A stretch of 64,000 bases of DNA from Candidatus Scalinduaceae bacterium (GTDB lineage: Bacteria; Planctomycetota; Brocadiia; Brocadiales; Scalinduaceae): NCBI GenBank assembly GCA_046759445.1, contig JBHICG010000008.1, positions 1-64,000 on the forward strand, given 5' to 3'. Of this stretch, positions 1 to 64,000 are shown one piece after another (within the stretch, counting starts at the first letter, position 1; every line of letters begins with the position of its first letter). The notes under the pieces are model-generated. The model did not search any database, was not told where the DNA came from, and was given only the letters and a program-made list of their open reading frames with translations. The position numbers were made by a program, and so were the translations under genes.

Positions 1-150
1 ACTGCTTTCTTGCTTCATCCCTGTTCTTGCTTTCTCCCCTTTAGGCCGAGTAGGCACCTTTAGGTGGGACTTAACGGCAAGAAAGCACAGGGAGAACAGC
101 AAGAAGTGGAGGATGTTTTTCAATTATTATCCTAAGATATTTTTATTATT

Positions 151-265
151 TTAAGCTAAATACGCAACGTATTCACTTCGAGCAAAACCATTTACGGGTC
201 TGCCGAATTCTTCACACCGTTTCTTTAATGCTTTTACATCAATATCAACCTTTACGATATTTTTG
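151..265 (-). pseudogene. 3' fragment of a small hypothetical protein gene
   Basis: Open frame NIVKVDIDVKALKKRCEEFGRPVNGFARSEYVAYLA* with no start. The upstream part is interrupted by a GC-rich palindromic stretch (279-340). Confidence 0.3.
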
Positions 266-355
266 CTGGTTCAATCTTGCCCGCCCCCGCCAGAATGGGG
301 TGGTTATTGCTACCGGACGAAACTATTCATTCACTCGGGTTGTCACTTCCATGAA

Positions 356-690
356 TTAAACGTACCAAAGTTGATTTTTAATATATTCTGAATTGTGTAG
401 CTCAAGAAGGCGTGCAATCCTGCGAGCCAATTCGTATATGTTTCGACGGGTTGCCATAATAATGCCGTAATGTTCCTTGTTATCTTCAATGAACTTGTTG
501 GCTAACTTTTCAAAATGGATTCGATTATGTGTTAAAAATGTGCATTTGAGTTTTATGGCATGCTCTATTGCTCTTCGTCACTTTTTCCGAGCATTCTTTC
601 ATCAAGGACCGTAAATACCGTGAAACCTTTGGCATTGAGTAGGGGTTTGAGTAATACATCAACATCCTCATCTATATAGAGTGAAGTCAT
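356..690 (-). pseudogene. DUF5615 / PIN-like toxin, frameshifted
   Basis: ATG overlaps the DUF433 stop (ATGA). Reads MTSLYIDEDV...GKSDEEQ* then, in a shifted frame at ~567, EHAIKLKCTFLTHNRIHF...HYGII...QLWYV*. The motifs DEDV, SDEEQ, LTHN and HYGII match this family. Confidence 0.75.
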
Positions 691-980
691 TTTGCAGAGG
701 GGTGGATAAGGTTTTCCTGAATCTTGTTTTCTTCAATATAAGTATCAATCTCTTTCTGATGGTCGCTGTAGTAACTCAGTGCATCAAAGACCTGTGCGAG
801 GGTAAGATGAGGGAGGTGAATGACGATCTCTTCGGGAGATAGTCCCAATCGCCAGTTCTCTACAATAGCACGAACTGGTGTTCTTGTGCCTTTAATGATA
901 GCTTCGCCACCCAGGATGGCAGGATTACGGATGATATAACAATGTTTAGTAGCAGTTTCCATAAAAATTATATTATCCAA
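687..980 (-). CDS. DUF433 domain antitoxin-like protein
   Basis: Motif PAILGGEAIIKGTRTPV...LTLAQVFDALSYY. Confidence 0.9.
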   Translation of the reverse strand: MDNIIFMETATKHCYIIRNPAILGGEAIIKGTRTPVRAIVENWRLGLSPEEIVIHLPHLTLAQVFDALSYYSDHQKEIDTYIEENKIQENLIHPSAK

Positions 981-1066
981 AAGATTACATTATGTCAACT
1001 GTTTAAAGGACTTAATAAGGACCTATATAATCCAAGCCTATTAACGATCGCTGTTTTTTCATCTGG

Positions 1067-1273
1067 TTATACCTCAACTTCCACAGCGCATAGTTCCTTT
1101 TCCGATTTACTCAAATCATTATCCAAAGCGGAAAGGCATCCTTTTATAGCATCCTTGATGTTTTCAATTGCCTCTTCAATAGTATTTCCTTGGGAATGAC
1201 AACCAGGAATTGCTGGGCAGTGAACCACATAGCCAAAATCTTCACCCTTTTCAACAACGACTCTATAAACCAT
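1067..1273 (-). CDS. HicB-family antitoxin (short)
   Basis: GYVVHCPAIPGCHSQGNTIEEAIENIKDAI motif; GGAGG RBS upstream. Confidence 0.85.
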   Translation of the reverse strand: MVYRVVVEKGEDFGYVVHCPAIPGCHSQGNTIEEAIENIKDAIKGCLSALDNDLSKSEKELCAVEVEV

Positions 1274-1559
1274 AATATAGCCTCCAATAAAATGCCGAGA
1301 ATGAGCCCTATTTTATACCATTTTCTTGCGATCTATTTTTGCTTTATTCTCTTTACTTACAGTTTTATATCACCTGACTTTACCAGTGTCAATTTAAAAG
1401 CCATTAGTTAATATTGGACAATGAATGATTAATAGGGACTGGTTAATTGAGACTAACAATGTACTGCACCCCTTGATCAAGTGCAGTCTTTATATTTTTA
1501 ATTTCCTTTGTAATTTAATTATTCTTCATTATCTCTCCGCCACACGGGGTAGCTTTACG

Positions 1560-2927
1560 TTACCCAACATTATTATATTCCCTTACACGGAAACGAACGC
1601 CTAATTTCTCTGCTATCTTTCTACATCCTTCAATATCAATTTCCGGCATGTCTACTACTGAAACCATAACATCAGGTATGAATGTTTTTGCCTCTTTTAT
1701 AAAAGAAAGCAGGGATGTGTATGCTTTGCCATTGAATGATGAGTTACATAGCTTTTGATATTCCTCATCATAATTTGTATTTAGACTGATGCAAATTGTA
1801 TCTATCAAACCTTTAAGTTCTTCACATATTGATCTGCCATTAATCAGGTCACCAAGGCCATTTGTATCAAGCCTTACAACAGCGTCATTTTCTTTTAGAT
1901 ATTTGGCAACTGTCTTCAATACATCCAGACGTTCAGTGGGTTCGCCAAAGCCACAGAAAACGACCTCATCGTAACTTGAGGGATCACCAATGGCGTCTAT
2001 CAGTTCTTCAGTTGATGGTTCATTTTCTAACCCGAGATAATATCCCTTTACATATGGGGCTGTTTCCCTGGAACAAAAGACACAACGATTTGGACAACGG
2101 TTTGTTATATTCAGATAAAGAGAGTTTCTAATAACATAAGCAATATTACCGCTTGAATCTACCTGTCCAATCCCAAAGAGCTTTCTTGCATTGTGAGTTG
2201 TTATCCTTTTAATATCCTCAATAGATAGTTTATGCAATTCTGCAAAGACTGGAATTGTATATTTGAGATAAGATGGTTCGTTTCGTTTACCTCTTTTTTG
2301 TTGAGGAGCCAGGAAAGGACAATCCGTTTCTAAAAGTAACCTTTCAACGGGAACAGATTGGACAACTTCTCTTAACTTGTTAGCATTTGGATATGTTACA
2401 GGCCCTGCAAAGGAGATATAAAACCCAAGTTTCAGGAACTCCTTAACTATTTCTTTGCTCCCACTGAAACAGTGGATAACACCTTCTATCTTACCATTAT
2501 AACAACGGAGGATTTCCAGACAGTCAGCACTTGCATCTCGATTGTGGACTATAATGGGCAACTTTTCTCTCTTTGCTAATTCTATATGTTGTTGAAACAA
2601 ACGTTTTTGGTCTTCTTTTTTGCTGCGATTACGATAATAATCAAGTCCAGTTTCACCTATCGCAATTACCTTATTAGATTTGGCCAGCCTTTCTAATTGA
2701 GACCAATCTTCAGCAGAAACATTTGAGGCCTCATGAGGGTGTATTCCGATGCTTGCATAAATCTGGTTATATTGTTTTGCCAGATCGATAGATTTTATGC
2801 TTGATTCAATACTAACTCCAACGTTGATAAAATATTCTACACCTGATTCTTGAGCTCGTTTTATAACATTATCAAAGTCTTTTCGATAATCTGGAAAATC
2901 CAGATGTGCGTGTGTGTCTATAATCAT
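1560..2927 (-). CDS. TatD-family hydrolase fused to TatD-associated radical SAM domain
   Basis: N-terminal DTHAHL, GETGLDY and ETDCP motifs. C-terminal LYLNITNRCPNRCVFC (CxxxCxxC) and VFCGFGEP. Confidence 0.9.
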   Translation of the reverse strand: MIIDTHAHLDFPDYRKDFDNVIKRAQESGVEYFINVGVSIESSIKSIDLAKQYNQIYASIGIHPHEASNVSAEDWSQLERLAKSNKVIAIGETGLDYYRNRSKKEDQKRLFQQHIELAKREKLPIIVHNRDASADCLEILRCYNGKIEGVIHCFSGSKEIVKEFLKLGFYISFAGPVTYPNANKLREVVQSVPVERLLLETDCPFLAPQQKRGKRNEPSYLKYTIPVFAELHKLSIEDIKRITTHNARKLFGIGQVDSSGNIAYVIRNSLYLNITNRCPNRCVFCSRETAPYVKGYYLGLENEPSTEELIDAIGDPSSYDEVVFCGFGEPTERLDVLKTVAKYLKENDAVVRLDTNGLGDLINGRSICEELKGLIDTICISLNTNYDEEYQKLCNSSFNGKAYTSLLSFIKEAKTFIPDVMVSVVDMPEIDIEGCRKIAEKLGVRFRVREYNNVG

Positions 2928-3163
2928 ATGTTTCTAAAACTCTACAAATTATTGTGATAAAAGTAAATTTTTATACTATTGTTTATTCCTTTGACAAAAG
3001 GATTCTTACTGCCTAAACTGGATACTCGATGAGACCTCTTTTTCAAGAGCCTAGTATCAAATCATACCAGCGATATTGTCCACGTTTTCTCATTTGTGTT
3101 TGATTTAATAAGGGATGTCCAAGATTGGTTAAAATTCCAACTGTGAGTGATCGTGGCTATTTT

Positions 3164-3571
3164 TTACGGGACTCGATCTGCCGTAAAAGCATTCTTTAAT
3201 AATTCTACATCTGGGTTTTTAGAATCTCTTTTAAACAAAATCGAAACCACATCAAAGCGATAATCTATGTCTTCTATTTTATTTGTTGATAGGTAATGTA
3301 ATGCGCAGTTTATAATTTTTCTTCTTTTCTCGTTTGTTATGGACATTTCTGGAGTGCCAAAACTATCTGATAGGCGAGTCTTTACCTCTACGAAAGCGAT
3401 AACGCCTTTATCATATGCAACTATATCGATTTCTCCACTTTTACATATATAATTTCGTTTAAGTATCTTATAGCCATCTTTTTTTAAATACTTTTTGGCT
3501 AAATTCTCACCTATTATCCATAGTTCTTTGGGATCAATTTGACTGGCTTGTGCTATTTTGACTTTGATCAT
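3164..3571 (-). CDS. YraN (UPF0102) family protein
   Basis: GE.LA..YL, RNY, GEIDIVA, FVEVKTR and RFDVV motifs. Confidence 0.9.
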   Translation of the reverse strand: MIKVKIAQASQIDPKELWIIGENLAKKYLKKDGYKILKRNYICKSGEIDIVAYDKGVIAFVEVKTRLSDSFGTPEMSITNEKRRKIINCALHYLSTNKIEDIDYRFDVVSILFKRDSKNPDVELLKNAFTADRVP

Positions 3572-3608
3572 TATAGTTTAAATCAGTATAAAATACACTA
3601 TAGCGCCT

Positions 3609-3971
3609 TTATTTAGTATCAGTCTTTTTTCTGCGAATCTCTTTTAGTCGAGCTTGTTTCCCCATCTTATCACGTAAGTAATATAATTTGGCTCGTCTCA
3701 CTTTATGGGATTTCTTCACTTTTACATCTACCACGTTTGGAGAGTGTACGGGGAAGATTCGTTCAACACCTTCTCCCTGTACTATTCTTCTGACTGTAAA
3801 AGTTTTTCTGTTTGCGCTCCCTTTTTTTGCAATAACTATACCATTAAATATTTGAATACGTTCCTTATCGCCTTCAACCACTTTAGTGTGAACGTCAACC
3901 AGGTCGCCAACTTGAAATTGTGGCATCTTATTTTTCATGTTTTCTTTTTCTACCAAATCAACTATATTCAT
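3609..3971 (-). CDS. rplS: 50S ribosomal protein L19
   Basis: EGDKERIQIFNG...GVERIFP...VRRAKLYYLR. Confidence 0.97.
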   Translation of the reverse strand: MNIVDLVEKENMKNKMPQFQVGDLVDVHTKVVEGDKERIQIFNGIVIAKKGSANRKTFTVRRIVQGEGVERIFPVHSPNVVDVKVKKSHKVRRAKLYYLRDKMGKQARLKEIRRKKTDTK

Positions 3972-4006
3972 GATTCATATTCCTTCCTTACATAAGATAT
4001 TTATCA

Positions 4007-4696
4007 TTATTCTTTATTATTTTCTAGCAAATCAGGCCTTCTTTCAAGTGTCCTCATAATGGCGTTTTTCGTTTGCCATTCTTCAATTTTTCGATGGTTA
4101 CCTGACTTAAGCACTTCAGGAACTTCCATCCCCCTGAACTCAGCAGGTCTTGTGTACTGCGGATATTCTAATGTTTTATTCATAAAGGACTCGTTTTGCA
4201 ATGACCTGTTTCCACCTAAAACACCCGGGATCAATCTTACAATTGCATCTATTATAACCATTGCTGGTATTTCTCCACCGGTAAGTACATAATCACCTAT
4301 AGAAATTTCTGAGACATCTAAACCAATTCTTATTCTTTCATCAAATCCTTCATAGTGTCCGCAAATTATCATCAAACGAGTCTCTTTTGACAGATTGTTG
4401 GCAATTTCCTGGTTAAAAGTTTTTCCTTGTGGTGTTAATAATATTTTTTTAGATATTATATTATCTTGTATTTCTACTGCCTCAACGGCATTAAATAGAG
4501 GTTCCGGTTTTATAATCATACCAGCGCCACCGCTATAGGGTTTATCATCTACACATTTATGCTTGTCATTTGTGAAATCTCTTATGTTATGCAAATAATA
4601 ACTCACCAGTTTCTTTTCCTGCGCAATCTTCAATATACTTCTTCCCAGCACATTATGAAACATCTCTGGAAATAAAGTCAAGGTATCTATTCTCAT
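4007..4696 (-). CDS. trmD: tRNA (guanine37-N1)-methyltransferase
   Basis: TLFPEMF, CGHYEGFDER, SIGDYVLTGGE, LEYPQYTRP. Confidence 0.97.
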   Translation of the reverse strand: MRIDTLTLFPEMFHNVLGRSILKIAQEKKLVSYYLHNIRDFTNDKHKCVDDKPYSGGAGMIIKPEPLFNAVEAVEIQDNIISKKILLTPQGKTFNQEIANNLSKETRLMIICGHYEGFDERIRIGLDVSEISIGDYVLTGGEIPAMVIIDAIVRLIPGVLGGNRSLQNESFMNKTLEYPQYTRPAEFRGMEVPEVLKSGNHRKIEEWQTKNAIMRTLERRPDLLENNKE

Positions 4697-4704
4697 AAGG
4701 ACAC

Positions 4705-4962
4705 TTATTTCTTAAATGGTATTTTATTTTTTTTGAGAATGCTTCCCACAGTCTCAGTTGGTTTAGCACCCACACTAAGCCAGTATTCGATTCTTTCTCT
4801 TTTTAATACTACTTTCTTGGAATCTTCTTTCTCCATTGGGTCGTACGTACCTAATTGTTCGATACTTTTGCCATCACGTTTTTCTCGAGCATCAAAAGCG
4901 CATATTCTGTAAAAAGGTCTATTCCTTCTTCCCATCCTTTTTAACCTTATCCTTACTGCCAT
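4705..4962 (-). CDS. rpsP: 30S ribosomal protein S16
   Basis: MAVRIRLKRMGRRNRPFYRI...YWLSVGAKPTETV. Confidence 0.97.
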   Translation of the reverse strand: MAVRIRLKRMGRRNRPFYRICAFDAREKRDGKSIEQLGTYDPMEKEDSKKVVLKRERIEYWLSVGAKPTETVGSILKKNKIPFKK

Positions 4963-5016
4963 ACATTTTCTCCCTTTATTAATGAATGTAATAGTTTAAA
5001 ACATATATGTCTATGT

Positions 5017-6408
5017 TCACCTTCGCCTCTTATTTCTTTTTTCCTTCTTTCGTTTGATCTTGAATTTTCTAGGAGTATTCATGGAAAGAGGTGATATGCC
5101 AGATGTTGCGAAGGATTTTGCCTCATTGCCACTAAAATGTCTAAACATTTTTTTCATTTGCTTAAATTGTTTTAGTAATTTGCTGACCTCATGTACATTT
5201 GTACCACTCCCGTAAGCTATCCTGTGCCTCCTGCTGCCTTCAATAACATCAGGACGCATTCGCTCTTCAAGTGTCATTGCGCGAATTATGGCTTCAACTC
5301 TTTTTAATTGTTTTTCGTCGAAGTCTATTCCCTCCATCTTTTTTCCTATTCCTGGAATCATACCCATTATATCTTTCAATGGTCCCATTTTTCTTACTTG
5401 TTGCAATTGGTTAAGAAAATCATCAAGAGATAATGCGTTGTCTTTAATTTTCCGTTCCAATTTTCCAGCTTCTTCCGCATCAATAACATTCTGAGCTTTT
5501 TCAACTAACGAGACAACGTCTCCCATTCCCAGGATCCTAGAAGCCATCCGGTCTGGATAAAATTCTTCAAGCTTATCAAGCTTTTCACCAACTCCAACGA
5601 ACTTTATAGGCTTGCCGGTAACGGCTTTGATTGATAAAGCTGCACCTCCTCTGGCATCACCATCTAATTTTGTTAAAATAACACCATCAAAGTTCAATTG
5701 TGCATTAAATTCTTTTGCACTGTTAACGGCATCCTGGCCAGTCATAGAATCGCAAACGAAGAAAATCTGAGCTGGTTTTGTTTTATCCTTGATTTCTTTT
5801 AGCTCTGACATTAACTCTTCATCAATGTGTAATCTACCAGCTGTATCGAGAATAACAACATCGCAGTTATTTGCTTTTGCAAATTTAACAGCTCCTTTGC
5901 ATATCTTAACGGGCATAACACCTTCTTGTGAATGTACGGGTATGTTAAGTTGTTTGCCGAGTATTTTTAATTGTTCAATTGCGGCTGGCCTCTGTGTATC
6001 AGCGGCTACGAGTATAGGTTTTTTTCCATTTGATAAGATCATATTTGCCAGCTTGCCAGATGTTGTAGTTTTACCACTGCCCTGCAATCCCACAAGCATT
6101 ATGACGGTAATATCATTATCAACAAATGATATAGTTGAGTCTACAGGACCCATAAGATGTTCCAACTCATCTTGAACTATCTTAACTATTTGTTGGCCTG
6201 GTGTGACACTTCTAATTACTTCCTCTCCAACGGCTCTTTCTGTAACCTTCTCAATGAAATCCTTAACTACTTTATAGCTAGTATCTGCTTCAAGGAGTGC
6301 GATTCTTATTTCTCGCAAACCATCTTTTATGTTTACGTCTGTTAATCTTCCTCTCCCTCGCAGTTTATTAAGTGCAGTTTCAAGACTCCCTGTTATAGAC
6401 TCAAACAT
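5017..6408 (-). CDS. ffh: Signal recognition particle protein
   Basis: GLQGSGKTT, DTAGRL, TKLDGDARGG, RMASRILGMGD and M domain. Confidence 0.97.
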   Translation of the reverse strand: MFESITGSLETALNKLRGRGRLTDVNIKDGLREIRIALLEADTSYKVVKDFIEKVTERAVGEEVIRSVTPGQQIVKIVQDELEHLMGPVDSTISFVDNDITVIMLVGLQGSGKTTTSGKLANMILSNGKKPILVAADTQRPAAIEQLKILGKQLNIPVHSQEGVMPVKICKGAVKFAKANNCDVVILDTAGRLHIDEELMSELKEIKDKTKPAQIFFVCDSMTGQDAVNSAKEFNAQLNFDGVILTKLDGDARGGAALSIKAVTGKPIKFVGVGEKLDKLEEFYPDRMASRILGMGDVVSLVEKAQNVIDAEEAGKLERKIKDNALSLDDFLNQLQQVRKMGPLKDIMGMIPGIGKKMEGIDFDEKQLKRVEAIIRAMTLEERMRPDVIEGSRRHRIAYGSGTNVHEVSKLLKQFKQMKKMFRHFSGNEAKSFATSGISPLSMNTPRKFKIKRKKEKRNKRRR

Positions 6409-6537
6409 GTTTCACCTTGACATTTTTTTGAAAAAAAATTCAAAGTAATAGTTATAATGCGATATAAATAAATATCTTAGCTATTACTAAAACCCTATAT
6501 TATGTATAAATTTAAATAATATTCAATACAAAATATC

Positions 6538-7836
6538 TCATTCCTTTTCTCGCCATATCTTAGCGCCTAAACTGGCAAGTCGGTCTTCCAATCTTTCGTA
6601 TCCTCTATCTATATGATACAGTCTTCTAATCTTTGTAACTCCTTTTGCTACCAAGCCGGCAATTACAAGTGATGCGCTTGCTCTTAAGTCAGATGCCATT
6701 ACAGTTGCACCTGAAAGTGTGGGTACGCCATTAATAATAGCAATAGCATCTTCATTCCTAATGTTTGCACCCATTCTATTGAGTTCCGCAACCTGCATAA
6801 ATCGATGTGGAAATATATTTTCAGTTATTATGCTTACACCTTTTGCAATGCTAAGTAATGATGCAAATTGTGCTTGCATATCAGTGGGGATACCAGGGTA
6901 TGGTAACGTAGTAATGTTAGCAGAATTAAAACTTTTGTTACCTTTAACAATACATTCCCCAAGTATTTTACCATTAGAATAATCATTACTAACGTTGCGA
7001 ATTTGAATGTTAACCCCGATTTCATTCAACTTATCAATGATAGAAGTTAAGTGACAGGGTATGATGTTTTCCACTACGATGCTACCTCCTGTTATTGCCC
7101 CTGCAATCATAATGGTTCCTGCCTCAATTCTGTCGGGAATTATTTCATATTCTGTCCCGTGTAGTTCTTCGACTCCATTAATAATAAGGGCCTTATCCCC
7201 AATACCACTTATCTTTGCTCCAGCCTTATTAAGAAAGTTAGCCAGATCTTGCACCTCAGGCTCACAGGCAGCATTTTCTATGATTGTTCTTCCCTCACCA
7301 AGCGTTGCTGCCATCATGACGTTGCAGGTACCTAAAACTGTTGAACCTTTCGGACCTCCAAGGTAAATTGTGTTTCCTTTTAGTTTATTTCCAGTTGCAA
7401 TTATATAGCCATCTTTTATCTCAACCTGAGCACCTAGTGATTTGATGCCTTTAATATGAAGGTCAATAGGTCTGGGGCCAATTGAACAGCCTCCGGGAAT
7501 AGATACCTTTGCCTTGCCTCTTCTTCCAAGCAGTGGGCCCAGCACACATATTGATGCCCTCATTTTGCGTACAAGATCATACGGGGCGGTTACGTTTTCT
7601 TCTTTCTTAACGGTTAATTCAAGGGAACCGTCCGCACATCTTTCTGTAATAACACCCAGTGTGTTGAGAATCTTGCAAAGGGTTTTTATGTCTGTAAGCT
7701 CTGGAATACCCTTTATTTTTGATGTTCCATTAGTCAACAAACAAGCAGCCAGGATAGGCAATGCAGCATTCTTTGCGCCATTTATCCTGATATTTCCATA
7801 TAAGGGAGCACCTCCCTCTATTACCATCTTTTCCAT
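6538..7836 (-). CDS. murA: UDP-N-acetylglucosamine 1-carboxyvinyltransferase
   Basis: GAKNAALP, MRAS, PGGCSIGPRPID, PTDMQAQ, DLRASA. Confidence 0.97.
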   Translation of the reverse strand: MEKMVIEGGAPLYGNIRINGAKNAALPILAACLLTNGTSKIKGIPELTDIKTLCKILNTLGVITERCADGSLELTVKKEENVTAPYDLVRKMRASICVLGPLLGRRGKAKVSIPGGCSIGPRPIDLHIKGIKSLGAQVEIKDGYIIATGNKLKGNTIYLGGPKGSTVLGTCNVMMAATLGEGRTIIENAACEPEVQDLANFLNKAGAKISGIGDKALIINGVEELHGTEYEIIPDRIEAGTIMIAGAITGGSIVVENIIPCHLTSIIDKLNEIGVNIQIRNVSNDYSNGKILGECIVKGNKSFNSANITTLPYPGIPTDMQAQFASLLSIAKGVSIITENIFPHRFMQVAELNRMGANIRNEDAIAIINGVPTLSGATVMASDLRASASLVIAGLVAKGVTKIRRLYHIDRGYERLEDRLASLGAKIWREKE

Positions 7837-7988
7837 TACATTGATTTATTAATATCTTAAATCCTAAGAAATAATTTTAGACTTAAAAGATTCTTTAATA
7901 TAGTTGACATAATAATATGTAACTAAAGTAATCCAATAATTATGTATACCTGCTTTCTATAGGCATCAGAGCAATTGGTGCATAAATT

Positions 7989-8060
7989 AGCCCATGGGGG
8001 GATTTGAACCCCCAACCTCATCATTACGAATGACGCGCTCTACCGTTGAGCCACACGGGC
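7989..8060 (-). tRNA. tRNA-Thr(CGT), CCA not encoded
   Basis: Minus strand GCCCGTGTGGCTCAACGGTAGAGCG-CGTCA-TTCGTAA-TGATG-AGGTTGGGGGTTCAAATCCCCCCATGGGC folds as a cloverleaf with anticodon CGT. Confidence 0.93.
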
Positions 8061-8295
8061 TAAAAATACATTAAAAAAAGCTTGTTTTATACTACTCGCA
8101 TTTCAAGACAGAATGTTTTGTGACCTCTGACTACCTTTTTTGTATACACATAAGCTTGAAATTACAATATTCAATACTTCATTTCAAGTTATTTAACTAT
8201 TTCCATCCTACTATTAACAAAGAACTTATCAATGGATTTAGCTCATTTCTATTAGCAACACCGTTTTTAGTTTCTGGTTCAGTAAAGAAAACCAT

Positions 8296-8610
8296 TTATT
8301 TTTTTCTATATGTGATATTTGATAAGGAATAACCCTTCTGTTCTAGAAACTGAAGCATCTTTTTGTTTAATTTTTGAGTTTTAGAATAGTCGGGTAACCA
8401 GAATTTAGTAGTATCAATTCCGCTTATTGTTTTACTGTTTGAATTTATAATGCAAACTGTTTCACCTGAAGTCTCATTCTGATATTTAACCAAGATAATG
8501 CCATCATTTGGATCGAAATCGATATCAGCTCTTATATCCTCTTCGTCACATAATTTACCAATATTTTTTACTAAATCTATTAAATCAACTAATGGGTTGT
8601 TTCTTTGCAT
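8296..8610 (-). CDS. Hypothetical protein
   Basis: 104-aa ORF with ATG start and protein-like composition; no motif recognised. Confidence 0.7.
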   Translation of the reverse strand: MQRNNPLVDLIDLVKNIGKLCDEEDIRADIDFDPNDGIILVKYQNETSGETVCIINSNSKTISGIDTTKFWLPDYSKTQKLNKKMLQFLEQKGYSLSNITYRKK

Positions 8611-8872
8611 GACTTATAACCATATTAAGATTGGGTAAAACAACATATTCATAATTTATTCAAGAAATATTTCTTGTGTACCTTTCCTTTTTGTTCACAT
8701 TTTATCAGAAATAAGATCACAAAATTTAAGTGTTTTATTTGTAATCTTCATCATAATCATATTACCTAAACGAATATTGAAAGGTCAGATAGGTGCACCT
8801 CTAATAAGTATTAAAAGGCAATTATGTCAAGATTAAGAGGGAATGATCAATTTAGGTTAGAAGATAATAAGC

Positions 8873-9706
8873 CTAATTACCATGCAACACTTCTCGTATT
8901 TTTTTTACCTTTTCAATTAGTGGAGGTAATAAATCTAAAGGTAACATTGATGCTGAATCTGACAATGCCTTCTCGGGACATTCATGTACTTCTAAAAATA
9001 ATCCATCACAACCTACAGCAACAGCGGCCTTTGTTAAGGGTTCAATCATTTCTCTCTGTCCTCCGGAAGTTGTGCCTTCTTTACCAGGTAATTGTACACT
9101 ATGTGTGGCATCGTAGAAAACCGGGTATCCCATGTCCTTGATAATAACGATTGAACGCATATCAGTTACAAGGTTGTTATAACCAAACATTGTACCTCTT
9201 TCAGTAAATATTATGTTCTCATTACCTGTAGAAATGATCTTTTCTGCTATATTTCTAACATCCCATGGGGCTAAGAATTGTCCCTTTTTTATGTTTATTG
9301 GTTTACCTGTTTTTGCCGCATGTATAAGTAAGTCAGTTTGTCTGCAAAGAAACGCAGGTATCTGGATTATGTCTAAAACATCCTTTACTTCATCTATTTC
9401 ATTAGAACAATGAACGTCTGAAAGTACAGGTATGCCAATTTGTCTTTTAATCTTTGATAGAATCTTGATGCCCTTTTTAATACCGGGTCCTCTGTATGAT
9501 TTGACAGATGTACGATTTGCCTTATCATATGATGCCTTGAAAATAAATGGTATTTTTGCACTATACGTTATTGCCTTAAGCCTTTCAGCAACTCTGCAGC
9601 AACCGTCTTCATTTTCAATAACACAGGGTCCTGCAATCAAAACTAAAGGATGATTTTCCCCAAGTATTATGTCATTTATCTGAATTTTACTTTTGTCTTT
9701 CATCAA
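8873..9706 (-). CDS. kdsA: 3-deoxy-8-phosphooctulonate (KDO8P) synthase
   Basis: IAGPCVIE, KASYDKANRTS, QIPAFLCRQTDL, KKGQFLAP, DATHSVQ. Start probably 9703. Confidence 0.96.
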   Translation of the reverse strand: MMKDKSKIQINDIILGENHPLVLIAGPCVIENEDGCCRVAERLKAITYSAKIPFIFKASYDKANRTSVKSYRGPGIKKGIKILSKIKRQIGIPVLSDVHCSNEIDEVKDVLDIIQIPAFLCRQTDLLIHAAKTGKPINIKKGQFLAPWDVRNIAEKIISTGNENIIFTERGTMFGYNNLVTDMRSIVIIKDMGYPVFYDATHSVQLPGKEGTTSGGQREMIEPLTKAAVAVGCDGLFLEVHECPEKALSDSASMLPLDLLPPLIEKVKKIREVLHGN

Positions 9707-10069
9707 GAAATTAATTTATGCTCAGCAAAAATGATTTGTTAACACTATAAAGCATCATACGGTATGATTATTAAAATGACAAAAATGATTATTGGTGTGA
9801 AGATTATCTATATCATAGTTCTAAATATTAGTCAAACCTTTAATTTCTGACAAATTTTCATTTGCATTTTTATATATATTTGATATAAATTCTCTTAGTA
9901 TATCCAGATAAGACATAAGGTAAACTGTTGTTTACAATCTGTAACATTACACTGCTGATTTCAACGTTTAATGTTTGAATTTGATAGTATTCATATCAGA
10001 TTAGCTTAAGTTGGAAAGCTCAATTACAGTTATATAAGTTGAAAATTATGCAACATTATAGGAGTTAAA

Positions 10070-11422
10070 TTGATGATAAATAGCGAATTGGATATTGATA
10101 CAATTTTGTCCTCAGAAAATTTAACCAGGGAAGACTTTATCGAGTTAAGAAAAAGGGTTTATTCTTCTAAAGGTGAATTAGAAAAACTTCAGGAAAAAGT
10201 ACAAAAGTTGACATTGTCAATCAGTAAGTCAAGAGACTCTCAAAAAGTAAAGGAAAACACGCTTATTTTGGGGATATGCCATTGGATATCGGGAAACATA
10301 GACGAAGCTATAGAATTACTCTATACGCTAAAGTCCCGCAAAATTGCCTCTTATTTCCTGGGAAAATGTTATCAAGAGCATGGAGATTATGAAAAGGCGA
10401 TTGAATGTCTTGAGCGTTCACAGCCATCTGATACTGAAGATTTCGAAATACAAATGGATATAGCAGAAACAAAGAGAATGGATGGTGACCTACAAAATGC
10501 CCTGAAATTAGTAAAAAAACTGTCAAAGACGCATGATAACGAAGCTGACTTACATTATCAATGGGCACATTGTCTAGATAATCTTGGTGAACGAGAAGAT
10601 GCTATGGCCCATTATAATCATGCATTAGAGATCGATCCGACACATAGTAGCACTTTGTTTCGTCTTGCTTATAATTATGATCTTAAAGGGGATGACGAAA
10701 AGGCAATTGAATATTACGAAAAATGTGTTAGACATGTTCCCGCATATATTAATGCTGTCATAAACCTGGGAATACTTTATGAAGATCATGAAGATTATGA
10801 AAAGGCCATGTATTGTTTTGAGACAGTATTAAAATCAAATCCTAATCACGAAAAAGCAAGGCGTTTTCTCAAAGATACAAGAGCATGTTTAAAAATGTAT
10901 TATGATGAAGACAAGGCAAAGAAAAAAGATGAGGAGAGCGAAGTCTTAAACATACCAATCTCAGATTTTGAGCTTTCTGTTAGGAGCAAAAATTGCCTGG
11001 AGCGAATGAATATAAAAACACTCGCTGATTTAACAAAGATAACAGAAACAGATCTATTAACTTATAAAAATTTTGGAGAAACTTCTTTAACAGAAGTTAA
11101 ACATATACTTAGTCAAAAAGGGTTGCGTCTTGGACAGTCACTTGAAGAAAAGAAACAAGCAGACAAGCTCGTTGATTTTGATGCTAGTGCTGACAAAGAA
11201 AAACTCTCAAAACCAATATCTGAATTAACGCTTTCAACTCGCTGCAGAAAGTCTCTTGAAAAGATGAAAATTGAAACAATAGGTGATTTAGTATTTAAAA
11301 CAGAATCCGAACTTTTAAGACGTAAGGGCTTTAAACAGACATATATTGATGAAATAAAGGAACAGCTTGGTATTTGTGGTTTTAAGGTTCATGGTGGAAT
11401 GAATAACCAGTTAAACTCCTGA
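10070..11422 (+). CDS. TPR protein with two C-terminal RNA polymerase alpha-CTD-like domains
   Basis: Multiple TPRs, then PISDFELSVRSKNCLERMNIKT...KNFGETSLTEVK and a second copy ISELTLSTRCRKSLEKMKIET. Confidence 0.88.
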   Translation: MMINSELDIDTILSSENLTREDFIELRKRVYSSKGELEKLQEKVQKLTLSISKSRDSQKVKENTLILGICHWISGNIDEAIELLYTLKSRKIASYFLGKCYQEHGDYEKAIECLERSQPSDTEDFEIQMDIAETKRMDGDLQNALKLVKKLSKTHDNEADLHYQWAHCLDNLGEREDAMAHYNHALEIDPTHSSTLFRLAYNYDLKGDDEKAIEYYEKCVRHVPAYINAVINLGILYEDHEDYEKAMYCFETVLKSNPNHEKARRFLKDTRACLKMYYDEDKAKKKDEESEVLNIPISDFELSVRSKNCLERMNIKTLADLTKITETDLLTYKNFGETSLTEVKHILSQKGLRLGQSLEEKKQADKLVDFDASADKEKLSKPISELTLSTRCRKSLEKMKIETIGDLVFKTESELLRRKGFKQTYIDEIKEQLGICGFKVHGGMNNQLNS

Positions 11423-11613
11423 CTTACACTTAAGCCCAAACAGCACGCTAGTCATAAATCTCATGAGATTTATAACAAACCCCTTTAAATATCTCACCCA
11501 CTATTTTGATTAAGTGCCTGATTTCTGTTTTTCCACTATTTATTTGGCAGTCTTTGATATTATACACACAATATTGCTTAATAAACCATTTATGAACATT
11601 TAACAGTAACTTA

Positions 11614-12201
11614 ATGTTTGATTATATCCATGGTAGTATTGTATATAAAAAGCCTACAGAATTGACAGTAGAAGCCGATGGTATTGGTTATAAAATTAAC
11701 ATACCGCTATCAACGTTTGAAAGGCTTCAAAACAAAGAAGAAGCAAAAATATTCACAAGACTCTTAATAAAAGAGGATGAATTAAAAATTTATGGGTTTT
11801 CGTCACTTACTGAAAGAGATTTGTTCAATTTGCTTCTTTCTGTAAATGGTGTTGGACCAAACATGGCACTTACAATTTTATCTGGTTGTTCCGTAAGTCA
11901 ATTCAAAAAGTGTATTGTTGGGAACGACTTAGGAACATTACGGCACGTAAAGGGGATTGGGAAAAAAACTGCTGAAAGGATTATCCTGGAACTTAAAGAA
12001 ACTATTAAAGGTATCATGCCCGAAGAAGTATCTTCGGTTGAGGCACAGAAGATGGAGCTGATATCAGACGCTATAATGGCCATGATTTCGCTTGGTTATG
12101 CAAGGCCAATAGCGGAAAAGGCCGTAACCTCTGTTTCCGATAATTTTGATGCCTCAGAGGGTGTTGAGGCTCTTATCAAAAAAGCCTTAAGACATGCTTG
12201 A
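11614..12201 (+). CDS. ruvA: Holliday junction branch migration protein RuvA
   Basis: YGF...LLSVNGVGP, KGIGKKTAERIILELK. Confidence 0.96.
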   Translation: MFDYIHGSIVYKKPTELTVEADGIGYKINIPLSTFERLQNKEEAKIFTRLLIKEDELKIYGFSSLTERDLFNLLLSVNGVGPNMALTILSGCSVSQFKKCIVGNDLGTLRHVKGIGKKTAERIILELKETIKGIMPEEVSSVEAQKMELISDAIMAMISLGYARPIAEKAVTSVSDNFDASEGVEALIKKALRHA

Positions 12202-12427
12202 TTATTGTTATCTAAATTTTTAATATAAAAATAATTATGTGAACAATATAAATCACCCTGATCTACAATGTTGCTTTTATACAATTTGCCCAGCATCCTT
12301 GTTATACAAATACAATAAATTTGCACGAAGTAAGCTATGCAAATGATACCTGTGCAATAAAGTCCATGTAGCTTTGATTTTCAATTATTAGCAGGACATG
12401 CTGTAAGAGTGAACGGGTTTAAAGAAA

Positions 12428-13447
12428 ATGACTGATAACAACATCCTTTCTTACGGAAAAGTTTCTGAAGACAATAATCTTGATGCTGCACTCCGTCCAA
12501 AAAGATTCTGTGATTTCATAGGTCAAGAACTAATCAAAAAAAACCTGCTTGTATATATTGAAGCCTCAAAGAAAAGAGGTGATGTCCTTGACCATATTTT
12601 GTTTTCTGGTCCGCAAGGATTGGGGAAGACGACTCTTTCACAAATTATTGCTAATGAAATCAATGTGGAAATTAAGGCTACTTCAGGACCTGTTCTTGAC
12701 AAACCCGGTGACCTGGCAGGAATTCTGACTAATCTGAAACAAGGTGACGTACTTTTCATTGATGAAATTCATAGATTAAACACTACCATAGAAGAATATC
12801 TTTATTCAGCCATGGAAGATTTTTTTATTGATATCCTGATAGATCAGGGACCGAGTGCCAGATCCGTAAAGATTAAGCTTCCTCGTTTCACACTTATCGG
12901 TTCGACAACACGTGAAGGATTATTAACGTCTTCTTTTCATGCAAGGTTTGGTGTGTTGGAAAGATTAGACTTTTATACATGGGTTGAATTACAACGGATT
13001 GCTATTAAATCTGCCAAAATCCTGGGGGTTGGAATTGACGAGAAAAGTGCAGAAATGATTGCGAAAAGTTCAAGAGGTACTCCAAGGATTGTAAATAGAT
13101 TTGTAAGACGAATTAGGGATGTTGCACAAGTAAAAGGCAGTAATATGATTGTGGAAGACATTGTGGAAGAAGGCTTAAAAATGCTTGGGGTTGAAAAAAA
13201 TGGCCTTGGTGAAATGGATAGAAAAATATTGCAAGCAATTATACAACATGGTGGTGGACCGGTTGGTCTGAAAACAATCGCAGTTTCTGTAAATGAACAG
13301 GAAGATACTATAGAAGAAGTTTATGAACCTTTCTTGATTCAAAAAGGCTATCTGAGTAAAACACCTCGTGGAAGGATTGCTACACAACTGGCATTTAAAT
13401 ATATAGGACTTGATACTCTTATTGGAAAACAAAATACTCTTTTTTGA
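12428..13447 (+). CDS. ruvB: Holliday junction DNA helicase RuvB
   Basis: LRPK, GPQGLGKTT, FIDEIHRL, RGTPR, EPFLIQ, TPRGR. Confidence 0.97.
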   Translation: MTDNNILSYGKVSEDNNLDAALRPKRFCDFIGQELIKKNLLVYIEASKKRGDVLDHILFSGPQGLGKTTLSQIIANEINVEIKATSGPVLDKPGDLAGILTNLKQGDVLFIDEIHRLNTTIEEYLYSAMEDFFIDILIDQGPSARSVKIKLPRFTLIGSTTREGLLTSSFHARFGVLERLDFYTWVELQRIAIKSAKILGVGIDEKSAEMIAKSSRGTPRIVNRFVRRIRDVAQVKGSNMIVEDIVEEGLKMLGVEKNGLGEMDRKILQAIIQHGGGPVGLKTIAVSVNEQEDTIEEVYEPFLIQKGYLSKTPRGRIATQLAFKYIGLDTLIGKQNTLF

Positions 13448-13455
13448 TTTAAATA

Positions 13456-14061
13456 ATGAATCTATTATTACATATTTGTTGCGCAGGTTGTTTATGTGCC
13501 CCACTGGAAGAATTGAGGAAAGAAAAATTTCAAGTTCATGGTTATTTCTATAATCCAAATATCCACCCACTATTGGAATTCAGAAGAAGACTAAAGGCCG
13601 TTCGCGTATTTCAAGAAAGTGATCCTATAAATGTGGATTATTGTGAGGAGTACGGTTTGATGGAGTATTTGAAGAAGGTTGATTATGAAGGAAATAATAG
13701 ATGCGAAGATTGTTATAGATTAAGACTTACAAATACTGCACGGTATGCAAAGGAAAAAGGCTCTGATGCCTTTAGCTCAACGTTACTTTTTAGTAAACAT
13801 CAAGACCATGAAAATGTTAAAGAGGTAGGGGAACAAGTATCAGAACAAATTGGTATCCCTTTCCTATATAAGGATTACAGGTCCTTATGCGAATGCAGCC
13901 AAGAGATAGCAAATAAAAAAATGTTATACAAACAATCTTATTGTGGCTGTATCTTCAGCGAATACGAAAGATATAAAGATACAACACGTCATCTATACGA
14001 AGGTTGGAAGCTAGAGAATGACAGAAATAAAAAGAAGGATATACAAATTGTTAGTAAATAA
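13456..14061 (+). CDS. queH: Epoxyqueuosine reductase QueH (DUF208)
   Basis: LLLHICCA.C, FYNPNIHP, CxxC, YKQSYCGCIFS; lies near tgt. Confidence 0.88.
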   Translation: MNLLLHICCAGCLCAPLEELRKEKFQVHGYFYNPNIHPLLEFRRRLKAVRVFQESDPINVDYCEEYGLMEYLKKVDYEGNNRCEDCYRLRLTNTARYAKEKGSDAFSSTLLFSKHQDHENVKEVGEQVSEQIGIPFLYKDYRSLCECSQEIANKKMLYKQSYCGCIFSEYERYKDTTRHLYEGWKLENDRNKKKDIQIVSK

Positions 14062-15283
14062 AATAAGCCTTAAACATAAATACGCCATTGCGGTCATAGT
14101 TTTACTGATTGTCTCGCTTTTCATATCGCTTTCATGTTTTACTATCAATAAAAGAGACGAGTTTGTATATTACAAATACTTAAATAAACCACCTGATATT
14201 CGTGTCTTACTGCTCAAAGATGCAGAAAAAGCTAAAATAGAGATTAACACATCATACAGCATCTCGGACATGGATAATCATACAGTCTTTGCTCAAGGCC
14301 TTAAATTGCCAAAATCAAATATATATATGAACTCGGGCAAACTCTGGATAAAACCAGAGTCCTATCTTCCTAGAAATGAAGCCTCTAATTCCTTGATAAA
14401 GGCTAATAGTAGTATCAAACTTAGTTCTCACAATAATGGCTTTATCAAGTTAAATAACTCAAAGTATCAGGGTAAATTACTGATAATTCCACAAAAATCA
14501 GGAAAATTTTCTGTTTTAGAGGAAATAAATTTAGAGGATTACCTGCCTGGTGTCGTTGAGAGTGAGGTGCCATCAAGGTGGCAATATGATGCAATCCTTG
14601 CGCAAGTAATAGCAGCCAGGTCGTATGCAATTTTTCAAAAAAGAACCAATAATAATTCCCAATATCATGTTGGCAAACTGGATCTTGCTTATAATGGTTC
14701 CTATACAAAACAATCAAGAATAAAGGATATAGTTGATGGCTCTAGGGGAGTTGTAATGTTGTACAAATGGAAATTTTTCCCCGGATACTTTCATAGTACT
14801 TGTGGAGGTTATACTGAAGATATTAACTTAGTTTTTGGCCTTAAAAACATTACACCTTTAGGTGGCGTCAGTTGTGGGTACTGCGAAAAATCAAAATACT
14901 ATCAATGGAAAAAGGAAATCAAAAAGAGTGAAATTGAGAAAAAACTACATGATAATAAGGTTAATATCAAAAATATATACGATGTAGCTGCGGAAAAGAT
15001 TGGAAAAGGTGGCCACTGTGCAACAATCAAGATAAAACATTCGCAAGGTGTAAAAAGGTTTAATGCAAATGAATTCCGGCTCATGGTTGGACCAAATAAT
15101 TTACGAAGTACAGCTTTTAAGGTTAAAAACAATGGTGATTCATTAATTTTTGAAGGTAAGGGTTGGGGCCATGGTGTTGGATTATGCCAATATGGAATGC
15201 AGGATATGGCAAAATCTGGATTTAAGTGGTATGAAATACTGAAATACTATTATCCGGGTGTTGAACTTGTAAAGGTTTATTGA
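14018..15283 (+). CDS. SpoIID/LytB domain protein
   Basis: N-terminal TM; LEDYLPGVVESE, AQVIAARSYA, FHSTCGG, GWGHGVGLCQYG. Confidence 0.9.
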   Translation: MTEIKRRIYKLLVNKISLKHKYAIAVIVLLIVSLFISLSCFTINKRDEFVYYKYLNKPPDIRVLLLKDAEKAKIEINTSYSISDMDNHTVFAQGLKLPKSNIYMNSGKLWIKPESYLPRNEASNSLIKANSSIKLSSHNNGFIKLNNSKYQGKLLIIPQKSGKFSVLEEINLEDYLPGVVESEVPSRWQYDAILAQVIAARSYAIFQKRTNNNSQYHVGKLDLAYNGSYTKQSRIKDIVDGSRGVVMLYKWKFFPGYFHSTCGGYTEDINLVFGLKNITPLGGVSCGYCEKSKYYQWKKEIKKSEIEKKLHDNKVNIKNIYDVAAEKIGKGGHCATIKIKHSQGVKRFNANEFRLMVGPNNLRSTAFKVKNNGDSLIFEGKGWGHGVGLCQYGMQDMAKSGFKWYEILKYYYPGVELVKVY

Positions 15284-16414
<1,131 letters not shown>

Positions 16415-16469
16415 TGGATATTTTTAATTTATTCATAAACTTTACACTTATTATAAGGGAGATTTAAAA

Positions 16470-16778
16470 ATGAATTTCTTAATGGAAGCTGCAGGAGGCC
16501 AAATGAACTTTATGTCGCTTATAATACCATTTGCATTAATGTTTGCGATTCTTTACCTGCTGATTATCAGACCTCAGAGGCAAAAAGAAAGACAAAGACA
16601 AGATATGATTTCAAATATCAGGAAAAACGACCGAATAGTAACATTGGGCGGGATTCATGGTATTGTCCTTTCAGTAAAGGAAAAGGAACTTATAGTTATG
16701 GTGGATGAAGCCAAGGATGTAAAATTGAAAATCGATAAAAGCGCTGTAACATTGGTAACTATACCAAAGAGTGAATAA
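16470..16778 (+). CDS. yajC: Preprotein translocase subunit YajC
   Basis: TM segment followed by IRPQ...VTLGGIHG; lies between tgt and secD. Confidence 0.93.
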   Translation: MNFLMEAAGGQMNFMSLIIPFALMFAILYLLIIRPQRQKERQRQDMISNIRKNDRIVTLGGIHGIVLSVKEKELIVMVDEAKDVKLKIDKSAVTLVTIPKSE

Positions 16779-16818
16779 ATAAATGAAAAAATAGATTAAA
16801 GAACTAAGGAGACATTAC

Positions 16819-19800
16819 ATGCCAAGGAATTTGAGGTGGAAAATACCATTGATAGCAATACTTATTGCCGTTACGATATATGCGATCTATCCACCGGCTG
16901 ATAAGGTAATAAAGATGGAAGAGATTAAAGAGATAGATGGTGAAGTTGTCGAACGCACCGTAACAAAGGATTCTTTTTTTCGGTTTATATATAGTAAACT
17001 AAAAGTAAGAGAAAATATTATAAAGAAAGAAACTGATGAAAAAGGCTCGAATATAATTCATAAGAATGTCGAATATTTCGCTAGAGGGCAAATAAAGCTT
17101 GGCCTAGATTTAAGAGGAGGTTCCGAGCTGTTATATAAGATAAAAGTGGAAGAAGGTGAATATCACACGGGTTTAACCAATGAGATAATAGCGGTCTTAG
17201 AAAAGAGGATTGATCCACGAGGTGTGTTAGAGTATAGACTCCAGCAACAAGGTGCACGGAGGGTTCTTATACAGGTTCCTGGCGCAACCAAGAGTGAAAC
17301 CGAAAATCTTAAGGAACGAATAACTCGTCTGGGAAAACTAGAATTCAGACTCGCAGCTTCACCAGATAGCAGTGAATATAAAGATGCCAAAGAAGGGCAA
17401 ACAGTACCCGGTTATTACAAACACTGGCTTAAGAAGAAAAGGGGAGAAGTAGGAGAGACTGAAGATTGGTTTCTGGTAAGAAACAAGATTGAGATGACCG
17501 GTGAACATCTTTCAAGACTTTATCCTGATCGTAAAGATATTCAACCTGTAGTGGGGTTCGAATTTGACCAGGTAGGAAGGGCTAAATTTGGACGTTTGAC
17601 AGAACGTAATATTGGAAAACCCTTAGCAATTATTTTGGATGGAGTTTTATACTCCGCTCCAGTAATACGTGACAGAATTCGAGGCAAAGGCATCATAGAA
17701 GGCAATTTCACTTCTGAAGAGGTTAATGACTTGATCGCAGTGATGCGTGCAGGTAGTCTGCCCGCAGACCTTGAATTAGAGATGGAAACCACAGTAGGTC
17801 CGAGTTTGGGAAGAGATTCGATAAAAAAAGGACTTACGGCAGGTCTGATTGGTGGAGTATTTGTCATACTATTCATGTGCACATATTATCTGGGTGCGGG
17901 CATAGTATCAAATATTGCCTTCATAGTAAACATAATTATGGTCGTGGGAATTCTGTGTATACTGGAGGCAACACTAACACTTCCTGGTATTGCAGGCTTA
18001 GTATTGATGATTGGTATGGCCGTTGATGCAAATGTCTTAATTTATGAAAGAATCAGGGAAGAAAAAGAAAAAGGCAAGCCAATAAAACTTGCTGTTAAAA
18101 ATGGATATGAAAGAGCCTTTACAACGATTGTCGACTCTAATGTAACTACCTTAATTACGGCAACTATTTTATACGCTGTGGGGACCGGGCCAGTGAAGGG
18201 GTTTGCTATAGTCCTGATCGTAGGTCTTTTGATTAATATGTTTACGGCAGTATTTTTCACAAGAGTAATATTTGAAATACTTCTGGGAATTGGTTTTGTG
18301 CGAAAAATCTCGATGTTACAATTTTTCAGGAAACCCAGATTGTCTTTTATTACTTATAGGCGTTTTTTTGCGATTGCTTCACTTATCTTAATTCTAATTG
18401 GTATCTCAGTGTTTGTAGTTAGAGGTAAGGATAATTATGACATTGATTTTACAGGGGGAACCCTCATTCACATGAAGTTGAATAATCCAATACCTGTTGG
18501 TGATGTCAGGAATAAATTCTCAAATTTGGGCTATGAAGATGCAGAGGTTCAAAGTATCTGGGCAAGTAAAGATATTGCTAAGACTAAAATAGATTCTACA
18601 GAATTTGGAATCAGGATTAAAAGCCTGAATAATGAAAAAACCAAACAAAAAATAACAAATGACCTGATGGGTGTAATAGATGAAGGACTGTTTAAAAGAA
18701 TAGATTTTAACAAACCATATGATTTTAGTTTAATACTGGGTAGACCCATTGATGAATTCAAAATCCAGAACTATCTAAGAGAAGCTGACTACAGGAGAGA
18801 TAATATCGTCTCGATATATCCTGTTGGAAAGACAGCTAAAAAATACTCAATAAATGTTTCCGGATTTACGAATAAAAAATTCAGACTTGATACAATAAAA
18901 AATCTGACTTCTATCCTTACAGATTATTTAGAAACATCAACGGTAGAACCTCTTTTTGGTGATATCAAAGAGGAGCTTCCGACTATAACTGATGCAGCAA
19001 GAGGAGCACAGTACAGAGCCATTTCAATTATGGATATAGATTTTAAAAAGGTCGTTGACCCTACAGTTTTACAAATGGTACTTAATGAAGAAGGCTATGC
19101 AGATATTGAAGTGTTTGCAAAGGAATCGGTTAGAGGGAAAACTTTTCGAAAGAAGCTGCAAATATCCGGGGCGCGAGATGTTTTAGAGCAAATAAAGCAA
19201 ATGAGAGAGCCTATGAATATACCGTCCATTTTTGTAGAAGGTAATTCAATGATTCGAGTTGAGCTAAAGGAAGATATTGTAGAAGGTGCTTTAAGGAAGA
19301 TGTTATCAAGCTCAAGCAAATTAAGAAAATTGGTTGGAGAAATCGCTGGAATTGGCGTTACCGCTGAAAAATATTCAATTAGTATGAATGATCTCACCGC
19401 AGAAAAAGTACAGGAAAAAATCAGGGAGGATATTGGAAATACATTTGAACTTGATCTTTACATTGATAAAGCAAATGCCTCATCCCCTGACCCGTTTAAA
19501 AGGGTTGTTAGCATAGGCTCCACGGTTGCTAGTGAAATGAAAAGCAGAGCCGCTCTTGCACTGCTTTTTGCTTGCTTTGCAATAATAATATATATATGGT
19601 TCAGATTTGGTGAGTTTAAATTTGGGGCAACCGCCGTGATTACTCTTATCCACGATGTCTTAATCACCGTAGGCGCTGTAGCAATAGCCGACCATTTTGG
19701 AAATGTGTTTGGAGACATAAAAATAAATCTACCCATGATTGCTGCATTTCTGACGTTAATAGGCTATTCTTTAAATGATACAATTGTATTATTTGATCGC

Positions 19801-20157
19801 ATTAGAGAAAATCTAGCTGGCAAACAAAAAACCTTAACTAAGGAATTAATTGATAATAGTATTAATCAAAACCTGAATAGGACTATAATTACATCTTTAA
19901 CAACATTTGGTGTTGTTTCTACTCTTTATTTTGTTGGTGGTCCTGCAATTCATGGATTTGCTTTCGTTATGATGGTGGGAGTCGTAGTTGGGACATACTC
20001 TTCTATCTTTATAGCAAGTCCATTGCTGCTTGACTGGGATATCTTGAAAAAGATTTCTAAAATATTGTTTCTTTGTATAACATCACCATTATGGCTTCCA
20101 ATAAAACTCTTACGTATGAGTTCCAAAGAGAGAAAACTAAAACCTTCAAGGGCCTAA
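16819..20157 (+). CDS. secDF: Fused protein translocase SecD/SecF
   Basis: LGLDLRGG, GMAVDANVLIYERIRE (SecD); IDFTGG, GYSLNDTIVLFDRIRE, GTYSSIFIA (SecF). Confidence 0.95.
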   Translation: MPRNLRWKIPLIAILIAVTIYAIYPPADKVIKMEEIKEIDGEVVERTVTKDSFFRFIYSKLKVRENIIKKETDEKGSNIIHKNVEYFARGQIKLGLDLRGGSELLYKIKVEEGEYHTGLTNEIIAVLEKRIDPRGVLEYRLQQQGARRVLIQVPGATKSETENLKERITRLGKLEFRLAASPDSSEYKDAKEGQTVPGYYKHWLKKKRGEVGETEDWFLVRNKIEMTGEHLSRLYPDRKDIQPVVGFEFDQVGRAKFGRLTERNIGKPLAIILDGVLYSAPVIRDRIRGKGIIEGNFTSEEVNDLIAVMRAGSLPADLELEMETTVGPSLGRDSIKKGLTAGLIGGVFVILFMCTYYLGAGIVSNIAFIVNIIMVVGILCILEATLTLPGIAGLVLMIGMAVDANVLIYERIREEKEKGKPIKLAVKNGYERAFTTIVDSNVTTLITATILYAVGTGPVKGFAIVLIVGLLINMFTAVFFTRVIFEILLGIGFVRKISMLQFFRKPRLSFITYRRFFAIASLILILIGISVFVVRGKDNYDIDFTGGTLIHMKLNNPIPVGDVRNKFSNLGYEDAEVQSIWASKDIAKTKIDSTEFGIRIKSLNNEKTKQKITNDLMGVIDEGLFKRIDFNKPYDFSLILGRPIDEFKIQNYLREADYRRDNIVSIYPVGKTAKKYSINVSGFTNKKFRLDTIKNLTSILTDYLETSTVEPLFGDIKEELPTITDAARGAQYRAISIMDIDFKKVVDPTVLQMVLNEEGYADIEVFAKESVRGKTFRKKLQISGARDVLEQIKQMREPMNIPSIFVEGNSMIRVELKEDIVEGALRKMLSSSSKLRKLVGEIAGIGVTAEKYSISMNDLTAEKVQEKIREDIGNTFELDLYIDKANASSPDPFKRVVSIGSTVASEMKSRAALALLFACFAIIIYIWFRFGEFKFGATAVITLIHDVLITVGAVAIADHFGNVFGDIKINLPMIAAFLTLIGYSLNDTIVLFDRIRENLAGKQKTLTKELIDNSINQNLNRTIITSLTTFGVVSTLYFVGGPAIHGFAFVMMVGVVVGTYSSIFIASPLLLDWDILKKISKILFLCITSPLWLPIKLLRMSSKERKLKPSRA

Positions 20158-20184
20158 TTAACCTTAATAAAGAAAGGGAAAACA

Positions 20185-20988
20185 ATGGGAAGGGATACAC
20201 AAATAGGAATAATACTAGGTGTGGTAATACTCGTGATTATTGGTGTTTTTCTTAGTACAAGGACATCCGTAAAAGAACCAGAAATGCCAGGCTTAATTGC
20301 ACCGGACGAAGATATTTCCAAAATTGAAGAAATAGACATAAGTGAACTTATTAATGAACAAAAAGCTAGAAAAACTGAAAAAATAACTCCTGAAGAAGAT
20401 CTTACAAAAAGAACTCCTGCTGAATTATCCGCTAAAAACGAAGCTATAATTGAAGGTAAATGGGAAGGGTATAAAACAGAGATTGTAGATACAGAAATAG
20501 ATAAATCAGAGATACTGGTTACTGAAAAAGAATTACCAGAAGAAGCACCAGAAACAAAGAAAGAAATTGAAATACCTGTTATTAGAATTCAGAGCGAAGT
20601 AGTACATAAGGTAGTGTCAAATGATAACCTGTTTAACCTGTCAAAAAAATATTATGGTGATGAAGCGAAATGGATAAAGATTTACGAAGCAAATAAAGAT
20701 AATTTACCAAACCCTGATACCCTGTATGTAGGGCAAGAGCTATTGATACCTGATACTTCAGCATCTGAAGAAGAAGGTGAGGCTTTGCCTGAGAGTGAAC
20801 CTGATGAGGAGACACTTACGACCGGCAGGACACACATAGTGCGTCCTGGAGATACACTTTATGGTCTTGCCAAGAAATATTATAATAATACAACAATGTG
20901 GAAGAATATTTATGATGCTAATAAAGACATAATAGAAAGTAAAAGTTTATTAAAGGTGGGCCAAACACTTATTATTCCTGATAAATAA
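20185..20988 (+). CDS. Membrane-anchored protein with two LysM domains
   Basis: N-terminal TM, acidic linker, two H.V...D.L..L.KKYY...IY.AN...L.VGQ.L.IP repeats. Confidence 0.9.
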   Translation: MGRDTQIGIILGVVILVIIGVFLSTRTSVKEPEMPGLIAPDEDISKIEEIDISELINEQKARKTEKITPEEDLTKRTPAELSAKNEAIIEGKWEGYKTEIVDTEIDKSEILVTEKELPEEAPETKKEIEIPVIRIQSEVVHKVVSNDNLFNLSKKYYGDEAKWIKIYEANKDNLPNPDTLYVGQELLIPDTSASEEEGEALPESEPDEETLTTGRTHIVRPGDTLYGLAKKYYNNTTMWKNIYDANKDIIESKSLLKVGQTLIIPDK

Positions 20989-21005
20989 TGAATATTTTAA
21001 ACAAC

Positions 21006-21164
21006 GTCTAAATTGAGCGATTTTGTAGCCGCAACCTTGAGGTTGCGTGACTTACGAGGATCCATCAAATGATGAGAAACGCAGGCTTATCCCGTTGCTA
21101 ATATCTACGGGACTTAAGCACTGCGGCTACAATTGCATATAATATAAAATCGCTCAATTTTGGT
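21006..21164. mobile_element. 159-bp MITE, copy 1 (inverted relative to copies 2 and 3)
   Basis: TIR ~ACCTAAATTGAGCGATTTT; 3-bp flanking duplication AAC; near-identical to 23728-23886 and 26004-26162. Confidence 0.85.
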
Positions 21165-21190
21165 AACATTAATTATGAAAGGAAAATAAC

Positions 21191-22348
21191 ATGAAGTTGT
21201 TCTTCACGAAATTTAAATTTATCTTTTTCGCACAATTGCCTTTTTTATTGATTTCTTTCTTTATATTCAATTTTGCAATCGATTCTGCCATACCACAAAT
21301 AGCAGATAGTCCACATCCTATGTTTTTGCATGACCTTAGACATTCAGGTCGCAGCCCATATCAAGGAACTCAAACGGATGGCTTAAAATGGAGTATCTTA
21401 ACAGGTGGTGAGATATGGTCGTCTCCCGTAATAGGCACTGATAATACTGTATATATTTCCAGTACCGATGGTAACCTTTTTGCCTTTAATTTAGATGGAA
21501 CGCTTAAATGGAATTATAAAACCGGGACAGAACTATTTAGTACCCCCGCAATCGACGCTGACGGTACAATTTATATAGGTGGTGCCAACAAGAAATTGTT
21601 TGCCGTTAAACCGGATGGTAAAATCAAGTGGGTTTACTTTATCGGTTCTGACATTCATTCCTCTCCTGCAATTAATAAGGATGGAACGATATATATAGGA
21701 GCTTGGGATGGCAAGCTTTATGCGATAAACAAGAATGGCACACTAAAATGGTCGTATAGGACAGGGGCAAACATATTATCTTCTTCTCCTGCTATTGGGG
21801 ATGACGGGACAATATATATCGGTTCATGGGATATGCGCCTATATGCTATAGGTTCTGATGGAATAATCAAATGGAGTTTTTTAACAAATTCCAAGATTGA
21901 CTCTTCCCCATCTATTAGCGATAGGGGGGTTGTATACTTTGGTTCAAATGATGGAACATTATATGCAATTGATTCTAATAATAAAGGAAAACTGAATTGG
22001 AAATACGTTATCGGTTCACGAATACATTCTACACCTTCCATAGGCCCTGATGGTATTATATATGTTGGTACGAGGGATGGAAAACTTTATGCTATTAAAC
22101 CAGATGGAACGTTGAAATGGTCATATGATACAGGTGATACTATTACGTCATCTGCCACCATAAGTTCTGACGGAACGATTTTCATAGGTTCATGGAATGG
22201 AAAGTTCTATGCTATTAACCCTGACGGTACACTTAAATGGGAATATGTGTTAACAAAGCCAATCCTTTCATCACCTTCTATTGACTCAAATGGCACGGTA
22301 TACATAGGTTGTACAGATTGGAAACTATACGCATTTGGGGAAAAATGA
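21191..22348 (+). CDS. PQQ-like beta-propeller repeat secreted/surface protein
   Basis: N-terminal hydrophobic segment; about 8 repeats of SSPAI..DGTIYIGS.DG.LYAI..DG.LKW. Confidence 0.9.
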   Translation: MKLFFTKFKFIFFAQLPFLLISFFIFNFAIDSAIPQIADSPHPMFLHDLRHSGRSPYQGTQTDGLKWSILTGGEIWSSPVIGTDNTVYISSTDGNLFAFNLDGTLKWNYKTGTELFSTPAIDADGTIYIGGANKKLFAVKPDGKIKWVYFIGSDIHSSPAINKDGTIYIGAWDGKLYAINKNGTLKWSYRTGANILSSSPAIGDDGTIYIGSWDMRLYAIGSDGIIKWSFLTNSKIDSSPSISDRGVVYFGSNDGTLYAIDSNNKGKLNWKYVIGSRIHSTPSIGPDGIIYVGTRDGKLYAIKPDGTLKWSYDTGDTITSSATISSDGTIFIGSWNGKFYAINPDGTLKWEYVLTKPILSSPSIDSNGTVYIGCTDWKLYAFGEK

Positions 22349-22354
22349 GATAAA

Positions 22355-23503
22355 CTATTTGCGGCTATCCGCAATTTTTTTTAGACACTTAATAGTTTCT
22401 TCAATATCTTCCATAGTGTTAAAAAAACCTGGACTTATCCTTATTGTTCCTTCTGGAAATGTTCCGATCTCCTGATGTGAAAAGGGAGCACAGTGCAAGC
22501 CAGGCCTCATTGCAACATCAAATGTATTATCCAGAATAGCAGCAACATCATTAGGTTTTAGTCCCTTAATGTTTATGGATACAATCCCTACCTTCCTTTT
22601 TTCATCCAGGCTACCATATATCTTAAATCTATTATCAGATTCTAATGCCTTTATTAACCTGAATGTAAGTTGAAGTTCGTGTTGTCTTATTGCGTCTATC
22701 CCTTTCTTAATACAAAACTCGATACCCGTTCTCAATCCGACTATTCCGACTGAGTTGGGAGTTCCACTCTCCAGATTGAAAGGGAAATTGTCAGGCTGTG
22801 AAAGCGATTCAGGCTCAAATCCAGTGCCACCTTCTCTCCATGCCCGTAGCTTTACCATCTCTCCCACACATAATCCGCCTGTTCCGGGTGGGCCAAGAGG
22901 TCCCTTATGCCCCGTGAATGCGAGCATATCGATATGTTGCTCCTCAACATCAATATGACAAACACCTGCAGTTTGAGCGGCATCAACCATAAATATAATT
23001 TCTCCTTCACGGGCTATTTTTCCTATTTCCTCAATTGGTTGAATAGTGCCCAAAACATTAGAGGCATGAGTAAGAACTATTAATTTCGTATTTGGCTTAA
23101 TGGCTTTTCTTACATCATCTGGACTAATAAAACCATCACCTGTATTTTCCACCATTGTTACGGTAATTACATTATCTTTTTCCAAACCATTCAAAGGCCT
23201 TAATACGGAGTTATGTTCAAGATTGCTTGTTATTACGTGGTCGCCTATGCACAATAATCCCTTTATGCCCATATTAATCGCATCTGTAGCATTGAATGTA
23301 AAGATCATTCGGTCAGGGTCTTTTACGCCAAGGAACCTCGCCAGTAATATCCTGGCATTCTCGATCTCTTGCTCTGCGGCGACTGACATACGATGCCCTG
23401 CGCGTCCTGGATTAGCCCCCATCTCTCTCAGGAATTTATCCATTGCATCATAAACACATTCAGGCTTTGGAAACGTAGTGGCCGCATTGTCTAGATATAT
23501 CAT
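22355..23503 (-). CDS. Cysteine desulfurase-family (class V PLP) enzyme
   Basis: MIYLDNAATT, HASNVLG, VDAAQTAG, FTGHKG, RPGLHCAP. ATG at 23503 preferred as start. Confidence 0.9.
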   Translation of the reverse strand: MIYLDNAATTFPKPECVYDAMDKFLREMGANPGRAGHRMSVAAEQEIENARILLARFLGVKDPDRMIFTFNATDAINMGIKGLLCIGDHVITSNLEHNSVLRPLNGLEKDNVITVTMVENTGDGFISPDDVRKAIKPNTKLIVLTHASNVLGTIQPIEEIGKIAREGEIIFMVDAAQTAGVCHIDVEEQHIDMLAFTGHKGPLGPPGTGGLCVGEMVKLRAWREGGTGFEPESLSQPDNFPFNLESGTPNSVGIVGLRTGIEFCIKKGIDAIRQHELQLTFRLIKALESDNRFKIYGSLDEKRKVGIVSINIKGLKPNDVAAILDNTFDVAMRPGLHCAPFSHQEIGTFPEGTIRISPGFFNTMEDIEETIKCLKKIADSRK

Positions 23504-23553
23504 AAAAACAATTATATCACTCAATCAACTATGTCCAAAACAAATACTTTTAA

Positions 23554-23721
23554 CCAACATTGTCCGGTTAGATTTTTGCGTGTTTAATTTGTTGTCCCCA
23601 AAGCTGTCATTCCCGCATGTTTTTAGCGGGAATCTAGGATGAATGAACCTCTAGTTACCCGACAAAAGCGTTCGAGTATGACAAAACCCGCTCACGCAAA
23701 AACCTAATCGGACAATGCTGG
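23554..23721. mobile_element. 168-bp MITE with internal REP-like hairpin
   Basis: ~29-bp imperfect TIR (CCAACATTGTCCGGTTAGATTTTTGCGTG / CACGCAAAAACCTAATCGGACAATGCTGG), with CTTTTAA on both flanks. Confidence 0.7.
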
Positions 23722-23727
23722 CTTTTA

Positions 23728-23886
23728 ACCTAAATTGAGCGATTTTATATTATATGCCATTGTAGCCGCAGTGCTTAAGTCCCGTAGATATTAGCAACGG
23801 GATAAGCCTGCGTTTCTCATCATTTGATGGATCCTTGTAAGTCACGCAACCTCAAGGTTGCGGCTACAAAATCGCTCAATTTAGGT
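23728..23886. mobile_element. 159-bp MITE, copy 2
   Basis: Perfect 19-bp TIR; TTA duplication on both sides. Confidence 0.87.
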
Positions 23887-24039
23887 TTAAGATAGTATAT
23901 TTTTAAAGCAAACAGCAACATAAATCTTGAATGAATTCAATTTGTCAATTGTCGGCAACAGCAGTTCCCAACATACTAAACTATAAAATAGCTCCTTATT
24001 TATGCTGAGTGTAGAGAGTAGGGAGGAATATAATAGGGA

Positions 24040-24404
24040 GCTGTCCCAAAACTGTCTGGCACAAAAAATGTATGTGCTCAAGAAGGCATCATTTTAGTAG
24101 TTTTAGTAGGATTTTAGGATGTCAATCTGAAAGGAGTGGAGGTCTTTATCTGTCGTTCTGATCGAACCCAAGGGAGAGAAGAATCTAATTGTATATTTCA
24201 GGAGAAAATCCAATGCCGAAGAAACTTGCTCAGGGCTTGTCCTTGAGCGAAGCGAAGGAATAAACTCTGTGAAGAATCTCGGCTTTGAAACCATAGATTC
24301 TTTCCACGCTGATTTCTTGCGAAAGCAAGAAGCGGGGTCAGAATAACAAATTCAATGATTTATTGCTACTCTCAAAACATCGTGCCGAACAGTATTGGGA
24401 CAGC
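24040..24404. mobile_element. Degenerate inverted-repeat-bounded element packed with REP-like motifs
   Basis: Ends GCTGTCCCAAAACTGTCTGGCAC / GTGCCGAACAGTATTGGGACAGC; internal GAGCGAAGCGAAGG and AAGAATCT motifs. Confidence 0.5.
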
Positions 24405-24411
24405 GACCGTT

Positions 24412-24600
24412 TTAATTTTTGCGCGGCCTTCCCCATGGTAGCGCCCTCCTGCCTGTCGGCAGACAGGTAGCCTTCTCCCAAATAACCTCTCAAGCTTCTT
24501 CATAAATCTATCATCACCAAATGGTCTTCCCGTCATCGAACACTTCCTTATGTTTCTTATGATTTGCTCATCTTCTTTTGATTGAAATTCTGTAAGAGCA
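24412..24600 (-). pseudogene. C-terminal remnant of a REP-associated tyrosine transposase (RAYT-like)
   Basis: EDEQIIRNIRKCSMTGRPFGDDRFMKKLERLFGRRL[20-bp insert]RALPWGRPRKN*, typical of a RAYT C-terminus. Confidence 0.6.
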
Positions 24601-24871
24601 CTATCTTGGCGCGATTACCATACCTTGATTGTAAATGGAAGGCGGGCAATTAGTGAATTGCCATAAGCCTTCCGCTACATTTCTCCTGTCTCATTTTATC
24701 GCTTGCTATACGAGACATTGCTCCCATTATTCGCAATTTCATAGATTTCCACGGGTTTACACTCGTGGTGCTTGCCTCAACAAGCTACTGCCTGTCCCGA
24801 CAAGCCGGGAACTTGCTCTCATCCCTACCTTTGCAGGCGTTGAGTTCCAGCTGAATTAAATATCGGATAAA

Positions 24872-25903
24872 CTACATACCAATATATTTTGAATATAAAC
24901 TTTTTGCGATGCTTGCATCGCTTGTGCCCGTGATTATGGCTCTGCCATCAGGAAACACCGTAAAATCATGGTCTTTAATCTTAAACTTTAACATAAAGTC
25001 ATTATAACTAATATCTGCTATGGGTCTTAATCTTTGTGCTAATTGTTTAAAATTTATCTTTCCGATATTACGGTACATTACCTGTACAGCATTTTTACCA
25101 CAGAGAAGAGTCGTCAATACTCCGTCCTTTGCATCTAAGAACTCATAATTATGTGTTTTACATGTTGGACAATTGTTTAACCTTTTCAAATCACTGACAT
25201 CTAATTGCTTAAATTTTGTATCCCACACGTCAACTTTTAAAAGTGTCTTACGTAGGGATTTAAAATCCCTGGTCAAAATCTTTATTGCCTCCGTTACTTG
25301 AATTGACGCTATAATACTCGCAATTGTCCCAATTATCCCGGCAGAATCGCATGTTGGAAACGTGCCCATTTGAGGCAATGTTTCAAAAATACACCTTAAG
25401 CAGGGAGTCTTAGAAGGTATAATATTCATTGTCAAACCCTTGCTCTCTATACAAGCCCCATATATCCACGGGATGTTGTCTTTTACACAGATGTCGTTAA
25501 CCAGAAATCTGGTTTCAAAATTATCAGTACCATCCAGAATTATGTCAGCTCCTTTGGTCAACTCTTCTATGTTAGCGTAATTGACATCAGCAACAATTCC
25601 TTCAATGTTGATTTTCGTATTTATCTTTTGAAGTTTTTTCTGTGCAGCTATTGCTTTTGGAAGATTCTCTTTGATATCGACTTCATCAAAGAGTATTTGC
25701 CGTTGTAAATTATTTTCTTCTATAAAGTCCCTATCAATAATCTTTATGTGGCCGACTCCTGCCCGTGTAAGGTAACTCGAAGATACACTCCCAAGCGCTC
25801 CACAGCCTATTACAACAGCATTGCTTTTAGTCAATTCTCTTTGACGCTCTGTTCCTATATGGCGTAAGAGTATCTGGCGTGAATATCTATCGAGTGTTTG
25901 CAT
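24872..25903 (-). CDS. ThiF/MoeB-family adenylyltransferase
   Basis: RYSRQI, IGCGALG, NLQRQ, DGTDNF, PCLRC and CPTC. Confidence 0.92.
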   Translation of the reverse strand: MQTLDRYSRQILLRHIGTERQRELTKSNAVVIGCGALGSVSSSYLTRAGVGHIKIIDRDFIEENNLQRQILFDEVDIKENLPKAIAAQKKLQKINTKINIEGIVADVNYANIEELTKGADIILDGTDNFETRFLVNDICVKDNIPWIYGACIESKGLTMNIIPSKTPCLRCIFETLPQMGTFPTCDSAGIIGTIASIIASIQVTEAIKILTRDFKSLRKTLLKVDVWDTKFKQLDVSDLKRLNNCPTCKTHNYEFLDAKDGVLTTLLCGKNAVQVMYRNIGKINFKQLAQRLRPIADISYNDFMLKFKIKDHDFTVFPDGRAIITGTSDASIAKSLYSKYIGM

Positions 25904-25944
25904 CTTCGTTTACCTAAATAACCTGAAATAGAAAAAGGGAATGC

Positions 25945-25985
25945 AAAAAAAAAGCTTGCAGTTAGATTTAACCGCAAGCTTCTTT
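25945..25985 (-). terminator. Rho-independent terminator after the 27876-26178 operon
   Basis: Stem AAGCTTGCAGTTA / TAACCGCAAGCTT next to an A-run on the + strand, i.e. a U-tract on the minus strand. Confidence 0.65.
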
Positions 25986-26003
25986 GAAAAACATTAAACT
26001 CTT

Positions 26004-26162
26004 ACCTAAATTGAGTGATTTTATATTATATGCCATTGTAGCCGCAGTGCTTAAGTCCCGTAGATATTAGCAACGGGATAAGCCTGCGTTTCTCATCATT
26101 TGATGGATCCTCGTAAGTCACGCAACCTAAAGGTTGCGGCTACAAAATCGCTCAATTTAGGT
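26004..26162. mobile_element. 159-bp MITE, copy 3
   Basis: Same TIR with one mismatch; CTT duplication on both sides. Confidence 0.87.
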
Positions 26163-26177
26163 CTTAATAACTGTAAG

Positions 26178-26849
26178 TTATTCTGAAATCTCATAAGTGC
26201 TTAAGCACTCTGAATCCCCGAAGGCGATAGCCTTTTCTCTCGTGTACTTTATTTTTGGGTTTACGCCTTCACCAAAACCGGCAATCCATGAGGTTACCAG
26301 CTCACACATGGTCTCAAATGACGCACCAGCTTCCTTCCAATATGATTCATGAATGCAATCAGTATGATCCCATGTGGTACGAGCGTCTGATTCAGTTTGA
26401 ACCTGAGCGCCTCTGTCACAAGGCATCCCATCACATAAATTGCCTGATAACAATTCAAACGCTCTAGATGTAGTGCAACCATTTTCACCGCTTTCCTGTA
26501 CAGCCTTTTTACCGCACTCCACACCGTGATCGTGAGCGGCTTTTATGGCTAAGTTTTTTGCCTCGTCTCCATACTTTTCACAAAAAGCGGCAATTGTTGC
26601 AGCTTCTCTGGTTTCAGCTTTAACGATCAAATCTTGTATTCCCTGATGAATTGCCACGTTTTCAAGTAATTCCTCCAGAGGCGTATCCGGGTTTGATTGT
26701 GGATATTCTTCATAGACTTTATTTAAAACATCATCTGCCGTTTGACCGTATTTTTCTTTAAATGCATCTACAATGAAAGCTTCCCTTGCTTCAGTTGTCT
26801 TAATTTTTTTGTGCATCCAATGGTGAACAGGACCAAGTACCAAACTCAT
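26178..26849 (-). CDS. Conserved hypothetical protein, Cys/His-rich, C-terminal V4R/ATC-hydrolase-like fold
   Basis: MSLVLGPVHHWMHKKI N-terminus, CDGMPCD, and a C-terminal IAFGDSEC motif. Confidence 0.7.
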   Translation of the reverse strand: MSLVLGPVHHWMHKKIKTTEAREAFIVDAFKEKYGQTADDVLNKVYEEYPQSNPDTPLEELLENVAIHQGIQDLIVKAETREAATIAAFCEKYGDEAKNLAIKAAHDHGVECGKKAVQESGENGCTTSRAFELLSGNLCDGMPCDRGAQVQTESDARTTWDHTDCIHESYWKEAGASFETMCELVTSWIAGFGEGVNPKIKYTREKAIAFGDSECLSTYEISE

Positions 26850-26889
26850 TGTAACTTATCTCCTAAAAAATTAACGTTTTAAATTCAGA

Positions 26890-27120
26890 TTACACGGCTT
26901 CTACTTCCTGTATTTCAGGGACGTCCTCCTTAACCTTGACCTCTATTCCCTGTTTAAGGGTCATAAGGGCACTAGGACACGTTCCACAGGCTCCCTGCAG
27001 TCTTACCTTTACTATGCCATTTTCTATATCAACAAGTTCTACGTTTCCACCATCAGCCATCAAAGCAGGCCTTATTGAATCCAGAGATTTTTCTACTCTT
27101 TCCTTTAAGTCAGCAGACAT
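26890..27120 (-). CDS. NifU C-terminal (Nfu) Fe-S scaffold protein
   Basis: IRPALMADGGNVELV...LQGACGTCPS...TLKQGIE. Confidence 0.92.
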   Translation of the reverse strand: MSADLKERVEKSLDSIRPALMADGGNVELVDIENGIVKVRLQGACGTCPSALMTLKQGIEVKVKEDVPEIQEVEAV

Positions 27121-27197
27121 TGTTAATACTCCTTAAAAAAAACAAATTTGCTAAATTAAAAACTTTTCCTATTAGAGAAAGTTAACGAAAAAGCTAC

Positions 27198-27428
27198 TTA
27201 TTCCTCCCTCTTCTTTTTTATTGCCTCATTCAGCTCTTCGATGATCTTTTCAGGAGTAGTATTATGCATCATAGCGCCAAAAGCTATATCTTCCGTCTTT
27301 GAACCAGGACAAGTAAAACAACCGGAACCAAAATACTTTTGAAAAACCGGTTCTGTCTCAGGATATTTCGTAAAAACCTCTCCAATACTTGATTTTTTTG
27401 TTATTTTAAAGTCTTCTTCTTCACTCAT
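27198..27428 (-). CDS. DUF1858 domain protein
   Basis: ITK...IGEV..KYPET..VF...GCFTCPG...E.I..GA..H. Confidence 0.8.
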   Translation of the reverse strand: MSEEEDFKITKKSSIGEVFTKYPETEPVFQKYFGSGCFTCPGSKTEDIAFGAMMHNTTPEKIIEELNEAIKKKREE

Positions 27429-27453
27429 TAGTTTATGACCTCACGTTTTAAGT

Positions 27454-27876
27454 TCACGCCTCTTCTTTAGGCTTTTTAATACTTACCAAAATGTTAATTA
27501 CAAACATAAATATTCCTATTGCATTCAATACCGCAAAGACCTGCTCCGGTATCTTACTAAATTCATATCTGTCAAGTCCCCACGTGCTTACAAGGCCGAT
27601 TAAAGCCACATTTGCCACCCAGAAATGAACAACAGCCAGCTTTGGAAAGGCCACAGGGTTACCGTTAAATCTTGGCAATATATGGTATCCTACTCCGTAA
27701 ATCATCATAGACATCCATCCCAACAACATTAAATGGGTATGTGCATGAAGTAACTGAATAGAGTTGTTCTTGATAAACAAATAATGATCAGTAAACATAA
27801 ATTGAGTGCCTATAACCGCTGCAATTGCAAAATATATTACACTCATACGAATAAAATTCTTAGAAACCGGATCCAA
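27454..27876 (-). CDS. 4-TM membrane protein, heme-copper oxidase subunit I-like fragment family
   Basis: AHTHLMLLGW...YGVGYHILPRF...HFW. Confidence 0.75.
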   Translation of the reverse strand: MDPVSKNFIRMSVIYFAIAAVIGTQFMFTDHYLFIKNNSIQLLHAHTHLMLLGWMSMMIYGVGYHILPRFNGNPVAFPKLAVVHFWVANVALIGLVSTWGLDRYEFSKIPEQVFAVLNAIGIFMFVINILVSIKKPKEEA

Positions 27877-28138
27877 TATTACCCTCCTTGATTTATAATG
27901 TAAGATATTAACAAGATAGTATTTAAAAATTATCCAAAAAACTAACTTTTGTCAATAAAAAAACTAAACTTGCTATAAATTATTAAGTCCATATATGTCA
28001 TTCCTTTCGCATTTCGTGTATATCATTGCATTTTAAATGCCTCCTTGTTACCCTTTATAAAAGTTATAGCGACGTAGATATGGTGTTATTTGGAAAGAAT
28101 CCTTTATAGTTTTAAGAATAGAGATATATTACTAATAA

Positions 28139-29116
28139 ATGAATCTTAAACAGGTATTATTAGGTGATATTGACGTTTCTTCAGAAAGGCATGACAAGTT
28201 TTTGTTTAATTACGGACGGGACTTAAATGAAATAGTGGATTCGATAAGCAAAGTGGGGCTTATAAATCCTGTGATATTAACAAAATACAGGGGTTCCGAT
28301 GAAAAGTTTAACATCGTATGTGGCTATCAACGTGTTATGGCTTTTCAGAAATTGGGGAAAAAGGTAATCGAAGCAAAGGTATTGGAAGGGCCTACTGATG
28401 AAGGACTTTTCTTATTAAGTCTTAATGACAATTTGTTCTCAAGAGTTTTTAATGAAATAGAAAAGGCAATCGTTGCAAAGAAGTTTCTAGATATAGGCTA
28501 TTCTTATGAGAGATTGATGTCTGAAATAGCTCCCCTTCTCGGTATGCCACCAAATAAGAAAATAGTAGATAAATACCTTTCTCTTTTGAACCTTGATAAG
28601 GAAATAAAAGACTCAGTAGCCAGAAACCAACTAGAACTGGAAAATGCCTTTCTTCTTATATCCCTTGGGAATGAAGAGAGAAAATCCGTTTACGTAATTC
28701 TATTCAAGGAATCCAGCACTAACGTAAATGAGGCAAGGGATACAATCAGAAACCTGCTAGACCTTAAACGGCTAGAACAAAAAGGCATAAAAGAACTGCT
28801 ATCATCAAAAGAGATTACCAATATTCTATCGGATAAAAAGTTCAATAAAAGACAAAAGGGAGAAAAGATTTATAAATTAATAAAGTCTATGCGCTACCCT
28901 GCAATTAGCAAAAAGGAAGAGGAGTTCTCTGAATCATGCAAGAAATTAGGCATCGACAATAACGTACGTATAACTCACTCCAGATTTTTTGAAGGAAACG
29001 ATATCCAGATAACCATAAAGGCCTCGGAAGAGAAAAAATTAAAGATAGACTTGGAAAAACTCCTCTTAAATGTAAAGAGTGGTGCATTTAAAAGAATCTT
29101 TTCTATTTTCAGATAA
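28139..29116 (+). CDS. ParB N-terminal domain protein
   Basis: SISKVGLINPV...IVCGYQRV...FNEIEKA. Confidence 0.8.
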   Translation: MNLKQVLLGDIDVSSERHDKFLFNYGRDLNEIVDSISKVGLINPVILTKYRGSDEKFNIVCGYQRVMAFQKLGKKVIEAKVLEGPTDEGLFLLSLNDNLFSRVFNEIEKAIVAKKFLDIGYSYERLMSEIAPLLGMPPNKKIVDKYLSLLNLDKEIKDSVARNQLELENAFLLISLGNEERKSVYVILFKESSTNVNEARDTIRNLLDLKRLEQKGIKELLSSKEITNILSDKKFNKRQKGEKIYKLIKSMRYPAISKKEEEFSESCKKLGIDNNVRITHSRFFEGNDIQITIKASEEKKLKIDLEKLLLNVKSGAFKRIFSIFR

Positions 29117-29129
29117 ATTAGTCCACTCC

Positions 29130-29149
29130 CTACCTGTCGGCAGACAGGC
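29130..29149. repeat. 20-bp palindromic REP-like unit
   Basis: CCTACCTGTCGGCAGACAGG; one mismatch to the copy at 24448-24467. Confidence 0.6.
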
Positions 29150-29213
29150 GTTCACTAATTTATGGCATTTTGCGGAGCAAAATGAAATTAATCTTAATAT
29201 ATATGTCATCTCC

Positions 29214-29281
29214 GTAGGGTGGGCAGTGCCCACCATAAAAATAATAATGCTAAAAGAAATGGTGGATGGTACCCACCCTAC
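29214..29281. repeat. GTAG-type REP doublet (REPIN)
   Basis: GTAGGGTGGGCAGTGCCCACC ... GGTGGATGGTACCCACCCTAC inverted pair. Confidence 0.7.
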
Positions 29282-29344
29282 AAGATCTATAAAATATTTG
29301 CATCATGATTTAATATTAACAATTTGTATTGGGAGATACAATAT

Positions 29345-31318
29345 TTGGTAATCTTAGGGGTAGATATTGGAGGTACGTTTACGGACTTTGTTTTATTTAA
29401 TGGTAGAGGGTTAAAGATTCATAAGATCAATTCTACGCCACATAATCCTGCCGATGCTGTCTTTAAAGGGATACAATTCTTTAAAACCTCAGAAGAGCAA
29501 CTAAACATAGTCCACGGTTCTACCGTCGCAACAAACGCACTCCTGGAGAGAAGGGGAGCAAAGGTTGCCTTAATCACCACAAAAGGGTATGAAGACATTA
29601 CTGAAATTGGCAGACAAGCACGAAGTATGCTTTATAATCTCTTTATTACGCGTAAACGTCCCTTAGTGCCAGGAAATCTGAGATGGGGGCTGCAAGAAAG
29701 GGTTACTGTAAAGGGTAGCGTCCTGGATAAGGTAAAGGAAAATGATTTGAGAAGGATAATGAACAAATTAAGAAGAAATAGAATAGAGGCAGTTGCAATA
29801 TGTTTTCTTTTTTCTTACAAAAATCCCGTCAATGAAAAGGCCGTAATCAATGCGCTGAAACGTACAGGGATTCATATCTCTGCTTCTCACAAGATATTGC
29901 CCGAATACCGTGAATACGAGAGGTTTAGTACTACGATAGTAAATGCATATGTTTCGCCTATTATGTCAAGATACCTGACTTCCCTGGAAGATGGTATAGG
30001 GGCAAATAAGATAAGCATAATGCAATCAAACGGTGGCAGTATTTCTATCCAGGGCGCTAAGGAAAGGTCTATTAATTGCATACTATCAGGGCCTGCTGGG
30101 GGTGTGATTGGAGCTTTGAGGATTGCAGGGTTTGCCGGGATGAAGAGGATTATATCATTCGATATGGGAGGAACTTCAACTGATGTTTCCCTGTGTGATG
30201 GTGACGTGCGAATGGCGACCGGTACAATTATTGGTGAGATGCCTATAAAAATTCCCGTAATTGATATATTCACAGTAGGGGCAGGGGGTGGTTCTACCGT
30301 ATGCATTGATCCCGGCGGCGCTATGAGGGTGGGGCCACAGAGTGCGGGCGTTGATCCAGGTCCAATCTGTTATGGCAAGGGGAGAATATTAACGGTTACA
30401 GATGCCAATCTGTTTCTGGGAAGAATCTGTGAAGATCACTTCCTGGGCGGAAGGATGAAACTTTTTCCCGACAGAGTATCCACTTACATGCATCTCTTTG
30501 CAAAGAAATTAAGGATAGACCCTGTGCAGGTAGCTGAAGGTATCATTGATATTGCTAACACAAATATGGAAAGGGCCATAAAGGTTGTTTCCATTGAAAA
30601 GGGGTATGACGTAAGAGATTTTACTCTGTTTTCGTTTGGTGGTGCGGGCGGGCTTCATGCATGTGAACTGGCGAGTCGCCTTTTAATGAAAAGAGTACTT
30701 ATTCCGAAAAATGCCGGAGTATTATCTGCAATAGGGATGACGGTTGCTGATACTGTTAAGGAATATTCAAGAAGTGTGCTTATGAGGGCAAGAAATGATG
30801 ATTATGATAAGCTTACAGCATTATTCAGACCATTAGAATTGCAGGGCACGAAGGAAATCCTCGCCGAAGGTATCCAGGAGAACAGGCTTAATTTACAAAG
30901 ACACCTGGACATACGATACGTAGGACAATCACATGAACTTACTTTACCATATAAGAAGAGTTTTATTAATGATTTTCATAGGCTGCACGAAAAATCGTAT
31001 GGTTATGCAAACAGTGATTATGATGTAGAAGTGGTGAATCTTCGAGTGAGGGCAACGGGGAAGACACATAAGCCTTCATTGAATAAGAAATCAAAACAAA
31101 TACCGATCAAAAAGCAAAAAGCAGTAAAAAAGACAAGGTGTTATTTCAGAGGCAGGTGGTTGAAAACAGACATTTACGATAGGAGTAGAGTTCTAACGGG
31201 TTTCAGGATAAAGGGTCCTGCCCTGATTGTTGAAGATACATCAACAACATTTCTCCCACCTGAATATGTTTGCAACGTTGATGAGTGTGAAAATCTGATT
31301 ATAGAAAAAGGCAGATAA
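29345..31318 (+). CDS. Hydantoinase/oxoprolinase family, subunit A
   Basis: GVDIGGTFTD, HGSTVATNALLE, SGPAGG, DMGGTSTD, GAGGGS. TTG at 29345 preferred as start. Confidence 0.93.
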   Translation: MVILGVDIGGTFTDFVLFNGRGLKIHKINSTPHNPADAVFKGIQFFKTSEEQLNIVHGSTVATNALLERRGAKVALITTKGYEDITEIGRQARSMLYNLFITRKRPLVPGNLRWGLQERVTVKGSVLDKVKENDLRRIMNKLRRNRIEAVAICFLFSYKNPVNEKAVINALKRTGIHISASHKILPEYREYERFSTTIVNAYVSPIMSRYLTSLEDGIGANKISIMQSNGGSISIQGAKERSINCILSGPAGGVIGALRIAGFAGMKRIISFDMGGTSTDVSLCDGDVRMATGTIIGEMPIKIPVIDIFTVGAGGGSTVCIDPGGAMRVGPQSAGVDPGPICYGKGRILTVTDANLFLGRICEDHFLGGRMKLFPDRVSTYMHLFAKKLRIDPVQVAEGIIDIANTNMERAIKVVSIEKGYDVRDFTLFSFGGAGGLHACELASRLLMKRVLIPKNAGVLSAIGMTVADTVKEYSRSVLMRARNDDYDKLTALFRPLELQGTKEILAEGIQENRLNLQRHLDIRYVGQSHELTLPYKKSFINDFHRLHEKSYGYANSDYDVEVVNLRVRATGKTHKPSLNKKSKQIPIKKQKAVKKTRCYFRGRWLKTDIYDRSRVLTGFRIKGPALIVEDTSTTFLPPEYVCNVDECENLIIEKGR

Positions 31319-31562
31319 AACGCCCGACTATACGCAATTAAGGCTTCGGAAGTATTTTCCGAGATACTTGAAACTCTGAAGGGTGAATTTCTGAATACGG
31401 ATAAAACCCTAAAGGGGCTGTTACGCTATTAGGTAGAACAGCCGCTTTAGCTTTTATATTGAGAAATATTTATAAGTGCCCAAGTCTGTCTAAATATTGA
31501 CTGTGTTTGTTGTATAGGAATATCCATTTTAAATAGTCATAAACTTAAGTAAGGAGTCCAAT

Positions 31563-32066
31563 ATGAAAGTGTTTGACGAAAATTTCCGTAGTAATAAATT
31601 AAGATATATACTGCAATGCATCCTGGCTACTTTATCGATCTCTGTAATACTTTTACTCTTTGATACCATGACGAATGCCATCATTATTGCCGCCCTGGGA
31701 TCAAGCGCTTTTGTAACGTTTACAATGCCCAAGGCGCAAGTGTCGAGGCCAAGGTTTATGATAGGCGGGTATATAGTGGGTATAGTTGTGGGTTTGGTAT
31801 GTTACTATTTATCAACTATGCCATTACTCACAAACATATCCATTATCCAGGAAACATCTCGCGTAGTGTTTGGGGCGTTGGCAGTAGGGTTGGCGATATT
31901 CGTAATGGTAATCACGGATACAGAGCACCCTCCTGCGGCGGGTTTGGCATTGGCGCTCATTCTTAATGAATGGAACTACATGGCAATTGTTGTTACTATG
32001 GTGGGAATCATTTCATTGTCAGTCATAAAGACCATGCTTCGGTCTATTTTGGAAAATCTATTATAG
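31563..32066 (+). CDS. HPP family membrane protein
   Basis: ALGSSAF...TEHPPAAG; multiple TMs. Confidence 0.85.
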   Translation: MKVFDENFRSNKLRYILQCILATLSISVILLLFDTMTNAIIIAALGSSAFVTFTMPKAQVSRPRFMIGGYIVGIVVGLVCYYLSTMPLLTNISIIQETSRVVFGALAVGLAIFVMVITDTEHPPAAGLALALILNEWNYMAIVVTMVGIISLSVIKTMLRSILENLL

Positions 32067-32155
32067 TCGGTAATCAATAGTTGTGCACATATGATAATTG
32101 ACTCGTTGATGGGTGTATTTATTATGTGCGAATCAAGACAAGCTGTGTTTTGAGT

Positions 32156-32827
32156 ATGATTGAAATTAACAAAATAATAAGGTCAAAAAGAAAGACATTC
32201 GCATTGGAGATTAGCGATGATGCCAGATTGATAATTCGCTCTCCCAAACGCGCTTCAGTCAAAGAAATTCACAAAATAATGAACAAAAACAAATTGTGGA
32301 TTCGTAAAAAGCAGGAACTTGCCAGACAAAAGTATCTGAAGACTAAAAAGAAAGAATTTGTAAATAGTGAGGAATTTTTGTATTTGGGGGAAGTTTATAT
32401 ACTGTTTATGGTTGATAATCCAGAAATACCTCTTACAAATAAGAATAAGACGTTTATGCTCGCAAGAGAATGCATTGATAATGCGCGAGAAGTATTTATC
32501 CAATGGTATAAGGAACAGGCCTTTCGCATAATTTCAGAGAGGGCTGCATGGTATTCTTCAATATCAGGACTTAGATATAATAAGGTAAGTATCACAAATG
32601 CTCATAAGCGTTGGGGATCTTGCAGTCCAAAAGAAAATCTAAATTTCAGCATGCGCCTGATAATGGCGCCCTTAAGAGTTATTGATTATGTTGTTGTGCA
32701 TGAAATAGCACATATTGAGGAAAAGAATCATTCAAAAAGATTTTGGAATAAAGTTAAAACAATGCTTCCAGATTACGCTCAGCGCAAAAAATGGTTGAAT
32801 GAAAATGGCTATTTATTGTTCATCTGA
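32156..32827 (+). CDS. M48/YgjP (DUF45) metalloprotease-like protein
   Basis: IRSKRKT, RWGSCS, YVVVHEIAH, NHSKRFW. Confidence 0.9.
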   Translation: MIEINKIIRSKRKTFALEISDDARLIIRSPKRASVKEIHKIMNKNKLWIRKKQELARQKYLKTKKKEFVNSEEFLYLGEVYILFMVDNPEIPLTNKNKTFMLARECIDNAREVFIQWYKEQAFRIISERAAWYSSISGLRYNKVSITNAHKRWGSCSPKENLNFSMRLIMAPLRVIDYVVVHEIAHIEEKNHSKRFWNKVKTMLPDYAQRKKWLNENGYLLFI

Positions 32828-32858
32828 CTTCTGACTTTTGCTTGCCCCGCACGAGCCT

Positions 32859-32891
32859 CCAATGCTTCCTTGCGGAAGCAAGGAATGGGGG
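32859..32891. repeat. REP-like hairpin (second copy at 36410-36464)
   Basis: CCAATGCTTCCTTGC-GGAA-GCAAGGAATGGGGG. Confidence 0.6.
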
Positions 32892-32921
32892 CGATTTCAC
32901 GGGGTCTTTTGTTTAAATATT

Positions 32922-33917
32922 ATGGCTGGAAAACTTGCCTACGAAAGATATTATTGGTTTCATAATCAGGTAAAGGACAACAAACATCCCAATTCAAGAC
33001 ATCTTGCCGATGAATTCGAAATCTCCCAAAAAACCGCTCAAAGAGACATAGAATTCATGAGGGATAGGATTGATGCACCACTTGAATATTCCCATGCTGA
33101 TAGAGGCTATTATTATACTGATGAAGCCTATGAGTTACCACCCATCTGGTTGCGTGAAAGTGAACTTGTCGCCTTTATCCTGGCCAAAAGGCTGGCCACA
33201 GCGATACCGGACAGAAGTATAAAAGATTCATTAAACAAATTCATAAGTAAGTTTTCCTCACGAATTTCAGATAAAACTTGTGGTGAGCGGAGCGAATCCA
33301 TAAGATTTTATCTGGATGATATTCAAGACAAGATATCTCTGAAAAACATAGAATATTATTCTGTCGATGAGGACTTATTTAGAAAGGTTGTGAATGCGCT
33401 TTTTACCAAAAGATCTTTAGCGATTCAATATTATTCTCCACATAAAGATGAAAGAACGAATAGAAATATAATTCCCCTTCATCTACTTGACTATATGGGC
33501 AACTGGCACCTGATATCATTTTGTACGCTAAAGAAAGGACTCAGAAACTTTGCACTTTCAAGAATAGAAGAGTGTAATTATATTGACGAGGAAATATCAC
33601 TTCCAACCGACCTGCCGCCAATAAAGACCTACATACGTAAAACTTTTGGAATATTCCACGGAGGACAAAACCATAATGTATCACTCAAATTCTCTCCCAG
33701 GGCATCCAGAGCTGTGAAAGAACAGATATGGCATAAAAAACAGAAGATAAAAGAACTTAAAGACGGATGCATTATACTAAATGTTCCGGTTGCGGATACT
33801 ACTGAAATCAAAAGAGAAATCCTGAAATATGGCTCAGAAGTAGAGGTCCTTAAGCCTTTAAGATTAAAGAATGAGATAATTGAAGAGATAAAAAAAATGA
33901 AGAAAATTTATCAGTAG
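32922..33917 (+). CDS. HTH-WYL-WCX transcriptional regulator
   Basis: HTH KTAQRDIEFMRD; WYL core PLHL..YMGNWHLI...LRNFALSRI; WCX ILKYGSEVEVLKP. ATG at 32922 preferred as start. Confidence 0.93.
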   Translation: MAGKLAYERYYWFHNQVKDNKHPNSRHLADEFEISQKTAQRDIEFMRDRIDAPLEYSHADRGYYYTDEAYELPPIWLRESELVAFILAKRLATAIPDRSIKDSLNKFISKFSSRISDKTCGERSESIRFYLDDIQDKISLKNIEYYSVDEDLFRKVVNALFTKRSLAIQYYSPHKDERTNRNIIPLHLLDYMGNWHLISFCTLKKGLRNFALSRIEECNYIDEEISLPTDLPPIKTYIRKTFGIFHGGQNHNVSLKFSPRASRAVKEQIWHKKQKIKELKDGCIILNVPVADTTEIKREILKYGSEVEVLKPLRLKNEIIEEIKKMKKIYQ

Positions 33918-34582
33918 GACACTATTTGGGGGAGTAGGTATGGGATAAGAGTATTTAGTTTAAACAGTTTAAAACGTTCAAATCGCTTAAACAGTTTGAG
34001 CAGTTTGAACAATTTTAAAAAGGAGGGGGGGAAAGATGAGTGCAAGATATTTTGAAGATTTAGAAGTCTGGATACTCTCAAGAGAATTAACGAATAAAAT
34101 CTACAATGTAAGCAATGACGGTAGATTCGCAAAAGATTTCGGACTCCGTGATCAGATAAGAAGAGCTGCTGTTTCCATTATGTCAAACATTGCAGAAGGA
34201 TATGAAAGGGGCGGCAATCAGGAATTTATTCAGTTTTTGTCAATAGCCAAAGCCTCATGTGGAGAGGTGCGGTCACAGTTGTACGTCGCCATGGATCAAA
34301 GTTATGTTGGCAAAACAAAGTGTGAACAATTAATAGACGAATTTAAGAAACTCTCCATCATGATTAACAACTTTATCGAATATCTAAAAGGTAGCAGATA
34401 TAAAGGAATAAAGTATAAAAACAAAACGGTTTAAACCGCTTAAACCGTTTAAACGGCTCGAACGGTTCTTTAAGAGAATTGGGCAGAAACTATACTAAAT
34501 ATGTTTTGAGCAAAAAGAGTGTAAGTGTTTGTGATTAGTGAAAGAAATCCCCCATTTTCTTCACTTGCACATTCACTTACAC
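33888..34582 (+). repeat. Segmental duplication, copy 1
   Basis: Near-identical to 35421-36157. Includes the last WYL codons, the four-helix-bundle gene and its flanks. Confidence 0.92.
34036..34434 (+). CDS. Four helix bundle protein (TIGR02436 / 23S-IVS family), copy 1
   Basis: FEDLEVW...[22 protein letters not shown]...[16 protein letters not shown]. Confidence 0.93.
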
Positions 34583-34706
34583 ATTTTATATGAGCGAAAG
34601 CAGAGTTATTTAGACTTGTTATTAGCCTTGTGAATGGATAACATAAACGGCTAAAGCTGAATTAATAGAGCAATGAGCTATAATAAGATTTAAGGAGGTG
34701 ATTAAT

Positions 34707-34973
34707 ATGGTGATTATTGATAAGGAAAAAGTAAAAGATATGTATTATGCCAATATGATGTGTGAGTATCACAAGGTAACGGAAAAGATCAGACTTTTCA
34801 CAAGAAAATACTCGATGTCATTTGAACATTTTGAAAAGAACATAAAAGGATCTGAGAAAGAAGACTTTGAAAGGTGGGATGATTATATGGAATGGAAAGG
34901 GTATGAAAAAGTCTTACAGAATCTGATCAAAGAAAAGAAGGAGCTGGAAGTTGGAGATTATAAAGTGTCTTGA
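34707..34973 (+). CDS. Putative antitoxin partner of the DUF6516 protein
   Basis: AAGGAGGT RBS; KYSMSFEHFEK...EDFERWDDYMEWK motif; overlaps the next gene. Confidence 0.65.
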   Translation: MVIIDKEKVKDMYYANMMCEYHKVTEKIRLFTRKYSMSFEHFEKNIKGSEKEDFERWDDYMEWKGYEKVLQNLIKEKKELEVGDYKVS

Positions 34974-35286
34974 AAAAAGTAGTGCAGTCAAAGATTTTAA
35001 AATTCTAGTCCTTGAGTATTTTGAAGGCGGTTTCTACATAAGAATTAAAGTCACATTGAATAACAATACTGAACTGTACATAAGGGAATACTCTGACGTT
35101 AATGTACGAAACTATTCATATCACTGGCAAGAACCAAATCAGAAGTTATTGATCAGATGGGACAACTCAGCACATCACAAACATATTGAAACATATCCAC
35201 ATCATATTCATCATAGTAATAATGTCTTACCAAGTTATCAAATCTCTTGCGAGGAAATATTAAAGATAATTGAAGAGAAAATCTGA
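34951..35286 (+). CDS. DUF6516 (TumE-like) putative toxin
   Basis: YSYHWQ...LIRWDNSAHH...TYPHHIH. Confidence 0.8.
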   Translation: MEIIKCLEKSSAVKDFKILVLEYFEGGFYIRIKVTLNNNTELYIREYSDVNVRNYSYHWQEPNQKLLIRWDNSAHHKHIETYPHHIHHSNNVLPSYQISCEEILKIIEEKI

Positions 35287-35334
35287 GCAAAAAGAAGTTG
35301 AATACTTTTACCGGAAACAATGGAGGTCACAAAA

Positions 35335-35424
35335 ATGATACAAGAATTTATGAATTATCTAAATAACTCCAAAACTCACAAATCCTCCATCTCTTTAACT
35401 CTAAAGCTGAAACAGACGAAATAA
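35335..35424 (+). pseudogene. Truncated 5' gene fragment at the duplication junction
   Basis: GGAGGT RBS plus ATG gives a 29-aa ORF that ends where duplication copy 2 begins. Confidence 0.35.
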
Positions 35425-36157
35425 AAAAAATGAAGAAAATTTATCAGTAGGACACTATTTGGGGGAGTGGGTATGGGATAAAGTATTTCTGTTTAAACAG
35501 TTCAAACGGTTAAAACAGTTTAAACGGTTTTAACTTTTTTGTTAGTTAAACCGCTTGAACAGTTTGAACAATTATAAAAAGGAGGTGGGAAAGATGAGTG
35601 CAAGATATTTTGAAGATTTAGAAGTCTGGATACTCTCAAGAGAATTAACGAATAAAATCTACAATGTAAGCAATGACGGTAGATTCGCAAAAGATTTCGG
35701 ACTCCGTGATCAGATAAGAAGAGCTGCTGTTTCCATTATGTCAAACATTGCAGAAGGATATGAAAGGGGCGGCAATCAGGAATTTATTCAGTTTTTGTCA
35801 ATAGCCAAAGCCTCATGTGGAGAGGTGCGGTCACAGTTGTACGTCGCCATGGATCAAAGTTATGTTGGCAAAACAAAGTGTGAACAATTAATAGACGAAT
35901 TTAAGAAACTCTCCATCATGATTAACAACTTTATCGAATATCTAAAAGGTAGCAGATATAAAGGAACAAAGTATAAAAAGTCAAAAAATAAAATGGTTTA
36001 AACGGTTTAAACCGCTTAAACCGTTTAAACGGCTCGAACGGTTCTTTAAGAGAATTGGGCAGAAACTACACGGAAAATGTTTTGAGTAAAAAGAGTGTAA
36101 GTGTTTGTGATTAGTGAAAGAAATCCCCCATTTTCTTTACTTCACTCACACTTACAC
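35421..36157 (+). repeat. Segmental duplication, copy 2
   Basis: Near-identical to 33888-34582; differences are concentrated in the micro-repeat flanks. Confidence 0.92.
35594..36001 (+). CDS. Four helix bundle protein, copy 2
   Basis: Same protein as 34036-34434 except the last few residues; AGGAGG RBS before ATG 35594. Confidence 0.93.
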
Positions 36158-36519
36158 TAATTTCTGATTTTTGCATGAAGAACTAGAGAAATTAAAGAGC
36201 CCCCTTTAAAAAGAGGGGATTTAGGGGTGTGTTCCGATGAGAAAGAACTAAGGAGTGGCTGAAGATTGGACAAAAGAAGTTTTAATAGATTTAATTAAAT
36301 AAGATGTGTATGTGCATTGTGAAAGTAAATTACTTACCTAGTATCTGACTTCTGTGTTCTGTTGTCTGTCTTTTGATCACTTACACTTGTTTTTATGATG
36401 TATGAACCCCCAATGCTTCCTTGCCAAAAGTAGGCTCTGTAAGAGCGGAAGCAAGGAATGGGGGTGGATTTTTCGGGAATATGTATAAAAACAAAACATA
36501 GTTTCATTGCTATAAATAA

Positions 36520-38826
36520 ATGTTAAAAGATATTAAACAACTTACAGAATTATATTTGCATTCTAATGGTTTATTGCCAGAAGACAAATCATGGAGTGAT
36601 TTTCACGACGAACTGGTTCAAAATGCATCCAAAGATGCTATTGGACTTCTTGCGGATGCTAACCCGAAAGATAAATGTAAGTATGCATTGTTTATTGATA
36701 TAGATACTCAAAATAAAAATTGTAATGTCAAATATAAGGGCTTTGATAATTTTGTGGAAATCGAAAAAGTAGATGATTGGTCAAGTCATCTATTTTGGCA
36801 AGGGTCAGGTGGAGCTCAGAGCGACAAAATCAGGAACACACCACATAAATTCTTCGATGTTAAAGGTAAATTTTCTTCAAATAAACTTTTTGAGCCATTA
36901 CAAATGATATTAGATAATTACTGCCAAGTTCAAGAGGGTAAAGGCAAGAATAAAAAATATAAAGAAACTGGCCCACTGTTTTGGGATAAAGACAAAAACA
37001 ATGAGAGTAAATTGCTTAAGAATATAGTGAATATTTTGAGCAAGAATAAAGATGAAGTGAATAAACTTGTAAAGGGTGACGAGAAAAGCAAACCAAAAAT
37101 ACTAGGTAAATTTCCTTCGTTGAAACAGGGCGAGTCTGTTTTTGTTGGTTTAACCATTGACGGAAAACCAATTGGAGAATATGAATTATTTAGACGATAT
37201 TTGTTATTTGTAAGAATAAGGGTAGGCATTCAAAAAGGGGCAGATAAGTTTAAATATAAGTTTTTCCCAGAGGTAAGTAGAGAATTGGGTATATGCCCTT
37301 CATGTCATAGGAATAAGCCTCTTTTAGACCAGTGGCAGGGTACAGCCGAATTATCTTTTTACCAGACAACTAATGAGAATCACCTCTCATATGCGTTTCC
37401 TGAATCAGCTTTTACATTCTGTCAAAGCTGTGCAGATTTGCTATTCATTTTCAAACAGCATTTACTTGAAGTCTTAACTCGAAAGTTGGGTGGTAATCAG
37501 TGCCTTATCTTACCATCTATTAAACTGATTCCTTCAGATCAGAATGAAAAGAGAAGGCTTCTTGAAAATTTAAAAGATTTATGGGATTTATCTAGTAGCG
37601 ATATTCAATCTAAAGAAAAGAGATTGTTATATAGACTCGGACAATTGCCGTCATATGCTACCGTAACATTTATCTTCGGTGATTATATTACTGTTGGCAA
37701 ATCTCAAAATGTGAGGAGGCTGGATGAGCTTAATATTATCTTCCCTGATGTTCTACCAAGTAGGCTTTCACAAATAGCAGGTGCAATACAGGAAACTAAC
37801 ACATACTTAAGTGCGATGTGGTCTTTAACAAGCAGAGATTGGAATTGTACATGGTATGTCAGGGATGATTTTCATTTGCTTCAAAATTTATTCCATCCAT
37901 CATGGGATGAAGATAAAAAGAATAAAGACAGGAATAGAAAACAATATAAAAGTTTGAGACGGCCGGAAATAGAACGATATCTAAGATCAATCTTTTATGG
38001 ACAAGAGATTTCATATTGTGAAATAGCAGATGATTGCTATTCAAACCTTTTGTCAGCCTTCAAAATAAGCAGAAGTAGCAGTAAAGATGATAACAACAGA
38101 TATACGTTATCTAATTACATAGGGGACGTTCTATCTTTAATGGTTTTTATTAGTGAATTGAAAGATTTAGATCCCAATAAGGAGGTAGAAGATATGACGG
38201 AAAATAAAGAATTTGAACTTACAGCTATGCCGGAGCTGGGTAAGTTTGTTGAGATGCATCCTTTATTTAAGGATAGTCAATATCTTGCACCGTTTTTTGT
38301 CGGCTGTTTGTTCTCGTATGCAGAAAACCTGCAGAAAGATAATAGCAGGTTGGCAGCGTACAATTGGCTAGGGACAATGACCTTGACATATGATGATATT
38401 TTGCAAGATGTTTACCACAAGACTCTAAAATACATTAAAAGTAGACCCAAGAAAGAAAGTATCATATCAAGTCCACGTCTTCAAGAACTTATTAAAGCAA
38501 TTGCTTATTATGATAAAGGACGATGTGATAATGATAGAGTTGCATTGACGGCTTTTTGTCATGGGTGGTCTGTTGGACGAAGTTTTATTATGAAAAAAAA
38601 TATTGTTAAAGCGATCAAGAAGAAAATAAATGAACTTAAAATTCAAATGAACGATGAAATCAAGAAATTTTTGGAAGCGAATAAAGAAAAAATAAACGCC
38701 AATGACAGTCAAATATTGGATGATTTTTTGAAGCTTATCCCTGAAACTCAACAGCCTGAAATATCATCAATCTGGCAAAAGTCTAAAGAAAATAAAATTG
38801 ACGAAGGAGGAGAATACAATGAGTAA
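36520..38826 (+). CDS. cas8b: Type I-B large subunit Cas8b (Csh1/TM1802-like)
   Basis: First gene of the cas7-cas5-cas3 block; Zn-finger CPSC...FYQT...CQSC; helical C-terminus. Confidence 0.8.
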   Translation: MLKDIKQLTELYLHSNGLLPEDKSWSDFHDELVQNASKDAIGLLADANPKDKCKYALFIDIDTQNKNCNVKYKGFDNFVEIEKVDDWSSHLFWQGSGGAQSDKIRNTPHKFFDVKGKFSSNKLFEPLQMILDNYCQVQEGKGKNKKYKETGPLFWDKDKNNESKLLKNIVNILSKNKDEVNKLVKGDEKSKPKILGKFPSLKQGESVFVGLTIDGKPIGEYELFRRYLLFVRIRVGIQKGADKFKYKFFPEVSRELGICPSCHRNKPLLDQWQGTAELSFYQTTNENHLSYAFPESAFTFCQSCADLLFIFKQHLLEVLTRKLGGNQCLILPSIKLIPSDQNEKRRLLENLKDLWDLSSSDIQSKEKRLLYRLGQLPSYATVTFIFGDYITVGKSQNVRRLDELNIIFPDVLPSRLSQIAGAIQETNTYLSAMWSLTSRDWNCTWYVRDDFHLLQNLFHPSWDEDKKNKDRNRKQYKSLRRPEIERYLRSIFYGQEISYCEIADDCYSNLLSAFKISRSSSKDDNNRYTLSNYIGDVLSLMVFISELKDLDPNKEVEDMTENKEFELTAMPELGKFVEMHPLFKDSQYLAPFFVGCLFSYAENLQKDNSRLAAYNWLGTMTLTYDDILQDVYHKTLKYIKSRPKKESIISSPRLQELIKAIAYYDKGRCDNDRVALTAFCHGWSVGRSFIMKKNIVKAIKKKINELKIQMNDEIKKFLEANKEKINANDSQILDDFLKLIPETQQPEISSIWQKSKENKIDEGGEYNE
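38194..38826 (+). CDS. cas11: Internally translated small subunit Cas11 (in frame within cas8b)
   Basis: TAAGGAGGT followed 7 nt later by an in-frame ATG (MTENKEF...FFVGCLF). Confidence 0.7.
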   Translation: MTENKEFELTAMPELGKFVEMHPLFKDSQYLAPFFVGCLFSYAENLQKDNSRLAAYNWLGTMTLTYDDILQDVYHKTLKYIKSRPKKESIISSPRLQELIKAIAYYDKGRCDNDRVALTAFCHGWSVGRSFIMKKNIVKAIKKKINELKIQMNDEIKKFLEANKEKINANDSQILDDFLKLIPETQQPEISSIWQKSKENKIDEGGEYNE

Positions 38827-40201
38827 CAATTCAACTTTATCTAACAGGCATGAGACATTATTTTTGTGGGAGGTCAGAAAAAGTAATCCCAATGGTGATC
38901 CAAGTGGAAATGAGCCACGTATAGACAGGCATACAAAGAGATGTGATGTAACTGATGTATGTATTAAAAGATCAGTTAGAGATTATATCAGTGTAAGAGA
39001 AGGACTTGATTCTTTATTGGTTACTAAACTTGGAACCGATTTGTCTGAAACCGTGCGTGTTACTGACAGAATAATAGTTTATCTGTTTGGCACTCCGAAA
39101 AAAACAGAGGAGTCTAAAAAATTAGTTGAGACAACAATTGCTGACAGATTAGATAAAGATAAAGAACCATACAAATCATTTCTTGAAAAAACCCCATCTT
39201 CAGCTACTTTGAAAGCTCTTATAAGTAACAAAAGAGAAGATAAGGAAAAGCTTAAAAAAATCGTAAAAGAAAATACACCAGTTGACAGTATCCAGAGAGA
39301 CTTAATAAAAACTTTACGCTCATTTCTATGTGGTACTTTTAAAGATTTAAGAATGTTTGGAAGTGTTCTTGCCTTAGAGGATGATTTAAAAGCTTTAGGC
39401 GGAGATTTGACCGGTCCAATCCAGATAGAAGTTGGAACATCTTTACATCGTGTAGTGCATTCTAATAAGCAAATCACTAGTGTTATGGGTAGTAAAGAAG
39501 AACATGAAGCAGGAATAATTGGTGATACACATTGCATTGAATACGGTCTTTTTGCTACAAGCGCTATTGCTAATGAGAATGCAGCAAGGTTTACAGGGCT
39601 TGCTGATATAGACCATGAATTGTTCTTAAAGGCTTTATGGCGTGGAACTCGTGACAGGCACACGCGAAGCAAGAATCAGGTACCAAGATTGTTGATTGAT
39701 ATTGAATATAACAAACCTTTCCATTTTGGGGATCTCGTTAATAGCGTCAAATTAAATCCAGTTGAGAGGAGTGGGAAACTACTTGACGAGGAAGCTTATA
39801 GAAGCATTGATGATTTTACAATGGATTTAACAAAGTTTTATGAAAAGATTAATTCCAAAAATGAAGCCATAAAATCTATAAAATTTGCTTCAAACGGACT
39901 TATAACTTTAGACGAGTTGAAAAATAAACTTAATAATGATTTAAAGGATAAAGTCTGTGAAATTTCTGGTATTGATTTTGATTCAACAATAGAGATTGAG
40001 GTCAATGATTTTAGCGAAGATGCTAAAATGGTAATAGAAGGGGTTAAGGGAATCACATATTGCGAACCAAATAAAATAATCACTATTACAACAGGTTTAA
40101 CGGAGGATATGTTTAAAAAGATTATTGAAAAACAAGCATTACAACCTTATAAAGATGCCCTCCAAAAAGCTTATAATTCGCTAAAGGAAAAATTGAAATG
40201 A
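38819..40201 (+). CDS. cas7: Type I-B Cas7 (Csh2-like), enlarged
   Basis: SNPNGDP...PRID...VTDVCIKRSVRDY, DLRMFG, TGPIQ, TRSK; AGGAGG RBS before ATG 38819. Confidence 0.9.
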   Translation: MSNNSTLSNRHETLFLWEVRKSNPNGDPSGNEPRIDRHTKRCDVTDVCIKRSVRDYISVREGLDSLLVTKLGTDLSETVRVTDRIIVYLFGTPKKTEESKKLVETTIADRLDKDKEPYKSFLEKTPSSATLKALISNKREDKEKLKKIVKENTPVDSIQRDLIKTLRSFLCGTFKDLRMFGSVLALEDDLKALGGDLTGPIQIEVGTSLHRVVHSNKQITSVMGSKEEHEAGIIGDTHCIEYGLFATSAIANENAARFTGLADIDHELFLKALWRGTRDRHTRSKNQVPRLLIDIEYNKPFHFGDLVNSVKLNPVERSGKLLDEEAYRSIDDFTMDLTKFYEKINSKNEAIKSIKFASNGLITLDELKNKLNNDLKDKVCEISGIDFDSTIEIEVNDFSEDAKMVIEGVKGITYCEPNKIITITTGLTEDMFKKIIEKQALQPYKDALQKAYNSLKEKLK

Positions 40202-40911
40202 AAGTTTTGTTTTTCTTAATGCATGGCCGGTTTGCCCATTTTTGTGCGCCATATACGAATGTTTACAGGTTGACTCAGCCATGCCCTACGAAAACAGCAA
40301 TAATGGGCTTTATAGGTTCAGTATTAGGCATTGAAAAGGACGACTTGATCCTTTATCAAGAAATTCAATGCGGTTTAGAGATATGTAGTGAATATAGAAC
40401 GGTTTCTATGCCGTATCTCACCCGTCAAGGATTTCCTGGAAGTGCAGCAAACAAAGAGTCTTCAAGAACATCTGTAGAAGTAATAGTTAATCCTAAATAC
40501 AGAATATATATCACTGGGAATAGCGAATTACTTCTAAAAATTCACGATTTGATGATTCAGCAGAAGCCTGTCTTTACCCCCTATCTTGGACTTGCTCAAT
40601 TTATAGCCAGCACGGATTTTCAGATTTCAGAACTTGTTGAAGGAGAATTAACAGAAGGGGTTGATTTAGCAGCAAAGGGTGCTTTTATGAGGGAGGTTCA
40701 CGGAGAATTGGATTTTGAAAAAATCAACACTCTATCCAAAGAATGCAAGCTGAGGATAACTGAATTTGAAGGATTATGCGACATTAAACCTCCTAGAGAT
40801 TTTGAGCATGCAGTTTTTACAGTAAATCTGGATGGCGGTACGGTCCCGCTTATAAATACGAAGGATATTTTGAAAATACCTGCATGGAATAAAAATGTGC
40901 CAATTTTCTGA
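40198..40911 (+). CDS. cas5: Cas5
   Basis: GRFAHF...PTKTAIMGFIGSVLG...PKYRIY...PYLG. Confidence 0.9.
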   Translation: MKVLFFLMHGRFAHFCAPYTNVYRLTQPCPTKTAIMGFIGSVLGIEKDDLILYQEIQCGLEICSEYRTVSMPYLTRQGFPGSAANKESSRTSVEVIVNPKYRIYITGNSELLLKIHDLMIQQKPVFTPYLGLAQFIASTDFQISELVEGELTEGVDLAAKGAFMREVHGELDFEKINTLSKECKLRITEFEGLCDIKPPRDFEHAVFTVNLDGGTVPLINTKDILKIPAWNKNVPIF

Positions 40912-43249
40912 TATAAAATCACATCCCGATTTACTCCTTGAAAAACATTTAACACAGGTCGCTGACATTGCAGTTGACCTTCTTGAAAATAAACAAGTAT
41001 GTTTCCCATCTCTTAGCCTTACAAAAGAACACTTAAAAGAACTTGTTAAAAGGGCTGCACTGTTCCATGATTTAGGCAAGGCAACAACATATTTTCAAGA
41101 AAGATTAAAGACGGGTAAGAAATGGCCAAATGGCGAACATCAACATACTGGACTATCTGCCTTGCTTGCATATAAGCCTCTTATAACATACTGCATAGAA
41201 AATAATTTGGATAATTCAATTGCATTGGCTCCATTAATGGCAGTGCAGTTTCATCATTCCGGATTCAAAAAAGAATTTCCAAATGATTCGGCAATGGATG
41301 CTCGTTTAAAAGAATTTAAGAAAGAATTTTTGACTTTACAAACTTTAAAAGATGTGGGGATGACTAATGAGGTAATCTCAATAGACCCGATTAAAGTAGA
41401 TTGTGGTTTTGAAAACCTTTTTTCAGATATGTCAGCTTTTAGTGATGAGCAAAAAATTGAGTTTCGCTTATTGTTTTTATTTATCTTTTCTCTTTTATTA
41501 GAGGCAGACAAGGCATATCTTGCGGTAAAAAACAAGGAATTATACCAGCGGAAACCCGTAAAAATTGATCCTATAGTTATTGATAATTATAAAGCTAAAG
41601 TATTTAAAAATAAAAATGCAAAGATAAACAATGACAGGGAGAAGGCTTATAAAGAAGTTTTGACTGGGTTGAATGCTCTTGATTTGAATAATCATATATA
41701 TAGGCTTACTCTCCCTACAGGTATGGGCAAGACCTTATTGGCTGCATCATGGGCAATTAAGCTACGAAATAAAATGCAAAATGAACTCGGTATTACTCCA
41801 CAAATTATTACGACATTACCGTTTCTCTCAATTATTGACCAGACGGCAAAGGCATATGAGGAATTTCTCAACAATCCTGATGAAGAGATGTTTCTTAAGA
41901 CTCATTCCCTTTCATCTTTTGATTTCAATGGTTATGAAGCCAATACAGCAGAATTTTTTGTAAATATATGGAAATCACAAATTGTGATGACCACTTTTGA
42001 CCAATTATTGTATGCCTTTTTCAGCGATAAGCCGAAGCATCTTATGAGATTTCATAACCTTTTAAATAGCATAATCATTATGGACGAAGTACAAGCATTG
42101 CCACCACATCTTTGGCACCCGTTTTCGACTTTTATTAGATACATAACTGATTTAGGCAAAAGTCACCTATTGCTTATGTCTGCAACGCAACCTCAAATAA
42201 TAGATTCAGCAATAGAGCTAGTGCCTTCTGTATCTGAGAATAATGAAATCAAGGGGGCTGAAAGATTTTTTGAGAAACTATCCAGATATAAGTTGCTATT
42301 GAAACATCAAGACAGTAAAAGCATAGATGAATTTATCAGTGAGATGAGAGATAGACTTTCTAAGATGGATGAAGACAAGATTATGGTCGTTCTTAACACA
42401 CGCGATTCAGCCAAGCAAGTTTATGAAAATCTTAAAGATGTTGCAAAGGACAGAGAGACTTATTTTCTTTCATCATATGTGATTCCTTTTGAGCGATTGG
42501 ATAGAGTTGAGAGGATTAAGAATTCAAAACGAGCATTAGTTATAACTACTCAATGCATTGAAGCAGGGGTGGATATTGATATGGATTATGTAATCCGCGA
42601 CTTTGGACCCTTGGATTCAATTATTCAGGTTGCCGGAAGATGCAACAGGGAAGGCGAAAAAGCAATGCGGACGGTTGAAATTGTAAGATTATATGATCCT
42701 GAGGCAAAAAGTAGATTTTGTCCGAGTGGAGAATTCAATGCAATGGTTTATGATCAACTTGCTATTAATGCAACCGCTGACATATTTGGTAAAAGCAAGG
42801 AAATTTCAGAAAATCAAATTTTCGACCTGGCAATAAAATATTTTAATGAACTAAAGCGTAAGGATTTGGGCAAGAATAGAACAGAATGCCTCTTAGATTT
42901 TTCTCATAAATATCTGAAGAATGGAAGGCAGCATAAATTTGATATAAAGTCAGAACTGAGAGGAGAATTGAAACAGTATAATTTAATAGTTGATAAATAT
43001 GCTTCTGAGTTGAAAAAAGAAATAGAACAGATTTTTAAGGAAGATATAGACCGATGGGTACGGAGAAGAAAATTAAAAGAACTTTCTAGTAAGATTTCAA
43101 TGAGCTCTATATCCGTAAATGCTTACAAGTTTAATCCAGACGATATAGCAGACAAGGGTAAAGGCGACTTTTATTTCTTAGAGTCAAGATATTACGATGA
43201 TGAGATTGGATTTAACTACAGGACTCCATTAGGAACAATTATAATATGA
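40895..43249 (+). CDS. cas3: Cas3 HD nuclease-helicase
   Basis: HL..V, FHDLGK, LPTGMGKT, DEVQ, SAT, IEAGVDID, QVAGRCNR. Confidence 0.95.
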   Translation: MCQFSDIKSHPDLLLEKHLTQVADIAVDLLENKQVCFPSLSLTKEHLKELVKRAALFHDLGKATTYFQERLKTGKKWPNGEHQHTGLSALLAYKPLITYCIENNLDNSIALAPLMAVQFHHSGFKKEFPNDSAMDARLKEFKKEFLTLQTLKDVGMTNEVISIDPIKVDCGFENLFSDMSAFSDEQKIEFRLLFLFIFSLLLEADKAYLAVKNKELYQRKPVKIDPIVIDNYKAKVFKNKNAKINNDREKAYKEVLTGLNALDLNNHIYRLTLPTGMGKTLLAASWAIKLRNKMQNELGITPQIITTLPFLSIIDQTAKAYEEFLNNPDEEMFLKTHSLSSFDFNGYEANTAEFFVNIWKSQIVMTTFDQLLYAFFSDKPKHLMRFHNLLNSIIIMDEVQALPPHLWHPFSTFIRYITDLGKSHLLLMSATQPQIIDSAIELVPSVSENNEIKGAERFFEKLSRYKLLLKHQDSKSIDEFISEMRDRLSKMDEDKIMVVLNTRDSAKQVYENLKDVAKDRETYFLSSYVIPFERLDRVERIKNSKRALVITTQCIEAGVDIDMDYVIRDFGPLDSIIQVAGRCNREGEKAMRTVEIVRLYDPEAKSRFCPSGEFNAMVYDQLAINATADIFGKSKEISENQIFDLAIKYFNELKRKDLGKNRTECLLDFSHKYLKNGRQHKFDIKSELRGELKQYNLIVDKYASELKKEIEQIFKEDIDRWVRRRKLKELSSKISMSSISVNAYKFNPDDIADKGKGDFYFLESRYYDDEIGFNYRTPLGTIII

Positions 43250-43929
43250 AAATATTGAGTTGTGTTGTCCGGTTGTATTTTGATAATTCAACTGACGATC
43301 TAGATATTCAATCTAAAGACCTGCGTGGCGCTATTGCATACCTTTATCCCAATGAAATACTTCTTCATCAACATTTGGAAGATGGCACACTGAAATATAA
43401 TTATCCTATTGTTCAATACAAATATGTTAATAAGAAATGCCTTATTGTAGGCATTGAAAAAGGAGCAAAGGTTATTAATAATCTAAATTTGATCGGAGAA
43501 ATAATTATATTGTCTCATCAAAAATATAAGATTTTAAAAAAAGATATAATGTTTCAAGAATCATCATATAGCACAACAAAGAAAATGGTATCTTATTCTT
43601 TACTAACCCCCTGGCTAGCGTTGAATGAGAAGAATTATGAGAAATATCAAAAACTAGGAAGTTGGCAGAAAAGGAAAGAGCTTTTGTGTAAAATTCTCAT
43701 TGGTAATATTATTTCCATGTCAAAGAGTTTGGGATATACCGTGCCAGAAGCAATCATGGCAAACATTAGTAAACTCGAAGAAGTTCGAACATCTTTAAAG
43801 GGCACTCCAATGCTAGGATTCCTAGGCACTTTCTCCGTAAACTTCGAGATACCTGATTACTGGGGGATTGGTAAATCGGTGTCAAGGGGGTTTGGGACGA
43901 TTAAGCGAGTTGATGGGTTTAATCGTTGA
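43246..43929 (+). CDS. cas6: Cas6 (Cas6b-like) endoribonuclease
   Basis: YNYPIVQYK, TPWLALN, LIGNIISMSK and glycine loop GIGKSVSRGFG. Confidence 0.9.
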   Translation: MKILSCVVRLYFDNSTDDLDIQSKDLRGAIAYLYPNEILLHQHLEDGTLKYNYPIVQYKYVNKKCLIVGIEKGAKVINNLNLIGEIIILSHQKYKILKKDIMFQESSYSTTKKMVSYSLLTPWLALNEKNYEKYQKLGSWQKRKELLCKILIGNIISMSKSLGYTVPEAIMANISKLEEVRTSLKGTPMLGFLGTFSVNFEIPDYWGIGKSVSRGFGTIKRVDGFNR

Positions 43930-43959
43930 AGAAATGAATTTCCAGATCAGGAAATTGTC

Positions 43960-44469
43960 ATGCAAAATATGGAAGTTATACCCCAACAAGCAATCGAAAG
44001 TAAGATATACATCATTAGAGGCAGAAAGGTGATGTTGGACAGAGACCTGGCAATTCTTTATGCAGTTGAAACGAAAATGCTCAATCGCGCTGTCAAAAGA
44101 AATGTAGAACGTTTTCCAGAAGACTTTATGTTTCAATTGACGAAAAAAGAATACGTTGAACTTTTAAGGTGCCAATTTGGTACCTTAAAAAGAGGACAGC
44201 ACAGTAAATATCTTCCATATGCTTTTGCAGAAAACGGCGTGGCAATGCTATCAAGCGTCTTGAATAGTCAGAGAGCTATACAGGTAAATATTCAAATTAT
44301 GAGAACGTTTACAAAAATCAGGGAAATGCTTGCTACACATAAAGAATTAAAACAAAAGATTGAAGAAATGGAAAAGAAATACGATTATCAATTTAAGGTT
44401 GTTTTTGACGCTATAAAACAGTTAATAGAACCTCCGAAGAAATCCAGAAAAAGGATAGGTTTTAAGTAA
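43960..44469 (+). CDS. ORF6N domain DNA-binding protein
   Basis: [44 protein letters not shown]. Confidence 0.9.
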
Positions 44470-44486
44470 AAAACGATGTAATAATA

Positions 44487-44717
44487 TTGTTAAATATTAG
44501 ATCAGATATTAGAGTAGATAAAATGTTTGGACCACCTAAAAACATAGAAGGACAATGTAATGCACATTGTTATATTGCAGATGATTACAGAGATAATCAT
44601 GCAACAATAAGATGTCAGCTTCTGCCAAATCATAAGGGTAAGTATAAAGAAGTTAGTCGAGAAGGAAAATTAATAATCGAATGGGAAGAAGATGAAAGAG
44701 AACGTGAGTCAGCTTGA
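44487..44717 (+). CDS. Small hypothetical Cys/His protein
   Basis: CNAHC...HATIRC.L...H; co-oriented inside the cas operon. Start may be the internal ATG (MFGPP). Confidence 0.55.
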   Translation: MLNIRSDIRVDKMFGPPKNIEGQCNAHCYIADDYRDNHATIRCQLLPNHKGKYKEVSREGKLIIEWEEDERERESA

Positions 44718-44842
44718 ACTGTTTAAACTGCTGAAACGGAGTGTAAGTGTATGTGGTCAGTGAAAGTAAATTACTTACAGCTTTCACCTACACTCTTCAC
44801 TTACACTATAAATCTAACATCTATATTCTATTTCTAAAAACC

Positions 44843-45814
44843 ATGCAACTCGTAATCAACACTTACGGTTCTTATCTTCGAAAGAAGGAAGGTTGCTTCC
44901 TTGTTAAAAATGAGGATGGTGAGTTCGACGTATCTGTAAAAAAGGTGGATAGTATTATGATTACGACAAGTTCTTATCTTTCCACTGACGCAATAAAGAT
45001 GGCAATGGATAATAACATTGACGTTATCTTCCTTGATGATTATGGAGACCCTTACGGCAGGGTGTGGCATTCAAAACTTGGAAGTACCGTTGCAATAAGA
45101 CGCAAACAACTGGAAATGACATCTAACGAAAAAGGCCTGAATATGGCCAAGGAATGGATAATAGCAAAACTAGACAATCAGATTGAGTTCCTTACTAAAC
45201 TAAAAAACTCAAGACCAGAAAAAGAGTCCAAATTAAATGAATATAGTTCAAGACTGGGAGAAACAAAGGAAAAATTGGGAAAACTGACAGGTACAATTGA
45301 TGAAAAAAGAAACACAATAATGGGACTCGAAGGTTCTGCAGGCAGGACTTATTTTGAAGCCATTAATTACGTCATGCCAGATAGATATAAATTCGATGGA
45401 AGAAGTAAGCAACCAGCAAAGGATGAATTTAATTGTCTCCTCAACTACGGATATGGTGTCCTTTATTCAATAGTTGAAAAGGCGTGCATTATAGCAGGAC
45501 TCGATCCTTACGTTGGTTTCGTTCACACTGATAATTATAATAAGAAATCACTCGTATTCGACCTGATAGAGATGTTTAGAATTTTTGTAGACCAGACGGT
45601 TGTCTATCTCTTCAGTCAAAGGCAAGTAAAACAGGAGTATTTTGACAAAATAAAGAATGGATTGACTCTGAATAAAGAAGGAAAGGCTGTGCTGATAGAG
45701 GCGCTTAATAAGACCTTTGACAAGAGTGTCAGGTACAAGGGAAGAAATATAAAGAATAAAAATATAATTCAGTTTGAGTGCCATGCGATAGCGAATGGGA
45801 TTATCAAGTGTTAG
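44843..45814 (+). CDS. cas1: Cas1
   Basis: MQLVINTYGSYL, MGLEG.A...YF, LNYGYG.LY, GLDPYVGF.H, LVFDLIE.FR. Confidence 0.95.
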   Translation: MQLVINTYGSYLRKKEGCFLVKNEDGEFDVSVKKVDSIMITTSSYLSTDAIKMAMDNNIDVIFLDDYGDPYGRVWHSKLGSTVAIRRKQLEMTSNEKGLNMAKEWIIAKLDNQIEFLTKLKNSRPEKESKLNEYSSRLGETKEKLGKLTGTIDEKRNTIMGLEGSAGRTYFEAINYVMPDRYKFDGRSKQPAKDEFNCLLNYGYGVLYSIVEKACIIAGLDPYVGFVHTDNYNKKSLVFDLIEMFRIFVDQTVVYLFSQRQVKQEYFDKIKNGLTLNKEGKAVLIEALNKTFDKSVRYKGRNIKNKNIIQFECHAIANGIIKC

Positions 45815-45897
45815 TATAAGTAAATGGTGTAAGTGATAGGTGAAAGTGTAAGTGAATCGTATCGTTTAAGTGTATAGTGATAAGAAGGGAGATAGAG

Positions 45898-46269
45898 ATG
45901 AATGTTGATATCAAAAGTGTTGAGGATCTGGATGTTTTCAAAATGGCTCATGAACTGGTATTGAAAATATATAAGATTACAAAAAAGTTTCCTGACGAAG
46001 AGAAGTTTGGTTTAGTTTCACAAATGAGAAGAGCTGTATCATCAGTACCCATGAATTTAATGGAAGGTGGACACCGTCTTTCTTCAAAAGAGTACCGTCA
46101 ATTTGCAGGCATAGCGAACGGTTCTATAGGTGAATTTAAATATCATATACTTTTATCTAAAGACCTCAAATATCTATCAAACGATATTTACCATGAATTA
46201 AGAAATACAGCAGAAGAAATTAGCAAGATGTTAATGGGATTAATAAAATCCCTTTCAAAGAAGCAGTAA
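45898..46269 (+). CDS. Four helix bundle protein, copy 3 (divergent), between cas1 and cas2
   Basis: EDLDVFK...FPDEEKFGLVSQMRRAVSSVPMNLMEG...IANGSIGE. Confidence 0.92.
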   Translation: MNVDIKSVEDLDVFKMAHELVLKIYKITKKFPDEEKFGLVSQMRRAVSSVPMNLMEGGHRLSSKEYRQFAGIANGSIGEFKYHILLSKDLKYLSNDIYHELRNTAEEISKMLMGLIKSLSKKQ

Positions 46270-46373
46270 ATTTCGTTTTTTAGAAATGAAAGAATTTCTG
46301 TCTATAGAATTTAACTATAACCTAAAGGCATATTCACCAATACTTACACTTACACCGAACACATACACTATAA

Positions 46374-46667
<294 letters not shown>

Positions 46668-46767
46668 TGAAAGTGTTTTGTGTAAGTGTCAGTGATTTTA
46701 CTTACACACATACGCTTATTATTACAACTTCACTTTCACTCTTACACTTACACCTACACTATCAGAA

Positions 46768-47385
46768 ATGAATACGGCAGAAACACAAGGAATTTATGTT
46801 ACACCATCCGAGGTAATAGAGTATCTATATTGTCCGAGGTTTATTTATTTTATGAACTGCCTCTGTATTCCCCAGCATGAGGAACAAAGATATAAGGTAA
46901 TTAAAGGCAGGGAATTACACGATGAGAGAAAGAATATAAATAAGTCTTATCTGCGAAAAAAATTGAAATGTGTCGAAAAGGATATAGATGTCTATATGTC
47001 TTCTGATAAATATCATTTAAAGGGTGTGGTGGACGAAGTTTTGTACCTTGAAGATGGGACATTGGCGCCATTAGACTATAAGTTTGCTGAATATCGTGAA
47101 ACGCTTTTTAAGACGCACAAGTATCAGTCGGTTCTATATGCAATCTTGATTAAAGAAAATTACAAGAAAAACGGTTCAGACAATATTGAAGTAAAGAAGG
47201 GTTTTGTTTGTTACACTAGAAGCAAAAATTTAATAAAGGAAATCAAGTATAGCGAAAAGGATTTCAAGATGGCCACAAATGCTATATCGGAGACTCTGAA
47301 TATAATACAAAGTGGCCACTATCCGAAAAAGACCAGATATTTATCAAAATGTATTGATTGCTGCTATAGAAATATCTGTGTATAA
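46768..47385 (+). CDS. cas4: Cas4
   Basis: YCPR, G..D, PLDYK, Q...YA and C-terminal CxxCxYxxxC. Confidence 0.95.
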   Translation: MNTAETQGIYVTPSEVIEYLYCPRFIYFMNCLCIPQHEEQRYKVIKGRELHDERKNINKSYLRKKLKCVEKDIDVYMSSDKYHLKGVVDEVLYLEDGTLAPLDYKFAEYRETLFKTHKYQSVLYAILIKENYKKNGSDNIEVKKGFVCYTRSKNLIKEIKYSEKDFKMATNAISETLNIIQSGHYPKKTRYLSKCIDCCYRNICV

Positions 47386-47707
47386 ATTAGCTCTCTTCGG
47401 TGGCTAATTTTTTTAAATCGCAAATAAAAATACGTGTAGGGTGGGGTGGATCTACTAACAAGCAGATAATAAGGCAATACAATTACTTAGTGAACTTCTA
47501 AAAGACATAAATGATGTTAATTTATAATACTTTTGTGTAGTTAACAACGTAAACATTTGTTATTAAATGGTATAAGAATTGGGAAACCATGTAACGTAGT
47601 TAAAAAAGGATTGATTTATGACAAAAAAGCAAAGGGAATTACTGGAAATAATGCTTTCTAAAAGAATATCAAGTTGTAATGTTTACTACCCTTGCACAAA
47701 AAGTGCG
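47386..47707 (+). promoter_or_regulatory. CRISPR leader
   Basis: AT-rich non-coding stretch between cas4 and the first repeat; the degenerate repeat is at the far end of the array. Confidence 0.7.
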
Positions 47708-49832
47708 GTATGAATAGTTAATCCATTAAAACAAGGATTGAAACTTGTAGGCGCCGCATAAAGTTTTAAAATTTGTTTCGTATGAATAGTTAATCCATTA
47801 AAACAAGGATTGAAACTCAGGAGGATGGCAGAGTCGTTGACTACGTCCTCATGGTATGAATAGTTAATCCATTAAAACAAGGATTGAAACACGCACGTGT
47901 GGCAATGAGAGACCAGACTGCATATAGTATGAATAGTTAATCCATTAAAACAAGGATTGAAACTGTATCTGAAATTCTTAGTGGTAAGAGAGATATATCG
48001 TATGAATAGTTAATCCATTAAAACAAGGATTGAAACGTGATTCAGGGATTATCAATTCCTCAATTCTTTAATTTGTATGAATAGTTAATCCATTAAAACA
48101 AGGATTGAAACTGTCATGAGGACTGCCCCAAGAGGCCACGACTTCATGTATGAATAGTTAATCCATTAAAACAAGGATTGAAACGATATCTTCCTTGCGA
48201 TCATAAACGCCACGCCGTTAAGTATGAATAGTTAATCCATTAAAACAAGGATTGAAACGACAATAATATGACATTGCTTTCACCCCCTTCATGAGTATGA
48301 ATAGTTAATCCATTAAAACAAGGATTGAAACTGAATGCTGATTACGCATTCTCAAACTACATATATGTATGAATAGTTAATCCATTAAAACAAGGATTGA
48401 AACGATGGAACAAATGACTAGATGGAGTTCGATATCTTTGTATGAATAGTTAATCCATTAAAACAAGGATTGAAACACTGGACTGATCCTGTCACGGATG
48501 CGACTTTAGCTTTGTATGAATAGTTAATCCATTAAAACAAGGATTGAAACTCAAATTGTTTCCCTGTGTAACATTTTGCAATTTGAGTATGAATAGTTAA
48601 TCCATTAAAACAAGGATTGAAACTCTTATTCTGCCATGCATCTTGTTTTGTAACATGAGGTATGAATAGTTAATCCATTAAAACAAGGATTGAAACTAGT
48701 TCTTGTTGGTCAAAAAGGGATAAACCAAGAAAGTATGAATAGTTAATCCATTAAAACAAGGATTGAAACTTTTATAGTGTGATCCCAACTTTCCGTGCTT
48801 TTTATGTATGAATAGTTAATCCATTAAAACAAGGATTGAAACTCTTCACCTTTAAGAGCCGTAATGAACAGGATACGTTGTATGAATAGTTAATCCATTA
48901 AAACAAGGATTGAAACCCCCTTCTATCATCTCTACCTTTTCCTGCATTAAATGTATGAATAGTTAATCCATTAAAACAAGGATTGAAACATATTTGTGCC
49001 AGGCGTTCCTCCTGCATCTATCTGTGTATGAATAGTTAATCCATTAAAACAAGGATTGAAACGCCAACCTCCTAATAATATCTTCAGATTTGAACGATAG
49101 TATGAATAGTTAATCCATTAAAACAAGGATTGAAACCCCAGCGAGGCAAGTCGAGTGTACCCGCTTTCAATTTGTATGAATAGTTAATCCATTAAAACAA
49201 GGATTGAAACTAGACGACCTCTACCGGCAGATCAGCACACATAGATAGTATGAATAGTTAATCCATTAAAACAAGGATTGAAACTGGCATTATCGCACCA
49301 GATTTTAGCTAAATAATCATCGTATGAATAGTTAATCCATTAAAACAAGGATTGAAACTTAATAGATACCTCAATAAATGGGGTGTAGAGAAGAGTATGA
49401 ATAGTTAATCCATTAAAACAAGGATTGAAACGATACTGATATAACGGCATCCGCTTCTACGGAATACGTATGAATAGTTAATCCATTAAAACAAGGATTG
49501 AAACAAAGATTCACTCTTCATCAAATCGTTTTGTTGGTTTTGTATGAATAGTTAATCCATTAAAACAAGGATTGAAACATGTTCCAGAGGGGATGACTAT
49601 CAATGAAATATTCGGTATGAATAGTTAATCCATTAAAACAAGGATTGAAACACAAATCTCCTTGAAACCCTTTCGAAACAGTTTGATGTATGAATAGTTA
49701 ATCCATTAAAACAAGGATTGAAACAATAATCCCTGAATCCCTGAATTCCTAAATTCTTAAAGTATGAATAGTTAATCCATTAAAACCCCAAAAATCACAT
49801 TCGTGACTAACGAAGCGGGCAAGGATTGAAGC
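47708..49832 (+). CRISPR. CRISPR array: 28 intact 37-bp repeats plus 1 split terminal repeat, 28 spacers of ~35-38 bp
   Basis: Repeat GTATGAATAGTTAATCCATTAAAACAAGGATTGAAAC at ~73-bp period. The 3' ATTGAAAC handle gives the orientation. Confidence 0.98.
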
Positions 49833-50060
49833 TCGGTAGGCATATTTTAACAGAGAGCCATTTGTATTTGTCTCAAAACATACTTTAATAAAAAGTATTA
49901 TTTTCCCTTGATTTTATACATAATGTTTGATATTCTTTTTGGCAGTACGGTTGTGTTGTAAGGTAATATTGTTTATTAGAATGATATGGCTACAAGGGTA
50001 ACAACCTCGTAGCCTTTTTTATTGTGGATTTTTGAATGATTAAAAGGGGGTGATTTTAGA

Positions 50061-50261
50061 ATGCCAACTGGAACAGTTAAGTGGTTTAATGACAAAAAAG
50101 GATTTGGGTTCATTGCACAGGAAAATGGGGAGGATGTCTTTGTTCATCACTCAGCTATACAGGCTGAAGGGTTTAAGTCTCTTGCTGAAGGAGATAAGGT
50201 AGAATTCGAAATTACAAAGGACGAGAGGGGCAGTAAAGCCGAAAAAGTCGTCAAAATATAA
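50061..50261 (+). CDS. Cold-shock protein (CspA family)
   Basis: [15 protein letters not shown]...DVFVHHSAI. Confidence 0.95.
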
Positions 50262-50328
50262 GTTTTATTAAAAAGCGTACTCATATATCATATAAGAAAT
50301 TATATTTATAATTATTGACACTTATAAC

Positions 50329-50370
50329 AAAAAACCCCAATATTCTTTTTGGATATTGGGGTTTTTTATT
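50329..50370. terminator. Bidirectional rho-independent terminator
   Basis: AAAAAACCCCAATAT...ATATTGGGGTTTTTT between convergent genes. Confidence 0.8.
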
Positions 50371-50535
50371 TGTCGTCTAAAAGGTCTTTTTGTGCAAGAC
50401 AGCACATAAGAGTCATTTGAATTGCCTGGTTTTGAGGGATTAATGTAGCCGTTGATAATAAGCTATTCTAAAGCCTGCCGCTATAAATCTTTTCCTGACA
50501 AGTTCAGAAAAAAACGCTCGATTTAGATTTTATTA

Positions 50536-50925
50536 TTATGTATTAAATAAATTTGTCGAAAACAATATTTCAATAACGTTATTAGCTGAACGTTTATTGG
50601 ATTTCTTAAGGAGAATAAGTTCTTCCCTGCAAAGCTTTATCTGATTGCGCAGTATATGATTACCCGGTCGATGTATGAGACATTTTTCAAGGTGTGTTAT
50701 GGCTGTGTTTAAGTGATTCATTTTTTCATTTACCATTGGAATACGGTTAAATATCTTGATATGTTCTACAGCATTATGGCAATGAGTTAAAAATTCCTTT
50801 TTGAGTTCTGCTTTGGTATTTTTCTTATGCTTTTTGTTTATGTCCTGTGGTTTAAGTGACTTCTTCTTAATTATCTTTTTATAAAAAAAAGGGATGGGTT
50901 TCTCCATATCTAAGTTCATATCCAA
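50536..50925 (-). CDS. Hypothetical basic protein
   Basis: 129-aa ORF with a possible helical/TPR-like C-terminus; start uncertain. Confidence 0.5.
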   Translation of the reverse strand: MDMNLDMEKPIPFFYKKIIKKKSLKPQDINKKHKKNTKAELKKEFLTHCHNAVEHIKIFNRIPMVNEKMNHLNTAITHLEKCLIHRPGNHILRNQIKLCREELILLKKSNKRSANNVIEILFSTNLFNT

Positions 50926-51275
50926 GTTAGTAGCAAGAATATAATTATTATATATCTCCTTCCTGTCGTCAGGACTGGCGTAACCTCCTTCAGAATTACA
51001 AATTCAAGGATTTCTTGTTACAATCAAAGTTCGTGCCGAACAGTATTGGTTTGCCCCTGAGTTTTTTCTTATTAAGTAGTACTTGTATTATATCAAAATC
51101 TATATGAAAGTTGACAGTTTTATACTGATTTCTTAACTTAGGTATAAATATGCACAACTTACGTTAAAAATATTTGACACATTATGAATATAACGTAAAG
51201 TTTATGAATATTGAATTAATAATCTACAAATAATTTTGCGAATATCAGTTAGTAAAAACCATATAGTTTTCTTGC

Positions 51276-52877
51276 ATGAAAGATAGTGTGATGTTTGATC
51301 CAATCAATTTAGAAATATTTAATAACCTCTTTTCTTCAATATGTGAGGAAATGGGTGTTGTCTTATGCAAATCTTCCTTTTCCACAAACATTAAAGAGAG
51401 AAAGGATTTCTCCTGTGCCTTATTCGATAGTAAAGGTGAAATGTTTGCTCAGGCAGAACATCTACCCGTGCACCTGGCTTCTATGTCGCTATCCGTAAAG
51501 GAGGCAATAAAGTCGGTGAAGATGAAGGATGGTGATACAGTGATATTAAACGATCCATTTCAAGGTGGCACGCATCTGCCTGATATTACAATGGTAACTC
51601 CATTATTTTATAAAAGTAAGAAAGAGCCGCTTTTTTATATTGCAAACAGGGCTCACCATGCAGATGTAGGGGGGATGTCTCCAGGTTCCATGTGTAATGC
51701 TACCGAGATATATCAGGAAGGGATTAGGATATCACCCGTAAAGATTGTAGAAGGAAATAACATAAACGGGGATATTCTGACAATGATAACATCGAACGTA
51801 AGAACTCCCAGGGAACGCAGATGGGACATAGTCGCTCAGCTTTCTGCAAATGAGATTGGCAAGCAAAGGTTAGGGGAATTGTGTGATAAGTATGGAAAGA
51901 AAGATGTACGTAAATACTCAATAGCACTTCAAGACTATTCTGATAGAATAATGAGATCTGTAATTAAGAAAATACCAGATGGGGAATACTCATTTTGTGA
52001 TTATATAGACGATGATGGAATAGTGGATAAATCAGTTAAAATAAAGACGCAAATAAAAATTGAAGGTAACAGGGCATATATTGATTTTTCTGGTAGTAGT
52101 AAGCAGGTTGGGGGTTGTATAAATGCGGTGTATGCAGTTACGGTGTCTTGTGTTTTTTATGCCTTCAGGTGTTTGATTGATTATAATATTCCATCAAATT
52201 CAGGTTGTATGAGACCTATTAGTATAACCGCACCATCGGGTTCAATCGTTAATGCCACACTGCCAGCCGCTGTATCAGGGGGGAATGTTGAGACCTCCCA
52301 AAGAATTGTTGACGTAATATTTGGGGCATTATCAAGGGCTATTCCTGATAAAATTCCGGCAGCAAGCTGTGGAACTATGAACAATATTGCTATTGGCGGA
52401 TATGATAAATTGAGAAGGCAGCATTACTCCTATTACGAGACTATTGCGGGTGGTATGGGCGCAAGACCAAATATTGATGGTCTTAGCGCCATCCACACTC
52501 ACATGACTAATACCATGAATACTCCTATAGAGGCAATAGAACATAATTATCCATTCAGGATTAAGCGATACCAGATACGCACTAATTCAGGCGGTATAGG
52601 GAAATACAGGGGCGGTAATGGCATAGTCAGAGATTATGAAATACTTCAAGGCGCTACTGTAACCATACTTTCAGATAGAAGGAGGTATGCGCCTTATGGT
52701 TTGAAAGGAGGCAACAAAGGTAAAGTTGGACAAAACATCTTAATTTCCAAAGGCAAGAAACACAATCTACCATCAAAGGTTACGATTAGGGCGAGGAAGG
52801 GAGACGTAATAAGCATACTCACTCCGGGAGGTGGTGGATATGGTAGGGCAAGAGGCGAGAATGGGAAAGGGGGGTGA
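51276..52877 (+). CDS. Hydantoinase B/oxoprolinase family subunit
   Basis: DPINLEIF, NIKERKDFSCA, NDPFQGGTHLPD, HHADVGG, GNVETSQRIVD, TPGGGGYG. Confidence 0.94.
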   Translation: MKDSVMFDPINLEIFNNLFSSICEEMGVVLCKSSFSTNIKERKDFSCALFDSKGEMFAQAEHLPVHLASMSLSVKEAIKSVKMKDGDTVILNDPFQGGTHLPDITMVTPLFYKSKKEPLFYIANRAHHADVGGMSPGSMCNATEIYQEGIRISPVKIVEGNNINGDILTMITSNVRTPRERRWDIVAQLSANEIGKQRLGELCDKYGKKDVRKYSIALQDYSDRIMRSVIKKIPDGEYSFCDYIDDDGIVDKSVKIKTQIKIEGNRAYIDFSGSSKQVGGCINAVYAVTVSCVFYAFRCLIDYNIPSNSGCMRPISITAPSGSIVNATLPAAVSGGNVETSQRIVDVIFGALSRAIPDKIPAASCGTMNNIAIGGYDKLRRQHYSYYETIAGGMGARPNIDGLSAIHTHMTNTMNTPIEAIEHNYPFRIKRYQIRTNSGGIGKYRGGNGIVRDYEILQGATVTILSDRRRYAPYGLKGGNKGKVGQNILISKGKKHNLPSKVTIRARKGDVISILTPGGGGYGRARGENGKGG

Positions 52878-53025
52878 GACGTACGGCTCGTTCCCTGAAG
52901 AGCCTCAAACTAATTATTTAACTGGATAAAAGAAATATAGGGTACGTTCCCAGAACGTACTTTAAGGCAAGAGGTGAGAATGGAAGAAGGGGGATGAGAA
53001 GTAGGGCTCGTTTCCCAAACGAGCC
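52847..53025. repeat. Tandem ~58-bp direct repeat with GTAG-type REP hairpins
   Basis: GGCAAGAGG(C/T)GAGAATGG...GTA(C/G)GGCTCGTT...GAGCC at 52847 and 52966. Confidence 0.55.
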
Positions 53026-53043
53026 GTAAAAAAGATAATAAAA

Positions 53044-54120
53044 ATGAAAACTATTCGACCAAAAAAGATATTTATAGAAAAAGACGTTGTTGAAGTTCCT
53101 GTTGCTCAGCAAATTCTAAAAGAGTTGCCGGATATTCCAATTGAGTATATAGATGATTACAGAAGTATCCGGATTGAAGGAAACACGGTTAATAATATTT
53201 ATAAAGATAGTAAAGACTGTCTTGCAATAGCAAGAAAGAGGGGTGGTTTAGTCAAGCAGTTCAGGTGTAGAGACGGCATAATCGATAACACAGAATATTA
53301 TATAATCCAGGGTAATAATTGTTACTTTGACTGTGAATATTGTTTCCTTCAAAGCTACTTTGAAAATGCGGTTCCTACTGTGTTCGTGAATCATGATGAA
53401 ATACTGAATGAAGTAAGAGACATTATCCTTGCTTCAGGGTATGAAAAAATAGTATTTCATGCTGGCGAATTGTGTGACGCACTGGCCTTCGACGACCTTA
53501 CTGGCCTCTCTCACAAACTCATTTCTTTATTCAGTGAATATCCTAAAGCAAGGTTAGAACTCAGGACCAAGACCACTGCAATTGATAACGTCTTAATCAT
53601 GCCAGGAATAAATAACGTAATAATATCATGGACTTTTAGCCCGCAAGTGATTGTAGATGCCTATGAGCATGAAACCCCATCATTAGAGGAACGAATAAAT
53701 GCGGCAGAAAGAGTTCAAAGAGCTGGTTATAATATTGGAATATGTTTGGATCCCATAATAAGATGTGATGATTGGTTTAGTAATTACAAGACAATGCTTG
53801 ACATGCTCTTTGATAGACTGGATATCAACAAGATTAAGTTTGTAAGTCTTGGAGGTTTTAGGTTTTTGCCGTCTTTAGCCAACGTAATTAGAGAAAGGAA
53901 TCAACAGACCGATCTTTTATTAAGTGAATTTGTACCGTGTATTGATGGCAAGTACCGTTATTTCAGACCTATCAGGGCCGAGATATACAGAGAGTTAATT
54001 AATATTATAAAACAAAATAATCATGGTATTAAGATATCGCTGTGCATGGAAACAAATGAGGTCTGGAATGAAGTTATGAGCAACCATCCCACCTGCGAGA
54101 TAGAACAGGCGAAAGACTAG
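53044..54120 (+). CDS. Spore photoproduct lyase-family radical SAM protein
   Basis: CYFDCEYCFLQ, GELCDAL, LELRTK, R.F...R, LCME. Confidence 0.85.
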   Translation: MKTIRPKKIFIEKDVVEVPVAQQILKELPDIPIEYIDDYRSIRIEGNTVNNIYKDSKDCLAIARKRGGLVKQFRCRDGIIDNTEYYIIQGNNCYFDCEYCFLQSYFENAVPTVFVNHDEILNEVRDIILASGYEKIVFHAGELCDALAFDDLTGLSHKLISLFSEYPKARLELRTKTTAIDNVLIMPGINNVIISWTFSPQVIVDAYEHETPSLEERINAAERVQRAGYNIGICLDPIIRCDDWFSNYKTMLDMLFDRLDINKIKFVSLGGFRFLPSLANVIRERNQQTDLLLSEFVPCIDGKYRYFRPIRAEIYRELINIIKQNNHGIKISLCMETNEVWNEVMSNHPTCEIEQAKD

Positions 54121-54262
54121 TGGCTAACAGGGAAAACACATTCCATTTTTCGTTGGCGATGAATGATTAAAAAGGGATATGTTTCCTTTTACTTAGTTGT
54201 CTACATTATGTCAACAGCCCTTAGCAATCAACTTTATATTGATTGCACCTAGCTGTCATCCG

Positions 54263-55198
54263 TTAGGATGACAGCCGTAGTCCTCTTTCTTTAGCATATA
54301 CATAAACTTCGTTAAATTCTTCGTATGTTATTTGTCTATTTATTTCTGGGTGATTGTGGGCCTTGAATGTTGGTCTGTATTGGTCCATTATATTTACAAA
54401 TGTATTTTCTGAGATTGTATCTGCAAGAAAATCGATTATGTCTTTGCTTCCTGCAACGTTATTTGGCATGACCAAATGACGGACCAGGAGACCTTTAGTT
54501 GCCAAACCATCCTTGATTTCTAAATCTCCAACCTGTCTGTGCATTTCTATTATGGCTGATTTCAATACTTCAGGATAATCCTTTGCAAAAGAATATTTCT
54601 TCGAAGAAACAGGGTTCATATATTTGGCGTCTGGCATATAGACGTCAATAGTCTTCTCAAGAAGCCGTAATGTTTCGACAGATTCGTAACCTCCACAATT
54701 ATAAACGGTAGGTATTTTAAGCCCTTTTTGTCGCGCATTATGAACGGATTCTATTATGTGTGGGGCAATGTGCGTTGGAGTTACAAAATTTATGTTTTTG
54801 CAACCTTGTTTCTGTAGTTGCAACATCATCCTTACGAGGTCGTCTATTTCTACCTCTTCCCCACGGCGAAGTTGGCTGATATCATAATTTTGGCAAAAGA
54901 CACAGCCCAGGTTGCATCCTGCAAAGAATATCGTCCCAGATCCACTATCACCAACCAACACAGATTCCTCGCCGAAGTGTGGACATGCTGATGAGACAAT
55001 AGCCTTTGAGCCAATGCCACAAAATCCCTTTTCCTCATTCAAACGATTAACCTTGCACATTCTCGGACAAAGCTTGCAAGATTCCATTAATTTGTAAGCA
55101 GTACCAATCGTTTCTTTGTATATTTCTTTACTAGTGTCGTTAGCTGCCCGCAGTTTAGTCATAATAATTGATTTTAAGTTGTTATTAGTAATTGTCAA
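54263..55198 (-). CDS. PflX-like radical SAM protein
   Basis: CKLCPRMC, HFGEE, GCNLGCVFCQN, NFVTPTH, LVRHLVMP, MDQYRP. Confidence 0.88.
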   Translation of the reverse strand: MTITNNNLKSIIMTKLRAANDTSKEIYKETIGTAYKLMESCKLCPRMCKVNRLNEEKGFCGIGSKAIVSSACPHFGEESVLVGDSGSGTIFFAGCNLGCVFCQNYDISQLRRGEEVEIDDLVRMMLQLQKQGCKNINFVTPTHIAPHIIESVHNARQKGLKIPTVYNCGGYESVETLRLLEKTIDVYMPDAKYMNPVSSKKYSFAKDYPEVLKSAIIEMHRQVGDLEIKDGLATKGLLVRHLVMPNNVAGSKDIIDFLADTISENTFVNIMDQYRPTFKAHNHPEINRQITYEEFNEVYVYAKERGLRLSS

Positions 55199-55267
55199 TT
55201 AAAAGTGGACGTGTAAAAATTAATTCAACTACTTGACAGCACAATATATTTTTGAAATAATGTTTTT

Positions 55268-56281
55268 ATGATAAAAGAATTAATTGGAAAGGTAGTAGAA
55301 GGGAAAGACCTTTCTATAAAAGAAAGTATGGCAGTAATGAATGAGATAATGGAAGGTAAAGCTACAGATGTACAAATTGGTTCATTTATTACGGCTTTGC
55401 GAATGAAGGGAGAGACAGTTGATGAAATTGCCGGCTGTGCAAGTGTCATGAGGGAAAAAGCCACACATATCAATGTGGATAGTGAAATAGTTGTGGATAC
55501 TTGTGGTACCGGTGGAGATGCAAAATGTACATTTAATATATCTACTGCCGCTGCATTTGTCGTTGCAGGGACTGGTTTAAAAGTCGCCAAACATGGTAAT
55601 ACCGCTTCTTCAAGCCATTGCGGGAGTGCTGATGTACTCAAGCTATTAGGCGTTAATGTTGAAGCAAGTCCTGAGATAGTTGAAAAATGCATACAGGAAG
55701 CAAACATAGGTTTTCTTTTAGCGCCACTTTTGCATTGCTCAATGCGATACGCTGTAGGTCCCAGGCGTGAAATAGGAATAAAAACTATCTTTAATATTCT
55801 TGGTCCATTAACAAATCCGGCAAGGGCTAAGAGACAGGTAATTGGGGTATACGAAGCAAGATTGACGGATACTGTGGCAAATGTTCTTAGAAAATTGGGT
55901 ACTGAACATGCGTTCGTGGTCTATGGATACGATGGTATGGATGAGATTACTACAACTGATAAAACTAAGGTTTGTGAGTTAAAAAACGGGAAAATTAAGA
56001 GTTATTTTATTACACATGAGAGTTTTGGTATTTCAAAGGCAGAGATAAAGGATTTCATTGCTAACTCTCCAGAAGAGAGTGCAGATTCTATCAAAGATAT
56101 GTTGGAGGGCACTCATGGCCCCAAGCGGGATATTGTCCTCTTAAATGCTGCTGCCGCTATAGTTGCTGGGGGCGGTGCGACCGATCTAAGACATGGCATA
56201 CAACTTGCCGCAGATTCAATAGATTCAGGCAGGGCTAAGAAATCTCTTGAACAGCTAATCAAGATAACGCAGGGAAAATGA
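55268..56281 (+). CDS. trpD: Anthranilate phosphoribosyltransferase
   Basis: DTCGTGGD, FNIST, KHGN, GSADVL, GPLTNPA, DGMDE. Confidence 0.96.
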   Translation: MIKELIGKVVEGKDLSIKESMAVMNEIMEGKATDVQIGSFITALRMKGETVDEIAGCASVMREKATHINVDSEIVVDTCGTGGDAKCTFNISTAAAFVVAGTGLKVAKHGNTASSSHCGSADVLKLLGVNVEASPEIVEKCIQEANIGFLLAPLLHCSMRYAVGPRREIGIKTIFNILGPLTNPARAKRQVIGVYEARLTDTVANVLRKLGTEHAFVVYGYDGMDEITTTDKTKVCELKNGKIKSYFITHESFGISKAEIKDFIANSPEESADSIKDMLEGTHGPKRDIVLLNAAAAIVAGGGATDLRHGIQLAADSIDSGRAKKSLEQLIKITQGK

Positions 56282-56354
56282 AAAGATTATTATCACGTTT
56301 TAAAAACTTCACCTATATTATTTTCCTGAAGAAAAAGATATGAATACGGAATGA

Positions 56355-57479
56355 CTACATGCTGAGGTCAATTTTGTGCTTTATGATTTGCATAATGTCT
56401 CGATGAGATACAATACCTACCAGTTTTCCATTATCAACAACCGGTATCCTTCCCAGGCCTCTTTTTGCCATTTTTGCCATGGCGCTGGTGGCATCATCAT
56501 TAGGATTCATACATAAGTCGATAACTTTTGAATCAAATATTCTCCTAACATTCGCCTTACTCCATTCTTCCCTGGGAATTTGTTTTACATCATGAATTGA
56601 GACCATCCCAATAAGTATGCCGTTACTTACCACAGGATAGCTATTATACCGATACTTCAGGAAGTAATCATCTACGAGTTTATCCAGTGTGATAGAGTCC
56701 TCTATAGTGATTACATCACGAGTCATAATTTCTGAAATCTTTATGCCATGTAAAAGCTTTCCAGCTAATAGTTGCTGATACCCTGCTTCAGCAGCGCCCT
56801 TCAGAAATAATCCGATAAATGCAAACCATAGTCCACCGATAATATTGCCAGTAAAGATATTGAAAAAACCGAAAATTATCAGGAATATTCCCAGTGATGA
56901 ACCAATCTTACTAGTAGTATACGTTGCCTTTTTTATATTACCTGTATAATTCCAGATAACAGCTCGGAGTATTCTTCCTCCATCAAGTGGAAAACCAGGT
57001 AGTAAATTAAATATCATTAATGCCAGATTTATGAACGTGCAATATTTCAGTATGCCGATTACGGGGAGGATTGGTAAATATTTTATAAAGAAATTACCAA
57101 TAAAAAAAAAGAAAATCGCAAGGGCACCTGAACAAATAGGACCGGCAACGGCCATTTTTATCTCCGAGCTTGCAGTACGGGGCTCTTCAGTCATTTCTGC
57201 TACGCCTCCGAAGACAAATAGAGTAATACCCTTTATGGGGATGTTATTCTTTTTAGCAATCAGGGAATGACTCAATTCGTGAAGTAAAACACAGACAAAG
57301 AGGAGCACGGCTGAGATAAACCCCATAATCCAGCATACTGATTTATCAAGTTCAGGATATTTTATAGGAAAATATCCCGATGCCAGTGTCCACGAAATAA
57401 ATGCAACAATTATAAACCAGCTTAGGTCAAGCTTTATGGGGATACTAAAAACTCTTATAAGCTCTATTTGCTTTCTCAA
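56355..57479 (-). CDS. Site-2 (M50) protease with CBS pair
   Basis: HELSH, FNLLPGFPLDGGR; C-terminal CBS domains. Confidence 0.92.
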   Translation of the reverse strand: MRKQIELIRVFSIPIKLDLSWFIIVAFISWTLASGYFPIKYPELDKSVCWIMGFISAVLLFVCVLLHELSHSLIAKKNNIPIKGITLFVFGGVAEMTEEPRTASSEIKMAVAGPICSGALAIFFFFIGNFFIKYLPILPVIGILKYCTFINLALMIFNLLPGFPLDGGRILRAVIWNYTGNIKKATYTTSKIGSSLGIFLIIFGFFNIFTGNIIGGLWFAFIGLFLKGAAEAGYQQLLAGKLLHGIKISEIMTRDVITIEDSITLDKLVDDYFLKYRYNSYPVVSNGILIGMVSIHDVKQIPREEWSKANVRRIFDSKVIDLCMNPNDDATSAMAKMAKRGLGRIPVVDNGKLVGIVSHRDIMQIIKHKIDLSM

Positions 57480-57507
57480 TTTATTAAAATCTCGCTTTAT
57501 TCATGTT

Positions 57508-57957
57508 TTATAATCTGTTCTTTGTGCACTCGGTTAACCATCTTAAATGATCTTCCTCCATCCTGATTATTATACTGTATTTTTCGATTGTTTCATTATC
57601 AACCTTATTCAGCAGAAGATCCTTTTGCCTTCTATACATTGAAATACCACTTTTTTCAAGGTATATGTCCGTCCTTAATACTGTGTATTGACCACCAATT
57701 GTACTAAACAAGCCTAATATTTTAGCTAATAATCTAGTGATCTTTTCAAGTGGCAAAGGACAACTCCCGTATTTTATGATAATTTTTCTTAGTTCATTCT
57801 TATGCATATTTTCATCTTGACTTAATCTTTGAAGTTTTCCTTTAAAGATTTTATTCTTCATCATTCGTGACTGAATATCATAAATAACAGTTGCCCCAGT
57901 TTCTGCGAGATTATTTAATTTTATTGATAGTAGTAGTTTTCTCGTGAGCTTTGACAC
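57508..57957 (-). CDS. Ferritin-like di-iron (Coq7-like) protein
   Basis: E.GA..IY, DENMH, E...Y and EEDH pattern. Confidence 0.65.
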   Translation of the reverse strand: MSKLTRKLLLSIKLNNLAETGATVIYDIQSRMMKNKIFKGKLQRLSQDENMHKNELRKIIIKYGSCPLPLEKITRLLAKILGLFSTIGGQYTVLRTDIYLEKSGISMYRRQKDLLLNKVDNETIEKYSIIIRMEEDHLRWLTECTKNRL

Positions 57958-58044
57958 TATAAGATCTTGGATTTGAATTTAAGAGGGATAAAGGAACACG
58001 ATTAAAACACCCTTAGTTAGTATATGTTGTGGAAATACGGTTTT

Positions 58045-58154
58045 GTCACCCTGAACTTGTTTTCAGAATCTAATAATTTCAATAACTCAGCAACCTTAGA
58101 GATACTGACCCCCTCAGCTTGCTAGCGCAAGATAGCAGAGGGGGCGGGATGACA
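58045..58154. repeat. REP-like element (GTCA.CCTGAACTTGTTT class)
   Basis: TGTCACCCTGAACTTGTTTTCAGAATCT ... AGATACTGA...GGATGACA inverted arrangement. Confidence 0.5.
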
Positions 58155-58189
58155 CTTTAGGTATTTTAACTTTCCATGACAGACACTAA

Positions 58190-58858
58190 TTAGTGAATTG
58201 TCTTATTATTAGAATCTTTTCTCTTAAACTCAATGTTTTGCATTAATTCTTTGACCTCATCATCTGTTGTTTGCTCAAAATCATAGTAAAAGTTTCCGAT
58301 TGCAAGAAAGATTTCAGGTATTTCCAAACAGATAATTTCGTCTGAAAGAGACTTCAGCTTCAGAAATGTTTCCTCGGGAGATAACGGTATAGCCACAACC
58401 AATTTTTTTAAACCTTCCTCATTAAGCGCCTTTATCGCAGCTATCATGGTAAAACCAGTTGCAACACCGTCGTCAACGAGTATTATGATTTTATCCTTCA
58501 TGGAAGGTAGTTTCTTACCTCCTCGATAAGCGATTAAGCGTCTTTCAATCTCAGCCTTTTGTCTACTTATTTCTTCATCTAAATAACTTTGCGGAATATT
58601 ATATCTTGTTACAATACTGTCATTAAGTTCTAATTTACCATTTTCTGAAATCGCTCCAATTGCAAATTCTGATTCTCCAGGAAAACCTATCTTGTGGGTT
58701 ATAATTACATCTAGAGGCGCACCAATCTTTTTTGCTATTTCGGCACCAACAACAACACCCCCTCTAGGTAAAGCTATTACGATTACGTCTTTTTCACCAC
58801 TATATTTAGCTAAATTTTCAGCTAATTTAATTCCTGCTTCTCTTCTGTCTTGAAACAC
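58190..58858 (-). CDS. Phosphoribosyltransferase-family protein
   Basis: FQDRREAG, LPRGGV, LVDDGVATG, FYYDFEQ. Confidence 0.9.
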   Translation of the reverse strand: MFQDRREAGIKLAENLAKYSGEKDVIVIALPRGGVVVGAEIAKKIGAPLDVIITHKIGFPGESEFAIGAISENGKLELNDSIVTRYNIPQSYLDEEISRQKAEIERRLIAYRGGKKLPSMKDKIIILVDDGVATGFTMIAAIKALNEEGLKKLVVAIPLSPEETFLKLKSLSDEIICLEIPEIFLAIGNFYYDFEQTTDDEVKELMQNIEFKRKDSNNKTIH

Positions 58859-59014
58859 TTATAATAATCCTTATATTTATGGCCTGCAAAGTAAATAAGA
58901 TATATAATAATTCTTACTCGTAATACTCGTAATATAAACAGTTTATTTTTAATTATCTATAAAAAACAGAAAACTTATCCATATTTAAGTTAGTAGATGG
59001 AGGATATTTCTGTT

Positions 59015-59287
59015 TTACAACTTTCCCGTTAATATTAAAATGCCCACGGATATAAATGCAACTGCGGATAGATACTTTATGAGATCTATGGGTACTACCT
59101 TTGTTATTACAACACCAAATGTCACACCTATTATGGTTACTACGGCAAAAGCAATCATGGATCCTATAAAAACAGTAAAAGGATTGTTTGTCTTGCTCGT
59201 CATTATAATTGCTGCTATTTGTGTCTTATCGCCAAGTTCTGCAAGGAAGATTGCTGAAAATGTTGCTAAAAATATTTTCCAATCCAT
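59015..59287 (-). CDS. TMEM165/GDT1 (UPF0016) family protein, single repeat
   Basis: FLAELGDKTQIA motif and 3 TMs. Confidence 0.9.
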   Translation of the reverse strand: MDWKIFLATFSAIFLAELGDKTQIAAIIMTSKTNNPFTVFIGSMIAFAVVTIIGVTFGVVITKVVPIDLIKYLSAVAFISVGILILTGKL

Positions 59288-59566
59288 GATAGTTCCTTTC
59301 TTTTAGTAAGTTATATGTTAAATTATTATGAAGGGTGATGGATATATTTATAGATTACCTATGGAAATTATAACTATATAGGAATACTTCAAAATTTATT
59401 GTTTAATTTCAGTGTTTTCTATAAATTTATTATATGATTTATTAATGTCATTTTGAATATAATAATTATGCATGTTTAAAATGAAAATTATTCTATCGAA
59501 TTAAATTCGGGCATGTGGAAAGGGAGATAATTTATTATTTCTTATTCAAGACATAAGCTATTATTA

Positions 59567-60088
59567 ATGACGTTTCTTATAGAGTGTGTTGCCTTAATAG
59601 TAGCTTTGTTTCTGGCAAGTTTTTTTGATGTTAAATTGCTCCCTTTAACTGAGAACATTTTACGTGATATCCTGATAGGCACTCTTGGGGCAGTGTTTCC
59701 TCTGGTTATATTCGTTCTTTTACTCTCTGAGAAGTCGGAAAATATTCCCTTTATGGGTTCACTTAGAAAGACTGTTATAAATGATATAAAGGTGATATTT
59801 TCTAACACTAAATTATTGGACATATGCCTGATTTCAGTTCTTGCCGGTTTTGCTGAGGAGATGTTATTTAGGGGGGTAATTCAGGTCAAATTAGGTATCA
59901 TTGTGGCGAGCATAATCTTTGGACTTCTACATTTTATAACCCCCGCTTATTGTGTTATCGCTACAATAATGGGATTATATATAGGATTGTTATTCCAGTA
60001 TTACCAGAGTCTTCTTATACCTATTCAATTGCATTTTATATATGATTTGGGAGCGCTGGTATATCTGAGATATTATGTAAGGACATAG
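59567..60088 (+). CDS. CPBP (CAAX/Abi) intramembrane metalloprotease
   Basis: AEEMLFRG, FGLLH, H..YD. Confidence 0.88.
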   Translation: MTFLIECVALIVALFLASFFDVKLLPLTENILRDILIGTLGAVFPLVIFVLLLSEKSENIPFMGSLRKTVINDIKVIFSNTKLLDICLISVLAGFAEEMLFRGVIQVKLGIIVASIIFGLLHFITPAYCVIATIMGLYIGLLFQYYQSLLIPIQLHFIYDLGALVYLRYYVRT

Positions 60089-60366
60089 ACAAACGTGCCA
60101 AAATCATTGATTATTTTGAATCTCACATTGTAATACAAAAGATGGTTATTTATTCAATATAATGTGGAAAAACGTTAAACATTAAATATAATTTTACTTT
60201 AGTAAAGGATGATTTGTTACTTATGCCGTAATCTTATTATTGACATGTTTGGAGAGGTTGTTTTCATAAGATTATGACCCATTAGGAAAAAGCATAAAAA
60301 ACTATGCGATAATAAAGGATGGATTGTAGATAAGAATAAAAGAAAATTTGAAAAGGAGGAATAATA

Positions 60367-60534
60367 ATGGACATTCTTAAACAAGTTGGCGAACTAAAGG
60401 AATTTCTGGGCAGCGTATATTGTTTCTTAGAAGAAAATGAGGATAAATTTGAAGATTCAAGCGAGTATGAAGAAATTAAGACGAAGACATGGGATTGGCA
60501 GCAAGAACTGGCAAAGTTCCTACCTGACATGTAG
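60367..60534 (+). CDS. Small acidic hypothetical protein (55 aa; not in the ORF track)
   Basis: AAGGAGG RBS then MDILKQVGELKEFLGSVYCFLEENEDKFEDSSEYEEIKTKTWDWQQELAKFLPDM*. Confidence 0.7.
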   Translation: MDILKQVGELKEFLGSVYCFLEENEDKFEDSSEYEEIKTKTWDWQQELAKFLPDM

Positions 60535-60628
60535 ATTGAAATTCAGTTATATACAATTATGTGAAATCGAGTCAACGAATAATATTTTACATTATAGAAG
60601 ATAATTTTTTCATGCTGAGGTGTGATCT

Positions 60629-62314
60629 ATGACAAGGCCGATGTTCTATGAAGAACGACCGGAATTTCCCATAAGGGCATACACTGGCACTGTACTGCAC
60701 TGTAAAAACTGGGATAGCGAAGCTGCGCTGAGGATGCTTATGAATAACCTGGATCCCAATGTGGCAATACAACCAGAGGAGCTTATTGTTTATGGAGGCA
60801 CAGGCAGGGCGGCGAGAAATTGGAGGGAGTATAACAGGATTGTCAAGGCATTAAAGAGCCTCAAAGATGATGAAACGCTGTGCATACAGTCAGGGAAACC
60901 CGTTTATGTCGCACAAACCTATGAACGGGCTCCCAGGGTTGTCATTGCAAATGCAAATATTGTCCCCGAATGGGCTACTCAGGATAATTTTGAAAGATAC
61001 GATGAGATGGGCTTAATAATGTATGGACAGATGACGGCTGGTAGCTGGATATATATCGGTACACAGGGGATAATACAGGGCACCTATGAGACGTTTGCAG
61101 CCCTTGGGAAAAAGGAGTTTGATTCTGCTTCTTTGAAGGGGAAATTTATTTTAACAGCCGGAATGGGTGGCATGAGTGGGGCCCAACCGCTTGCAGTTAC
61201 CATGAATGAGGGCGTAATACTGGATGTGGAAGTAAGGAGAGAAAGGATACAAAGGAAAGTAGATGAAGGATATTGTGACAGGATTACGGATAATATAGAT
61301 GAGGCATTGGAATGGGTAATGGATGCCAGGGAAAAGGAGTTTCCGCTTTCGGTGGGATTGGTAGGCAATGCTGCAGACGTTCACCCTGAGTTGGTAAGGA
61401 GGGATGTTATTCCAGATATTGTTACAGACCAGACTCCAGCCCATGACATATATTCTTATGTGCCAGTAGGTGACTTAGTCGAACTTGATGAGCTTCGCCA
61501 AAAAGATAAAGGAGAATATAAAAAGAGGGCATTGGATTCTGTTTACGCCCACACCAATGCGATATTGGAGATGCAAGAAAAGGGCGCTATATGTTTTGAT
61601 TATGGGAATAATTTACGCGGACAAGCTGAATCAGCGGGTGTTAGGATTAGGAGAGAAGATGGCAAATTTAAGTATCCTGGTTTTGTACCCGCCTATATAC
61701 GTCCACTTTTTTGTGAGGGAAAAGGCCCTTTTAGGTGGGCGGCATTGTCTGGTGATAAAGTTGATATTGAGGAGATAGACAATGAATTGCTTAAAACATT
61801 TCCGGAAGATTTATCACTTGTTAGATGGATAAAACTTGCTAAGGAGAAAATTCCAACGCTGGGATTACCTGCAAGAATATGCTGGTTGGGGTATAGAGAT
61901 AGAGCAGAATTCGGCTTGGTTATAAATAACAAGGTGAAGAATGGCAAGGTAAAGGCGCCAATTGTGATTGGGAGAGACCATCTTGACTGTGGTTCTGTCG
62001 CTTCTCCGTATAGAGAAACTGAAGATATGAAGGATGGGAGCGATGCCATAGCTGATTGGCCTCTCATTAATTTTGCCCTAAATACCATAGCAGGCGCAAG
62101 CTGGGTAAGCTTTCATCATGGGGGAGGAGTGGGCATTGGTAACTCGCTACATGCTGGTATGGTGATAGTCGCAGATGGGACAAGAGAAAGAGACAAAAGG
62201 CTTGAGAGGGTATTAACGGTAGATCCTGGCATTGGCATTGCCAGACACGTGGATGCCGGTTATGAAAGGGCAAAGGATATTGCAATTGAAAAAGAAGTAA
62301 AAATTCCTGATTGA
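60629..62314 (+). CDS. hutU: Urocanate hydratase
   Basis: [43 protein letters not shown]. Confidence 0.97.
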
Positions 62315-62405
62315 CTTTTACAAAAAGATTTGTTATTTTGAGAAATCTAAATTGTAATCATTACTGTATAATAATTAATTTATTTTAAAAGAAAGGAGAA
62401 CAGAC

Positions 62406-63008
62406 ATGAGTGTATTAGTTACTAAGGAAGCGCCAGATTTTACGGCTGCTGCTGTGTTACCAGATGGTACCATCAAGGAAGACTTTAAGTTGTCTGATCT
62501 GAAGGGCAAATACGTAGTGATTTTCTTCTATCCTCTGGACTTCACATTTGTGTGTCCGACAGAGATAATTGCTCACGACAAGCGAATTGATGAATTTAAG
62601 AAACGAGACGTAGAAGTAGTATGTGTATCTATCGATTCACAGTTCACACACTTTTCCTGGCGAAATACGCCTGTAAAAAAAGGTGGTATTGGTTCGATAC
62701 GATTCCCGATGGTAGCGGATGTTAAACACGAAATTGCACAGGCATATGGGATTGAATATACTGATGCTGGTGTTGCATTGCGTGCATCATTTCTGATTGA
62801 CAAAGACGGTATTGTTCAGCATCAGGTAGTTAACAATCTTCCTCTCGGAAGGAATGTCGATGAGATGCTTCGTGTAGTTGATGCCTTACAATTTCATGAG
62901 CAGCATGGAGAAGTCTGCCCTGCAGGCTGGCATAAGGGTGAGGATGGAATGAAACCAACGGCAGATGGTGTGGCTGAATATCTATCTGCTCATTCAGGAA
63001 AGCTGTGA
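62406..63008 (+). CDS. 2-Cys peroxiredoxin (AhpC/TSA family)
   Basis: FYPLDFTFVCPTE and GEVCPAGW. Confidence 0.95.
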   Translation: MSVLVTKEAPDFTAAAVLPDGTIKEDFKLSDLKGKYVVIFFYPLDFTFVCPTEIIAHDKRIDEFKKRDVEVVCVSIDSQFTHFSWRNTPVKKGGIGSIRFPMVADVKHEIAQAYGIEYTDAGVALRASFLIDKDGIVQHQVVNNLPLGRNVDEMLRVVDALQFHEQHGEVCPAGWHKGEDGMKPTADGVAEYLSAHSGKL

Positions 63009-63247
63009 ATGGTGAATGGGGAGCAAACAATGACAAGCGTCCGTAAAGGCTAAAGAAATTGTGGTAGACGAAGCACACGATTTATCTATGAGTCCTCAAG
63101 AGATGGGGGTCGTCATGCAAGAACTCTTGAAGGATTTTTGAAAAGATATTTTTAAACAGTAAGCATAAGAGGAATATAGGATCACCTATTTGTGTGACCC
63201 TATTTGTGACCCCGAATGATTAGTTAGGATTCCGGGGTGCTTTGCAA

Positions 63248-63553
63248 TCATGGAAAGTTAAAGACGGCTCCGGAAGTATCCCGATACGTCTTAAAAGATG
63301 GGTGATTCAAATATGAATAGAGTGCATTGATTCCTGTGTATGGAACACCTAATACCGCCATACTGTCGAAGAACGCTGGTCAATCGTCGTGGTGTTGCCC
63401 CCATCTCGATCCATTTGGATAAAACTTACCAGCGCGATATCCATAACCGCGATTGTCGCTATTAGACATCTCATCGTTGTAGCGGATAGTCCAATTATAC
63501 CATAAATCAATAAATCCGTACGATTTAGACAATTCTATTAATGCAGGATCCAT
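63248..63553 (-). pseudogene. Cassette-like hypothetical gene with an in-frame TGA
   Basis: 57 codons, TGA at 63380-63382, then 43 more in-frame codons. Lies downstream of the attC and is followed by a CCTAAC (R''-like) motif. Confidence 0.45.
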
Positions 63554-63646
63554 GACTATTTCTTTCTAGTTTAGGGTTATCATCTGAAAAAGCCTAATGC
63601 GGTAGGGAGCGATAGTTCAGCTCCGCATTCGGGAGAGCGCAGCGCG

Positions 63647-63705
63647 ACCTAACGCCCTGGGTAAGCCGCGCAGTCTTCCGCATCGGCTTGACCCCGATGT
63701 TAGGC
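63647..63705 (-). mobile_element. Integron attC site (59-base element)
   Basis: Minus strand GCCTAAC...TCAAGCCG...CGGCTTAC...GTTAGGT, 59 bp, 7 nt after the cassette gene stop. Confidence 0.8.
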
Positions 63706-63712
63706 AGTTCAC

Positions 63713-64000
63713 TCAACACCAAGAGACAAAGCGATTACCGAACTTTTCTTTAACCTCTTCATGATTCTCGACAAAATCCAAAATATCATCCGAATGCACC
63801 TTCTTAAAGTATACCCCCTCTTTTAGTGCAGTATCTATCTCTTCTTTTGAGATTTCTAGTTCAAGCAAGTCTAAGATTTCACTAATTATTTTTTGCTTGT
63901 CTGTCAGAAAATCTTCGTAACATAGTGGATAGGCTTGAATTCCTGCCAACTTAAACTCTTCCATTAATTGATGCTTGTGGGTAAGAATCTTCTCGCATTT
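63713..64000 (-). CDS. 3' part of a cassette gene, possibly sulfotransferase-like (continues beyond the window)
   Basis: Frame is open to the window edge; CYEDF...ILDLL motif resembles a sulfotransferase C-terminus. Confidence 0.55.
   Translation of the reverse strand, partial: KCEKILTHKHQLMEEFKLAGIQAYPLCYEDFLTDKQKIISEILDLLELEISKEEIDTALKEGVYFKKVHSDDILDFVENHEEVKEKFGNRFVSWC

Follow-up and report, generated by a model that had tools for sequence, protein, structure and literature searches.

Two octamer-periodic spacers of a type I-B CRISPR array probably derive from a dispersed family of short palindromic repeats

Where do two spacers of one CRISPR array come from, when both are built of 8-bp micro-repeats and part of one is the reverse complement of part of the other? 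CRISPR spacers are among the few natural records of DNA that entered cells as foreign. The function and mobility of four-helix-bundle genes (S23p, or 23S rRNA intervening-sequence, genes) have, to our knowledge, been unexplained since the 1990s. The sources of spacers 5 and 28, if found, would show whether hairpin elements travel horizontally and on which vehicle, and also whether spacers are captured preferentially from palindromic micro-repeats.

The array lies in a window of 64,000 nucleotides, by which we mean the whole stretch of DNA analysed. The host is a Scalindua-like anammox planctomycete, and its Ffh shares 77-78% identity with proteins named Scalindua. The type I-B cas genes sit upstream of the array on the same strand; the cas assignments come from NCBIfam matches.

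36520-47385, + strand, type I-B cas operon
38798-40201, + strand, Cas7 (Cas7/Csh2)
40198-40911, + strand, Cas5 (Cas5b)
40895-43249, + strand, Cas3
44747-45814, + strand, Cas1
46377-46667, + strand, Cas2
46768-47385, + strand, Cas4
47386-47707, + strand, putative leader between cas4 and the first repeat, from position and composition (30% G+C)
47708-49822, + strand, CRISPR array of 28 repeats and 28 spacers, then a split 29th repeat (Rfam CRISPR-DR7)
48037-48074, + strand, spacer 5, 38 nt, reading across an octamer hairpin tip
49725-49761, + strand, spacer 28, 37 nt, one hairpin arm, at the oldest position of the array

The operon runs in the order 768-aa ORF, Cas7, Cas5, Cas3, two ORFs, Cas1, four-helix-bundle gene, Cas2 and Cas4; neither the 768-aa ORF nor the two ORFs between Cas3 and Cas1 had an NCBIfam match. 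From the polarity of the array, the segment behind cas4 presumably acts as the leader. The 37-nt repeat occurs in 28 exact copies on the + strand (47708-49724), each ending in ATTGAAAC, and the terminal 29th repeat (49762-49822) is interrupted by a 34-nt insert. At the gathering score, tRNA and CRISPR-DR7 were the only Rfam models matched in the whole window. Spacers 5 and 28 are genuine type I-B spacers: both follow exact repeats and have lengths within the range of the array (35-38 nt), and the 5' portion of the interrupted 29th repeat comes directly after spacer 28.

Spacer 28 has the layout A ATAATCCC TGAATCCC TGAATTCC TAAATTCT TAAA, that is, 4.5 heterogeneous units. In spacer 5, purine-type units (GTGATTCA GGGATTAT) run without a gap into pyrimidine-type units and a short tail (CAATTCCT CAATTCTT TAATTT). 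The best autocorrelation lag is 8 in these two of the 28 spacers only (0.79 and 0.60), and the lag-8 value of the remaining 26 is at most 0.43. The first-pass annotation had given both spacers these positions, sequences and period and had reported a 14-nt exact inverted match between them, all of which our analysis bears out. The match is the longest word shared by any pair of spacers in either orientation, with a runner-up of 9 nt. In 300 per-spacer shuffles, the longest common word had 8-13 nt, reaching 13 nt in three and 14 nt in none.

Beyond the exact 14-nt core, inverted similarity holds at 15 of 17 positions, and the 3' halves of the two spacers (AATTCCTnAATTCTTnAA) are directly alike at 16 of 18. 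Taken together, the direct and inverted matches indicate that spacer 5 joins the reverse complement of the first two units of spacer 28 to the last units of that spacer. Several positions and the arrangement of units set the two spacers apart, and we therefore conclude that two different copies were sampled, in line with the earlier idea that such elements were captured twice. Spacer 5 alone folds no better than its shuffles (z = 0, with 88 of 200 shuffles equal to it), and its interpretation as a stable stand-alone hairpin was rejected.

Outside the array, spacers of this kind have a counterpart in public genomes. Both spacers are built of units of the type WNAATYCY, or its complement, with an 8-bp period. 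A degenerate four-unit pattern located at least 123 stretches, compared with about 0.3 expected from 42 bits over 596 Gb on both strands. They define a gene-less octamer hairpin family spread over several phyla, with the form 5'-(GGRATTNA)n-loop-(TNAATYCC)n-3'. Most members are intergenic hairpins, and the gene-less members also include single arrays. Among the matches listed, the hosts include many Desulfobacterota MAGs and one Candidatus Scalindua MAG (locus L029), a relative of the host; 84 of the 89 clusters are not within long open frames, and 65 of the 89 contain mixed units, as spacers 5 and 28 do.

The arms of the family have a fixed polarity. Among the matches listed, a purine-type arm is followed by a pyrimidine-type arm within 60 nt at 17 loci, and the reverse order is never closer than 1035 nt; of 101 arms, 33 have their inverted partner on the upstream side and 2 on the downstream side. 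The arm order of spacer 5, purine-type 5' of pyrimidine-type, is the polarity of the family. Loci L058 and L070 come closest to spacer 28 among the matches listed (5 mismatches in 37 positions), and L070 has a 23-nt exact word in common with it. L060 holds the exact 18-mer AATTCCTAAATTCTTAAA, and the hairpin tip of L021, GGGATTGATAATCCC, resembles spacer 5. We considered the CCC-to-TTC gradient along the units of spacer 28 as a conserved subfamily mark and rejected it. Such an order occurs in 8 of the 350 matches listed, and since it is so undistinctive, we make no claim of descent from a particular subfamily.

Rfam returned only generic microRNA-precursor models, far below threshold, for eight of the hairpin loci. 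A literature search with six 14-mers of the family gave unrelated papers and no relevant occurrence. Under the protein family names, the literature comprised a cas-locus report (PMC3936711), a Coxiella study (PMC4990558) and a CPR rRNA-insertion preprint; neither unit-specific arms outside rRNA nor the octamer family came up in this search. Our best reading is that the octamer-hairpin family is undescribed and is related in style to the intervening-sequence elements of 23S rRNA.

The relation to four-helix-bundle genes had been suggested from the look of the spacers, and the window itself supports it. The spacers share their build with the arms of the three four-helix-bundle genes found here, which lie near gene-less hairpins of similar make.

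33958-34469, + strand, four-helix-bundle cassette (gene 34036-34434) with GTTTAAACN arms of 9-base period
35488-36045, + strand, second four-helix-bundle cassette (ORF 35555-36001) with GTTTAAACN arms
45812-46373, + strand, four-helix-bundle (TIGR02436) cassette (gene 45877-46269) between cas1 and cas2
34514-34587, + strand, gene-less GTGTAAGT-type hairpin, from fold z-scores
36089-36163, 44741-44806 and 46662-46765, similar gene-less hairpins, the latter two between cas genes

The ORF at 35555-36001 is near-identical to the gene at 34036-34434, and the arms of these two cassettes differ in unit number. The cassette between cas1 and cas2 is bounded by inverted GTGTAAGT / ACTTACAC micro-repeats (45824-45853 and 46342-46371), which are 83% complementary. 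The fold z-scores of the gene-less window hairpins range from -3.7 to -6.2, and none of 200 shuffles folds equally well. Strongly short-periodic 37-nt stretches form seven clusters in the window, namely four arms of four-helix-bundle genes, one related gene-less arm, spacer 28 and one A-rich stretch.

Inverted micro-repeat arms were present at all seven complete four-helix-bundle genes examined (three in the window, two at L015, and one each at L018 and L067). At L018, a TIGR02436 gene (E 2.5e-27) lies between arms of the spacers' own octamer family. The question raised in the first-pass annotation, whether matches flank four-helix-bundle genes, has a positive answer at L018 and a negative one for most members, which are gene-less: such genes were found in only four fetched contigs, and one is enclosed by the octamer family among about 75 flanked contigs. 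The tight tip of spacer 5 argues for a gene-less source. The seven armed genes, along with the widespread gene-less family, suggest a common way of making and moving cassettes.

A true protospacer, which the first-pass annotation had proposed to look for, did not turn up in the window, in phages, in plasmids or among the genome stretches listed. In the window, neither spacer matched on either strand at up to 8 mismatches, which agrees with the earlier remark that the 8-mer family is absent elsewhere; at up to 10 mismatches, only self-shifted matches of spacer 28 appeared, and two or more consecutive octamer-family units are confined to spacer 28. No protospacer for either spacer or for the whole array was found in 50,697 phage records (E of at least 0.5 for each of the two spacers) or in 72,556 plasmid records. 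With the entire spacer region (47745-49761) as query, phages yielded nothing at E <= 1, and the three plasmid matches were irrelevant. Among the genome stretches listed (at least 123), none is a true protospacer and none is another CRISPR array; the best of them have 5/37 mismatches to spacer 28 and 8/38 to spacer 5, a similarity partly forced by the scan pattern itself. The stretches listed do not include any from the host's own genome. Phages and plasmids likewise gave nothing for a family arm of 101 nt (L096), a query that the low-complexity filter of BLAST may have masked, so this negative carries little weight.

No PAM could be derived, since none of the 28 spacers has a convincing match. 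With the partner spacer or L021 as a stand-in for the flanks, the upstream trinucleotides would be TCA or TTA for spacer 5 and ATT for spacer 28, which do not agree with a single strict PAM. The derivation of both spacers from one locus in two variants was rejected. It is possible but needs an arm deletion of 16-19 nt and several substitutions, and it leads to the discordant PAM guesses.

On the basis of these results, spacers 5 and 28 are probably normal spacers taken from two diverged copies of one short palindromic repeat family. Spacer 28 would come from a pyrimidine-type arm, and spacer 5 would begin in a purine-type arm, cross the tip and end in the pyrimidine-type arm. A palindromic source of this kind would explain why the spacers are reverse-complementary in one part (the 14-mer) and directly similar in another (the 3' halves). 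Their complementarity would then stem from the palindrome they were taken from and not from a designed pairing of guides. For annotation, this is a warning that periodic and mutually complementary spacers are not necessarily artefacts or regulatory devices.

The positions in the array suggest acquisition at different times, with spacer 28 at the oldest end and spacer 5 near the leader. The sources would be family members on invading DNA, and the crRNAs of both spacers would direct Cascade/Cas3 to DNA with such an element. More than luck may lie behind two captures of one family among 28 spacers, namely a hot spot or priming. We also consider a wider model, which is possible although we hold it doubtful. 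In this model, the octamer hairpins and their four-helix-bundle relatives are a single class of selfish elements that move horizontally; 'autonomous' members carry the gene, 'passenger' members lack it, both use the same arms, and the array is their first immune record, captured twice, the second time possibly by priming. If true, the elements enter as invading DNA or aboard it and face defence pressure, although their sisters colonised the cas operon itself.

Other sources deserve consideration. A plasmid or phage might be the source, through a centromere-like or iteron region whose 8-bp repeats are bound by a ribbon-helix-helix partition protein of the ParG type. Centromeres of the TP228 type, which ParG binds, have an 8-bp period. 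The best database match of spacer 28 is indeed in an Erwinia persicina plasmid (E 3e-3, 88% over 34 nt, at 13 places), where the region adjoins parA and parG and contains five different tandem 8-mer arrays, even one of CTGAATCC repeated about 15 times. Among plasmids, spacer 28 matched these Erwinia arrays only. However, these arrays, like ParG/ParR-type centromeres in general, are long, homogeneous and direct and lie beside partition genes, whereas spacer 28 packs four different units into 37 nt. The spacers have 4-5 different units and are partly inverted, and spacer 5 flips orientation midway, as the chromosomal hairpins do. Spacer 5 also has no plasmid match better than E = 5, and the closest octamer-family members among the matches listed have no partition genes alongside. 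We regard a centromere source as unlikely. Free DNA ends are hot spots for spacer acquisition, so that a linear virus or plasmid of the host, with a hairpin telomere or terminal inverted repeat, would account for two captures near the palindrome centre; with its arm mirrored, spacer 28 would start at or next to that centre. Stygiolobus rod-shaped virus has a genome that starts with (AAATTCCT)n, of the same unit type and 8-bp period, within the annotated terminal repeat of a hairpin-ended terminus. Nevertheless, this match is insignificant (E = 6), rudiviruses infect archaea and not planctomycetes, and many bacterial chromosomes carry the same units far from contig ends. The searches brought up no linear element. 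The rudivirus likeness is probably convergence, and a telomeric source appears to us very unlikely.

The host chromosome could also have supplied the spacers, with its own octamer hairpins giving rise to tolerated spacers, regulatory guides or crRNAs that pair with each other. The octamer-family hairpin in the Scalindua MAG speaks for this, as does the density of other micro-repeat hairpins in the host DNA (at least four gene-less and three gene-bearing in the 64 kb), and the 14-nt complementarity is genuine. On the other hand, the octamer family is missing from the 64-kb window outside the array, while two other unit families are frequent there, and no role is known for a 14-bp duplex between guides held by Cascade. 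Since the cas operon, Cas3 included, appears intact, a perfect self-target would be expected to be harmful. Self-derivation is accordingly a highly improbable reading. Mere chance likeness of two low-complexity, A+T-rich spacers can point to the shuffles that reached 13 nt, but the lack of 14 nt in any of them, the shared 8-nt period, the direct match of the 3' halves and the fit of both spacers to an external family with hundreds of units leave it a negligible probability.

The preferred reading, two captures from a palindromic repeat family, can be compared with known systems. The 23S rRNA intervening sequences of Leptospira and Coxiella (Pfam 23S_rRNA_IVP, TIGR02436) are small cassettes with a terminal inverted-repeat stem, short tandem repeats in variable number and a four-helix-bundle gene, a build also seen in the window and at L015, L018 and L067. 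The Coxiella study (PMC4990558) describes an intervening sequence that holds an S23p ORF and is excised by RNase III; its terminal inverted repeats form a stem of 28 bp, and tandem heptamers in variable number lie beside the ORF. The cas-locus report (PMC3936711) lists 18 23S_rRNA_IVP genes within cas loci. Unlike rRNA intervening sequences, the cassettes here sit between protein genes, their arms consist almost entirely of 7-9-bp units with an own unit for each cassette, and most octamer-family members are gene-less. By analogy with the rRNA elements, the arms may form RNase III-type stems.

The STRR sequences of heterocystous cyanobacteria, which have a 7-bp unit, are also scattered over the genome as intergenic arrays whose tandem units are very short. 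Their period is 7 and that of the octamer family is 8, and STRR were described for cyanobacteria; we know of no STRR description with a hairpin polarity or a four-helix-bundle cargo. REP/BIME, Correia-type and MITE-like elements are likewise short, multi-copy, intergenic and hairpin-forming. In contrast to them, the octamer family has no transposase, target-site duplication or fixed consensus that we could see, and its arms, built as variable-unit arrays, have no conserved sequence. MITEs and their parent transposons form pairs of gene-less and gene-bearing elements, as the octamer hairpins and the four-helix-bundle cassettes do with their arms.

Spacers 5 and 28 of the CRISPR array are related to each other in a way that no other pair of its spacers is. 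The first-pass annotation had described both as built of 8-base units and complementary to each other, and this observation holds. Their exact inverted match of 14 nt is the longest word in any spacer pair (28 spacers, both orientations), followed by one of 9 nt. When every spacer was shuffled 300 times, the maximum ranged from 8 to 13 nt and no common word of 14 nt arose. A strongest autocorrelation lag of 8 occurs only in these two spacers (0.79, 0.60).

47708-49724, + strand: CRISPR array, 28 identical 37-nt repeats, Rfam CRISPR-DR7 match
48037-48074: spacer 5, 38 nt, in units GTGATTCA / GGGATTAT / CAATTCCT / CAATTCTT / TAATTT
49725-49761: spacer 28, 37 nt, in units A / ATAATCCC / TGAATCCC / TGAATTCC / TAAATTCT / TAAA
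49762-49822: terminal (29th, distal) repeat, split by a 34-nt insert into a leading part of 25 nt and a closing part of 12 nt (one change)

When extended, the inverted match reaches 15/17 positions. In direct orientation, too, the 3' halves are alike (AATTCCTAAATTCTTAAA vs AATTCCTCAATTCTTTAA, 16/18), and spacer 5 thus reads as the reverse complement of units 1-2 of spacer 28, followed by a direct counterpart of the units at the end of spacer 28. The switch from purine-type (GGRATTNA-like) to pyrimidine-type (TNAATYCC-like) units in the middle of spacer 5 resembles the tip of a hairpin. The two spacers differ at two positions in the 17-nt inverted overlap, at two in the 18-nt direct overlap, and by two missing units; their sources are therefore two related but distinct sequences.

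The 37-nt repeat ends in the 3'-terminal letters ATTGAAAC. A type I-B cas operon (Cas7/Csh2, Cas5b, Cas3, Cas1, Cas2, Cas4) precedes the array on the same strand, with a leader of 322 nt and 30% G+C between the two. Three ORFs of the operon (36520-38826, 43246-43929, 43960-44469) have no NCBIfam match and, judged by position, presumably encode Cas8b and Cas6 or other subunits. No further repeat follows the split 29th one. Because this repeat is distal, age in the array runs from spacer 28, the oldest, to spacer 1, the newest, which makes spacer 5 fairly recent. The remaining window is ordinary chromosome, with ffh, murA, ruvB, tgt, secDF and others. Host Ffh is 77-78% identical to proteins named Candidatus Scalindua sp. 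by NCBI and up to 83% to others, which places the host among the anammox planctomycetes near Scalindua.

On the basis of the spacer units, we scanned 185,579 species genomes with a degenerate four-unit pattern (AATYCYWN x3 + AATYC) of 42 bits, for which we calculate about 0.3 chance matches. At least 123 stretches match, the host's own array not being among those listed, and they define a family of hairpins of the form 5'-(GGRATTNA)n-loop-(TNAATYCC)n-3'. Going by record title, the 123 matches listed comprise about 50 from Desulfobacterota sensu lato, about 28 from Bacteroidota, 3 from Gemmatimonadota and 6 from Planctomycetota, one of these being a Candidatus Scalindua MAG (L029); Nitrospirota and Verrucomicrobia are among the others. 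Clusters in loci of at least 2 kb lie outside long open frames in 84 of 89 cases among the matches listed; in 65 of these 89 clusters the units are mixed, as in the spacers, and 24 are homogeneous arrays resembling that of an Erwinia plasmid described below. None of the at least 123 listed stretches lies within another CRISPR array. No Rfam family matches the hairpins in the 8 loci searched, and among the papers searched we found none with octamer-family 14-mers in a relevant context. The nearest named class is the cyanobacterial STRR heptamer arrays. Between sucC and sucD of a Thermodesulfobacteriota MAG (L070 1885-1975), an octamer array is directly followed by a different, CTGCGGAAT-type 9-mer array, so that two unit families adjoin.

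The hairpins have a fixed polarity. Among the matches listed, wherever the two orientations occur together, the purine-type arm comes first and the pyrimidine-type arm follows after a short gap. The gap measures -4 to 60 nt in 17 of these listed loci and 242-531 nt in five more, which represent four contigs (L018 and L019 overlap); the reverse order is never closer than 1035 nt among the matches listed. Of 101 arms with sufficient flank, 33 have an inverted partner upstream that scores at least 12 and 2 have one downstream; at a score of at least 16, 19 have one upstream and none has one downstream. Since arm order is unchanged by reverse complementation, the polarity is real. Spacer 5 has it too, as have L021 (...GGGATTCAGGGATTTAGGAATTTAGGGATT GAT AATCCCTAAATCCCTCAATTCCTCAATTCT...) and the Scalindua locus L029 (GAGGGATTCAAGGATTAAGGAATTCAGGAATTCTTAAATCCCTTAATCCCTTAATTCC). 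In most families that we saw, on either strand, the 5' arm is purine- or G-rich and the 3' arm C-rich (L021 2199-2267, L029 5001-5062, L015 113-232 and 1122-1583).

As to the origin of the spacers, searches of 50,697 phage records gave no convincing match for spacers 5 and 28 (best E 0.5-2), and for the whole spacer region phages gave none at E <= 1 and plasmids nothing meaningful. No PAM could be derived for the system from these phage and plasmid searches. The upstream trinucleotides guessed from the partner spacer or from the L021 flanks differ between spacers 5 and 28, which speaks mildly against one strict PAM, or else against the flank guesses. Several public loci come close in sequence: among the matches listed, L058 and L070 are closest to spacer 28 (5/37 mismatches), a likeness partly forced by the search pattern, and L070 has a 23-nt exact word in common with it. 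L060 holds the exact 18-mer from the 3' end of spacer 28, and L052 has 17 nt in common with spacer 5. We rejected these four as protospacers and count them as family members. The unit order of spacer 28 was likewise rejected as a distinctive mark (8 of 350 matches, among the matches listed).

A rival reading places the source in a partition centromere. Spacer 28 matches Erwinia plasmids (E 3e-3), and the 8-mer arrays matched there adjoin parA and parG. In the Erwinia persicina plasmid L001, a 700-bp unannotated stretch (820-1560) holds five different homogeneous tandem arrays, of TAATCATG, AATCATTG, CAATCCTG, GCTGAGAT and, in about 15 copies, CTGAATCC; the stretch probably serves as a composite centromere or operator. 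The match of spacer 28 to rudivirus terminal repeats is weak and not significant (E = 6). The linear genome of a Stygiolobus rod-shaped virus (L125 1-150) opens with about 15 (AAATTCCT)n-type octamers, a unit type common to the bacterial hairpins and the spacers.

We favor the octamer hairpins as the source, which is the simplest account. Spacers 5 and 28, which have correct length and flanks, would be ordinary spacers taken up on two occasions from two copies of the hairpin that had diverged, and their complementarity would merely follow from the palindromic nature of the source. As crRNAs they would serve as normal guides against DNA carrying the element. Two of 28 spacers seems more than such a rare sequence class should give; the source may be rich in octamer elements, breakage of the palindrome may feed the capture machinery, or the first guide may have primed the second capture. 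CRISPR spacers are a known kind of object, but their source here is unusual and, as far as our searches show, of an undescribed kind.

It had also been proposed that the spacers resemble in style the micro-repeat arms around four-helix-bundle (S23p) genes, and that the system may have sampled such elements twice, which would make them mobile, or that the spacers may be self-targeting or regulatory guides. This proposal is partly supported. Sampling of two diverged copies is supported, and one gene (L018 4607-4957, E 2.5e-27) is enclosed by arms of the spacers' own unit family, of GGAATTGA type on one side and of AATCCCTC type on the other, but most octamer hairpins are gene-less. An iterated profile from the window's three four-helix-bundle proteins, run on the fetched contigs, matched in four: L015 (two genes), L018 (= L019), L067 and, as a fragment, L040. 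NCBIfam confirms the genes of L015, L018 and L040, and that of L067 rests on the iterated profile. The L015 and L067 genes have inverted arms of other units (TGTAAAA, GGGGAAC, AAATCCGA). All seven complete genes, the window's three included, have unit-specific inverted micro-repeat arms; the converse link, from octamer hairpin to gene, is weak. The hairpins neighbor ordinary genes, toxin-antitoxin genes (PIN, MazE, AbiE) and metabolic operons such as sucC-sucD. In L096 (100-610) and L017 (4640-5045), octamer-family arms enclose 290-310 nt without a four-helix-bundle gene, A+T-rich in L096, G+C-rich and palindromic in L017.

S23p proteins were discovered in intervening sequences of 23S rRNA. 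In Coxiella, inverted repeats at the termini make up a 28-bp stem, tandem heptamers of variable number lie upstream of the S23p ORF, the sequence is excised by RNase III, and present or past mobility is still debated (PMC4990558). Zhang and Ye reported 18 genes of this type within cas loci (PMC3936711), and a preprint describes such genes in rRNA insertions of CPR bacteria. We found no paper describing unit-specific arms outside rRNA, or the octamer family. By analogy with the intervening sequences, we infer that the octamer hairpins may fold into RNase III-type stems when transcribed, and may act as selfish cassettes, some of which carry a four-helix-bundle gene.

In the window itself, as had been noted, the spacers' 8-mer family is not found elsewhere: no spacer copy occurs at up to 8 mismatches, and runs of at least two units occur only in spacer 28. 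Scanning for 37-nt stretches with strong short-period autocorrelation gave seven clusters, four being arms of the genes 34036-34434 and 35555-36001 (TIGR02436, E about 1e-34), the rest one cas2-cas4 arm, one A-rich stretch and spacer 28.

45812-46373: third four-helix-bundle cassette (gene 45877-46269), between cas1 and cas2
34514-34587, 36089-36163, 44741-44806 and 46662-46765: gene-less hairpins of GTGTAAGT units

The arms of gene 45877-46269 are inverted GTGTAAGT / ACTTACAC, 83% complementary, and the gene-less hairpins fold far better than shuffles (z-scores -3.7 to -6.2). Thus the host has a dense population of micro-repeat hairpins. They belong to two unit families, neither of which is that of the spacers, and occur with or without a four-helix-bundle gene. 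Micro-repeat elements have colonised the cas operon at three places: 45812-46373, 44741-44806 (5' of cas1) and 46662-46765, a hairpin or arm pair in the cas2-cas4 gap. The region 33850-36170 holds two near-identical four-helix-bundle cassettes with a GTGTAAGT hairpin after each. Between the cassettes sits a small module of two genes (34698-34973, 34951-35286), the second of them a match to toxin TumE (E 1.6e-11). The genes of these two cassettes are almost identical, and their arms have different unit numbers.
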